DNA from: Pelomyxa schiedti
Taxonomy: Eukaryota > Protista > Evosea
Assembly: GCA_020536535.1 (NCBI GenBank)
Contig: JAHLWZ010000173.1
Span: forward strand, 1 to 64,000
Length of the DNA stretch: 64,000 bases
Direction: 5' to 3'
In this document: positions 1 to 64,000 of the stretch, piece by piece
How the letters are laid out: the number at the start of each line of letters is the position of its first letter
How positions within the stretch are numbered: position 1 is the first letter of the stretch
Notes under the pieces: generated by a model
The model's input: only the letters and a program-made list of their open reading frames with translations
Databases searched by the model: none
Told to the model about the DNA's origin: nothing
Program-made: the position numbers and the translations under genes

Positions 1-15
1 TTTATTATTTTCCAG

Positions 16-2090
16 CGGCAGGTGTTGGCCTGCCCTACAAGCAGGAAGCAGACAACATCAGAATTTGCCCTGTCCCTCCCGACTTACACAACATTCTTGG
101 CACTGTCACCCACACTCCAGCTACCATTTGGATGTGGTGGGGTGGAACGTGGGGCCAGTTCAGTGGCCGAGAATTAATTCGTGAGTTGTTCAATAACCTG
201 CAGACTAAATTTAACAAACTTACAACAAGAATCTTCCAAGTGGCATGTATATAGTATACCAGAAATGGAGAACATTGACAAAGCATTGCAAGCAAAAGAA
301 AGAGTGGGCGCGATTAATAGTCACTATAACATCGATTTTCAGTCAATGCGCCAAATGAAAAAGTCTAATGAGTTTCACTCTCGTCCTGTAGAGAAGATAC
401 AAGTAGTTTGGCTCTGGGCAAAGGAAACCTCCACTAGCCAAAAAGTTTGGCTTCCTTATGATCCAGTCATTTCACGCCAGTTGGAGCTGGCATTGCTGAA
501 TTCTGAACCGCATTGTATTATCAAGCCTGCAAGTGCCACCTTCACTTATGATGTGAACTTGGTGCAAATGTGTCAGTATAGGCAAGGAATGAAATTCAAT
601 CGAAGAGATATTTGTCGAGTGGGTCCCCCTCTTATATCTGATCATCTGCAAAATATCAAGGTATTTTGATGTAATTCAGTCCTCGGATTTTATTGTTTAC
701 AAGAAGTTTTCTAGATCGCTGGGGAACTAGTGTCTCTGAGAGATTGTATTCCTGACTACTGGGCACCAATCTGTGAAGTGAACCACCAAGTAGTAAACTT
801 GGACCTATCTTCCCCAGAAGCTAAAAAGATTAGCAAACTTATGAATGACACAATATGTGCTGGTGGCCGTATGTCTCGTAAAACATTTAGCTTTTCCTGA
901 TTCCCTTCAGACCACGATATCCATGGCTTAAATAGAAAAACACAACGTGACCCAGTCCACTACACACCCATTTCAATAAAGTATTCCCCCTGTAATATCT
1001 ATACGAGTCAACTCTGAAATGCATCATTTCCCTTAGGAGAATACAATCGTGGCGTCTTTGGAAAGTGTATTCTGCCAAGACTAAAGAAATGATGGCATCT
1101 TGGGGTAAAAANNNNNNNNNNNNNNNNNNNNNNNNNNNNNNNNNNNNNNNNNNNNNNNNNNNNNNNNNNNNNNNNNNNNNNNNNNNNNNNNNNNNNNNNN
1201 NNNNNNNNNNNTGTAATATCTATACGAGTCAACTCTGAAATGCATCATTTCCCTTAGGAGAATACAATCGTGGCGTCTTTGGAAAGTGTATTCTGCCAAG
1301 ACTAAAGAAATGATGGCATCTTGGGGTAAAAAGCTCGAGGCTTTGGAATGTTCCACGGTAACTTTCTGCCTCATTCCCATCTTATACTTCAGTAGTATCT
1401 CAAGACAAGACCCCTTTCCATGCCACTGATAGATACTGCGGCTAACGAGTTCTACCTTTGGCATGGCCCTAATATTGATTTCGCCAAGCTAATTTTGAGT
1501 ACTGGAACCAATTTTGACAATAGACTGGCAAATGCTGATACGGGGTACTTAGTCCCACTCTCCTCGCTCCCTTTGATTTATTTTACTTTTTTCCCCTGCA
1601 AAAACAGTATGTTTGGTGCTGGCTTGTATTTTGCCCAGAATTTTTCCAAGTCCAATCAGTATGCCCCCTGCCCGCTCTGTGGAAATGGTTCAATAGGTAT
1701 GCATCTCAGGTTCTTAGTTCCAAATATAAATTTCCGAACAGCAAAACCACCTTGTGATTGTGAGGAGCCGGCAGCAATAACAGAGGACAATGCGTACATG
1801 ATGTTGCTTTGCCGAGTTGCAATGGGACATTTTTGTACGAGACCATCCTTTTTCGTACTGAACCTTACATTAATTAAATAGATATCTCCAGTGGGGACAG
1901 TAGCAAAGTCAGGTCCTTTGGTTACCAGGGGCCTGTTATTGAATCAGGAGAATTTAAGTCCAGGAATTACGATTCTGTGCTTGGAGAGAGTGGTGTCTAC
2001 GGCAACCCCGAGCTACGCTACCGTGAAGTTATTCTCTATGACAGGGCACTTGTCTACCCAGAATATGTAATCTTCTACAAACGGGCCTAA
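16..2090 (+). CDS. Tandem-WWE + PARP catalytic domain protein (tankyrase-like catalytic domain); spliced, 5' end outside the window
   Basis: Two WWE-like units (IWMWW...KWHVYS...YNIDFQSMRQ and WLWAKE...WLPYDPVISRQLELA...YDVNLVQMCQ). PARP motifs NEFYLWHG, MFGAGLYFAQNFSKSNQY, MLLCRVAMG and YDSVLG...LRYREVILYDRALVYPEYVIFY; stop TAA at 2088-2090. The gene is interrupted by the N gap. Confidence 0.9.
991..1332. repeat. Exact 121-bp duplication (991-1111 = 1212-1332) flanking a 100-N scaffold gap; probable assembly artefact
   Basis: The sequence is identical on both sides of the gap. Collapsing it restores the PARP exon RIQSWRLWKVYSAKTKEMMASWGKKLEALEC. Confidence 0.9.
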
Positions 2091-2236
2091 TAACAACTGC
2101 AGCTGTGTAATTACCCAAACCCACACTCGTCAATCCACCTAGGAGAGGGGAGCACCCTCTATTATTGTAACTCCTTTGAATACACAAATCAATCAAAAAA
2201 ACCGAAACAACCGATAGGGAAAAGAAAAACAAAGTG

Positions 2237-2965
2237 ATGGGAGGATTCGTGGTGCTTGGTTTGTGTGCCGTTGGGGCTGCGGCGGTGGTTGGGCTGTTTT
2301 GCGCGTACGCGCTGCCCAAGCCCCTTGTGCGCGCCGTCGCCAGGCACTACCCCAAGGTGCTGTTCTACGCGGGGCCACACGTGGTGGGCGCCCGGCGCGT
2401 CGTGGGCCTCACGATCGACGACGCGCCCTACGGCGGGGCGCAGTCGACGGCGGAGATCGCGGGGGTGCTGGCCAGGTGGGGCGCGCGGGCCACGTGGTTC
2501 GTGATCGGGGCCAGCGCCCAGGCGCACCCCCAGGCCCTGCGCGACCTGGCCGCCGCCGGCCACGAGCTCGGCAACCACACCATGCACAACCGCTCCTCCG
2601 TGAAGCTGCCCGAGGCCGAGCTCCACGACGACGTGCAGGCCACCAGCGGCGTGATCGAGGCGGCGCTGGGCGGCGGCTACAAGGTGCGGTGGTTCAGGCC
2701 CGGCCACGGGTGGTTCGACGACAAGGTGATGAGGGTGGCGGAGCGGCTGGGGCTGAGGGTGGCCCTGGGCAGCGTGTACCCCCACGACCCGTTCCTGACG
2801 TGGGCCAGGCTCAACGCCGCCGTGCTGTCGACCGCGGAGCCGGGCGACGTCGTGATCGTGCACGACAGGCCGTGGACGGCGGCGATGCTGGACATCGCGC
2901 TGAGGGGGTGGGAGGCCAGGGGAATCAGGGCAGTCACGTTGTCTGAGCTGGTGCACGCCAGTTAA
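2237..2965 (+). CDS. Polysaccharide deacetylase (CE4/NodB homology), intronless, with N-terminal membrane anchor
   Basis: Motifs LTIDDAP, ATWFVIG, HELGNHT, RWFRPGHG, LGSVYPHD and VVIVHDR; hydrophobic N-terminus. Confidence 0.92.
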   Translation: MGGFVVLGLCAVGAAAVVGLFCAYALPKPLVRAVARHYPKVLFYAGPHVVGARRVVGLTIDDAPYGGAQSTAEIAGVLARWGARATWFVIGASAQAHPQALRDLAAAGHELGNHTMHNRSSVKLPEAELHDDVQATSGVIEAALGGGYKVRWFRPGHGWFDDKVMRVAERLGLRVALGSVYPHDPFLTWARLNAAVLSTAEPGDVVIVHDRPWTAAMLDIALRGWEARGIRAVTLSELVHAS

Positions 2966-3302
2966 CTACGTACGGGACTGCGTTTGAAAACAACACACTT
3001 GGGAGGAGGCGCACCTCTTGTATTAATGGGAAATTGTTCAACATAAAATAACGAAGAAATCCTTTTTTTATTTTTTTGGCTTAGAAATTACGCAACTTTT
3101 TTTCTAATTAATTACTGGCAACTGCACCTAATTTATCTCGTTCGCTGTTACGAAAAAAGAGAAAATTTTCGTAAAGCGAGGGTCGGCATCGCACCACCGG
3201 AGTCCCCGTCCAACAAACCAGGAGTCTTTCATTTGCAATGGTACCACACCGCGACGATGCATCGTTTTTATTTTTCCTATTTCGCTTTTTTGCGCCCTGG
3301 GC

Positions 3303-3850
3303 ATGGTGGCCTTCGGCGTTTTTTTTTTCCCCGTGGGACCATCGTTCCCCCCCCCGAGGTGTTGTTCACAAAACTCACTCTGCTTCAGGCCAAGAGAACA
3401 AAAAAGGTAGGCATTGTTGGCAAGTACGGCACAAGATATGGTGCCAGCTTGAGGAAACAAGCAAAGAAAATCGAAGCTGCAGCACACGCAAAGTACACGT
3501 GCCCATTTTGTGGCAAGGTTTATTTTATTCCCCTGACTCTGCTAATTCGGCATAACTCCACACTGCCAACGGCACCCTTACCGCACACACCGACCTTTCA
3601 AATGCATACCGGTACACTCACACTACACCCAGGATAACGTCAAGAGACAAGCCTTGGGAATCTGGCATTGCAATTCTTGTCGAAGAACAATTGCCGGGGG
3701 TGCTTGGATTCTCAGGTTCATTTTCCCATCCTTTCCTTTTTTCCTTCTCCTTTTACCGTAACAATACACTCACATTGTCGTAGCACAACCGCCGGAGCCA
3801 CAGTCCGAAGCACAATTCGACGTCTCAGAGAGCTTAAGGAAATCCACTAA
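3303..3850 (+). CDS. RPL37A: 60S ribosomal protein eL43 (L37a), 4 exons
   Basis: ATG at 3303; introns 3306-3388, 3518-3632 and 3716-3783. Spliced product: [24 protein letters not shown]...[52 protein letters not shown]. Confidence 0.97.
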
Positions 3851-4074
3851 ATGTTTGAGGAAAGGGGTCAACCCTCCACTAGAATACTATGCCAAAAGCC
3901 ACCAATTTGAACATTAAAAAAAAAGGGACAACTCCCTTGGTGTGATGTTGGAAAAGTCGAATAACATTTTTTTTTTTTGAACTTGAGTGGTAACAAAACT
4001 TCATTCACAGGTTGTTTAGTGGGCTGCGATTGGGTGTTTTTGTACTCCAATTGAGCTCAGAAATAATAATTTAC

Positions 4075-4966
4075 CTACAACCAAGGCTTCTTTGTGGGGT
4101 CATGCTTGTTCTTCCATTCAGTGTAGCCAGAAGAGGCTGTTTTGAAAGTTTGTGCAAAAGCGGCTGCTGAAATAGATATGGCTTGATTGATAATCCAAGT
4201 GGGGATCCAACCACGTAAATCGGCTTGGGTGAGGTACAAAAGATTACTTCCCCCGGGGGCACAAGGTGTGACCATATATCCAGTGAGGTAACTCCATCCA
4301 CGCTCACATCCTGATCTTTTAGGGTAGTCTGGTAATGTCACACTAGAATTAATTGTCAAAGAAAATATTTTGTGGAAGCGGAAGAATATAACCTATGATT
4401 CATTATAATCCATTCGTTAGGTAGAACTCTCCATGATCTCTGATTTACGAAATCCCGATCGCTTAGTCCAAACCCAAATTTCATTCTATAGTATCCCACA
4501 TCATCATTGACTCCTCCAATTCTTCTTATGTCATAACCTTCCACCATGTATTTATCCCAAACAGTCCTAAGAAAAATATAGGAAGCGATGTAAGCGGTGC
4601 TCTAAGGTGAACCTGTATTCAGGATCATGTAGAACATCGTAGACCACTTCAGGATTTTCAGGCAACCACACAGCTATTCTGCCCATCTTGACAGCAGATT
4701 GGCTGGTCTGCTTCACCCAGACCTTTGAATGAAGTTGAGTAAAGAGCAAGAGCAATATCCGAAATAAAAAGTGTGGTTTTTACAGTCACGCGAGCAGCCG
4801 AGTCCTCATACTTCTTTATCCAGCCTCCTCCATCCGTATCGTTTGTGGCGGCGAGAGCCAGGGCCTTGAACTTTTCGAAGTCATCGGTGGTTGCTGGCTT
4901 CAATCCTGCAGGGTCAACCTCGGGTGCCGGTGCTGTTGCCGCCGCTGATGGGGATGACGCCGACAT
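4075..4966 (-). CDS. START-domain lipid transfer protein (StARD10/PCTP-like), spliced
   Basis: Motifs PEVVYDVLHDPEYR, DVGYYRMKFGFGLSDRDFVNQRSW, WIIMNH, SVTLPDYP, RGWSYLTGY and TQADLRGWIPTWIIN. The 3' end could be extended by another exon. Confidence 0.9.
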
Positions 4967-5582
4967 GTACTTTACGTTGAGCTGGGTGAGTACGAAGGAG
5001 TGATCACGGGAAGATCTCTGCCTACGCGGGTGAGGTGATCACGTTTTTTCGATTTTTATGAAATTTCCGTTCTCGGGTTGCGAGGCAGGGGAATTGAGAT
5101 GTAAAACGGACCAACAGCACAATTCCCTTTTCTTTGGGTTTGTTGAGCAAGTCCCACTCCCAGCAAGCAACACACCGCAGCAAAACCTAAAAAAGCAAAA
5201 AGCAGGTTGTCGCCCAGCCAACTGGGGCCACTAATTCTGACCCATAAGTTCGGACACAGGGAAATTTGTTAGTATAGACGAGGGGTCATGAGGCTTTATT
5301 TTGCCCTCCCCAACAGTTGGCACTGATAAACAATAACTTGCGGTAACTCGTATGATACTCCTCTTGGGGAGACACTGATACCACAAGTTGCGGAAAAGTC
5401 TAAAATTTCTTCTCTATCAGCGTTTGGGTGCGACACCCTTGGGGGGCTTGTGGTTCTTTTTTTTTCCTGTTCAAAAACAACACGAGACTTCCTTTTTTTA
5501 TGTTGTTTGTTGTCGGGGTTTCCGAATCAACGTTCTCGGTAAAGAAAACAACATGTACAACAGAATCGGTTTGTTACAAGAG

Positions 5583-8500
5583 TTACAGTGAGGGAAGGGG
5601 TGGCGTTATGGTATAACTTAGTGGCAGATTTAGTGTCTGAGATTGTTCTGTGGTTGTTGACTGTAGCGGTGGTGTTTCTGTCGGGGCGGTACTGAGTGCA
5701 GTGCTGTTTGTTGATATCTCGGTGTCTTGAGGTGGTGGTGCAGGGATGTCCAATGCAAGTTGTTGCATGATATCCGAGGTTAAAATGGTGGATGGGGATT
5801 GGTGCAATGTGGGGGGCGGAATCTCTGTTGTCAGGGACAGATCTAGAGGTGGTGCTGGTATCTCCTTGATGATATGCGCAAGTAAGACACTTGGCGACGC
5901 TACAAGATCCTCCAACGGAGGGAGTGGGATATCCACTTGCGGCGCAGTTGGTGCGGGAATTGCGGTGGCCCGTGGCTCCAAAGGCGGAATTGGAATCTCT
6001 AATGGAGGTGCTGTTATGGGAAGAGGAATTTCACCAGGGCATGTTGGAGCAGGTATTTCAGTGCCGGAGGATGTTGTAGGCTCGAACGTTTTGCTTTTGG
6101 GAGAATTTTTACGGAAAACAACAGTATCTATTTCCTCTCGTACTGTTGCTGAAATGTTCAGTTCCTTGATAAGATTAGAGCTACGTATTTTAACAGTGCA
6201 TAGTACGGTTTTTGCAGACTCGTGAATGTACTTGAAGTAGATGTTGAGTACTTTTGTCTGTATACAGTGTTAAACTCGAAGTAGTGGAGGGAGTTATTTC
6301 TATTATTATGTAAGTAATCATAGAAATGAAGATTTCTTACTGGATCGGATTGCAATTTTTTGTCCTTGGCAAGAGCTCTCACTTCCTGTATAAAAGAAAG
6401 ATCTAAAGGAAGTCAACAACTTGGAACGGTTGGAAAACAAACTTTCGGCTGCAAATTCCTTCCCAAGCCATTTCCTAAATGAGCTCAAAGTGGAGTCGTT
6501 TTTGAGGATAACATCCAGTCCTTTTGTGGTTAGTATTATCAAACGCAAAGGGAAGAAAAACCTGTGACCTTTTGACCCTGCTGGAAGGCCCACTTGGGTA
6601 TTAAATCAGTTTCAATTAGGTATGTTGTTTCTTTCACAGCTTTGTCAAAGATATGATAAGTTAGAGGACCACTTGAATGACTAGCTGGGGTAACTGCTGT
6701 TGGTGTAGAACTGAGAATGAAATTTGCATATTTTCTCTCTTTCATAATGTCACCTACTGACTTTTTATTCTTAGTTATTTATATTGTGGTTGCATTCATT
6801 CATATATCATTATGCCATCATGAAGTTAAGTGTTTTAAAATAGGTACACACTGATGTGAGAGGCCTTCTCAAGTCAGAGAATGACATACTTCTGGGAGAA
6901 AGCATGCCTGCTACTGACGAAATACACGTTGGAGCAGGAAGTGTGGCCGATAGAGGTGTGGGTGGTGGAAGTATCTCAGAAATTCGAGTTGGAGGAGGTA
7001 TTGAATCACTTGAAGCACATAGTGATAAAGGTGCTCCATCCACCAATGGTAGGGTGCTGGATTTTGTGCTCTCGTCAGACGGAGGTGGACAAATCGGGGA
7101 AAGAGGTGGAGGCGGGATATATTCCTGTGGGAGGGGAGGTGGAGGAATGTAAATTGAGGCACTGTCTGCTGACGATCCTATCGAGAATGTTAGATTGTAT
7201 GAAGGAAAACTGAATAACATTGTCTTATTTGAAGGCATACTTCTCTTTCTACCAAAGGATTCTGATGAGGAAAGTGAAGAAGCTGAACTAGCTATACTAT
7301 CCCTTCTCGCTATACTGTCCCTTCTTACGATACTATCTCTTCTCGGAAGAGGAGTTCCGTTCTTTGAAAAATACAGATGTGTTGGAGATGGTATCGGAAC
7401 GAATCTCGGAGAATCTTGGCGTGATTTTGCGTCACGTTGTTTCCACGCAGTAAACGATTCTCTTATCGAATCGGCATCGGGAATTGGAACTACTCTCGAT
7501 TAGAGAAGAAATCAGAAGCACAGTAATGCTTTAGGAGATGAAAAGTAGAGTTGAGAGTTGCAGGCGTACTTGGGAGTGGTTGCGGTAATGGAGGGGGAAT
7601 ATCGGCAGTCAGGTCAGGCTTTCCTATTTGTGTTTGTGATTGTGATTGCGATTGAACCTACAGGGAAATGAATTGTGGAAATTTCGTGTTTTTGGTACCA
7701 CTAGTGAGTCTTGCTTTTGCCAGTAGGCGAAAGCTGAAGATATCCTGTCACCCATCATCTTACGGGGGTCATTGCTGACAAGTACTTCACTACTGACACT
7801 GCGGGCTCTTACTCGTGCGGAGTTGCTCAAGTCGTTGGTTACACGGGCTTCAGAGGAACTTTTTCGAAGATCCCACCCACCAGTGCTCATGCCTACTTCG
7901 GCCTCGTCGCATATACTGCTGTCCAGACTGGCTGTTGAGTCACCATAGACCGAGGAATCAGTATATGAGGTGTCCGAACTTGTGCTGGAGTTATCAAATT
8001 CCAGTGATATAGGTGGCGATGATTGACTCAAAGTTTCTTGTGAGCATGCTTGTGAGTGTGATGAGGAGTGAATGCGAGTTGCATGTGAAGAGTGTGATGA
8101 GGAATGAGAGTGAGTGTGTCCATGCGGAGGTGAGCGAGACTCATGTGAGTGTGAGTGACTGTGGCTGTGACTATGGCTGTGAGAAGGCCTTCCCCTATCC
8201 CTTTTGATTTCCAAAGGAATTAGCACACCGTTTGGACTGTGAAGGAATGATATACCCTTCTTTACGCCTGAGGTCAACCTGATCCACAGAGCCCACAGAA
8301 CCACGGCGGCACAGAACCGACGATGGTGATTGCAAAATTCTTTGGGAAGCCGTTTTCCTACATCACCTCATATTAAAAACCACTGTAACAACAGCAGCAA
8401 CAACAACAATAACACAGCAAGACAGCAGCAGCATAAGAAAAAAACAGGAGGAATAAGAAGAAAATAAAGAAAAAGAAGATAGAGCAAAAATATAACCCTA

Positions 8501-9043
8501 CCGGTCGTCCTTCCGCCTGTGGTGGCCGTCGCCGTCGCCGCTGCCCCCGTCCAGGCGGTACAGCTGCAGGTCGGGGGGGACGCCGTGGGCCCTGGGCCGC
8601 CGCCCCCCCTCGATGCTGCCCCCAGGGGAGCCGGGGGGCTGGCACGCCCTGGCGCTGACGTCCGACCTGGCCCTCGCGCGCCGCGACTCGTGCTTGTCCC
8701 CTTCCCCCTGCTGCGGGGTCCCCTCCCTCTCTCCGCTGCCTCCCTCCCGCTCCCGCCTGTGCTCCCTCCCGCTCCCGCTCCCGGCCTCGTGCTGGTGCTC
8801 GTGATCGTGGTGGTGGCGGTGCCGGTGGTCGTCCTTCTCCGCAGCAGCCTTGGCGTCTCCGCAAGGAGTGCTGGCCCCCCCGCAGCCGCTATCAACCTCC
8901 CCTGGTACCTTGGTGCCGTTTTCCTCCGGGAGGGAGGCTGCTGTTGCCAATTGTGGGACGGCTGTCGCCGCGGGCGATGGGTCTTGGTCTTGGGAATTGG
9001 CTTGGTCGTGGTCGTGGCCAGCCGGCGGGGTACTGTCCCCCAT
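5583..9043 (-). CDS. Large low-complexity protein with an RGS domain and Pro-rich flanks, spliced
   Basis: Exon 1 MGDSTPP...RRKDDR ends at a GT donor near 8501 and is followed by His/Ser-rich and Pro-rich exons. RGS core GLDVILKNDSTLSSFRKWLGKEFAAESL at about 6450-6530. The exact exon chain is uncertain. Confidence 0.7.
7291..7345 (-). repeat. Coding 15-bp tandem repeat (RRDSI x3) in the RGS gene
   Basis: The minus strand reads RRDSIVRRDSIARRDSIA. Confidence 0.75.
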
Positions 9044-9128
9044 TTTTTGTTTTTGTTCCCTTTCCTGGTGTGTACTTAGTTCCGAGAACCGGCTTTTTAC
9101 TTTTTGTGGGAGGGTACAGCGGGCGGAA

Positions 9129-11942
9129 TCACGAAGCAATGCCGAGGAGATGGCGAACGTTCTTTTTCATGAGATAGAGGGGCAGGCAGCCGGCGGACAA
9201 CAGGGCTCTGTGGACGCAGGTGTTAGGGAGGTTAACTGGCGTGAATTATGGGAGAATCGTAGTTACTTGTGGAATATCCTGATGTCGAACCGTTCACCGA
9301 GCTTGGATTTGGCCTCTTGGCGTAGTTCCTGTGGTGTGTTTCGTTTAGTTTTCGTTTTTTGGGTTTTGGTTTTGGTTTTCGTTTTAGGTTTTTTTTTGGG
9401 GATTTGGATTTGAGTGGGAAAAACAAACCAAGATAGTGAGATGTCCTAGCTTATAGGCACAGGCTTGCCCCGGCATAACACAGTATCTGTCCACTTCCTC
9501 TTGTGCGAGTTCTTTACTTAATCCTACATTCTCCAGGAGAAAGGAGACTGCTTGTTCTCTTGTCCATCTGTGGGTTTTTGTCAATCATAATATGGTACAG
9601 GAGAAAGGAAATTGTATTTATACTTTTTGGAATGCAGTCCTGTATCTACCACAAGCCTGGCGGCACGAAGAAGGTCGTTTTGGATTCTACCCAAATGTTC
9701 AATGGGTGTTTGGTAGAGGCCAAGTTCCACAGACAGGGACTGCTCTGTTAAACGTTGAACTCGAATCAAGAAGATTACTTTACCTGCATAGAGAGCCCAT
9801 CCCTCCAAAAATGCGGTCAACAGAAAAGGTACATTTTTGCAAAAAATGGGTATGGGAAGGCGTTGGGCGATTGTCCTTTCAAGTAAGTGTCCCTAGTCAT
9901 ATTTAGACTTAAAGATTTACAAAGTAAAAAAAAAGTTCACAGGAAGTGCTTCATGGAATGCGATGGAAGGCATTGTAGGCTTATTGAGCTTTTCTGGATT
10001 GTGAACATCTGCATTGAATCTAGTTGTTTTAATGCATAATAGTAATTTTGCAAAGCTCACGTTGGTGGTATTGCCCCATCCAATGACGCTGGTTTTGCCT
10101 GACTTTTTTTTAATTAGAAACAAGGAATAATGTGCAAAAAAGGCTACTTACTGAGGAAGACCAGGAAAAGCAGTTGGCCGAACTACAGGGGAAACTGGTG
10201 GCAGAGCAAAAAAAGCTTTTGGTAGTGCCTCTACGGCTCTGGCAACAAATTTCTCAAAATCTTGTAAAGCAAGGTCTCTTTCATCGTGCTGATAGTGGAA
10301 CTCTGGTTTTTCAAAAAATTGTCTAAGTGCCTCAGGCTGTTCAGAATAATTTGGTAAAGACTTCAATTTCTGGAACGTCTTACATACAGGTGCCTTGCCC
10401 TCCTCGCATGCCACACCTGCATCTTGAAGAGCAGATTTTAGTTGTTTGTGGAGGATGGCAATCTCCCGAAATCCAACCTCTTAGAAAGAAAAGCATGTAA
10501 AAAGACTTAACAATGTGTATTGAGAAATACCGTGTACTTCTTCTGGAGTTATTGTAGGGTCACCAATGTGACACTTCAAGAGGTGACCATATAGCTCTGG
10601 GTTCTCAAGCCTCCAAACACCATCTCCCTAGAGACTGTTGAACGAGTGCCCTATAAAAAATGAGTAGGTACGCACCAAACCAGATTTTTGTAGTAAGTTC
10701 TCTTGGATAAAGTTGGTCAGCTGCTCAGAAGCTGAAAAAACGGGATCTAAGGATGTGACTAACTCCTTGACTAGTGATTGCTTTTGATTTTCAGAGATTT
10801 TCATGCTCGGAAGAGCACTAATCAATAACCGGCTGAGCTGTGTGCTGCCATCCACAGAAGGAACTTTCACCCTTTTTAATTGCTCACACATAATTTCCAG
10901 TGAAAATTTGGGGGGAAGAGGGGCTATAAAAATGTTAAAAGGAAAGCTGATACTCAAAAATCATACAGGAATCTAGTGTTTCCTTAAGTTGCTGAAGAAC
11001 TTTGGGTAGTTTTTTAACTCTTTCTATAAAGTACCGTGCATCTTTGGGAGATTCTATCTTATGAAAGCTTGCCAAGAACTCAAAGAGACCTCCAGGAGGG
11101 GCAGCCATATGATGACATGGGTAAACAGAAACCAGCTCTGCAAAAGGAAAGAGCTGCCTTTATTTGAGTGGAAAACAGTAAAAGGGGAATAAGCAGTACC
11201 TGGATTTGGCAACCCAAGTCAACTGCAGCAGAGATAGCCTGAAGCCACCACATGTAGCATTCCAGAGAAACCAAGTCCGAATAAGAAAAACGTTTCGCGG
11301 TTTTGGCAGGAAACAACCAACGCAAGAAAGCTAAGTGACGCCGTGGTACCCTAGAATGTGCCCTAAACGATGCAGGAGAGAAATCGTCCAAGTCTCCAGC
11401 ATATGGTGCAGCTGATAGCTTCCGTTAGTACAGGAAAAACAAAAACAACAACAATAGCAACAACGGCAACATCAACAAAAAAAACAACCCCCCCAACTCA
11501 AAGCCACAACACAGTGCCACATATAACTCAGACCAACAACTACAAATAGCAACAACAACTACTACACACAAATCCCCAGCCTCTCCAGAGGCCTCAAAGC
11601 AGACAAGAACATAGGGTGCAATATGAACCACACGAACGACAGGGTCATGGCGACCCGCGGGCCCCGCGGCCGCACCACCCCCATGCCCACCACGCTCCCC
11701 GCCAGCCCCGCCGCCACCGCCCCCGTCCACGCAGCGCACCCCCTGGCCCACTCCCACCACGTCCCCCCCGCCCCAGCGCCCGCCGCGGCCCCGAGCCCTC
11801 GCACCGCAGAGGAGGCGCCCGGCCCGAAGGCGGCCCGGTGGACTACGAGAAGGACCATGCCAACGGGGAGGCTGACCGCGAGCAGGCACAGGGAGGCCAG
11901 CAAAATCGCCACTAGCACCAGGACCCCCACGGAACGACGCAT
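9129..11942 (-). CDS. DUF885 family protein (predicted metallopeptidase-like) with N-terminal TM segments, multi-intron
   Basis: Motifs LGISAPYAGDLDDFS, IAFHEALP, AFLEGWALYA, RAARLVVDTGLH, WTREQAVSFL, EVDRYCVMPGQACAYKLG and KLGERFDIRIFHKALLSAGCLPL; stop TGA at 9129-9131. Confidence 0.9.
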
Positions 11943-12628
11943 GCGATGGGAAGTTCTGTATGGGTTTTTTTCTTTTCGGCGCGCCCCAACGGGTTTTTAT
12001 GAACGGCATCGTGGGAATTCTTCACCTCGCCATAAGGTTACAGCCACCCTTGATCACTTCGCCGACGGATCTCTCCAAGGGGTGGTACCGGGCAGTTTGA
12101 CTGGCGGGAAGGAAACAGATGGCTTGCTTGGCATGATCAAGGTCAATTCGCGGCAACTACGCCAGCCGATCTGGCGATCAATCTGAATCAACGAAAGATC
12201 CCCGAAGATCACAGGACAACTCCAAGGAAGAGAATGTAACCCTTTTCACGGTGCATGTCCGAATGTCTTCATTTGGTTCGTGTAAACTTCCGAGATTTGT
12301 GATGGGTCCAATGGCCGGGTTTGGTAGGAACAAAACCACCACGCACTATTTTTGGCGCCATCAGGAAGTAGTTTTGATCCTTGCCTATCAAGATTGATGG
12401 AAATGGACCGATTTTCCGGTAATCAATCATGACGGTTTGACTTTTTCCCATCAAAAAACGGTTAATGGTTTTTTTCAACAGAACTGCACTAGATAAAGGG
12501 GACAATCGACCTTGTGTACCGGTACATTTGTTTTCTCAAAAAAAAAACCCTCTCCGATAACACACACCTGTGTTGTGTTTGCTCGCCACTCAGTGGTCTC
12601 CCTACCTACCTCCTTCAGGAACTCACCG

Positions 12629-14602
12629 ATGACCGAGCCTTCTTCCTTGGTACCGTTCTCCGCCCCCTTTCCCCTGTCGACTAACCGTGCCATCCTGCAG
12701 CCTTCCGTCGCAGCCGTGCCCCTCGCCGTTCCCGGCACTCTGCAGGCGCCGCCGCCGCCCGCTGTGAGCGCTCGCCCGCCGCCCCCGCTCCCGGTCCCCA
12801 ACTCGTCGCCCTCGCCGCCGCTGCCGCCGGCGCTGCCCTGCTGCTCCTTCGACTCGGGCGCCGCGGCCCTGGGCCCGACCGCGGGGCTCCCTGGGATGCT
12901 GTACCCGCTCGAGAGCCCCTGCCCCAGCCCCGCGCTGCCGCCCCCGAGCCCGGGCCCCTTCCCGAGCCTGGGCCTCGGTCTCGCTCTAGGTCCGGGCGGA
13001 ATTGTGGGGCCTCTCGCCAACCCGGGAAACCCGCAGCAGTTCGTAAAAATGCAGCAGCAGATGTCGTATCTGCAGTTATTACTTTTCAAGCTGCGCCTTT
13101 TGAGGCAGATGGAATTGGAACACGTACAACAACACCAACAAGTGGACCCCCAATCGCAAACTCAATCTCAATCTCAATCCCAGTCCCAGTCTCAATCGGA
13201 AACACTCTCACAAACAGCGTCTCACCCACCATCGCAGCAGCAAGCTGCGGAAACGACAAATTCAACTACGAGTTGTACTTCAGCTGATGAAAGCCATCAA
13301 TGCCAAGAACAACAGCCGGACAAACAACATCAATATCTACTGGAACGGCAGCAACTTGAGCAACAGCTGAAGCTGCAAGAGCAAGTGGCTATGATTCTAC
13401 AGCTCCAGAACTGTTTGCAACAGATACCGCAACCTGGACTGTGCTGTCCAAATCAATTGGGAATCCCGGTATATCCAAACATGGTTCCTGGAGCCGAGAC
13501 TGTAGTGGACGATAAGCCACCTATTTTCAATAGGCTGCCACCAGTAGCTGTGAAGCCTGAGTTCTCCCCGAGAATGCCTGTAAAATCTTACCTCCCGACC
13601 GGCTTTTACTCACAGTACGCCTCACCACCTCCACCACAGACACCGCAATCTCCTCTTCCACCGTCCACCCCATCACCACAAATGCAGCCTCTTCACCTCG
13701 AACCATACACACCATATCCGGCTTATCAGCACCCGAACACAGGAGCAAATGTGGAGCCAAGAAGAATCGAGATTGCCCTCTCCTCTTACAAGATTTTCAG
13801 GCACAAAAAGTTTCAGGTATTTCCCCCGCTACGATATTCATAATTCACTGGGAAAAAGATGACGATCAAAATCAACAAAGAACTTAAAAACTCTCTCATG
13901 CTTACAAATGACGATATATACATTGCTGGCCTAAATGCCAAAGTCTGCCGAGAAAAGTCAGACGAAGGTATCCACTTCCTAGGAAGAAAAAAATCCCTAA
14001 CCAAAGCCGCAGAAGTTGAAAGTTGCATGCAATGCTCCCCAAAAAGAAAACTTGTAGTCATAAGTGTTTCACCTCAGTCACCATTTTACCCTGGGATGAT
14101 GAACAAGTCTGCTCTTAGTGCAGATATTGAGGAGTTCGTTTTTGATGAATGCCATTCCAGCTGCTCCAGTTCAAGGTATTGCTCTCATTTCATAAACAAA
14201 ACAACTCACTCACACAACCAGGGACCATCTACATACAGCACTGAGAATTGTTGTGGAACTACAACCAAACCTGATTCTACACTCTTTACCATTTGTTCTA
14301 CAGTCACGTGCCTCACAGAGTACAAGTACTGCACCCCTCTTCACTCCTATGTTAGTACTTATTCATTCCTTCAGAGAAAAACGCTTCACCCAAAGTGCCA
14401 CCTACCCCAGAACCTACAAAAGATGATAGCACCCCCAAATGCAAACCAAGCAAGTTGCGCCGCACATCTCCACAGCAACAGCAACAATTTTGCCAATTGG
14501 ATGGTTAGGTATTCCCTCACAACCACCCTCATTTTTGACACACAGTTTTGCAAACAACAAAGAAAAATAGCTCTATCCGTTGGGATAGAATTAGAACTGT
14601 AG
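12629..14602 (+). CDS. Pro/Gln-rich protein with a C-terminal Cys/His domain; putative Ig-fold Zn-binding transcription factor
   Basis: Long P/Q-rich exon 1 (12629-13816). The spliced domain reads IEIALSSYKIFRHKKFQMTIKI...ESCMQCSPKRKLVV...FVFDECHSSCSSSRDHLHTALRIVVEL...LHSLPFVLQSR. The 3' end is uncertain and the function is inferred. Confidence 0.6.
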
Positions 14603-14739
14603 AATAACAAAAAGAAAATGTGGCGTTTGAAAATTGTGGCGTTTGACACCGTTGCCCGGCGGGTAGAAATTATGATGTTGGGGCGTTAAAGAAGTCATAT
14701 CAAGATCTTACTCTGAGTGTGTCGTGTCCTTCGCTTTGC

Positions 14740-17700
14740 ATGTTGTTCTGTCGAGCCCTCGTATTCCTTCTAGGTTGAAAGAATCAGACCTTACAAATAT
14801 CCTGTGATCCCAACTACACCCCAGGTCTGCGGTTGATTTCTTCGTCACTTACGGGAGTTGAGGTGATTCCCGTGCCGTCTGTTTTTCACACCACTGCGTA
14901 TCCCGTTGAGTGGTTGCAATGCTTTAATGTCACCCATCGTATGGCAAACGATTTCTTCGCATTCTGTGACCGGTTTTTCTTCAGATTCCCCAAATACAGA
15001 GTACACAAGGCGTGTAACAGTTACCTTTGTCGATGCGACTGTCAAGGTACTTAAATACTTCCTTTTTTCCTTATGTAACTCCAAAAGAGTGTAGCTGTTG
15101 CCGAGGCAACTACATCGTCCAGCCTTGATACACGAGCATCTTTCACTACTCAATCGTATTCCTTACTGTTTTAAGGCTCACTAATCACTAACTCCACTCA
15201 CCAGAGCCACTTGGGAGGTTTTTTCTATCGCTCAATCTACAATTTGTAACTTGCCTGTAGTCAACAAGTTCGGGGGAGTGTGCCTTCAAAAACGAGGTTC
15301 GGGTAAGATTTTGTATGCATCTTCAAGTAGCTGTGCCCGGAAATTACTCGGCAACTTTCACAGTGTTCTCTGATGGTTACATATAATATGGTTTGATAGT
15401 GTTAATATCTTTACAGACTGCAAGAAAGGCAGTGGCCCTCACTCTGTTACAAACACCACCGTTTTCTCTGGTTTTTTTTACCTACACTTTACTTTTTCGT
15501 GTAACCTTGTTTTAAGTGGCAACATGTGATGACAACCTGATTTGCACTGGTTGGCATTCTTCCACAAAAATTCTGATTTTCTAACATTCTATTAGACAAC
15601 AAAGCTTTGAAAACAGGCGAGTGCCTGTTTTCATTGCTTCCAGGCTTTTGTCTCATTGAAAACACTTGTATTGAACAGGGTTTTCACCCCAACGAGTGCC
15701 AGGTAATTTCATTTAGTCTCTTTTTTTACTCATTGTGTGAAGTATTGCGATGTAGCAGTTGGTACAAACGAGTGGACAAATACTGTTGACACTGCATGTG
15801 ATGATGGAGATCCTTGCACTACTGGGGATGTTTGTACACAGGGACATTGTATTGGAAAATCTATTTCATGTGATGATAGCATTCCGTGCACAGGTCAAAG
15901 TTCGTTCTTCGAAGTTCTTACTGATTGTTTCAGAGGATACTTGTGAGGAAGGGCACTGTGAACATACTCTGGAAGCTGATAATTGTTTGATTGGGAATTT
16001 ATGCTACCCAGATACTGTTGTAAACCCAAAGAACTTCTGTCAGGTTTTCTTTCATTTTGGAACCAATGAAGTGAAACATGTAAACTGCAGCACTGTGACG
16101 TTGCATTAAATTGGGAAGCCTGGTCATCTCGAGATGGGACCGCCTGTGATGATGGAAACCAGTGTACTCAGAAGGATACATGCATTAATGGTGCCTGTGA
16201 GGGCAGCCCCTACGACTGTAATGACTACCTAGACTGTACGAGTATGTACGGTTGGGTTTTTTTAGCACCCTATTCATTGACATTTTTTAGCTGATCTATG
16301 TTTGGGGGAAGGCACGTGCTCTTTTTATGTGACAGATGGATACGTTGTTACTAGTAACAAGTGTTTTGCTTATGCACAAGAAAACCCTGAGAACTCGTGT
16401 CAGGTATACAATTCTAAACCTTATTCATCTTAACTTCTGAAAGATTGCCAGTCCAAATTCTGAAACACACTGGACAAATAAGTCAAATAGTGTCCCATGC
16501 AATGATAAAGATATGTGTACAGTTGAGGATGCCTGTGTGGATGGAATATGCATAGGGCAAGTAAAGGATTGCAGTGATTCGTTATTTTGTACAAGTTGGT
16601 TTCTGCCTTGAGAAGCTTTTTCGTAATAAGCAGTAGTTGACACTTGCCTTCCCGATGGCACCTGCAATAGTGCAGTAACCTCCCCTTATGGATTGATTGA
16701 GGGGGAATGCCTAAAAGATGGCTCTGTCAATCCTGAAAACTCTTGCCAGGTTCTTACCTTTTATAATGAAAAGGAAGTAACTTACACCTCCTAGTACCTC
16801 AATATATCTCTCTCCAGCATTGAGTGGTCAAATCAGTTGGATAATACTCCCTGTGATGATGGTTCCTTTTGCACACTTGAAGATAGTTGTGAAAGCGGCA
16901 TGTGCGCTGGCACTCCAAATGACTGCAACGATTTCCTTGACTGCACTGGTGTGTAGACTTTCCTTTGAAGATAACTCACTTCAACAAAGAGGATTCATGT
17001 AAGGAGGAAGTTTGCAGGCACATCATAACTGACGGGCGCGGGCTGATTAACGGGATCTGTGTCAATGACGGCGACGAGAATCCACTCAATTTTTGCCAGG
17101 TTTCCTCCATTCATATTTAATAATAGAGTATTTACCTCTCCAGGTCTTTGTCAGCTCTTCTTCTCAAACCAATTGGTCAAATAAACCCGACAATATCTCG
17201 TGTGATGACGGAATTGGGTGCACCAAAAATGATATCTGCCTTTCAGGTTCTTGTGTGGGAATCGGTTACTCTTGTGATGATTCCTTGGATTGCACTTGTA
17301 TGCCTCTCATTTGGTGTATTATTGATAATATGTTGTCCCTGCCCAAATAATATTTTTCACCTGTTCCAAGCTGATGTATGCGAGAACGATGCATGCAAAA
17401 ACGAATTGATTGCCGGCTTCGGACTTATTTCCGGAACCTGTTTTCCAGAGGGATACATCAATCCAGATAATGCGTGCCAAGTGCGAGATTACTCCCTTTC
17501 TTTTCAATCAACTTTAGTAGTTCGTGGACCCAAGCCAGAGCACCACAAAATGGAGCAATAAGCCCGAAAACAGTTTGTGTGACGACAACAATTTGTGCAC
17601 TTCCAATGATGCATGTGTTTCTGGAGAGTGCGTAGGCTCGCTGGTTTACTGTCAGGACAGTTTCTCATGCACGGGTTGTGTCCCCTTATTGTATCTGTTT

Positions 17701-19962
17701 CTCAAAAGCTCATTTGCTTCCAGATGATTCCTGCAACCCACTTGACGGCCAATGCACCTATACACTACGGGAGTCCTATGTTATTTTTCAATCCACCTGT
17801 GTGAAGGAAGGTAGTGAAAACCCAGTCAACCCCTGCCAGGTTTTTCTTGTCACAGTGTCAGTGTAAATTGAGAGCACATTTAGACGTTAAATACATCTGT
17901 CAGTATAACTGAATGGACAAATCGGTCCGATGACACTCCTTGCGATGACGGGCTTGACTGTACTGATAATGATGTTTGTCTATCTGGGAGATGTCAAGGA
18001 ACACCCAATTGCCATGACCTGTTAAATTGCACAAGTACTATCTTGAATTGCCAATTCTGCCTAATATCATTCAAAGCTGATCAATGCTCTCCTGCTGGTT
18101 TTTGTGAATTCATACTTGAGCAAGACTACTTCATTATCGATGGCACTTGCGTCACTGATCACGCACCCAATCCCAGCAATCCATGCAAGGTATGCTCACC
18201 TGATTCTTTTCCGCAATTAAACATGGGAAAAGGTTTTCGATAAAGAAATGAACTCAACAGATTGGTCGGATCTAAGTGGAACCCCCTGTAATGATGGTGT
18301 TGAGTGCACAATCAATGACGTTTGTATAGCTGGCAACTGCTTTGGCATATCAAATTGCAGTGACGACCTCAGTTGTACGGGTTGGCACCTCACGCTTCCT
18401 GTGGAATACTTAACCTTTCCTAAGCTGATTTTTGTCTTTCTACGGGGAAATGCCATTACGAAGTATTAGACGGCTTTGGACTGATCGACGGTAGATGCTA
18501 CCAAGAGGGAGATGAAAATCCGGACAATACTTGTGAAGTGATATCCTATGCATCTACTCCCTACATTATGACACTAAACCAGATCTTTGACCCTAAGTTG
18601 GGCAATGCTACTTGGAGTTTTAAAAGTGACAATACACCTTGTGATGATGGGGTTATCTGTACTACAGATGTATGTATCGCTGGAAAATGTGTTGGAACAA
18701 GTAACTGTGCAGATAATCTTAGTTGCACTGGTAAGACAATCTTCAGTACAGAGACAATCTCAAAACCAACAGATGATACCTGTTCGACTGAAAATGGGTC
18801 ATGTGACTTCCACTTAAGGGAAGGATTTGCCCTCATAAAAGAAGCTTGCTTTTTAAATGGAGAGGAAAACCCGGATAATTCCTGCCAGGTCAATCCTCAT
18901 ATTCTCAAATTTATTAACAATAAGAATATTTTTTAGGTTGTTGATTGCAAAATTAGTACTAACAGTTGGGCAAGAAAAGAAGATGGAACACTCTGTGACG
19001 ACTACAACAACTGCACCAAGAATGATGTATGTGTGTCTGGGTATTGCATTGGTGAAAGTTCCTGTAATGATACCTATTCATGCACTGGTAAATTTCACGA
19101 AGCTGAAAGCAAATCCCAATATTTTTCTACAGATGACCTATGTGAAAATAAATCGTGCTCTCATTCTCTCATACAAGGTTACACAATTTACGATGGACTT
19201 TGTCTCAAAGATGGCGATGAGAACCCTACACAACCCTGTCAAGTAGCCTCAGTTGTATTGTATCAACTGTTATCAATACGCATTCTACAGATTTTTGATG
19301 CGCAGTCTGTTTCATGGTTACCTCTAAAGGATGGAACCGAATGCAACGATAGGAATCCTTGCACGATAAATGATCAGTGCAATACCGGATTTTGTGTGGG
19401 AACCAGTTACAAATGCGATTCAGATTTGGCGTGCATTAGTACGTAAAAACAATAAGAAGCCCACTAATCATTTCAGAGTCCTACACTTGTGATGGAATAG
19501 GAGGATGCATTACTGAGGTACAACCTGATAAATGCCTCATTGATGGAATATGCTATTCCCTGCAGCTTTCCAACCCTGAAAATGAATGCGAGGTACTTAA
19601 TTGCACAATAACCTGCCATACTTACTTATTTCAGTTTTGTAGTCCCACATTTTCTCAAAGCTTGTGGGCAAGCTACGACCAGACGCCGTGCGATGACAAT
19701 AACCATTGCACAACAAACGACCAATGCTCGCACGGGAAATGCGTTGGTACTGCAATTCCCGGCTGCTCTCAATCCGGTCAGTACCATTTTCTATTTGTCT
19801 TTACCTAACAACTTAAAAGAGCCCAGTCCAGAAGACAACGACAATAAATTCCCGTGGTGGGCCATTCTCCTCATTGTAGCGGGTGGATCCTCAGCCATTG
19901 CCGGTGCCTCAATTGGTGCCCTCGTGGCAGTCCGCCGCTACAAAAAAAACCACCATGACTAG
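14740..19962 (+). CDS. Large Cys-rich repeat type I membrane/surface protein (CDDxxxCTxxDxC repeats, Dictyostelium CTDC-like)
   Basis: About 12 modules of about 80-85 aa. C-terminal TM FPWWAILLIVAGGSSAIAGASIGALVAV plus short tail RRYKKNHHD, stop 19960-19962. The start (MLFCRALVFLL) is tentative. Confidence 0.85.
15520..19770 (+). repeat. Tandem array of about 12 two-exon modules (about 300-370 bp period)
   Basis: Each unit has a phase-1 intron after C-T and a phase-0 intron after C-(Q/K/E). Consensus is WxNxxxxxxCDDxxxCTxxDxCxxGxCxG...C.D...CT|xDxC....C........I...C...G..NP.N.CQ|. Confidence 0.85.
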
Positions 19963-20030
19963 AGGTGCAGAGCACAAAGGGGAACCAAAATAAGCTGTGA
20001 ATAATGGAACATTCTCTTTTCCATCTATCT

Positions 20031-22734
20031 TCATTCCACTTTAGTTGTTGTTACTGTTGTGGGTTGTTGTATGTCACCCCCGGTTGCCTGTTGTGTTGGT
20101 ACTGAGACATTGGCTCCCTGAGTGGCACTCGATTCTTGGGAAGAAGCGGGAATGGAAACAGATGAAGGTGCGGGAGTGACTGTGGGAGTCGCATTTGAGT
20201 TTGCAGCTATAGTAGTTGCAGTTGCATTTGAAGTTGAAGTTGTAGAAGGGATTGGTTGGGGTCGGCTATTTTCGGGTGGGAGAATGGATGGGGATGTGGT
20301 ACTTGTAATCATTGCAAGTACCGCGGCTTCAAGGTCATTCCATAGCTGTGTTTCAATAGGGTCTACACTGGAAATCGTTGTTGCTGTTGTGCTGGTTGTT
20401 GACAGTTGTTGCTGGTGCTTATGAAGCTAGTGGGTGGAATGAAGTAAGGTTTTTGTTTTGGAAATGAAAAGCGGATCAATACCAGGTTGCGGATTCGGTA
20501 AACATTTCTTCTTGCATCAGAACTCACTGAGGCAACATCTTCAATAATGGAATCTGTAAATGAATAAAATAAGTTAGTGCCTTTTCCATTTCCTCTTTGG
20601 ATTACCTGTTTCATATGGAACAGAAAGATGGGGCAATAGCATTGAGGGCATTCTTGACAGAAAGACATCGGCTTCAATTGATGACATAGTTCTATGTAAC
20701 CAGTTGGACCACATTCCAGTAACTCCAAACTGCTCTCTCTGTGCGGGCTCTGAAAGAGGCGATAGAGGACTGAGCACCAGTGTTACTGGCTTGGTAACAT
20801 TACTGAAGAGGTATAAACAAGGTATAAGATACTTGAACTTCTAGAGCACCAACGACAGGGAGATTGTTGAAGAAATTCATTGTTGCTTCTACAGTCTCCT
20901 GTAAACACGGTCAGTCTAAATCCACTATACCGAAAGGAACAAGACCCGAGTTTCACCAGGAAAGCCAACTACGAGTGCTGCCCTGACCAATACAGATCTT
21001 TCTAACAATAGAAGTACGCAGCGTCGAATCATCTGGCCAATCAATCCACAATAATAAAAAAGACAAACTAACCTCAACAGTGGTATGCTTGCTCATATTA
21101 CTTAGTACTGTTTGTTCACAGCTCTCAACGCCAATGAATACCAGCCTGCATCCTGATTTTTGCATCAAGTCAGCAATTTCTTCGTCTTGCACAGTATCTG
21201 CTCTGTGTAAGGTTAGTACTTGCGTGGAAAATCATTTAGTCAGCCTCTTCTCATTCTCAACCCCACCCACTAACACTTGTAATAACCACCTCCCTCCTGT
21301 ATCCAATGAAGGTGTGCCTGACAAAAGCTTTCCAAACGACGTGAAGATCACGTTTTATAAGTTCAGTCAGGAATTCCTTTGCAACAGTACGGCTTATAAG
21401 CAGATTGTCATTGGTGAATAAAACCTATAGGTGTCAGGTTGAGACACTCACAGAAGCCACTAGTTACCCTTCTGAGGCCATCTTTCCATGGTGGGATACT
21501 ACTTATAGTCCTAAATATTGATTCGGGACTGCACCTAGTTACCTTGGGGGCAACAGCAGCATAGTCACAAAATGAACATCTAGTGAAGGTGTTGATATTC
21601 TAGAGTGCAACTCCGCCATACTTAAAAGGGCATCCTTGGCCAACTTGGACAGGGTACCAGGGAACTGGGAATGGAGGAACTGGAATTCTCGACCAATCAA
21701 CCTCACAGTCATTGGGTTCTTCTTCTAAAACTGGTACAGAAGGTCAAAGATATTACACCAAGGGAGGTAGAACTTGTGGGGATAGTGAAATTGCCAATAT
21801 TTCTTTGATACCAAGATACATTTGGAAGTTTTCTCCACTGGCCATCGTTCTAGTTGTGGCCCTGAGGAAAATAAATAGAAGAAAGGGAAATACCTTAAGC
21901 AAACTGTTGATCAATTTCGCCACAGTTCTTTCGCCATACAAACTTACTATGAGGTAGTCTACTGCTGAGTTGAAAGGCTCAGCTGAAAATAGTAAAGTGT
22001 CATTCAGTTCGAAATTATCAATTTCTTTTTCTTTCAAGTAAAGTTTGTAGGACCTGGAGAGAAAAATTATAATCTCTATCTCTGACAAAGGCAATGGAAT
22101 ACTTGAAGACACGCATTCCCCCGGCAATTACAATAATGGAGGGATTCACCAATTTTGCATGAAGAGCAATTTTTTCTGCAAACTGCCTTTATAAAATATC
22201 AGGAACTCTATCCCAAGTGTCTACTTTTGGGAACACACCAAGTGGCAGTTAGAGTTGTACTTAGCAGGAGTATCTTTGAGGAAGAGACTGCAGCCTCGAA
22301 CTGTGGTCGAGTGGAGCGGGAGTAGGAAAACATGACAGTGGTCGAAAGACCACAATTTCTCTCCACTTCTTGAGCAATGCGGGCAGCTCCAAGCATTAGG
22401 TGAGCATGTTTTCTTCCATTCTCAACAACACTCTGCGCTGCCTCTGCATTCTATTTTTCAATTTAGAGTTTCGGAGTGTTCAGGGAGGGAAAAAAAGAAA
22501 AGAAAGAACACCAACCTTTCCATTTGTAAAGTACTCACAAAGAAAAGGAATACTTGCAATATAACGACCTTCAACTAACAGAGGGTCGTCAATCACTAGT
22601 GGGTTCTCTAAAATCAAAGCAAGTGAGTCTCCCTGAAGAACTTCTTTCTTTTTCGGACTTGCACCATAAACCCATAATAAACAAAAAGCAAGGGACAAAC
22701 CAGCCATTTCCGAAGCACCAACAACAAGAGCCAT
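20031..22734 (-). CDS. Cobalamin-binding radical SAM protein (class B methyltransferase-like), multi-intron
   Basis: B12-binding-like ILLLSTT...AKLVNPSIIVIAGG; CxxxCxxC motif GQGCPFK|CSFCDY split by intron 21580-21621; FTNDNL, WKAFVRAD, LMQKSGCRLVFIGVES and LVVGFPGET; Thr/Ser-rich tail. Confidence 0.88.
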
Positions 22735-22884
22735 CACCTCGGTCGAATTATGGTTTTCGTGTCGTCCTTCGGCGAAGTTCTTTTTTCGCTTTTTCCAATC
22801 ACACTAAGGGGAAAAAACTTGAACAGGGTTCCAAATCACCATTTTGTTGGTCACAGAATAAACACAGGCAGAGGAGAGAACTCT

Positions 22885-24747
22885 TCACAAGTTCTTCCTC
22901 CTAAGAAAGTGTCTGCGTCTTGTGTTTGATGCAATGACAGAATCAAAGCTCTCTCTGATAATGGGTGAGGACGCAGCAGCCGGTGAGAGAATGTCTTCAT
23001 TAGCGGAGTTATTTGAACTTGTTGATGTTGTTGCGGTTGTGGTCTGCATGATGTGCAATGATTCGGCCAGAATTCCAGCACTTCCGGCGGCACTTATCAC
23101 TTCAGAATAGCCCAGCGGTTCGTTAGTGTCTGGTTGTTCGGTTCCATTAGGCTCCGGAACGTAAAACATGGTGCGCCAGTGGCTGGCTGGTTGACCGCGG
23201 GAATGCAGATACAGAAATTTTTTCTGCCCGAAAAGAAATGAGAATGTGGAGAAGTGGATAGGAAATATTACAATTTGTAGTGAGTAGTCCACGCAAAAGG
23301 TCAATTCGTGGTCTTCAATGTAAATTTGCTGTATTGCTTCCTATAGACCTAGTTTGGTTTCCAACTACCTCTTTCAGAAGGGTTACGCACATCCTTTATA
23401 ATCCAGTGTTGGGTTGGTGCAGATATATTGAGTGGGGTAGCAGTAATGAGTTGCTGTGCTGTAAGTGGGTTGAGAGGAGAGACGTCCAGAGCGAGTTTGG
23501 TTCCAACATTCACAATGCACAACTGCGTGCCTTCAAGTGCCCCCCTGTCAATCAGCTTATTCCAGGTAGCCTCCTTTTTTAAAAAAAATTCATATGAACG
23601 ATACATACTTGATAATGGAAGCGGGGGCAGGGTGTTTGAAGAACCAAAGTTGTGCCGTGTCACCTGAATATGGAGCCAATTCCAGTTCTCCAGTCAGTTC
23701 TTCCAACAAATTAGCTCGCAATAAGAGAAATATTTGATACCAGAAACTTGTATAACATACTCTTCAGTGCTAGTTGAGAATGCAGAGGACTTAAAGTATA
23801 CCCACGAAGTTTCTTCATCGTTCTATGTTACAATTACTTCAAGGTACATGACGTTATAGTTATAAGGTGTCGACCAGTAGCGTGTCATCAAAGGGATTTG
23901 AATGTTCAAGCTGATTCAAGAGTTCGTCCATCGTGCAGTTAGCTGTGATTCGCGCATAGCAGTGAACTGACAGTAGCTGGGGAACATTTCCTAAATAGCT
24001 ACATGAGTATTATGGTACTAAAGGGAAAACATGCCAGTTTCAAGGTTTTTTGTCTGTGAAGTACTCAAAGGAAAACGATGTCTTAAGCACTCACAAAATG
24101 TTTTGTAGCTGATGCCGAATTTGTCACTGCCAAATATGTTCCAAAAATTGAGAGCTTCCTTACAAAGGTTAGACTTTGGTAAGAGGTTGGATTGAGTGCT
24201 TGCCTTATTGGTTATAACATTAGCAGGGGAGAAACTCTTTGCCCGTGTGAGTTTAAGTAAATCATTCATGGTTTTCATTTGTGTTTGTATTTGTGCAGTG
24301 AAACCCTGCAATTTGTCAATGACACTTTGTGGTGCCAATTCGACCTGGAGCAACGATTAACTCAGCACATGAGGTATTATGAGAGGAAGCATAAAACTGA
24401 CCCTCCTGTTGGCATCTTTTTTTTCTTGGACATACTCAAATGCCTCCAGTAAAATTTTGTGCAGTCTGTCCATACATGGAGTGATTTGCCCATCAGGGTC
24501 CTTGATACACTTACTTATCTGCTGTACAGAAAAAGTGATCTGCTCCAAATTCTTGAGTTCCTATTTCCATGTGAAACTTTCAAGTGAAAGAATGACACAA
24601 GTCTCTTGTGGCGGTGCCAAAATTACGTAAAGAAATTTCACTTACTCCCCTGATAGCCAAGTTGGCCTCCACCCACGACTTTATAGCACTCCCAATCTCA
24701 ATTGCCAAGTTGATGGCACTCACTGTAGTCTGAACAACGTCCACCAT
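22885..24747 (-). CDS. Protein with an N-terminal four-helix-bundle-like domain (Cbl-N/MLKL/HeLo-like), a Cbl-type EF-hand-like segment and a ricin-B-like region
   Basis: MVDVVQTTVSAINLAIEIGSAIKSWVEANLAIRG|ELKNLEQITF...MDRLHKILLEAFEYVQ; EALNFWNIFGSDKFGISYKTFCECL; CIVNVGTKLALDV...APTQHWIIKD. Domain names come from motif resemblance only. Confidence 0.55.
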
Positions 24748-25136
24748 TGCTTGGCAAAGACCAAAAAACGAAACGACAGAACTGCGAATTGATCAGAGAC
24801 CCACCCCTGAGGAAAACATGAGTCACAGGACGAGCCTGGCACCTACTACAGCAACGCTCACATATTTGTTTCGCCGTCGTGGTCATGGACTCACTTGCTC
24901 TTGAGAAAGTCAACTTAGCCCAGATATATAACTTAGCCGTGATTAAATTAAGGACACGGAGGTGACGCACGCGGCGACACCCCGTTTTTTCTTTTGTTGC
25001 GCGGATCTAGATCGGGGGCTGTCGTGAGATTGTTCATTTTACCCACGCGTGCGGGGGTGCGGCGTTACACCGTGTACTAGTACCACTTGCGTAGTATCAT
25101 CGCTTTGGTCAATATTTTTTTTTCTTTTTGCATCCG

Positions 25137-28100
25137 ATGCACTACGGATATGAATTTCTCCTCGGCGGCGCCGTATCTGCTTCGTCGTATTTCCGGCCTG
25201 CGTTTTCGCACTCGCCTCCAATTTCCCTTTCTTCAGTTGGGCCACACGCTCGAAACGCGCACTCACAAACAGCAACATCAACTGGCGTTTCCAATATACC
25301 CTCAAATTCTATGCCCCAACGGCAACAACAACAACAAATTCAACAGCAACAGCAACCTCAACAACAAAATCCACAACAAAATCAATCTATAACAACAGCT
25401 TCTACAACCAATTCCGCGAACTTTCCGTCACCTTTGTTGGTCCGGCCGTTGGCCACGGCTTGGAATGCCTCCTCGGCTACACAAGGGTACATACAGCAAC
25501 AACAGCAACAACAACAGCAGCAACAACAGCAACAACAACAGCAACCGCAGCAACCGGGCAATTGCACCACACCACCATTGAGCTATCATGTTAATGTGCC
25601 AACGCCATCAGCACCTGCGAATGCAGGAAGTGGGAATGATATGGGATATGCTGGGGATGTTGATGCTCTTAGGAGAATGACCCCGGCGGATGTAGCATCT
25701 CTGTACTGGGTGTTGCATGAACTTGCCTGCCAAAATATGCAAGCACTGTTGAGTCTTGATTCATTAAGCGAGAGGCAATCCCCATTTATGAACACTTTGA
25801 AGCCAACAATGTTGACGTCTATTCCTGGAACTCTGTCACAAAGTAATGGCCCTGGTGGCAATGATTCAATGGAAAATACGATGGGAGAACCAAGTGAAAC
25901 TGACAGATTTGTTGTTCTGAACAAATTGCTAGATGAAGTACCATCGTTTTTAAGAGCGATTGAACGGGATGGTTCTGTCCTAACACGAGCGGTCCAGTGG
26001 AGGATACAAGAAAAGGTAGATAACATGAAATGTATTTTTTCATTGACCACTTGATAGCAGGCTGAGAAAAACCTTGGTGCCCAACAGCTTTCTACCCTCA
26101 CTGGGGGTTGCTCCCTAATGTCAATCAACACGTTGTTTGATTTTTATGAAGTACAACAGCTCATACGCCAGCTCACTCAAACACAAATTCTTCGCCTTAC
26201 ACACCACGCTATCCCTCCATCAGTTTCCACTCACCCTCTTTCACGTGCATTCATGAAATGCATGCGAGATACCCTTACAACTATTGTTGATCAATACACC
26301 CTTGAACAGTGCCACAACGCTCTTACCACAGTCTCTCCTTTAGCACAGAGATCCACAATGTTAAAACTTATTCCCAAGTTACCACCGGAGGTAGGTTATA
26401 ATCCAGACATTTCTATGTCTCTCAATTAACCCAAAATCAGACAATACCATTGTTCCTCGAGATGTTTAGATTACCGCTACCTGAGCTAAAAAAATTGAAA
26501 GAACTCATTTGTAGATTGAAACCATCTCAACTTTCGCCGTTATACTTATTTTTGCAGGTACAGGTTCCCCGCTATCTTTTTTTTCCCTAAATTATTCAAG
26601 CTTGAAGGCGATATGGCCCTCTCTCTCAAAAAATCTGTGGCACCTGATCAATCTACGCCACCACAATCCCCCTACCAGGCATCATCAACCCCACAATTAC
26701 CCAATTCCACCATGATACCCCCGCTAAATCAAGATCCACAAACAACAGCAACACGCGCAGATGAAGATGTTTTCGTGGGAATCAGTTTCCCAGATGACCC
26801 AATATTTGGTGACTTTGATCCATCTATGAATGCATCTGCATCTAATACATTGCCACACACCCAACAAAATGGATTTAACAATCAAAACCAAGAACAACTG
26901 CACCCTGTCCAATACGCGAGCTCTCCACGGCCTGAAACACCACCTTCACGTCAAACACGTATTGATGCACAATATATTCAGGGCAATTATTTACAACAGC
27001 TTCCTAGTACTCAACCAACCCCGAATTCCCAATGTCAATCACTGCCATCTCTCCCAACACCGTTCACACCACAAAACTTTCCAATCAATTTCTCTGCTCT
27101 TTCCTTCCCATCCACAACCACAAACCGTTCCTCCTCCCCACATCTGTCAACTAATTTGCCAAATATCCCCCCTCTACTTCCTGCCTCGATTCACCTCGAG
27201 AACACCACGAATTCATATCCACCCAACCGTTCTTTTGACGGGAAACCTCAGAGTACAGCAAATCCGCCTTCATTGAACAGCAGCACACAATTACCCGACA
27301 TGGATGTACAGGTATCACAGTCTACAATTACATCTATTACGCCTTTGTCACTTGGTCCCCTAAATACTCCTGTCCATACTATATCACCTTCACCAACACT
27401 TTCACCACTCTCTCTTTCTCCCAACTCGCAACCCTCCTCCGACGGGCAAATGACGAGACGGAAGAAGAATTCAAAATGTGTGGTGCCTCACTCCCTTTGT
27501 TCCTATTTTTATGTACTAATTTTTTTTGGATAGCGTCCAAGCCCTATTCTCGGGCGGATCCTCCACCTGCACCAAGTCCCCGGGTACCCACTGAGATTCC
27601 TGCTAACCAAGACTCTCCACCATCCTTCCCAGCAGTACCACCAGTACCACCTACAACCACCTCCAGCAACACGTCACCCCTCTCGGGAACGTTATCACTA
27701 AAAATAGCAAGACAACCGCCCAACAAAACAGTGTATCAACGCATCTTGCGACCTTTTCCTTCAGTGATGCTACTTGGACCAGCGGCATCGTCTGTGACAC
27801 AGAATTTATTTATAGAGGCTACATTATGGCGATCAGATAATGATACCGAACTTCCCACGTATCTCGAGGGGACAAAAGTGGTCAAGGTTGGATGAACCTT
27901 TATTTATTGAAAGCTTATGACTGGAGACAGATCTCTACAGGAGTATTTGCTTCATTCAAAAAGCTCAAAATTTTATGTACCACGCAGCAGCAAGGAACAC
28001 AATTTTGCCTCAGATTTACTCTCAAACAGTGCGTTATGAGTGTTGTACTTGGATCAGAGCTTATTTGCATTCTAGTTTCAGTGGAAATGAATTACTGACT

Positions 28101-28582
28101 GTTAAGGATGCCACAGCACTGTCCATTCCCATCGAAGTATTCTCACATACACTCTATCTCAATGAAAGGAAAGAAGGTTGTGCCTCATTCTTTTTCCAAC
28201 CCCTTATTCAATCTTCTACAGCCAATGGACAACCAGCCGCAGCGGTAATGGAAGTTCTGCCACCCTCGGGTCCACCAGGCATCAGAGTCGTAGTTCTTGG
28301 TGATAATTTTCTAAACACACCCGCTCTCAGAGTGGCATTCAATGACACTGTAATTATCCCAACTTTCCATGAACAAGGTATACTCATTGCCCCCTACCGT
28401 CTCCATTACCCTGTTCATACTCACGTGATTCCACCACTTTTTCAGGTACACTAATATGCACAGTCCCGCGTACTGATGCATTTACCAACGGCGGTGGTGC
28501 ACCAGTTCATGTGTCAGTCCGTGTTAGTAATGATGGTCTCAGTTTTTGTGAAAGTAAAGCCACTTTCATGTATTGTAGTTGA
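25137..28582 (+). CDS. CudA-family/STAT-like DNA-binding domain + IPT/TIG transcription factor with a Gln-rich N-terminus
   Basis: LKIARQPPNKTVYQRILRPFPSVML...NLFIEATLWRSD...FKKLKILCTTQQQGTQFCLRFTLK...SIPIEVFSHTLYL. IPT domain EVLPPSGPPGIRVVVLGDNF...LRVAFND...VRVSNDG; stop TGA at 28580-28582. Confidence 0.8.
25494..25553 (+). repeat. (CAA/CAG)n coding polyglutamine tract
   Basis: About 16 consecutive Gln codons followed by PQQP. Confidence 0.9.
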
Positions 28583-28655
28583 CACTACTTCCTACACCTT
28601 TGTTGTATCAAATGGAAAAAAACAAAAAATCAATTGAATTTTGGGTTTTGTGTTA

Positions 28656-31600
28656 TTAGGCAACAAGTTTGGATTGGAAGGAATAGGATCCGCCTCCAAG
28701 GGTTTTCATTGTGCTGTGGGATTCCAGGTCGGTTGGGACATATACATAGGCAATTGTATTGTGTGGTATTGTAACGTTCATATCGAAGAGGAGGGTGGCC
28801 TCATCGAGTGTCCAGGAGCAAACGATGTCCCCGCGTATGCTGGTGTACGATGCGGAAACGTAACTGAGAGAAATGTGAGTGCGTGGTGCACGTGCTGGAT
28901 GGAATGGAAGAAGGAAGCAAAGAGAGCCCACACACCTGAGGCCCAGCGAGGGTCTTGGCGCAATCACAAGAGGGTTGAATGCTACTGAGGAAGGCAAAAG
29001 GTGTATCCCGGCAAGGGATGACATCACCCATTGGGCCACAGACCCGAACATGGGATGGTTGTGTGAGTAGGTGTTATCACTGTAGAACCAGCTTTCCTTG
29101 AAGTGAGCATTAGGAGGAGAAGGAGGAATAGGTGGGGGTTGGTTCTGAGATGCGTGTCATACCCATATCGTCGAGGCCCCTTGGTCGAGCATATACCCAA
29201 ATGAAGGGTAACTTTTTTGCTCTGCCATCTGCAGAGCGGTGGAGGTAGCACCCATGTCACTCAGAGTCAGCAGCACCCATTTTATGCCAAACATCCCACA
29301 AGCGAGATGTGCATCTTGTTTTGCAATATCCAGGAGGAGGTTGTTGTATGCAGAAGAAATGCTTCCCGTAGGTGTAATCCCCATGTACAAGGGCATGGAT
29401 TGCGCACATTGCGTCCCATTCCAGGAATTATCTTGTGCGGCATATCTTTGATATTTATTTCTCATAGAGGAGGGAATTAGATACAGGCCAAGGGTTTCAT
29501 CAAAAAACTGCGAATTGATCATGTCAGATATTTCTGTGGAGTGCACAAGAAAGTCTTCGGATTCGTCTGTTTTTTCAGTTGGTGAGAGCTGATGAGGTGA
29601 TGTTAAGTGCTACTGAGTACCATTGAAACCAAGGATTGAAGCAATCTGTGACATTGCCACCAGGTCTGCAAAAAGAATCCCCAACCCAGTCAGCTGGGTT
29701 GGACTTGGTTCTGTGATGTTGTTGGGAACCACAAATTATATTTAGGGTACCAATTGTCATCCAGTCTCCAAGACCTGATGGTAACAAAGGTTAAGGAAAA
29801 AAAAAACAGATGTAGGTTAGGTTCACACCATTTTGAACAGTATCCAAATTACTGAGCATTAATTGAATAAAGTCCTTGGCATACGGGTAGGCGAGCTGTA
29901 AAGCAAGCAGATTTCCATAGTATTGATACTGCTCCAATGCCAACTGGGGAAATACTGACTGCCAATCCACCGGCCCACTTCCATCTCCAAACCCATGGTC
30001 TGGCTTGCCGTTAAGGTATTACTCTCTAAATTAGGGCCAAACCGGCTATTCCATTATAGGGAGCACACTCAGTGAATCCACCATTTTGTCGTTGATCGTC
30101 ACTGAAATCACTCAACCTTTTGGCGTAAAATTGTGACATGTCAAATGTCAGCATCCCAGATTCACTGGTAGCAAGGAGATCTCCTCCATAACCAAATCTC
30201 TCTCGGTGTGGACAATCTTGTTAATTTCAGGTTATTGCATACATTCTCAGGAGGAAAATACCTGACTGAACAGCCATCAAATTAGATAGGAGTGTTGTTT
30301 GAAACATAGACCAAATTTGATTAAGAACTTCAGAAGAACATTCAAAAACTCCATTGGAACGGACATCAGCATGAATGACATAAGCAGAGAGCATGTCTTA
30401 AAGAAATGGTGGAATCAGTAAAGTTAGCAGTCAAGTAATTGACAAATACCAGTTGTAAGTGGAATTCCTAAAGCCGACATATCAACTTCAACATATTGAA
30501 ACCCATGCCAGGTGAAAGAAGGGAGGAAGTCAATGGCCTCTTCACTTCCATTAAGAATGTAGCTATCTGCCTCATATGAGAACTGACAAAGCACAAAGGA
30601 AAACAAACCTGTTTGATATGCAACATCAGGAGCACAGGGTCCTCCTACCCCTCTTCCCTTTATTTGACCAGCCACTGATGTCATAACATTCAAGCTCCCA
30701 TCGGAGTACAGTAATTCTCCATATCTCAGCTTGATTGATGCACCTGCAACTTAAAAAGATCTTGAGAGAATGGGACATACTAACAATCAGCTTACCTGGT
30801 TGTATCCCCTGCAAAGAAATTTGCAGTCGCACAATTCCAGCAAAATTTTTCCCCATGTTGGCAACGTAGATTGAGGTGGAACCAGGGGAGAGCCATGTAC
30901 TCACAGCCTGGAGAGGTGTGCTCTCAGCACTAATATATATGAGCATTAAGAGAAACGAAAACTGGGTGCTTTCTTCCCAATATTTTCTCTCACACAACCC
31001 ACCATTTCAAAGAGTAGGGAGCCCTCAACATACATTATCGGTGGAATTGAATTGGCCTCGAGCAATGAGAGGTCATCAAGAGCAGAGGGTGGTGCTGCTG
31101 AAGCAAGCTCCCAAGTTGTAGCGTCGAACTCGTAGTTAACCCAGTCTGGTGAGTGTAGAGTTTAATAAAGCGCGTTGGTTACAATATGAAAGAAAAAAAC
31201 CAGGCGTTTCAAGGCGTGAGTCGTAAATAACTCCCAAATAGCTGCCAAATTTTTACAAAAAGAAAAGAGTGGTTTATGCCAACATGTCATTAGCAGTGTA
31301 AGGTCCAGGGCCAACCGTCCAGCAGCTTTCTGTTTGCATGTTCTTGCATGGTGCAGTGTAGAATACTTGGGTAGAAGAACCGGTGTATTGAATTTCCAGC
31401 TGAGCTATAAGCTTAAATTTTAATTAATCATATAATACAGAAAAATGGATTCAAGATGAGAACTCTCATCTCTCACCTGGGGCCGTTCTCCAACAGCAAG
31501 ATAGTCACGTAAATTGAGGGAACCCCAAAACTGCAGTGGAAGCGGGTTGAAAAAGCCATTTCCAAGCTGCCAATTGAGTAAGAAAAAAAGAGGAAGCCTT

Positions 31601-32756
31601 TAATGCAGCAGAATACCTCAATCCCCAGAACATGCTTGGTTGCCAATGAAATTACAGTAGTTAAATCGTATGTGTCATAAAAGACTCTTTTGAAATAATT
31701 TGTCTGTGGAACATCGAGTCGTAGTGGATTAACCAGTTGTCCATCAATGAAAGCACGGTAAAAGCCAAGTCCTGAGATATACAATCGAGCTCTCTGAATG
31801 GTCTCTATCTAGTTTTAGATAGCCCAAAATAAAAAGGAACTTTACCATTGGTGGAACTGAAAGCATAACGGGCCAAAGGATTTGACCGAGAATCATAATA
31901 CCAGCAATCAGGGTGCCATAACTCAGTGTAAGGCTGAGAAATCTGTCTTTTTTTAGGAGAAATTTAAAGGGGCAACGGAAGTACACACCCACACACCTTC
32001 CCAGTCAGAGCTATCCAACAACCCCATCTCAAATTGTGCCACATCAGACTGGACCCAACATCTGCAAAGATATTCAAAACGGGGGAAGGCAAAAAAACCT
32101 CATGAAACGGACACAATACCAATGAGGAAAAAAGACTTCAAACATGCAAAAAAGAAAGAATGAAAAACAAACAAACTAAAAAAAAAGTGATCAACTACGC
32201 ATACTCTTCACCAGAAGGAATCAAACTGGGAATAACAGATACAGTCCAGTAGATTACCTCACGGGATGACAGAGCCCTACCCCCCCACACAATATGCACA
32301 CTATCTTGCGAGTACACAATCCCGGAGTCCCACGCGTCATCAGAACCAGCTGTAACCCCAGCAATTATTCTATATGCAACCTGTGTCTAAAGAAAAAAAA
32401 AAAAAAAGTAAAGAAAGTTGGAAATCACTGCTACACAAATTTGCATAGTGGGTACTATTTTTTGTAGATCTAACAACCTGGTTGAGGAGCTGAGATGCGA
32501 GTTGCCACGAGAACCTTGGAGATCTGTTCTGAATCGCCCTCACTGTGGCCACCACTGCACCGGCTCCTTCGTGGCCGTTGTGATTGTCGGCTGTGTTTGT
32601 GTAGATGGCTTCTGGGTCAGTGTATTCGACCGTGGGCCTGGTGATCCACGCAATTCCCGAATCAGGGGTACACCACTCCCCTGCCACCCGCGTGCCCCGT
32701 TCCTCCCATAACCAACAACACCACACAACGGCCAGGGCCAACGACAACCGCGACAT
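28656..32756 (-). CDS. Secreted alpha-L-rhamnosidase (GH78), multi-intron
   Basis: Signal-like N-terminus; motifs PRFSWQL, ARLYISGLGFY, FYDTYDL, NMGKNFAG, PSFTWHGFQYVEV, GLGDW, QSMPLYMG, YPSFGYMLDQGASTIW and MFGSVAQW...LAGI. Confidence 0.92.
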
Positions 32757-33092
32757 TTCGCTTCGATGCTGTTTTGACTGTTTCGGTGTAAAAAAAAAAA
32801 AACCGACGCGCCGCTTCGTGACTCAGGGCGTGCCGGGGTTCGGAACACTAACCAAGGCCTTCCCATAATGCCACATCGCATGGCTCAAGGACCTCAGTAG
32901 CTGTGTACAAGGGAAACCTCGATGGATTTGGAACCAATGGGCCCAATTTCACAGTTTTTAATAACAGCACCGTGATACTCCTGTAATTCCTCCCTTTTTA
33001 ACTCAATTTACAAACACGATAATAAAGGAAGCTGCACAAGCTAAATGAGAACCACTTTGTATTAAAAAAAACCTCAAAAACTTTTCCATTCA

Positions 33093-34115
33093 TCACATTA
33101 GCCATAAAGCCAGTATTGAGGAGATGAGCAAGAAGATCAGTGCTGGGCCTATGCGGCGGTTGAAAGATTCTCTGGGTTCAGCATAGATCATGAACCACGT
33201 CAACACAACAGGAGATGAAATAAATCCAGGTAGTGCCCCTGTGCCCCTCCAGATTCTCACGAGAAACCAACTCATAGACCAAACGCACAGTGCTCCAAAA
33301 ATGAGTTCCACAGCACCATTACAAATCTGTGAACAAAATGAGCTGGCTTCCATTCAATTTGACTCTTATTATACTACCTGTACAAGATCCCCACTCCGCA
33401 GTAAACGAAACAGCACCGTGAAATAGCAACTGCGGAAATAGTTGCAGAAAAAGCCCACCCAGTCACAAAAGAGGAAAGATCTCAAGCATTCAAGGAAATA
33501 CGCCCTCCAGTCGAAATGAACGTGGTGGTATCCTTTTTTTTTACTAGTATCTCACAGATTAGTTGCACATTTGAACCGCAAGAGCAGCTACCTATGCCTG
33601 CTCCGGAGTTAATTAAGTGGAATCGGCTCGATGATAATTACACTGTGATACATTAAAGCACTGTATATCACAAAGTTGCTTCTTGTTGTAGAGGCCCCTG
33701 TACTGGAGAACAGGCTGGAAAACTCACATAAGCTGTGGTCCACAAACACAGTTGTTCTTCAAAGTTAAGGTACGTGGTAGAGTCATTCCAAGGTAGGTCC
33801 ACTCTTTTAGATTGCCTGAAGCATAAAATCCCACTCTCGGTCACGCACTGCCAGCACCATAACCCATTGATTTGATCCCTCATGCCACATAATGAATATG
33901 AATCCATGAAGATAGCCACCAATGGAATAGTACCGGCTTTCCCAAAACCAGATGTTGTCTATATCTACCAGCACTACCAGAATATATCCCCTATAGGCAT
34001 CAGGGTACAGTGCGATGGGCTTAATAACCAACTGAATGGCATCAACACTCTGAGCATGTACCCAGCGCACAACGCTCCTTGTGCGTTTTGAAATAGAAAT
34101 AGCTCGATAGATCAT
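33093..34115 (-). CDS. Hypothetical multi-pass membrane protein (boundaries uncertain)
   Basis: Several hydrophobic exon-like ORFs, including AVELIFGALCVWSMSWFLVRIW, PVVLTWFMIY and RIGPALIFLLISSILALWLM. No family recognised. Confidence 0.45.
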
Positions 34116-34370
34116 GTGTACATATTATTCCCAAACAAAAAACAAAATTGTTTGTGTGGCCTTTTTTCGGGGGGGTTCCCACTAAAAATCAAAAAACAAA
34201 GGCACGGTAGGCAGTGCTGGCAAGATCTACGCATGCACGTCCACGTTCTTTTGGTCAGTGCTCACTTCTGTTTGTTCTTGTTTCCTACCATACCCCAGAT
34301 CTCTGCCCACATGAGCGATCGCTGGATCTCTCCAGAACATTGTGCGCATTGTTTTGATCTGTACAGGCTG

Positions 34371-34712
34371 GAGTCACTTCACTTCAATTCACTTCCGCGT
34401 GGCGTGGGGGCATAGGCGGCATCGGCATCTAGTTGAACAACTACTTCTTTCCTCTTCCCGATATTGGTTGGCATTTATTTTTGGCTGGGGCNNNNNNNNN
34501 NNNNNNNNNNNNNNNNNNNNNNNNNNNNNNNNNNNNNNNNNNNNNNNNNNNNNNNNNNNNNNNNNNNNNNNNNNNNNNNNNNNNNNNNNNNCTTTGCACC
34601 GGGCATTCCTGGTTGGTTTTAATGGCTGAGGGAGTGGTGTGAGGAGCACTTTCGCGGAGAAGGGCATGTGTTAAAGAACTGCCCTGACCTGTACTAGCCT
34701 CTTCTTTCTCCT
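34371..34712. repeat. Gapped copy of a local repeat: 34371-34491 = 35346-35466 and 34592-34712 = 35687-35807
   Basis: Both 121-bp flanks of the 100-N gap match the ends of the 462-bp segment 35346-35807 exactly. Confidence 0.85.
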
Positions 34713-35345
34713 CACCTCCCTCGCATGCTGTCTCTTTCTGGATGGATGCCCATGGGCCGTGGCCCACACCATGGGTGACTCTGAGATATGGCGCTGCTGC
34801 TATATTTTATGCTGAAAATCGTCATCGTCCCAACTTGGGGGTAACTTCACACTTTATTCACTTTCTGAAACATCATGTGGTTCGATTTGGTTGGAGTTTT
34901 TGGCGAAAATCGGGAGACCCAGGAACGATTCAGCCCCCAGCAGTAAGTAAGGCACACCCTTTTTGTTCTTGTTCCAATGAATATATTAGATTTCTTGACA
35001 CAGACAGACACTGAACTGAAAACTCTGAGACAAAGCAGCAGTTCTCCAAGACTTTCATTTTCAGAATGTAAAAGGTAAAGGACCCTTTATACCAAGGCAC
35101 TTTTCTTACTGGATTTAGAATCGAATCAATGATGGAATGCCCTATCAACCAACCCACGAATTGTCAGAGTTCTCAGTCTGGTCTGGTGGTGTTCATTCAG
35201 TCTCAAAGCAAAGCTGGGAGGATGTGCACGCACAGAGGATTCATTCAGCCACAGTAAGCCAGTCTTTTTGTTTGTTCTTTGGCAAAACTAATCATCAATC
35301 AGACCAGATATGTTATTGGACTATTTCTGTTCAAAAGAGGGTCGA

Positions 35346-35807
35346 GAGTCACTTCACTTCAATTCACTTCCGCGTGGCGTGGGGGCATAGGCGGCATCGG
35401 CATCTAGTTGAACAACTACTTCTTTCCTCTTCCCGATATTGGTTGGCATTTATTTTTGGCTGGGGCTGGCTGCAGCACTACACACAACTGTTCTGTTCTT
35501 TGTGATGAGATGGGGTCCACAGCCACGAGGCAACCGGCAGTGCCTGCATTGCTGGCATTTGGGATGGAGGCTACTAGGGCTTGTTGCTTTGCTTTGCTTT
35601 GCGTGATTTCATGCGCCTTTGAGTAACCATGGGCCATGATGGAACCAAAAAGGCAGCGCAGAGAGCCCTTCAACCCATCTATCTTGCTTTGCACCGGGCA
35701 TTCCTGGTTGGTTTTAATGGCTGAGGGAGTGGTGTGAGGAGCACTTTCGCGGAGAAGGGCATGTGTTAAAGAACTGCCCTGACCTGTACTAGCCTCTTCT
35801 TTCTCCT
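35346..35807. repeat. Full 462-bp copy of the repeat; no convincing ORF
   Basis: Exact identity with the two gap flanks; all frames are short or interrupted by stops. Confidence 0.8.
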
Positions 35808-36062
35808 AAAAGAGCTGAAACAGAAATGTATGTTTTACCACCGTTTTTATTCCGTTATTGAGACTTCTACAGTGTTCCAAGAACTGAAACTGGACCCGCT
35901 AAAGACCTTTCATTGTAATTCCCAACTCAGCGGCAGTGGAAGTCCGCTGGGGGTAGCCCATTGTGTGGCTTTTTGGAATATGTACTGCTATTGGAAATTC
36001 GGAAACAACTACCAAGTTTTTTCGGAATATTTTATTTGCTTTTGGTCTTGTGCAACTCTCCC

Positions 36063-38293
36063 CTAAGGGGCGTTGTTTGGGGTGGGGATTGCTTGCTGTT
36101 GTCTGTTTATGTGTATTTGACACAGTTCTATCTTCGCTGTTTCAGTGTCCTTGTCAGAATAACCAAGTAGTCTGGTGAAGTACGACTCCGCGTCGTCTAG
36201 ATTGCCATGTGCCTTGGCCCATGTGCCCAAAAACATCAGGTCCTCGGCAACCTCTGGACCTCCGACCTGAACCCAGTGTGAGTATGTATCCATAGTAGTC
36301 CTTGGGAGCCAAAAAAAGCAAACCTTCTCCGCATCTCTGCGTGCAAGGTCCGCTCTATAATACTCAAATGCCTGAGCTGCATCCCCTTTTTTGTTGTGCA
36401 GGCCAGCCAGCCTGTGCAAAGTTGATGAAACGCCGGTTGGTGCTTCGAGTGTGTTGGCGCGAGTAAAGCACTCTATTGCAGAATCCGTGTTCCCAAGAGT
36501 GCTGTAAATGTCACCCAATGCTGCCCACATCCTCTCATCGTTCGGGCGTAGAGATACAGCCTATTAAGGGTGAGAATTACTAATGTATCCCGGTTAGACA
36601 ACCTTTCGGAAGTACCACATCGCGTACAGTGGTTGTTTCAGAACTTGGTAGGTAGTTCCTAAGCCATTCCACGCCTTGAAGTCCCGCTTATTTATTTCAA
36701 CCTATACCCATTTTATTGGTACTGCTTTCTGCAGAAAACGAGAAACGATACTGCTTTCCAGAAGGAAGATACTGCAGTTTGAACATCCCGGAGCAACAAG
36801 TATTCAAGCCCCATCAAAGTGTATGCTTTTTGGAACGTTGATTTGGTTGTTTGTAATGGGAGAATGACAGACACCATCAGACTTTCGGGGGTCAAACATA
36901 GCAGCACGTTGGAAGTAGGTCACTGCTCTCCTACTGTAGTCCTCAGCAAGTTGAGAGTTCGATGCCACAATTTGTCTACCACTGAGGCTGAAATAATTTC
37001 CAACAACAATGCAGGTTTCCGACCTCTGTTTATCAGTCTCAGAGGTAGATCGGGCAAGAAGAGCAAGATGAGCCATGTCATGCTAAGAAAAGTCAGCAAG
37101 GAAACAATCATACAATGTGAACATTAAGATAGAAAATGTGACTGTAGTCATCGACATGGTCAAGGCAAAATGGATCATCATGATAAAGTTGCTGAAAGGC
37201 TGACATAGCCTTGTCATATTCTTCGAAAGCGTTACACAGTGGTTGATGTCTCATTTCCCCATACCTCTTAATTGGAAATATGCTGATGCAATCTTTGCTC
37301 TGAAAAAGCTATTGCCAGGGAATTGTTGCAACAAGCTGGAAAATGCTTCTAGTGCAGATGCATGTTGTTGGAGAATAAATAAGCTGTATGCGTAAAATAC
37401 ATTCCGCATGACATGTGGTGCTATATTCGTTGCCACAAGTTGTGACACCTATTTCCTTTTAATTGAATGGAGGCTCTTTGCTTTACCTCTGATTCATCAG
37501 CACACAATTCAGCAAGATCGATCCATGCTGAGATATTCCATGGGAAGTTATTGACTGACCTCACTAGACTCTGGTCACTTATAAAAATCTTGTATTTGTA
37601 AAAAAAAAAAAAAAAGGAACCCACTTCCTTTGCTTCAGGAATAAACTGTAACTCTCTTGTGACAATTCCCAGGATCCAGTCACAGAAGGCATTAGGTTTG
37701 AGGCCTCTACCAGCCCCAGTGGTAATTTTCTCCCGTATCACGAGAAGTGATGCATTGCGATGTGAAGAAGGCCTCATACTGTCGAGACCTGGTCCCCCTG
37801 GTCCTTCTATTCCTAGTTAGAGGAAGTTGTTTTGAAGTAGGAACAACTGTCAGAAGAATCCTCACTGTACCGTTTCTCAATGGCCTTCAGATTAATTAGA
37901 CAGGAAAACTGTAAAAGAAAACCAAAAATCGCACCAAGAAATCAGAATAGACGTGAAGAAAAAGTTCGTCGGCATTCGTGGGATCGGACAAAACCCAAGA
38001 AGCACGAGCAAACTCCCCAACATCAAAAAGTGACTTGGCTCGCGTGTATCTTGCACTAAACCCATAATTCGCAACCCCGCCAGGCGTAGTCGTCGAGGTA
38101 CTTTTTCCTTCTTCGCCAACACCACCGCAACAGCACATCAACCCAGTGAGCCTGTGCTCTATCTTCAAAACAAAAGAAAAAAAAGGTCAAAACACAGAAA
38201 CGAAAACGGGTCATGGGACACTAATTACCAGGAACACGACTTCGGCAGCCCACGATCTGACAGCTGTCTCACCGCGACCGCGATTTCCTCCAT
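36063..38293 (-). CDS. CDC23: Anaphase-promoting complex subunit 8 (CDC23), TPR protein, spliced
   Basis: MEEIAVAVRQLSDRGL; AKSLFDVGEFARASWVL; SVNNFPWNISAWIDL; ETCIVVGNYFSL; AVTYFQRA; AYTLMGLEY; DERMWAALGDIY. Confidence 0.9.
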
Positions 38294-38364
38294 CACAATA
38301 AGTCACTAAAAATTGGAGATTCTCGTCTTCCTAGAATATGCTTTTTTGTTTTGATCGGAGTCGT

Positions 38365-40554
38365 TCAGTGGCCTAGCTTTGCCCAGAGGGAAGAGCGAGT
38401 GAGAATGAACTTGCGGAACCATAATAGGGTTTCGCGAGTTGGTGCCGAGGACGGCGGCAAGTCGTGGAAGATCTCTGCCAGTACTTCCTGTGACAGGCCA
38501 CGGTTCCTCATTGCATATTCCAGGTGAACCGGCGTTGTCAATAGGCCGCCTATTAGGTTCCCGGTTGTGAGAAGGTTCTCACCTGTTACCTCTGGGAACA
38601 CCTTCAGCAGCATCTTCCACATTGGAAACGAGATGTCTCCAGTCTTGCTGACCTGTTTTGTTTTGTTTTGTTTGTGTGGTAAATGGGGGTCTGGGAGTGG
38701 GTAGAAAACCTCAGCCAAATTGACATGAAAGTGGTGAATGAACCACTCGGCGCATCTCGTTTTTCCAGATTCCATAAGCTTAGAAAGTATCACACCCTTA
38801 TTGACAAGCTGCTCAGTAATATGAAACTCATGAATCAGCCGCTTGAGGACTTTGCTGCAACAGAAGTCTTGTTCGCAGATGTGAATGCGAAAGGAGACCT
38901 CCCCAGGAGTTAGACCCCCATGCGAAACAATCTGGGTAAGAAGGGGGCTCCAGCCACCTTGATCATCAAGTGCGGTCGCCAGTGCTTTCAACCACTGCCT
39001 CTTGATTTGCTCGCTTTGTGCTGGGAAAGCGAAGAGGTTCAACAAGAAAGCCAAGACAGAGTAGGTTGATGCACAAAGCGCCTTCGCAACAGTGACCTCC
39101 TTGATGATGCTCACGGGGATGTGCCGGAAGAACCACTTGATTCCTCTTACATCGCCGTAGTTGTAGTAGCCGCGGCACAGCGTTAGCAGAGCGGAATTTG
39201 CCTGTTCCGTGTCAGCTCCAACATTCTTTTCCATCACACTAAAGGTAGATTCTAACCAGTTAGCAACTGTGATGTTACAACGCGTCAGTGCCTTTATAAG
39301 GGCTTCCTTCCTGTGGGCTGGCGTAAGATTTACTACCCTTGAAAGCACCTTCACGCAGTTCAAGTCATCTTTGAAGTTCCCGCAGGCTTCAACAAATGTG
39401 TCAGGTTTGATTGATATAGGGAAATGCTCAACAACCCACTCAACAGATTCCAGGCCCTCAACCTCTCTCCACCACCACCTGATACTTCCCGTCAGTTGTA
39501 CACCTTGAGTATCCAACAGCCACTTTAGTGATTCCACGCTCGAAGTGTTGTCAGTAACTGTTTGCAGCGCCGGCTGATCAAAGTGGAAGTAGGATTTGAG
39601 CCACTGGAACGCCTCGATTCTTTCCCTCAGAGTCAGGCCGCGGTTGCTCAACACGCCCCAAGCAAACACCATCGGCGAGGAGGTCTCAGAGGAAGCTCCC
39701 CACTTCCACCCCTCTGGGAACAGCCCGACCAGCCACTTGATCATCTCCAGGTTGCCGCCAAACGAGAAGCCGCAGGGGTAGTCGAAGCCCAGGGTGTTGA
39801 AGGCCCAGCCGACGCCGAAGGAGCCCCACATCCACTGGGCCACGTCCAGCCGGCCCGCCGCGACCGCGGCCGCGAAGGGCGCCGCGAGGTCCCAGTTGTC
39901 GCGCAGGCGGAAGCGCGAGGCGACCCACTTGGCGGTCTCGAGGTGGCCGGCGCGGCACGCCTCGGAGAGCAGCGTGTCGTCGTGGTCGCGGTACTGCCCG
40001 ACGTCGACCGCGCGGACCTCGTCCCGCAGGTCGTTCTCGCCCGCGGGCCACGCCAGCCCCGCGGCCCGCGCCCAGGACGGCTCGCCCGGGCCGCCGTCGA
40101 CGAGCTGCTGGGCCATGGCCAGGTGGCCGCCGCCGCAGAGGCCCCAGAGGACGCTGAGGCACTCGCGGGTGCCCCCGCTGCCGTCGTGGGAGCGGTGGCG
40201 CAGGATCCAGCGGACGCACGAGGCGCTGCCGGCCAGCGCGGCGCAGCGGAGGTCGAAGTGGTGCGAGTGCACCTCCTCGTAGGCGGCCCTTGGGCGCGGC
40301 ACCACGTGGGGCGCGGCGGCCACGCCGCGGCACACCAGCGCCACGAGGGGGAACAGCGCCTCGGCCACGCCGAACGCCCACACGACGCCGGCGCGGTCCA
40401 GGAGCTCGGTGCTGCTGGTGAGCACCGGCTCGACGGCGTACTCCCACGCGACGCGCGATAGGGAGAGAATGGCGGCGGTCTGCCGTTGCCTGCACAAATT
40501 TGAGCCTGTTGCAGCGCTCGCCGCCCTGTCGGCGTTCTGTGCCTCCTGATGCAT
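38365..40554 (-). CDS. Intronless protein of about 730 aa with degenerate ankyrin-like repeats
   Basis: Single ORF with first ATG at 40554. Repeats include AALAGSASCVRWIL, LCGGGHLAMAQQL, LLSEACRAGHLETAKWV and AAVAAGRLDVAQWM. Confidence 0.8.
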   Translation of the reverse strand: MHQEAQNADRAASAATGSNLCRQRQTAAILSLSRVAWEYAVEPVLTSSTELLDRAGVVWAFGVAEALFPLVALVCRGVAAAPHVVPRPRAAYEEVHSHHFDLRCAALAGSASCVRWILRHRSHDGSGGTRECLSVLWGLCGGGHLAMAQQLVDGGPGEPSWARAAGLAWPAGENDLRDEVRAVDVGQYRDHDDTLLSEACRAGHLETAKWVASRFRLRDNWDLAAPFAAAVAAGRLDVAQWMWGSFGVGWAFNTLGFDYPCGFSFGGNLEMIKWLVGLFPEGWKWGASSETSSPMVFAWGVLSNRGLTLRERIEAFQWLKSYFHFDQPALQTVTDNTSSVESLKWLLDTQGVQLTGSIRWWWREVEGLESVEWVVEHFPISIKPDTFVEACGNFKDDLNCVKVLSRVVNLTPAHRKEALIKALTRCNITVANWLESTFSVMEKNVGADTEQANSALLTLCRGYYNYGDVRGIKWFFRHIPVSIIKEVTVAKALCASTYSVLAFLLNLFAFPAQSEQIKRQWLKALATALDDQGGWSPLLTQIVSHGGLTPGEVSFRIHICEQDFCCSKVLKRLIHEFHITEQLVNKGVILSKLMESGKTRCAEWFIHHFHVNLAEVFYPLPDPHLPHKQNKTKQVSKTGDISFPMWKMLLKVFPEVTGENLLTTGNLIGGLLTTPVHLEYAMRNRGLSQEVLAEIFHDLPPSSAPTRETLLWFRKFILTRSSLWAKLGH

Positions 40555-40660
40555 CACTTTCTTGTAACGACTTCTCTTGGGGAAAAAAAAAAAGTGCTTC
40601 AATCTAATCAATGTTGTGGGGTGTTGTTCACCCCCAGACCAAGCTTAGGCAACCCCACAT

Positions 40661-41323
40661 TTATTGCTTCCGCTCCAGCTCCCGCACCCAAACGATCATC
40701 TCATTGTGGGGAGGTTCCACTACAACATACGACGTGCCATCAGACCTACGCCAATCGTCAACAGCCATGCTGGCCGCAGGCCTGAACCCCAGCCTCCCCC
40801 CGCAAGTCTTGGCAGTGAACCCGCTCACAGTCAGCACGACGGCGTGCGAGAATCCCATTTTCCCGGCCGCGTCCAGGCTGGCCACCGTCATTGCGTGATA
40901 CAGCCCCCTCGATGCATATTCCCTGTCGACCCCAGCACAGAGCAAATCCACAACCACCCCGCGCTCCTCCAAATTCGTCACCCCGAGGTGCCGAATCCCC
41001 TTGGCCTCCAGAGCCTCGCACATGGGAGCGAATTCAGCCCAGTCACCCATTGGGACCGGACTCACCCACGGCCTCGTGTGGATAGCGGCCATGTCGATGG
41101 TGATCCGGGCACCCACGAGCCTGTTGCCGTCCAGTGCCACCGTCGACAGGGCCTGGCACGTGGGGTCCTGGAGCTCCCACTCGACCTGCTGGGCCAGATG
41201 TGCCGCAGCGTTGGGGATTCTGTGGCGTTGTGGTCTCCGAAAGCCTGCTGAATGAGTTGGGCTACTTGGTGGTGGTCCACTGTTGTATCCCTGATGGGGA
41301 GAACACGCAGCATTTGTGTGTAG
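40661..41323 (-). CDS. GNAT acetyltransferase (AANAT-like fold) with an unresolved frame discontinuity near 41180-41250
   Basis: C-terminal frame: LSTVALDGNRLVGARI...DLLCAGVDREYASRGLYHAMTVASLDAAGKMGF...VLTVSGFTAKTCGGRLGF. The N-terminal MLRVLPIRD...QVAQLIQQAF lies in a different frame. Confidence 0.75.
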   Translation of the reverse strand, partial: LHTNAACSPHQGYNSGPPPSSPTHSAGFRRPQRHRIPNAAAHLAQQVEWELQDPTCQALSTVALDGNRLVGARITIDMAAIHTRPWVSPVPMGDWAEFAPMCEALEAKGIRHLGVTNLEERGVVVDLLCAGVDREYASRGLYHAMTVASLDAAGKMGFSHAVVLTVSGFTAKTCGGRLGFRPAASMAVDDWRRSDGTSYVVVEPPHNEMIVWVRELERKQ

Positions 41324-41570
41324 TTTTGGTGTTTGTTGGCAAGACTCCCGGTTTGGGATTCATGATGGTGCTCATGGGGCGTCTGAGAAAATGACAACAT
41401 TGAAATTGGAAATGACTTGAAAACCAAGGTACAATCTCGGAACTACGGCCGGCTACTCCATCAATTCATCACACCACCCTTGAAGGAGCGATTATCCCTT
41501 TGCAACACCATTTTAAAGAAATTGAACCAAAACTCTTTTTTTTTATTATTCTATTTTTATCCAGGGATGT

Positions 41571-42846
41571 TCAAGCCAGTTCGCCACAATCCTTTTATTA
41601 TTGTTGGGATGGTTCAATGAATGACGGTATAGTACCTTGATTACAACAGTCTTTGATGGTTTGCCATCAGGAGTACCCACAGCTTCCATCTTACTAACAA
41701 CTTCTATTCCCTCCAAAACTTTTCCAAAAACAACCTAAATTTGTTATATAAAGTGTGGAGAAAATAGCATCTCTCATACATGGCGTCCATCAAGGTGAGG
41801 GGTAGCCACTGTGGTAATGAAAAACTGGCTTCCTTGAATGGCGTTGATTGGGGTGACAAATATATTTCTACTTACACACCATTGGTATTTGGGCCGCTAT
41901 TTGCCATAGATAGCATTCCTGGTTCTGCATGCTTGATTCCAAATTTCTCGTCGTCAAATTTGGCGCCGTAGATGGACTCACCCCCTGAAGAAAGATTATT
42001 AAAAGAAGTGGCGAAGGTGTACACAGAACCTGTGCCATCGCCAGCTGTAAAATCTCCTCCCTGGCACATAAACTTCGGGATTATCCTGTGGAATGAGCAA
42101 TCCTATTTAAAGTTATTTTAACTTGAATTCCTGATGGGTTATGTTGTCATCTGCCCTTACCTTGTAGTGAAGGGGTTTCCCAGAGTTACCTACTCCGTGA
42201 TCACCTTTGCACAATGCCCTGAAGTTCTCTGTTGTCTAGGAAAGTGAGCGCACTGGCAAATAAGGAGCCCACTAACCTTTGGTACATGTCTTCCAAAGAG
42301 GCCAATGACAATTCTCTCCGGTGCCTCGTCTCCAATGGAAATGTCCATGAAACACCGCGATGTAATTGTTGTATCGGCTGGAAGGTTTTCCTTGGAAAGG
42401 GCATATTCCCAGGTTTTGTAGGTAGTTTTTTTTGGAAGAACGACTAGAAGAATAATACTAGTTGGCCATAATAGGTTTGAAAGAGAGAGCACACCTTCAA
42501 CGCAACGCTTTCCTTTGTCAGTCGAGATTTCCCAAAATACATCGTCAATTACAACCGGATTTGTTATAGTGTCTTGTACTATGGGTGTTTGTCCCTTTAT
42601 CCCAACCACTACAAGAAATCAGAAAAATAAAAATTATAGGGAAAAAAAGGGGGAAGGGAAATAAAAAAAAAACCCAAGGTTACAAATGAAGGGGTATAAC
42701 TAGTGAAATAAAGGGAAACAAGAACCTAATTTTCCTCCAGAGCAAATGAAATGAATGTCACGCGATTTTGCGGCATCAGGAATGGGAATGAAAATTCGAA
42801 CTTCATCATTGTCTTGCTCCCAACGGTACGCGCTTGTCTCACCCAT
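41571..42846 (-). CDS. CS (p23/NudC-like) domain fused to a cyclophilin PPIase, spliced
   Basis: CS domain [15 protein letters not shown]...VIDDVFWEI. Cyclophilin CFMDISIG...[14 protein letters not shown]...[16 protein letters not shown]...[13 protein letters not shown]...[19 protein letters not shown]...HVVFGKV...DCGEL. Confidence 0.92.
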
Positions 42847-42998
42847 CTCGCAACAACAAAAAAAAAGGGCCTTCTCGCTTTGGGTTTTTTTTTTTTTTTT
42901 TTGGGAATATTCGTTTTTGATCGTGGGTGTCGCTTTAAAGGGCGTTTTTGTAGATCTTCCCACGGAAATTCCGCAAATTTTTGATGACATTTAGAGGA

Positions 42999-43515
42999 CT
43001 AGCCATAGAGGAGGCGGAAGAGGTCGTTGAGGATAAAATAGGATCCAGTACTAGTGGGAGCGAGAGTGAAGACCTGACTGAATTTGAGGGGGTTGTCTTG
43101 GTCGACCTGCAAGATTGCATGGGATTAGAATCTATTAGAGGGGATGAGATTGGGAGTCTACCGAGAGGTGGCCAGCAACACAGACCAAAATGACACCTGT
43201 GGGGACTGGTTGCACGTCCGTGGAGGCTACGGCGTGTTGCACGTTGGAGGAAAATCCCATAAGTTTGTTGTGGATCGCATCGACACCTTGGAACCGTTGC
43301 CCCTCCCACGTGAGCATCGACTGCGGTTGCTGTACAGCACCCAACAACGCAATCAATAAGTTCGGTGCATGAAAAGGGGCGGAAAAAAAAAGCCACTCAG
43401 AGAATCAATCAGTACGCACGTATAGGGCTCTTAGATTGACTCGGTTGCCATCAAATGTATTGTAATAATGCTGCACGAATGCCTTCCCGACACCCTCGAC
43501 ATCAACTGTAGCCAT
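42999..43515 (-). CDS. NTF2: Nuclear transport factor 2, spliced
   Basis: MATVDVEGVGKAFVQHYYNTFD...SMLTWEGQRFQG...DVQP...VDQDNPLKFSQVFTLAP...YFILNDLFRLLYG*. Confidence 0.95.
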
Positions 43516-43736
43516 TTGTCTACCACCACCAATTATTAATAAAAAGGAAGAAAGAAAAAATTGACATCACGAATTCCCTGCCTGATTGGCAGGAACTACC
43601 CATGCCGAGGAACTTCCCATTTCCGTATTAACTCAAGATCTTCTTTGTTGGTGGCAGAGTTTGTGGGTCAGAAATCTCCTCGCCATGAAGCCTGTCGGCC
43701 TGGCCACTGTAACCAGATTCTGCGAGTCATCGACCG

Positions 43737-45523
43737 ATGTGGTGGCCGTTCGTTGTATTCGGTAAGGGATGATGCGCGAGGTTTTTGTTTCCACCGACCA
43801 TATCACATGACAGGGGCAGTGTGCGTTGGACTGCTTGCAGTCGCACAGACTGCGGAAGTTCAACGGCTCGTGCAAATGGCAGAGCCCGTGCCCACAGGCG
43901 AAAAGGCGGAATTGGCTGATGAGGTCCTCCGAAATGAGCAATATTTACGGAAATACTTCAACCAGGAGGTTGTACTGGATGCCTCAATTTCGACCTGACT
44001 TTATGCTAATCGCTCTTTACGAGCAGGACTTGGAACTATTGACCAAGTTTCATGCAAAGAAATTGGCTTCTGCTACAACTACTGTGTTACGCCAAGGCAG
44101 ATTGACAATTTTGGGTATGAAGCCAGTACTAGTACTGTAGCGTAGCTTACAATGTTCAAGTTAACAACGAGGACGTGGATGGAGACCAGGGCAGACAGAG
44201 AGAAGGTATATTGCTTGACATAGGAGCTTCAGCAGAACACCACGTCGCATTTCAGTCAATCTTGCATGACCACAACTCCGAGCTTGCTGCTGTACGGGAG
44301 ATCCTTGGAGAAATGCCTTACGAGTTGCTCGAGTTCAGATCCTATTTGTTACTCATGTCGCAATTATTAGAACGAAGAATCTCCATTTACATGGACTGGA
44401 TAATATCGTCATACGGGGATTTTCTCAACTTCTTCTTGCGTACCTGAGGTATGAGATAACTTACACTTTTTCCTAGCCCCATTTGTAACTACTGTAGTGG
44501 TCCCACAAACTTTTTGGACCCATGGGGAGATCAGGTACCTGGGACTTTAGAGAGATGGTTGTTTCTAACAAGTCAATTTCTAGAAAGAAGATATTGTGGA
44601 GCTACTGAAGACCTCAGCCTATGTCTCAAACTACTGGTCAAAGCTTGTTACTTCCAAACATGTTTGTACCTATTTTAGAATGCTAGGTTTTATTTATTAC
44701 ATGCCTCAGGAAGTATGGGCCGATTTTGATGAGCTTGTATATGGTCTTCTAGATTTACAGTTTGACCGTATTTCCACGTTGCCTCCTACATAGAGTTAAC
44801 AGTGCACAGTTAAGAAGGAGCTTAAGGATATTGGGGGTTACTCCGACTCCGAACAGTGGTTCAAATTAATGAAAGTTTGTATTGTTACGCCTTATCACCT
44901 CTAACGTTATGAATAGAAGCTTCTTTATCTCATGATAGACGAGATCAAAGTAACCGAGACGGTTGATCTTGTCTCAGTTCAAGTAACCGGTTGCATTATC
45001 CATAATTTTTGAACTTAATGGATGCAGGAATGGATTGAAAGCCTGGCTATCGACAACCCATCACTTGCCCTGAATTTGTGGGTAAAAGCATTTGACTATT
45101 TTGACATAACCTTCTATCAAACTCTCTTATCCACTACAATTGTTGAGGTACATTTCCCTCATTACAATATGTCCGTGTGCAAGAGTGTTGTTGTGTAGAG
45201 AAGCAAACACATAAGAAAGCCAGATTTTGCGCAAAATAGAGCCGGAGCCCTTGATCGCCGTTCTTGGGCCAGTACAAGGTTCTTACATCTGCCAGACCTT
45301 ATCCAATCGATACCCTGATACTTTGTATGGATTAATTCGGCCTCCATGTAAATTCACTCTATACAGCACCCACAACTGGGAAGTTGTGCTTCTTGAAATT
45401 TTTGAGTGTGACGTTCTTGGAATGCAGGCGTCATGCAAAGTACGTTTACACCCACAATCAAAGCAAGGTCTAACAACAATCTACCAGGATCACGAACCCA
45501 TTAGACTCCAGTGGGAAGTTTAG
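43737..45523 (+). CDS. Hypothetical multi-exon protein, possibly with a signal peptide
   Basis: Exon-like ORFs join through GT-AG introns (MWWPFVVF|GAVCVGLLAVAQTAEVQ...YLRKYFNQE|DLELL...). No family recognised and the end is tentative. Confidence 0.5.
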
Positions 45524-45766
45524 AGTCCGTTTGCACCAGCAAGAGCTGTGCCTGACAGGTGTCTGTTCACCATAAACAAGATGTGTGTTTGAAACATTCA
45601 AATCAGAACCAAACGTAGGATTATTCCTCTATGTGCACGTGTTGGTGTATCGTTTTCCTGGAGCTGAAACCAATGCAGAGATCTCTCCACCTCTTCGCGT
45701 GATCAAACGAAACAGCAAGAAGGAAAAAAAAAAAACCAGTAACAAGCAGGAAGAAGAAAAAGAAAA

Positions 45767-48433
45767 ATGTTTGGGGCGGGTGATGACGACAAAGTGCTCC
45801 AGGCACGAGCAGGAGCTCAGTCCAAGCGAGTGGACTACGAGGCAGAGAGAAAGTTCGTGGTTTCTCTCTTTGTTGTTTGTTTTGTGGGCGATCGGTTTTC
45901 TTTTTTTTTTTTCCTTTTTCTTTTTTTGCCCACAAAACAAAAAGGTTGGCTGAAATTCTAGAGCTGTTCCTGAGTGGTGGATATTTCCGAGCTCGTGTTA
46001 ATGGCATATCTCCATTTGATAAAGTTAGTTGCTACATCGTTGCTTTTACGGTCCTAAACTTGTTAGATTCTTGGAGGTCTTGCATGGGCTATCAGTGCTT
46101 GCAACCAAGACGTCGACTTGGATATTTTCCAGGAGAATGCTCCTCTTGGTGTTAAATTGTATCTAATGTTACTTTTGAGATTTTGCTAACGCAGCTCAGA
46201 CGGCTTGGAGAAAATATTGTAAGGGCCTTGGTCCGCATGAAGTGTCCACACCAACTTCAGACCTTTCAGATCAAAGGTCTTGATTACATCAACATTTTCC
46301 CTGTAGTTCAATGGATCATTAAAAAGGTTTGATTGTACCTATCCCAGCTTTGTCTTAGCAATGTGCACAGGTAATGGAAGCGAGAGCTCAAACTGGTGAT
46401 ATTTTTAGACAGTTCTCAGAATCACAATTCAGGAAGAGTTTTGCTTCCCCCACTGATACAACCCTCAAGCCAACACGGAAGGTTGGCCACCAGCAATGAA
46501 ATCATGTTAATTTCTATATTAGGCTTCTACTGTGTTTATTCAAGGAATTCGCGCCAAAAATAAGCCAACTCGTAAATTCCGTCGTACTAAAAAAGTGGCC
46601 CCCACACCGCAAACAACCCTACTTGAGTATGGTCATATGAAAACTAGGGTACATGGGCCAACTTTTATTTAAAATCTAATTTTTCTTTCACAGGAAACTC
46701 GAAGGGCCGATGATGAGGAATCCGCTGAAGAGGGGTAAAGCAAGAAAAAGTCCCAACTCGCCCATTTTCACCTTATTACATTAGGCAGAACAGGTCCCAG
46801 GAAGAAGAGCAGATTCAAGAGGCTATGAATTCCCTCAGCTCGATAGAGGGCAGTGGGGACAAGGTTGGTGGAAGTGTGGCTGCCTCTTACATACAAATGT
46901 CGGGAGACTTACGGGAAGTACGTACTTTTGTAGGTTAAATCAAGATGTAATCTTGTTTAGGCGGCAACGGAATTTGCCAAAGCAGATGTTGTTACTGGAG
47001 CAGGCCAGGTCATTTCAAGTTTCAAAATGCAGTAAAAATTCTAACAAAAAATGCAGAAAAAAATTGAGGAGAAGTTAGTGGCTTCCAAAACTGCTCAAAT
47101 ACAAAAAGCCATACAACTAAAAACCAAGTACAAGAATACAATTTCCCTTTTTAATCTTTAATATGAACATGAATGCAGGCAATTAGCGGCCTTGAAAGAA
47201 ACGCAGGCAGCGAAAGATGCTGAGCTACAACAACTTCAGGTCTTGTGTACCCTTAGAAAGACAAACAAGACCCATTAACCTTTACACAGGCACAACTCAT
47301 TAAGAAACTGAGACTGAACAAGCGGATTCAAATCGAAATCCAGAAATTAGAACAAATGGAAACTCCTGAGGTTAGCTCTCCTTAACAGCCCGTTTCTCAC
47401 ATTTCATCAGAACTCTGCCCAACTGAAAAAATTGAAAGAACTCATCGAGATCCAAGAAACCCTCAAGATACAAGAAGGAAAATTCCGAGCAAACTGCAAA
47501 CGTCAAATGCAGCAGCTTAAGGATGAAATTGAACGTGCTCGAAAATCCAAGTAAAGCACGCTTTCGTTGTACTGAAAACTGACCACATGAAACCATCAGC
47601 TATGGTGACGAAGAGGATGTAGAGAGAATGGCCTTGATTGCAGAAACCTGGACACAAGCCTCAACGAAGTTAATGAAACTTAAGCAACTTTCAGCAAAGA
47701 AGTCCAGAGTTCGTTAGAGTCTTCCGCAAATTGAACTAAGGAAACACCCAGGACATTGGAATGACTGAGAGAAAGATTGATGAAGTTCCAAGTAGGCTGG
47801 AATTAACAATGTACCAAAGACAATTCGTTGAACTGTATGATCAGGTACCGTTCCTCATGAAAAGATGCACTACTCACCTGTGACAGGTGTCTGTCAAACT
47901 GGCCGAGACCAAACGTTACTACACCACCTATAACACCCTGGTGGACTCTATTAAATGTTATACAAAGGTTGCGAAACGTCACTTTTTTTTGTTCTCAAAT
48001 GGTTAAAGGAAGTGGAAATTCTGGAGCACATACAAGCCAACTACACCGAACTGATGAAAACTAAGACTTCACGGGAAAAATTCATCGAATCCATGGCGTC
48101 GATTATCAAGCAAGTCACTACACAAATTGAGGACGTATGTATTTGCTTGTTACGCCGAGCTCTGCCAACGTGAACCTAACCAACCCCAAGAGAACTGCCA
48201 AACTTGCGGCGGAGAAGGACCACAACTCGAAGCTCACAGAAACACTCAAACAGCTCACAGAAAAGGAGAGGAACTTCTACAAAGCAACACGGGAATTCCA
48301 AGAGGTTACCACAGCACTCCACTCTCACTTTGCTTGAACTTACCCTTACAAACAGGAGTGTGCCACCAACGATAAACTAGAAGAAGAACTCGCCGCGGCA
48401 GCCAAATCACATGCCACATCCGAGGATTCCTGA
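45767..48433 (+). CDS. CCDC93: CCDC93 (CCC/Commander complex coiled-coil subunit), spliced
   Basis: [26 protein letters not shown]; [35 protein letters not shown]; [26 protein letters not shown]...[12 protein letters not shown]. Confidence 0.93.
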
Positions 48434-48716
48434 AACCAAACCAACCATTTGTATCACCCAAAAACCAAATTCCAACCTGAATGCATACTCCATAGAACCT
48501 AACAAATAACAAAGTGGTTTCGTACCCCCAAATTTATTGTGTGACAGTCACCTCACCGAGAATGTTCCTTTTTGTGAAAAGCCAAATTTCATCTGTGATG
48601 GCTGCCCCAGACCTGCATCACCGAAGAACCCGAAACAACAACACCAATTAATGAATTTAAAAAAAATCAAAAAAATCAAAATTTTTGTTTGGGCACCGAA
48701 AAACCAATAAACGAGG

Positions 48717-51700
48717 ATGTTGAAGCAGGCGTTGTGGAAACACAAAATATGGGACAAGTTCTTTGGGTGGTTTAAGTTCTGCAGATTTTTTGTGATAGGT
48801 ACAGAACCCAGACCTTGTTGAAATGTTTTTCTTCATTGCTGTTTCACAATGCATTAATTGCTTTTTCTCTTCCTTTCTTCTCTTTGGCAACAGGTTTTTG
48901 GCTAGTATGTTTGGGAGTGTCATTGCCTTTTGTGCCGAAGTTCATATCACAGTTAAACGTTATATTCACTGTGCCCGAGGGAAGCCCTTCAGGTTTTTTT
49001 GTGATTTCTAATTTCTACCTACTCTCGTTTTTAGAAGAATTTCTATCTTAACCACAGTCTAGTTGTGGCAGAGGAAATGCTACATTATAAATACCCAAGT
49101 GCACAACCACAGTCCACCGATTTTCTTTTACTAAGGTGCACTGAAATGGGTGTCATTGATCCACGTTTCATCAATGAAACGACGATCACTCTGTTGGTTG
49201 TCCCCAACTTCTCTTTTTGAGGACTAATATTGACTACAGAATATGCTTGAAAATAGCACCTACACTCAAGGGGACCTGCCAACTGTGGCAGGAGTTTCAG
49301 GTATCCTTCAATCGCTTGTTGGTTGTGGCCTCACTCCAAGTAGGGTACTACACAGCAATGCAAATGGGTCAACCGAAAGTGGCTTCTTTTTATATTTCTC
49401 CAAATGGAAGAAGCAGCATTATTTCCATGACTGTACATTATGACTGTGAGCACAACAATATTTCTCAGTTGGGGTGGTGGGAGTTGGGAACGTTGAATCT
49501 AATTCCTCTCAGCGGACCCTGACTGTTACGAATTTATAAGGGATCTGAGAAAGCAAGTTGTAAACTGGGATACATGGAATGACACGTACCCCTTTGTTCT
49601 GAATAAACTTGAAATACTCACTCCTAGAGTTTAGGTATGAAATAGAGGTGTTTGGTTACGAGCCTCTAGTGATAGATGTCGAAGATTACTGTGTACGTGA
49701 CCTGGAGCGTATTGAATATGTTGCTCTGCCTCTAGCATTGTTGGTGTTGATGTGTATGCTTAGGTCGATCACCCTGGTAGGATGCCTTGTGTTTCACTGT
49801 GTATTGACTTGGCCTAATTAGCTCCAAGGTTATAATTCCGATTATAAATGTAGCAATATGCACTTGCCTGTCGTTTGCACTGTTGTATCCAATTGCCGCT
49901 TTTTCAATGAATATATCCGTATTTGGACCACCAATACAGTACGTTTCAGAGCCAGTCCCCTAGTCACTCAAACAACGTGACTTCAGGTTATCGCTGATCA
50001 TTGCAATGAACATCGATTACTCTCTCTTCATTTTAATGCGCTACAAAGGTTTCTTAATATCCTTCTTTCAAAACTAAAATTAAGCAGAGGAGTTAGCCAA
50101 TGGCTATGATTACGTAACAGCAGTTTCTAATTGCTGGTTTTACTCTGGGCGTGTTGTTCTTACCAGCGGAACGGTGTTAACAATCACGTTTCTTGTATCT
50201 ATTGGACTTCGTTTTTCCCACACCCACACCCACACTTTGTAGGGACTGAGCCTGTTTCCTCTGGAATTTGTAGCTGCGATTGGAATTTCAGCGACCGTTG
50301 GCCTTGTCTTTACGCTTCTTGTTTCCCTCACATTGGTACTTTCCTCTTTTTCCAAGGATTTTTCTGACACCCACTTGGTGAAGACTCCTGCCCTACTTCT
50401 GGCCATTCCTTGTTACAAAGTCCAAGGAATTATTCCTTGTATCAAGTAACTTTCACACAAACAAATAACTGAAGTACTGAACAGTATTAGGAAGTGCCGT
50501 AATAACCCGCCAGCAGATCTTAACACAATTAAAAAGTCCCCATGGTTCAAACTCGCTTCCCTTATTACCAACGTTCCTTGGGCGATCGCTTTTTCTTGCG
50601 GAGTTGTATTACTCCTAGCTCCCTTCATTGGGACATTGGCTTGTACGTAGTGTTGCTGCCATCTTATTTTACATTGATTACTTTTAGTTTGGTACGTTAC
50701 TTTGGATGATTCCCAACTGTATCCCCTTGGAAGTCCTAGTGTAGAGGCCCTGAATGATTTAGAAGAGGATTGGCCTCCAGGTTTGGCTTTCAACTGAGAA
50801 GTTTCTCTAACGAAAAGAAAAGGCCTTCTCCTTCCCTACCAAGTACTTGGCTGTACAAATACCACGACAGTTTACTCTGAGGGCTACTACAATGTCTCTT
50901 CCAAGGTTGTCTCTGAAATAAGCAAACTTGGTGGCGTAAATTACGAGTTACTTCCATTCTTGTAATTGCAAATCTGATGTCTTCCTCAAGTAATATCCTT
51001 GGAATAACCGATATTGCGGGTATTCATTTTTCTTGGAGTATAGCTGAAAAACTACTGAGCAATGATACCATCTTTTACGAAGGACCACTGAGTATGTAAC
51101 AATGAAAAAATCGGTGACTGATGCACATCAAGGCGAGGCCTACAGTGCAGTAGTTTCTGGGCTCGTAAATCACGATAGTACTGCGTCATTGATGTACGTT
51201 ATAACTTCCTTTGACCCTGTGACGAATATCACAGGTTTCATCTATGTCAACTTTTATCAGCCTGACACTTCATAGATTTTATTGAGGCACTTCGCCCAAT
51301 TCTGGAAGCTAATAGTAACTCTGAGTATTCATTCTATCTCCCTGGAACGCTTCCAGCTGAAATGGACTGTGCTGAAATCACCTTGACGTACCTCCCTTGG
51401 CTAATTGTGATCACAACAGCTGTGGTGGTTGTAATGCTAATAGTGGTCTTTCGGTCTTTGTTCATCGCTGCGCGAGTCGTTTTGACAATCGGGTAAGCGG
51501 TTACCTGTAATATTGCCACTAACTTGCGTAAAAGGCTTACTATAGTCTGGGTAAGTAATTGGCCTCCTGACGAGATTCTTTACAGCCATTCTTCCTTAGG
51601 TCTATGGGTTTAGTTCTGCTGTATTTTCTTCCAACTGGTTCTGGTGGTCTTCTGCTCGATTACAAGACGTTTACGGCATCTATTGGTTAACCCCTGTTTT

Positions 51701-52335
51701 GACATTCAGTTTTATTGGTTTGTTCACTGTGGTCCTCTTTTAAAAATTCTGACAACCTGTAGTTGGTCTGGGGTTGGATTATGGTGAGTGGCTTACAATA
51801 CTGAGCAAATCTAAGTTGCGTCACAGATATCTTCTTATTTAGTAGAATTGTTGAGTACAGAGAACAAGGCTTCTCTGATAAACTTTCAGTGCAACTTGGG
51901 ATGCAAAAAACCGGTTCTATAGTGACAGGTTTGAAAGCAGTTACAAATTTTCCTTCCTTAAATTCCACAGTTGCTGGAATCATTATGGCCATAGCATTTG
52001 GAGGTTTAATGCTCGCTTCTACCTGGATTGTTATTGAAATGGGTACTCCAAGCCACTCAACCCGCACAACACATTTTCCCAATAACTCTAAAATAGGATT
52101 CCTTGAAGCGTTTGCGGTACTGGTTGATACTTTCTTAGTGCGTTCTATAGTAGTACCATCCATAGTGTACTTGGCCGGCCCAGTCAATTGGTGGCCAAGA
52201 AAGCTGCCTGTGAAGTACACTACTCTGGACCAGGATGCCTATTTGCTAATTCAAGACGACCCAAATGCACACCTATCCCCTGCTCCCTCAGGCACAAAAA
52301 ACATTCAGGAAGAGGAAGACCCATCAAGTTTCTAA
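48717..52335 (+). CDS. MMPL family (RND-type) membrane transporter, multi-intron
   Basis: DLERIEYVALPLALLVL, AMNIDYSLFILMRY, GLGLDYDIFLFSRIVEYR, KTGSIVT, AGIIMAIAFGGL and VLVDTFLVRSIVVPSIVYLAGPVNWWP. The start is tentative. Confidence 0.9.
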
Positions 52336-52618
52336 CTCAACAAAACACCACAGCGCCATGTAAACTACCCCAACTGAGAAACATTCTTTTTTTTTTGGTT
52401 TGCACTCCGCGTGCATTTTCTACAATACACATCTCTTAGCCTGGATCTGCACCTCGCTTTTCAAATTTCTTTTCTAAGTAACGTGAAACCCGACGCGTCG
52501 GTTTTGCCTTGAAAAGCAAACAAAAAAAACAAGGGGCTGAACGGGGCCTTTACACGGAAAATTACCACGAACGACAGTCACCCCCTGAACAAACAAGGGA
52601 CAACAAGACAACAGCACA

Positions 52619-55600
52619 ATGAGCGACGATATTGGCCAAGAAACGAGCACGAGCCTCGGCCCTGATGAAGTCACCAGAGTCACTCACGGTGAAAATGAAA
52701 ATCCCTATGGTGTGCCTGCGTCCCTTTCATTCATTCATTCGTTCTTTCTCTCCTTCGAGTATTGAAGATGCTTGTTGTGCAACGAAAAACAAAAACAACA
52801 AAGCCAATTGTGCTTTTTTTGGGGTGTTACTTTTTTGGTTTTGTGGTGAGAGTATTGATGGGTTTTTTTCAGGGGATTCGTATGATCAGAACAACACATA
52901 CAAGTCACATGGTGATAATTCTGCGGATTGTGATTGTGCAAATGGAAGTGGGAACTCACCACCTCGAATTTTTTTGGGTTTGAACGTAAATTCCCGTTGT
53001 TGGGGATTAATTTCTTACAATAGGGGAACCTGATGTATCTTCAGTATCACTTGAGACAATTTACTTTTCACACGCATTTTACACTGAAGATCCGTTCCGG
53101 CAGAGTGTAAGCCATATTTCCAGTCAATGTATAGCTGCTTTCTTGTGAAACGTAACGTAACCATTATATTTAAAAAGTATCCATTGAAATATCTGGAAGC
53201 GATTCGGCTACTATCACTCAATTTCCTTCCTATTACTTCTATACACATTCTGTGGAAGATGAAATGGCATACAACATCAGTCCTTGGAGGGAAAAACAGC
53301 TTGACCCCTACTCAAAGAATCCAACTCCACCACACAACCTTTCCATTATGTTGCAACAACTGGAGGATCTTAGTCTTCCTTCCAACTGTGCCATTACCCG
53401 CACTGTATACCAACACTGTGGGTTACCTATATGTCTTGCTGTGGTGAGCACTATATTCACTGCTTTGCCAACTGACACTGACACATAAAGGTACAACTTG
53501 AATTTGTGCAAGAAAATGTCGAAACTTTTCTGTCACGAATTCAACTGCCAGCACTTATACCAACGTTCAAAGCGCAGGACATCACTGCCCTCAGCACTTT
53601 GCGACCCATGACAACTGCCCACTTCGAGGAAATGCGAATCAGCATAGGGAACCGAATTAAACTTACAAATGCACTTTCTCTACTGCCACAGACACAATCA
53701 ATACCACCTGTAAGTCTTCTACATCTTCAGTTACCTTTCACGGATCTTTTTTTTTTGTGCAGACCACAATTGTATTAAAAGATGGAGACATCGATACATT
53801 TCTGGGCAGAATACAACTTTCTTCGCTGATACCTTCATTTACATCCCAAGACATTACGTCACTGAGTGTTATGAAGGCTTTACAACCAAAAGATTTTACC
53901 GATCTCGGCATTAGTATCGGAAATCGCATTAAAATTCAAGAGGCACTTGGTTCCGTTGTGATTGCAGACTCACCACCTTCCCCTCCCCATTCACCACCCG
54001 TGCTTGCCATGCCCTCTGCAAGGACACCTTCTCCATCAGCACCTTCCCCGATTAGCCTTGCTTCAGCAACACACTTTATATTATCAGCAACAACTCCGCC
54101 AACCACAGCACACGCATTTGTACCATGCGTTACACCTCTTCACTCACGGACCAGAGATGTATCACCTCCTCCAGCAAATATTCCCACCTCTTCAGCCTTC
54201 CTTGAATCTTCATCAACAGCCTCATGCTCTGCAGCTTCCCCAGGCCAAAATATGGAAAGTGTTATTCTCACAGGCGTTGTTGTCGATTATAGTCGACCTC
54301 TCGGGAAGGGCTCCTTTGGGACAGTTTGGATGGTTCGTACTCACAGTTTTCGACTTTATAATAATTTTTTGCAGGGTACATGGTTTGGGAGCATTGTGGC
54401 TGTGAAGCAAGTCCTCGCCACTAGTGAACTTGTTAAAGAAGTTGACGTTAATCGGTATTGGCACGTTTTCATGTTTCTTCTCTAATTGGTCTTCAGGAGA
54501 CTGAACCATCCCAATTGCCTGCGATGTGTGTGCTCTTTAACCTCTTGCAAAAAATAACCTTCCTTAAGACTATGGCGTGTGGTACAACAACAACGTCCCC
54601 CACATGGTTCTAGAGGTTGGTTCCTTCCTTCCTTTTACTATTTCTTTCCTAATTTATTACACAGTTCATGGATGGGGGTGACCTGCATACTTTTTTACGG
54701 AACAAGAAGAAATCCGGTGGAAGTTTCCTCACCCCAGATCTGCTTCAAATGGCCAGAGATGCTGCCTGTGGAATGATGGCCATGGAAGAACAGCACATTG
54801 TTCACCGAGGTTTCACTTCCAAATCAAAATTTTCTTGTCACCAATTGTTTAGATCTGGCCGCCAGAAATCTACTGGTATCAAAGACTTCAGAGGGATTTG
54901 TTGTAAAAGTAACCACCCTGATCAAGTGACAGTTCTCAGTATTGTTAGGTCGGAGATTTTGGCCTCTCAAGGCCAACTGTTGACGGGATCTACGAGGCAT
55001 CAAAAAGCAAATTTCCAGTACGCTGGACTGCTCCTGAGTGTGCAGTCGACAAGAAGTTTACTACTATGTCTGATATCTGGAGTTATGCAGTTACTTTATG
55101 GGAAATTTTCACACACGGAGAGGTAGCTCATTTTCATTGTGCTTTGCCTTTGTATTTATGAGTTACTGTGCAGATACCCTATTCCAACCTCTCCAATGAT
55201 AAAGTGCTTGCTGCTATTCAGACAGGCACTAGATTGGTAATGCCCCAGAACTGCCCCTTGGCTGTGTACCACCTCATGAAGCTATGTTGGGACATATCTC
55301 CACATCACCGCCCGACTTTCCGTTCCATCTTCAACACTCTTACAGAGGTTATGGCACAGCTTAAGACTGCCACTACTGTATCACAACTGTGTCCTGGCAC
55401 TTCCTCCCTGGACACAGCCCCCCCAAACCAACTCGCATCATCTTTCAATTCCCAATTGCCAGACCCAACAGTTCGGCAACCGGAATGTAACCAACTTTCA
55501 ATGTCTTCATCACCCGCACTTGCTACATCAACACCTGCACTGGTGTCTCTGTCTACAACAACGACTACAACCTCAACAACAGCTTCTACTCAAGGTACAT

Positions 55601-56654
55601 TCACTGAAAAACAAATTTTCATTACAATTCACCTGCACTTCTTAAAATGACATACCCCACCAGATGTACGAATGGTAGCCAAGTCATCACCTAACATCAT
55701 GGCCTCGCTCTCAGACCAACAAAGTCTCTCACAAAGACCTCTTTCCAAATCGATCACCAGTTTGCAACGTCCAACGACAATGTTGGTCACAAAAGATCCA
55801 CAGTGTGCAACTTTAGCAGTTGTAATTATCTCTAAGATTATTCAGATCCTATGCACGGCCAGTGTATCATGTACCATATGTATCAACATCAACAGTACCA
55901 TCTTTCACCTCCAGTGGTTCAAGGTTTTTTCTTGTATTTTTCCTTTTTTCCTCAATAAACAATTCAGTTCGAATACAACTCCGACAGATAGTACCCATCC
56001 CTTGAGAGAGATGGGAAACAAAGAGAGGGACTTATTCAAGTGGGCCCAAGTATATCAAATTCAATTCTTGTACTTTTTGACCTTCACAAGACATCGCGAT
56101 TCGATCTACTAGAAAAACTCATCCGAAATGAATTTGGAAATTTAAATCTAGAAGCCCGAACTGAATTGGGCAACACGTTTCTGCATTACCTTGCTGCATT
56201 GAGACATATTGACGAAAAGGTTAGAATACCTAACGTCCCTCCTCGTCCAACACCCACCCAGAACTTGAACTTTTTGGAGCTTTATTGCGGACACATTTTC
56301 CAACTGGGAAATGACAAGAAAGAAACACCTCTGCACATTGCCTGCTTAAGCAAAAACAAGGTACTTATACAGTTCCTTGTTAGACAGCACTGTGACCCAG
56401 AAGCCAAAACAGAGTTTGTCCCAAAAACCAAAAACAAATAACTACACTGAACCATTCAAGAACAAACAATTTCGAATACAACATAACCCCACTAACCCAA
56501 AAATAGTCAAGGCCTTACATGCTACGACTATGCACTCCAGGATGAGGCCATTATACAGTATTTGGATTCTGGAGGTGTCACACAACACTGTAGCGTTGAC
56601 CCATCACGGGCCGCTACTTTGGGCATAGAGCTCCCACCTCCATTTGCATGTTAA
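52619..56654 (+). CDS. SAM-SAM-protein tyrosine kinase (TK/TKL)-ankyrin protein, spliced
   Basis: Two SAM domains (...ISIGNRIKL/I). Kinase motifs LGKGSFG, VAVK, HR|DLAARN (intron 54810-54852), DFGLSR, KFPVRWTAPE and SDIWSYAVTLWEIF. Ankyrins GNTFLHYLA, ETPLHIAC and GLTCYDYA; stop 56652-56654. The 5' exons are tentative. Confidence 0.85.
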
Positions 56655-56795
56655 ATACTATACAAACTGTGCAATGTGTGTAGTGTTGTGTTGTCAATAA
56701 TTTATCAACAAGGGAAAACCCTCCCAAAACAATGTTTATTTTTTTCCCCTTCTTTTTGTCTGTACAATGAATTCGAGAGTTTTTTCCTTTTAAGG

Positions 56796-59150
56796 TCATA
56801 ATACAATAAGTACCAGAAATACCCCAGCCACAGCACACAGGTTTAGGGTGACCCTAGAACCAGAGCTAAGTTCATTGGGTTGTGATGAACTGGACTCAAA
56901 AGATAGGGATGAAGATGATTGGGATGAGGATGATTGGGATGAAGACGATTGGGATGAGGATGAGAGTGATTTGGATGAGTATGAAGACCAAAATTGATTT
57001 GAGCGGCCTGGGTGAAGTTTGTCAATACTGATAGGTGACCCACCAATGCCCTGTGGGTCATTGATGTACTTATTGACACTAGCTTGGTCATTGAGCTGAA
57101 GAAGTGGTCAGAGAAGAATGGTGTTTGATAAGGTACCTTGGAATCAACTACTTGTGTGGCATTCGCCAGAATAGAGAGGGCGTCCCCCCCATAAACTAAG
57201 GCGCTATTGGTCACAACTCTTTTTTTCCAAGGAGTCAGGAAAACTCTTCCGCACTGTTAATACCTATAGGAAGCTGACATATTCAGGTCGGCTCCTTGGA
57301 TTTTTACGTACTGCACTCCATAGTGTTGCATGTCGTAGTGCCACCATTCAAAGGTAACTCCGGAAAATTGAAACATTCCGTAAGAGAGTCCAGCAGCTTT
57401 CAGTATAACTTGGTTAACCTACAAATTATTATTTTGTGGATTCGTTTCCATTTGGTAACCTGTTGACCTGTGAGGGTCATTAATATCAAAGTATTTGCGA
57501 CGGGAAGTACATTGTAGGTATCATCCCATGTTACATTACATTCTGCACTAGGTTATCAATTTTTCTTGTGAGACGCAAGTACCTGGGTGAGCACAAGTAA
57601 TGTCTGCACGAAAACTACCTGGATTGCAGAATCCCATAGCCACACTGTTGTCTTTGACTGAATTATCCCATAAATCTGCAGCCCAAAGATATGAGTCCGT
57701 TATCAAGTCACCCTAGATTAAGACATTATCAAACAGAGGAAATCGTACGTAAACAATACCAGAAGAGATTCTCCGGTATAAATTCGTGTGAGATTTATAG
57801 CAGTCTGTCCTACAATTTGTTCAGTTACAGGTGCAACTTGTTCATTCCAGTATTCGATCTGAGCTGTGACTTCGGGATCCTCCTGGCAGGTCGTGGCATT
57901 TATAACATTCAACCAACCGGTGATGTGAGTATTGTCTCCATTTAAGTGTACTGAAATCTTTTTTTTTTTTTTTTGTTGCGGTGACGTCAGAGAGTAATCA
58001 CTATCTTGTTGTTTTACCTGCCCGACCCAGCGGCCTTTGTCGCCAGTTATACAAATCATAGTATCATCTACAATAAAAGGCTGTTGAAGGGCAAGGTGAT
58101 CGTGGGCTCCAATCATCAGTGGCACTGGTTTGCCAACAGCAGTGAGCTGACCAGCAAGTGATTTAAGTCCCTGAAAGAGGTGAGTAAACGAAATTAATTG
58201 AAATTAGAGGCAACTTGGTAAGTCTTATCACCTGAAACTACGTCATGAAGCCCATCATGGCAAAGTAATAACATAAAGTCACATAGTGGCTTAACTTCAT
58301 CATAATAGTGCATAACAGTCTCAAATAGTTCACGAAACTCCAGACCTATGACTAACATAAGAGTAGGAACTAAAAAGGGCAATGCTGCACCATCAGTAAC
58401 ACCTCTTGCAGCAATATCGGGGGCTTGTGTTGTTGTTAACCCGATGATACCCACATCAATCCCTGTGAAATGGAAGATTTTGTAAGGAAGGGCCCATGGA
58501 GGATGCACCCAGTTTGATCCATTCAAGATAATATTTGCAGAAAGCCATGGAAATGTTGATTGCGTCACGCGGTCTAGTGTAAAAATGTAAATCATAGTTG
58601 GAATGCTGTGAGAAGCTGCCTTGGAAGGTAGAGGCTCCTTTATCAAGTTCATGGTTACCAATGACAGCGGCATTGTATCCTTCAAGCAAAGCGTCACTAC
58701 GACCCCGCCCAAGAAACTAACAAATGTATACCGATTGTATTAAAGATTTCAATTGTACTCTCTCCATATACAAGGGCCGATATAGCGGGCCCACTGAACA
58801 TAGTATCGCCACCATCCAGCAATAAAAGAGGTACCCCAATATTTGCTTTTCTCACTTGCTTTATAAACCAGGCCACTTTGTCCGCCCCTCCTTCTCCCTG
58901 TGCATTTCTGGGCGAGACAATTATAATGGGATTAACGAGCTGGTGAAGAAGAGAAGATGGTGGGGGTAAAAAAAAATTACGCTTCCAGGTTGCCGTGAAA
59001 GTCGTTGGTGTGCAGTATAATGAGATTGGTGCTGTCTGTTTCCGACGAAGAGGAAAGGCTGGCACTGTCAGACTGGGAAAAAGACAGAGACCCAACCACA
59101 CATGCAACCGCAAACAGCAGTATTATTACTCCCCCTTCCCATGCTCCCAT
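56796..59150 (-). CDS. Secreted/GPI-type 5'-nucleotidase/apyrase (calcineurin-like metallophosphoesterase + 5'NT C-terminal region)
   Basis: Signal peptide; motifs LHTNDFHG, LLDGGD, IGNHELDKG, FPWLSANI, VGIIGLTT, LCHDG and IGAHDH. Ser-rich stalk followed by hydrophobic end VTLNLCAVAGVFLVLIVL*. Confidence 0.92.
56906..56965. repeat. 15-bp tandem repeat x4 encoding the Ser-rich stalk (SSSSQ)n
   Basis: Units of GGGATGA(A/G)GA(T/C)GATT on the + strand. Confidence 0.85.
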
Positions 59151-59409
59151 GAGGAACAACTTATTGTCTAACCAAAATGGTTCCAACCCAAAAACCAAAA
59201 GTGGCCAAAGGATCAAAGATTTTTTTATTGAGCGATTTTCTGTTTCAGAGATGATCACGAGGTTTTCTCAAAGGCCCCACTTCTAAGCATACTGGGGGAT
59301 TGACATTCCCAACTTCAAAAATGATGCACAGGCCATTTATTGTTATGTCGGTTTTGTGAACCTTATTCGAGGGTTTCCACACCCATACTTAGGTGTCACC
59401 TAAGGTCCT

Positions 59410-60325
59410 CTATCCCTTCTGTCTGATCCACCTGGAACTGGTAAATAGGTCTCTTGTGTGCAGGAGATATGGGTCCTTTTGAGGCCTGAACATTTTGTGG
59501 TGCTTGGCTTCAACAATCAGGCATATTTGAGATTGATGCTCTGTTCTCACCAATTCAACCACGTTCACACCGGGAATCGCTTTCAATGATGGTGGGAATA
59601 TGTCATGAGTTGGCGCCAGGAAAGGTATCTTCATGTCTTGCATGCTTTTGGGTATTATTGACCTTTTATTGAGTAGTTGCTCAAATTGGGCAGAGCAACG
59701 ACTCCTGTAGAAGTTGTAAACCAAAGCTGTGAGAAAAGGAAGAACCTTTTGGCCCTGAAGTCCCCCACGATGCGAGGCTGCAGCAATGGCAACTCCGGCG
59801 TACTACTCCATCACTCTTGGTGCTCCTCTCAGTCTGGGTCTTTACATGTTGCTGAATTTGAGCACGATTCAGCCAAGCCTTGCAAAGAGGAATTCCTTCC
59901 CTATTTTCATCCAAGAAGCTGAACTGGTCTTTGTAATTCGCACAGAGTGACAGGAATAGAAGCGGTTCACATTCAATTGTGGATGAGAATGAGGCTGAGG
60001 ACGAGGCTGAGGATGAGACTATTTGTCCTGGCCGTCCTCATCCTCATCCTCGTCTTCGCGGGCAGTACATGCGACGGCAGCACGCTGACGCTGCCACAGG
60101 CTAGTTGGTCAGACAGGGGTTTGTATGTTATATCGTCGTGTACTGTCGGCTTGCTGGTAGCGCCACTCGGGTTCGCAGAGGGCTTTGGCAAAGCGGTCCT
60201 GCGCCTGTTTGCGTGGGACCGTGATTATAATCAGGACAGGTTTGGCTTTGCGTCGAAAGGCCTGTGCGACAGAAGAGATAGGGCTACCATCATCCCCAGT
60301 CCGAGCTAGCAGCTGGGGGCTCATG
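59410..60325 (-). CDS. Possible hypothetical spliced protein, divergent from the TPR gene
   Basis: Two exons (59730-59930 and 59410-59705) join through a plausible GT-AG intron. The 5' end is unresolved and no motif was found. Confidence 0.35.
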
Positions 60326-60356
60326 TCAGAGGTGTAGTCCCTTTCCCGTAAAAGAG

Positions 60357-63300
60357 ATGAAGCGAACAAGAGACGCAGACGTACAGCCCGGCAAGTACGA
60401 GGAGGCAGCGTACAAACTCCTCCTCTCGGCGCGCGAGGCTGTAAGCAGTGTTTCCGTTGGCTCCTCGACGCTCAAGATCCGCGACCGCACCGCCGCCCTC
60501 GCGGCGCTCAACAACGCCCGCGACGACCTGCGCTCCGCCCTCTCCATGCACTCGTGCTGGCAGGAGAAGCGCGCGCCCACGAGCTCCGCCCAAGGCGCCG
60601 ACCCCGGCGGCGCCAGCGACCCGGCGAGCGCCAGCGAGGCCGCCGCGGCCACTGGGGGCGCGGCGCCCGAGGCGGCGGAGCGGGAGGCGGGGGGCTTCAT
60701 CGCGGAGGCCGCGAGGGAGGCGGGGTTCCGCGGCCCGGCGGACGTGTGGTTCTCGTCCGAGGTGTTCTTCTCGCTGTCCGAGGTGCACCGCAAGCTGGCC
60801 GCGGCCGGGGAGTCGCCCGCGGCCAACCTGGAGACCGCGGCCGAGATGGCCTCGGCGTGCCTGCGCGCGCGCGACGCCCACGGCGCCCCGGCCGACCAGG
60901 TCGCCGCGGTCGCCATGCACGTGGCCCTGGCCTACCGGAGCCTGGCCGCGATGCGCAGCACCGCCCGCAACTTCGCCCGCGCCGCCGCCGTCCTGCGGGA
61001 GGCCGCGCTGAAGGAGGGCCTCGGCGGCGACATGAGGGGCTCGGTCCTCAGAAACCTGGGCGCCACGCACTCCATGCTGGCGGAGTTCCTGCGCGACGGC
61101 GGCAAGGCGGACGACGACGCAGAGCCCGGGGGCTCGAGTACCAACAAGGAGGGCCAGCCCGAGTTCGATGCGGCCAGGAGTGCAAGGTTCGCCGTGAACG
61201 CGCTCACTGCAGCGCTGCGGGACGATGCGACGCACATTGAAACATACAGGATACTTGGCAAGATGCACGTGATGCTCGCGGAGACTCACGAGCCTGTGGC
61301 TAACCTGAAGCTGGCTTGCGGCGCTTTCGGTGGTGAAATACAGCACACTAATTCCAAGTCAAACCCGGCGTCGTATGGTCTTGCCCACTATAACCTCGCT
61401 TGCGCCCATAGAAAGCTTGCTCAGAGAGATGTTTCCCCTGCTGACAATCTCCTCGCTGCCCACTCCTCATTGGAAAAAGCAATATCCGCTTTCAATGCTA
61501 TGAAGACAGAGGGGAATGCTCGGCGGATGCAAATGCTCGAAATGGATGCGACTGTTCTAAGAGAGCTAGCTAAACACCACGACCCTGTTACCCATCTCAA
61601 GGCTGCTGTTCAAGCTTACACTCAAGTCACCCTAAACCTTAAAGACAAAACAGGCCTCATGAAAACTCACCTCAGTCTGGGAAAGACTTACGTGGACCTC
61701 GCCGGGCATGAAGACCCATTAGTCAATTTACAACATGCAATTCGCATGTTCAAGAAGGCAATCTCACTGTGTAAGGTAGCTCCAACCGAGTATCCCGTCA
61801 TTGCAACCGAACTTGGAAAAGCTTATTCTAAACTTGCATTGCATGTGTCACCAGAATCAAATTTGGACTTGGCTGTGCGCGTATTTGGTGATGCTATAAA
61901 AGCCATAAAAACAAGTACAGGTCCTCAATTTGCTGCTGCTCAAACGAAGCTGGGGCACGCCCACTACATACTCTCTCTGATGAGCTCTAAAACTGAAAAT
62001 TTGGAATCTGCTATTCAAGCTTACACAGCAGCTCTAACCGTGTACACTCGTACCCAATATCAACACAAGTATTCCGTTGTCTCGAGGTTACTGGGAACTT
62101 GCCTTCTGGGCTTAGCAGCCGAGACCCCCCGCAATGAAACACTTTCTCGGGCGCTTGCGGCGTTATCCGACAGCTTAAGCGTCAAACATACAGAAGATAA
62201 GGTTAGCTACAAATAGTCCCTGCAAAATCACAAGGACCAATAGTCTCTCAGGAAGGTGGCTACTCAGAAGAACCTGGAATTCAATTCGGCGACCTCGAAC
62301 CAGTGGAATTTCTTGGTATGTTTATCAGACTTCATCATTACTCTCTTACATTCCCCAGGGCATTGTGGTCCATGCTGTTCCATCTTCCGAGCTCGTAATG
62401 GACCACAGTCATTTACTGTGAAATGCGTGTTCCCATCGAATGACGACGAAACCGAGATGCCTGAAAGAGTCACTTCCCTAAATCCTATCTTAAATGAGAT
62501 AGCTATACTCACATCTCAAGTCCCCCGTGATGAGCATATCACACATCCATCAAGTATTTCTATTGTCACTCCTACACCTCCTTGGCAAGAGCTCTTCCCG
62601 GGTAATCAGACGGGAGAACACGTTTTGTGTGCCATTGGCCCGAAATGTACCAGCATCAAAGAAAGCTTTCATGAGGTCTGGACAACTGATCGCCAGGTGG
62701 CATGGACTCTTTTAACTCATTGGTTTGTGCAACTCGTGTGTGTTGTTCACAGACTCGAACGACTTAATGTAGTACACAGGTAACCACCTCCTCACTTTAA
62801 AGCAACTCACATTTAACCAGAAACATCAATCCTAACACTGTGGTAATCGGGGACAACGGCGCACTCAAGTTGACTGATTTTGGATATGCTCTGGTGTGTA
62901 CTGGGGACGGAACGCTGCAACGGGAATTACATAGTGGTACTCCAAAGTGGGGGCCAGACTGCAGTTCCAGTGAAGAAGACCCCTCATCCTCCACAATGCC
63001 CCCAGAAATTGCGCAAATCCCTCCACTCGACACCGGAGCAATCAATGTGTCATGGGTCAAGGCCGATTCCTATGCCGCGGCCAAGACGATACGGCTGATT
63101 CTTTCCGCAGGTTAGTCCAATCACACACCCCTTCCCAACCAAACAAGTCGAGTTGCTTCTCCACAATTCCCGGATTCCCCGTACTGATTCCCCACACAGA
63201 ACAGGACCAGGAGGACCAAGAACAGGAAGCCACTGAATCGGAGGCACCTCCTCTGCTCGCTACTCCACCGGAAGCCACAGAGATGCTCGGGGTTGTGGCC

Positions 63301-63441
63301 ATGATGCTGTGTGAGGACCCCCCAGCCCGCTTGTCCTCCTTCCAGGCCCTTGAGCTCCTCACCGCAAGTAGCAGCGGCAGTGGCAGTAGCACCAGCAGCA
63401 CCAACAACGCACAGACAACCGAGAATTCCAATTCATCCTAA
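60357..63441 (+). CDS. TPR-repeat array fused to a C-terminal protein pseudokinase domain
   Basis: Exon 1 (60357-62201) carries TPR-like units such as ENLESAIQAYTAALTVYTR. Introns 62202-62251, 62316-62358 and 62780-62820 keep the frame into FTVK...LNEIAIL...VVHR|NINPN...LKLTDFG...MPPE...DSYA...DPPARLS. Confidence 0.8.
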
Positions 63442-63671
63442 AGGCAGCACTGCCAAACCAATACCCGGCCTTATTGATGTCTTCTTCACTGCACTCGATT
63501 GCACTGGATTGCACTGCACTGAACCTGATCGTTGTTTCAATTTCCGGATTTCGCGTGCCCAAAAAAGTATTTTCCCCAAAGTGACACAAAGCATCAGCAA
63601 GAAAAAAAAAACAAAGGTCAGTAAACTCGCTCCGTTGACGGATAGCTGTGCGTTGCCCCCCCTCGCGGCCA

Positions 63672-64000
63672 ATGAGCAACTTCCAGCCCCTTAACAGCAC
63701 CGTGTGCGACCTGTGCCTGGACCTGTCCTCGGAGTGCATCTTCTGCCGCGGCAGCGAGTTCTTTGGCACGGCCAGCGTGTGCCTGTGCCCGTCGTCGGTG
63801 GACGCGTCCGAGGCGGCGGCCGAGGGGGTCCAGGTGGTGGGCGGGGACGACTGCAACGACGCGGCGTTCGGGGGCAAGGTCTACCGCACGCACGTGGCGT
63901 GCCACCCGGGGCAGATGGCCGTAGTAATCCTGGTGTCGATCGTGGCCCCGGCGGCCCTCGCGGGCCTGGTGGTCGCCCTGTGCTGCTGCCGCTGCTACTA
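63672..64000 (+). CDS. Partial gene (3' truncated): small Cys-rich ectodomain + TM helix + Cys cluster (PSI/PTTG1IP-like layout)
   Basis: Open to the window end: MSNFQPLNSTVCDLCLDLSSECIFC...VCLCP...C...CHPGQMAVVILVSIVAPAALAGLVVALCCCRCY. It is absent from the ORF track because it has no stop. Confidence 0.7.
   Translation, partial: MSNFQPLNSTVCDLCLDLSSECIFCRGSEFFGTASVCLCPSSVDASEAAAEGVQVVGGDDCNDAAFGGKVYRTHVACHPGQMAVVILVSIVAPAALAGLVVALCCCRCY

Follow-up and report, generated by a model that had tools for sequence, protein, structure and literature searches.

Within the window, the 64,000-nucleotide stretch of Pelomyxa schiedti contig JAHLWZ010000173.1 analyzed here, the region 20031..22734 of the minus strand encodes a protein of 639 aa plus a stop codon. 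Its spliced exons reproduce residue for residue the GenBank protein KAH3766062.1 ("radical SAM protein [Pelomyxa schiedti]", 639 aa; hereafter P0026, the query in all full-length searches), with 100% identity on the exons in tblastn. The initially predicted boundaries are exact: the A of the start ATG lies at 22734 and the stop codon at 20031-20033. The gene comprises 15 exons and 14 introns of 40-115 nt, 13 with GT-AG and one with GC-AG termini, which agrees with the genome paper (PMC8887013), where genes average 7.43 introns and 1.59% of introns are GC-AG. Removal of these introns leaves one open frame with eukaryotic neighbours on the contig. The original prediction of a spliced eukaryotic nuclear gene is thus borne out by the spliceosomal-type introns, the neighbourhood and the identity to the P. 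schiedti GenBank protein.

The exons, all on the minus strand and placed by spliced mapping, trace a two-domain enzyme with a C-terminal extension. An N-terminal Rossmann-type (B12-binding-like) domain with its linker (residues 1-235, 21684..22734), delimited from an AF2 model and alignments, begins in exon 1 (22701..22734), whose product MALVVGASEMA forms strand β-1, and continues through exon 2 (22516..22607), exon 3 (22239..22450, with the LLLSTTL landmark at residues 102-108), exon 4 (22103..22186, with IVIAGG, of which G135 and G136 are encoded at 22122-22117), exon 5 (21894..22053, with VDYLIVSLYGE, D173 to E182 at 21959-21930) and exon 6 (21774..21849). Exon 7 (21622..21730) ends in ...GQGCPF plus two nucleotides of the K256 codon, with C253 at 21632-21630. 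The radical SAM core proper (residues 248-410, 20872..21647) extends over exon 8 (21468..21579, starting ..CSFCDY, with C257 at 21578-21576 and C260 at 21569-21567), exon 9 (21318..21424), exon 10 (21073..21202; ADTVQDEEIADLMQKSGCRLVFIGVES...), which is the most conserved core exon, exon 11 (20946..21032; ..VVGFPGETR, with GFPGET at 20966-20949) and exon 12 (20833..20898). A W..H.TM motif marks the C-terminal domain in exon 13 (20606..20789), after which come exon 14 (20483..20553) and exon 15 (20031..20426). Exon 15 encodes the last part of the C-terminal helix, then a tail of some 120 residues rich in Ser, Thr, Pro and Ala (520-639, 20393-20034), and the stop.

Three introns deserve individual mention. 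Intron 7 (21580..21621, 42 nt, GT-AG, phase 2) interrupts codon K256 inside the cluster-binding motif CPFKCSFC (residues 253-260), so that the intact CxxxCxxC split by an intron was correctly recognized at the outset; its position is common to all four Pelomyxa paralogs. Intron 9 (21203..21317, 115 nt) is the GC-AG intron, in which a TACTAAC motif resembling a branch point precedes the acceptor: it is the sole splice that yields ...WKAFVRADTVQDEE, the form seen in all homologs, and the GC donor recurs in the paralogs P0025 and P0004, with GT in P0001. Intron 1 (22608..22700, 93 nt, GT-AG, 40% T) is in frame, lacks a stop and holds GLSLAFCLLWVYG....

This last intron accounts for the hydrophobic N-terminus AGLSLAFCLLWVYG of the original prediction, which is absent from the annotated protein and lies within 22700-22608. 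P0025 and P0001 have introns of 128 and 52 nt, respectively, at the same position and phase, neither a multiple of three in length, and P0004 has a 54-nt intron in the identical phase two alignment columns away. In the AF2 model the spliced N-terminus leads directly into strand β-1 of the Rossmann-type domain. Judged from this mapping and the paralogs, AGLSLAFCLLWVYG is nothing but translated intron. This segment was the support for the suggestion that the gene product methylates membrane lipids, as a membrane-anchored cobalamin radical SAM enzyme like HpnP or HpnR, and that suggestion loses ground with it. Class B lipid methylases are known, P0026 does weakly match HpnJ (79 bits) and a model for a ladderane-lipid radical SAM enzyme (71 bits), and the gene for one distant bacterial relative (P0009) shares its operon with those for a ketoacyl synthase and a UbiE-type methyltransferase. 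However, P0009 belongs to another clade, the HpnJ score is far under the cut-off of 577.6, BchE reaches 72.6 bits against a cut-off of 481, the HpnR model (cut-off 650) gives no match to P0026 at E <= 1e-8 and no HpnP model is present among its NCBIfam matches. We consider a lipid-methylating role improbable.

The radical SAM core is recovered with significance by Pfam PF04055 (66.1 bits, E 5.5e-18, gathering threshold 29.5), and the three cysteines C253, C257 and C260 are invariant among 49 homologs. The exons taken singly are far less informative: exon-by-exon Pfam scans were nearly blank, with exon 10 alone matched (Radical_SAM, E 0.0069), and a single exon gave nothing usable against the PDB. 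The AF2 model of the full protein is confident (pLDDT 91.8, pTM 0.92) and displays the two-domain class B layout, in keeping with the class-B-type core first read from the sequence. Its partial TIM-barrel aligns to many radical SAM structures (Z 13-23). The best VIA/Foldseek matches of the model are TsrM (6wte), MgmA (9ccb), CysS (9n1b-d), OxsB (5ul2-4), TokK (7kdx) and AprD4 (6fd2), with Z-scores of 19-23 and structural alignments that begin at residue 1 and cover 370-420 residues.

The N-domain is confidently predicted to adopt a Rossmann-type fold. The claim that it is B12-binding-like stands by its fold and its family profile; the single sequence falls short in Pfam, where PF02310 scores 17.5 bits on P0026 against a gathering threshold of 32.1. 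A low score is normal here, with the entire family sitting at the threshold, as the Pelomyxa paralogs score 17-32 bits and even a true PhpK-family member (P0006) just 31.3. A PDB search with just the first 240 residues of P0026 gave nothing usable; the family N-domain profile, on the other hand, can be aligned with the cobalamin domains of MgmA, TsrM, OxsB, CysS and TokK, including their GG and D..GEGE landmarks. P0026 retains the corresponding GG and D..GE landmarks, and also STT as seen in the alignment block. Among 49 family members, conservation is at least 90% for G136, D173 and E182 and 88% for G135 and G181. These five solved enzymes share the two-domain fold of P0026 at 13-19% identity but act on differing substrates (tryptophan, protein glutamine, carbapenem, nucleoside), none of which can be transferred to it.

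We know of no strict cobalamin-ligand motif by which class B enzymes could be scored, and AprD4, a radical SAM 1,2-diol dehydratase, is reported to do without B12 despite sharing the class B fold; hence, the fold by itself is no proof of cobalamin binding. P0026 could likewise be a B12-independent enzyme in which the N-domain is a structural or substrate-binding relic, catalyzing a non-methylating radical reaction such as a dehydration, cyclisation or rearrangement. No PDB sequence matches the core better than AprD4 (E 1.5e-48 for profile A2, 2.5e-25 for profile A1), whose structural match (Z 23.1) also shares first place; the sub-threshold PF02310 score points the same way, and some families of class B architecture, such as BchE and HpnJ, are no simple methylases. 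Yet the family profile that fits the five cobalamin-containing structures begins to align with AprD4 only at the core, leaving the AprD4 N-domain unmatched. The AprD4 family model gives 39 bits on P0026 against a cut-off of 500, the low PF02310 score is the family norm noted above, and the GG and D..GE residues are conserved in an N-domain under purifying selection (dN/dS 0.13). A B12-independent enzyme of this kind seems rather unlikely to us. The use of cobalamin by P0026 is plausible, since its N-domain profile matches the five cobalamin domains and not that of B12-free AprD4, and since a B12-dependent methionine synthase (MetH) is also reported from the P. schiedti genome (PMC8887013).

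Among named families, the nearest is that of the PhpK P-methyltransferases (TIGR04479), which four P0026 exons match colinearly, e.g. exon 9 at model positions 290-328 and exon 10 with 40.6 bits (E 1.1e-10). The full protein attains 176.4 bits against a cut-off of 600, as opposed to 502-621 bits for the true PhpK-family members in this analysis. P0026 shares with the PhpK/BcpD family the B12-type Rossmann domain, the CxxxCxxC core and the C-terminal domain with W..H.TM; it differs in scoring below the cut-off, in giving no indication that a phosphinate is its substrate or that genes of a phosphonate pathway are present, and in its position in a maximum-likelihood tree, where it falls outside the PhpK clade in a separate sister clade (99/97 support). 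As P0026 lies under every curated NCBIfam cut-off, no substrate can be transferred to it by homology.

In the same tree, P0026 groups with its three Pelomyxa paralogs and three further sequences in a clade of seven with 100/100 support; two of these three non-Pelomyxa sequences are on contigs with eukaryote-type neighbour genes. The contigs that carry the clade beyond Pelomyxa come from SRR22387900, ERR13493907 and JGI 3300006586. The sister of this clade is a protein from a PVC-group MAG (PXDI01000109.1; P0034) with 100/98 support, and both are nested inside a clade of anaerobes (99/97). P0034 and proteins from Dehalococcoidaceae, Desulfobacterota and Bacteroidota MAGs, which constitute the sister and outer branches around the P0026 clade, are its nearest relatives, aligning over the full length with identical domain order. 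They differ from P0026 in being intronless, in lacking the Ser/Thr-rich tail, in their low identity (<=32%) and in having no common gene context: among 64 scanned ORFs flanking the genes of 14 bacterial relatives, families recurred twice at most and phosphonate genes were absent. On these phylogenetic grounds, the P0026 gene is a long-ago acquisition from anaerobic bacteria. An Asgard origin was rejected, as the Heimdall and Hodarchaeales matches belong to a distant clade, and so was a giant-virus vector, for which IMG/VR gave just generic matches to the radical SAM core at <=34% identity. A primase adjoining the homolog P0021 found no named relatives in our search.

The Pelomyxa paralogs are 78% (P0025), 54% (P0001) and 36% (P0004, KAH3761466.1) identical to P0026. 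All four genes are located on different contigs among eukaryotic neighbours, and nine intron positions, with their phases, are common to all of them. The long Ser/Thr-rich tail is shared with P0025 and is not found in P0001 or P0004, and intron 1 of P0026 is in frame by chance. A comparison of P0026 with P0025 gives a dN/dS of 0.10 for the whole protein, with 0.03 for the core, 0.13 for the N-domain and 0.35 for the tail; these values are rough because dS is near saturation even between these closest paralogs. Together, the common intron positions and a dN/dS of about 0.1 indicate an old gene family under constraint. These observations bear on a further alternative, namely that gene transfer left behind a relic that is decaying or no longer functional, or else that a bacterial or symbiont contaminant was mis-assembled into the contig. 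In its favour are the bacterial type of the gene and the bacterial and archaeal endosymbionts harboured by Pelomyxa (PMC10579272). This alternative is already contradicted by the evidence and we hold it to be very improbable: the 639-aa frame and all motifs are intact under the constraint just described, 14 spliceosomal-type introns include positions common to the paralogs, the GC content of about 0.43 is that of the host, the flanking genes are eukaryotic and the best prokaryotic relative is just 32% identical.

The reading that we favour, and judge reasonably probable as a whole, joins these strands: a functional nuclear gene for a class B enzyme, derived from anaerobes, which would act as a cobalamin-dependent methyltransferase and belong to a group, as yet uncharacterised, that is sister to the PhpK P-methyltransferases. 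The gene would have passed from an anaerobic bacterium to an ancestor of Pelomyxa, followed by intron gain and then by duplication. In the probably cytosolic enzyme, C253, C257 and C260 are predicted to hold a [4Fe-4S] cluster at which SAM would be reductively cleaved to give the 5'-deoxyadenosyl radical. Cobalamin, seated in the N-terminal Rossmann-type domain, would be methylated by a second SAM and may then deliver this methyl to a substrate radical or nucleophile. The corrinoid could be obtained from food or from the prokaryotic endosymbionts of the amoeba. The Pelomyxa symbionts express CobD, CbiB and BtuF, and the supplement with these data also lists the P. schiedti protein KAH3764416.1 with EC 2.1.1.13 (PMC10579272).

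In eukaryotes, the well-known B12 enzymes are MetH and methylmalonyl-CoA mutase, joined in a few lineages by class II RNR, and class B radical SAM enzymes are, to our knowledge, regarded as prokaryotic. Our literature search found no paper describing class B radical SAM enzymes in a eukaryote, nor one on the P0026 family in Pelomyxa or the Archamoebae. The architecture of P0026 is not new, and the transfer of genes for anaerobic enzymes is well known in the Archamoebae. The interest lies rather in at least four intron-rich, constrained genes in an anaerobic amoeba, which suggest that oxygen-sensitive chemistry can persist in a eukaryotic cytosol, and, for enzymologists, in a sister group of the PhpK P-methyltransferases that awaits substrate assignment. 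The chemistry of the family probably needs B12, which would possibly add a new B12 requirement to a cell living with corrinoid-producing symbionts. More tentatively, and with the odds somewhat against it, Pelomyxa and a few other organisms may possess a native family of radical SAM methyltransferases that truly depend on cobalamin and are encoded by intron-bearing genes. If so, this would be a third kind of eukaryotic B12 chemistry beside the two principal ones named above (class II RNR apart), and the Pelomyxa enzyme would be fed by corrinoids of its methanogenic and syntrophic endosymbionts, tying host metabolism to the symbionts.

The minus-strand gene at 20031-22734 is split into many short open pieces, among which exon 10 alone was matched in an exon-by-exon Pfam scan (Radical_SAM, E 0.0069). 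With NCBIfam, four exons aligned colinearly on TIGR04479, the PhpK family of radical SAM P-methyltransferases, at model positions 290-328, 329-366 (40.6 bits, E 1.1e-10), 373-395 and 423-461. When exon 10 was searched exhaustively with HMMER against 1.8 billion representatives, 24 proteins came back, several at full length; a word search with the best of these (the paralogue P0001) as bridge query then led to three proteins under the NCBI name "radical SAM protein [Pelomyxa schiedti]". One of them, KAH3766062.1 (henceforth P0026), has 639 aa, is encoded on a contig of 73,979 bp and matches the window exons without a difference; this database protein was the query in all full-length searches. 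Exact spliced mapping places its start at 22734 and its stop at 20031-20033 on the minus strand and divides the gene into 15 exons; the 14 introns measure 40-115 nt, 13 of the GT-AG type and one GC-AG. The CxxxCxxC motif, originally predicted to be split by an intron, is intact as CPFKCSFC (C253, C257, C260), with the 42-nt intron 7 interrupting codon 256, and the radical SAM core, likewise upheld, scores 66.1 bits against PF04055 (cut-off 29.5).

Four Pelomyxa copies (P0026 and its paralogues P0025, P0001 and P0004) lie on different contigs of GCA_020536535.1, with eukaryotic neighbours such as an Arf/Ras/Roc protein, ankyrin-repeat proteins and a PPDK-like protein. Nine intron positions of identical phase are common to all four copies, including the motif-splitting intron and the unusual intron 9, so the introns predate the duplications. 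Intron density and GC-AG share agree with the published genome figures of 7.43 introns per gene and 1.59% GC-AG (PMC8887013). The GC-AG intron is intron 9 (21203-21317, minus strand), with a yeast-like TACTAAC motif close upstream of its acceptor; at this same position throughout, the donor is GC in P0026, P0025 and P0004 and GT in P0001. Compared with its closest paralogue, at 78% identity, the gene as a whole has a dN/dS of 0.10; the core stands at 0.03, the N-domain at 0.13 and the tail at 0.35, all of them rough values because dS is close to saturation. This tail, a Ser/Thr/Pro/Ala-rich stretch of about 120 aa (20034-20393, minus strand), evolves faster than the remaining protein; it is also present in P0025 and missing from P0001 and P0004. 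The 14 introns, the nine shared positions and the eukaryotic neighbours bear out a spliced eukaryotic nuclear gene, and the sequence comparisons point to a resident gene under constraint.

The hydrophobic N-terminus of the original prediction does not belong to the annotated protein: the segment AGLSLAFCLLWVYG falls within intron 1 (22700-22608), which was translated through because its 93 nt (40% T) are in frame and stop-free. Across the exon junction P0026 reads MALVVGASEMA followed by ENPLVIDD, and P0025 reads MALVIGAPEIAENPLVIEN. Counterparts at the identical position and phase occur in P0025 (128 nt) and P0001 (52 nt), lengths at which retention would break the frame; the 54-nt intron of P0004 is two alignment columns off, with equal phase. 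In the AlphaFold2 model the junction is a low-confidence loop (residues 11-15) behind strand beta-1, which would structurally leave room for a retained-intron isoform of P0026, compatible with the model though no evidence supports one. As the spliced N-terminus has neither signal nor anchor, the protein is most likely cytosolic. The proposal of membrane-lipid methylation has lost its sole specific support, since the hydrophobic segment proved to be an intron.

Residues 1-520, modelled by AlphaFold2 with 49 homologues, gave a confident structure (pLDDT 91.8, pTM 0.92). Its top structural matches by Foldseek and VIA-align are TsrM, MgmA, CysS, OxsB, TokK and AprD4 (Z 19-23, 370-420 residues aligned, starting at residue 1), with MiaB and RimO next (Z about 19) and then radical SAM enzymes of a single domain (Z 13-16). 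The first five, whose fold is like that of the model, were solved with cobalamin; AprD4 has the same fold yet is not known to contain cobalamin, and fold alone thus cannot settle cobalamin binding. The predicted B12-binding-like domain is accordingly upheld by fold and family profile and not by Pfam, with PF02310 at 17.5 bits against a cut-off of 32.1. In the main rival reading, which would draw on AprD4 and on this low score, the radical enzyme would work without B12 and its Rossmann domain would be vestigial. Weak PF02310 scores are nevertheless normal for the PhpK-like group, as P0006, a true PhpK-family protein (621 bits on TIGR04479), reaches only 31 bits. The family profile covers the cobalamin domains of MgmA, TsrM, OxsB, CysS and TokK, with the blocks "..iSttf", "viaGGp" and "vDyvv.geGE", whereas on AprD4 it aligns from the core onward only. 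P0026 retains these landmarks as LLLSTTL, IVIAGG and VDYLIVSLYGE; conservation across the 49 sequences is at least 90% for G136, D173 and E182 and 88% for G135 and G181. The profile alignment, the kept landmarks and the P0006 score lean towards predicted cobalamin binding, which we infer for P0026. A B12-dependent methionine synthase is reported for P. schiedti (PMC8887013), KAH3764416.1 is listed as EC 2.1.1.13 (PMC10579272, supplement), and the Syntrophus and Methanoregula symbionts of this species express CobD, CbiB and BtuF (PMC10579272); thus, cobalamin is plausibly available in the cell.

P0026 falls below every curated NCBIfam cut-off: 176 bits on PhpK (cut-off 600), 79 on HpnJ (578), 73 on BchE (481) and 39 on AprD4 (500), with no match to HpnR (cut-off 650) at E <= 1e-8. 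Among the genes adjoining 14 bacterial relatives no family is recurrent and phosphonate genes are absent, and no substrate can be inferred. We are highly confident that P0026 is functional, that it is a radical SAM enzyme with class B architecture and that its origin is bacterial. Its most likely mechanism is that of a cobalamin-dependent radical SAM methyltransferase, and cobalamin-dependent methylation itself stands at a roughly even chance or somewhat better. At 3194-5598 of contig L003, the gene for P0009, a distant bacterial relative from a clade different from that of P0026, lies in start-to-stop overlap with a UbiE-type methyltransferase, downstream of a ketoacyl synthase, in an operon that may be for lipid or polyketide tailoring. 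P0026, already in GenBank under a generic name, is not discussed in the genome paper (PMC8887013), where the term "radical SAM" is absent, or in the consortium paper (PMC10579272), where the term occurs once, in the reference list; for Archamoebae, the literature searched had nothing on radical SAM enzymes of class B. P0026 presents a familiar architecture in an unusual host.

In a maximum-likelihood tree (LG+C20+F+G4, 40 sequences, 539 columns) the four Pelomyxa copies and three homologues from elsewhere, P0038, P0021 and P0003, form a clade with 100/100 support, within which P0004 falls outside a grouping of P0038 with the other three Pelomyxa copies. The sister branch of this seven-sequence clade is a PVC-group MAG protein (100/98), beyond which comes a Dehalococcoidaceae protein (96/95). 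All are nested among proteins of Desulfobacterota, Bacteroidota and Chloroflexota, in a clade (99/97) that stands apart from the PhpK clade proper. The closest prokaryotic protein shows 32% identity to P0026, and the nearest ESM Atlas clusters are bacterial too. The simplest reading is that the gene was acquired once, long ago, from an anaerobic bacterium and afterwards gained introns and duplicated. An Asgard source was rejected, as the Asgard matches sit in a distant clade, and so was a viral one, viral contigs giving generic core matches only.

The P0038 gene (47% identity; contig L002, Logan ERR13493907, 2.4 kb, 68-1738) has an uninterrupted frame and converges on a RasGAP gene, a neighbour that makes this second organism carrying the family probably a eukaryote. 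The P0021 gene (39% identity; contig L001, Logan SRR22387900, 14.8 kb, 6159-7925) has no introns. L001 is gene-dense and intronless, with a cyclin, a PPP-type phosphatase and an AEP/UL52-type primase, most other ORFs lacking a Pfam match; its source may be an intron-poor eukaryote or a large DNA virus, and the primase as query found no named relatives. P0003 (contig L006, JGI 3300006586 metagenome) is really one full-length gene called as two ORFs, 3-554 and 592-1722, the upstream one matching B12-binding at 26.8 bits; the break falls at seven consecutive T, which suggests an indel of the assembly and not an intron.

Elsewhere in the window, an intron-split plus-strand gene at about 15.7-19.96 kb encodes repeated cysteine-rich modules (C..D...C T.D.C..G.C.G), of which the tested pieces had no Pfam match, and ends with a transmembrane helix plus a short tail of basic residues. 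This gene and the radical SAM gene converge, the stop of the former (19960-19962) lying only 68 nt from that of the latter. On the minus strand, an ORF piece at 29157-29546 clearly encodes an alpha-L-rhamnosidase domain of bacterial type (Bac_rhamnosid6H, 68.7 bits) and may be a further bacterial-type gene in this amoeba contig. GC content is 0.53-0.57 around 38-42 kb against about 0.43 elsewhere, with a second GC-rich stretch at 60-64 kb. The former contains a 748-aa uninterrupted minus-strand ORF (38365-40611) with weak ankyrin-repeat matches, an unusual length for an intron-free ORF in so intron-rich a genome.
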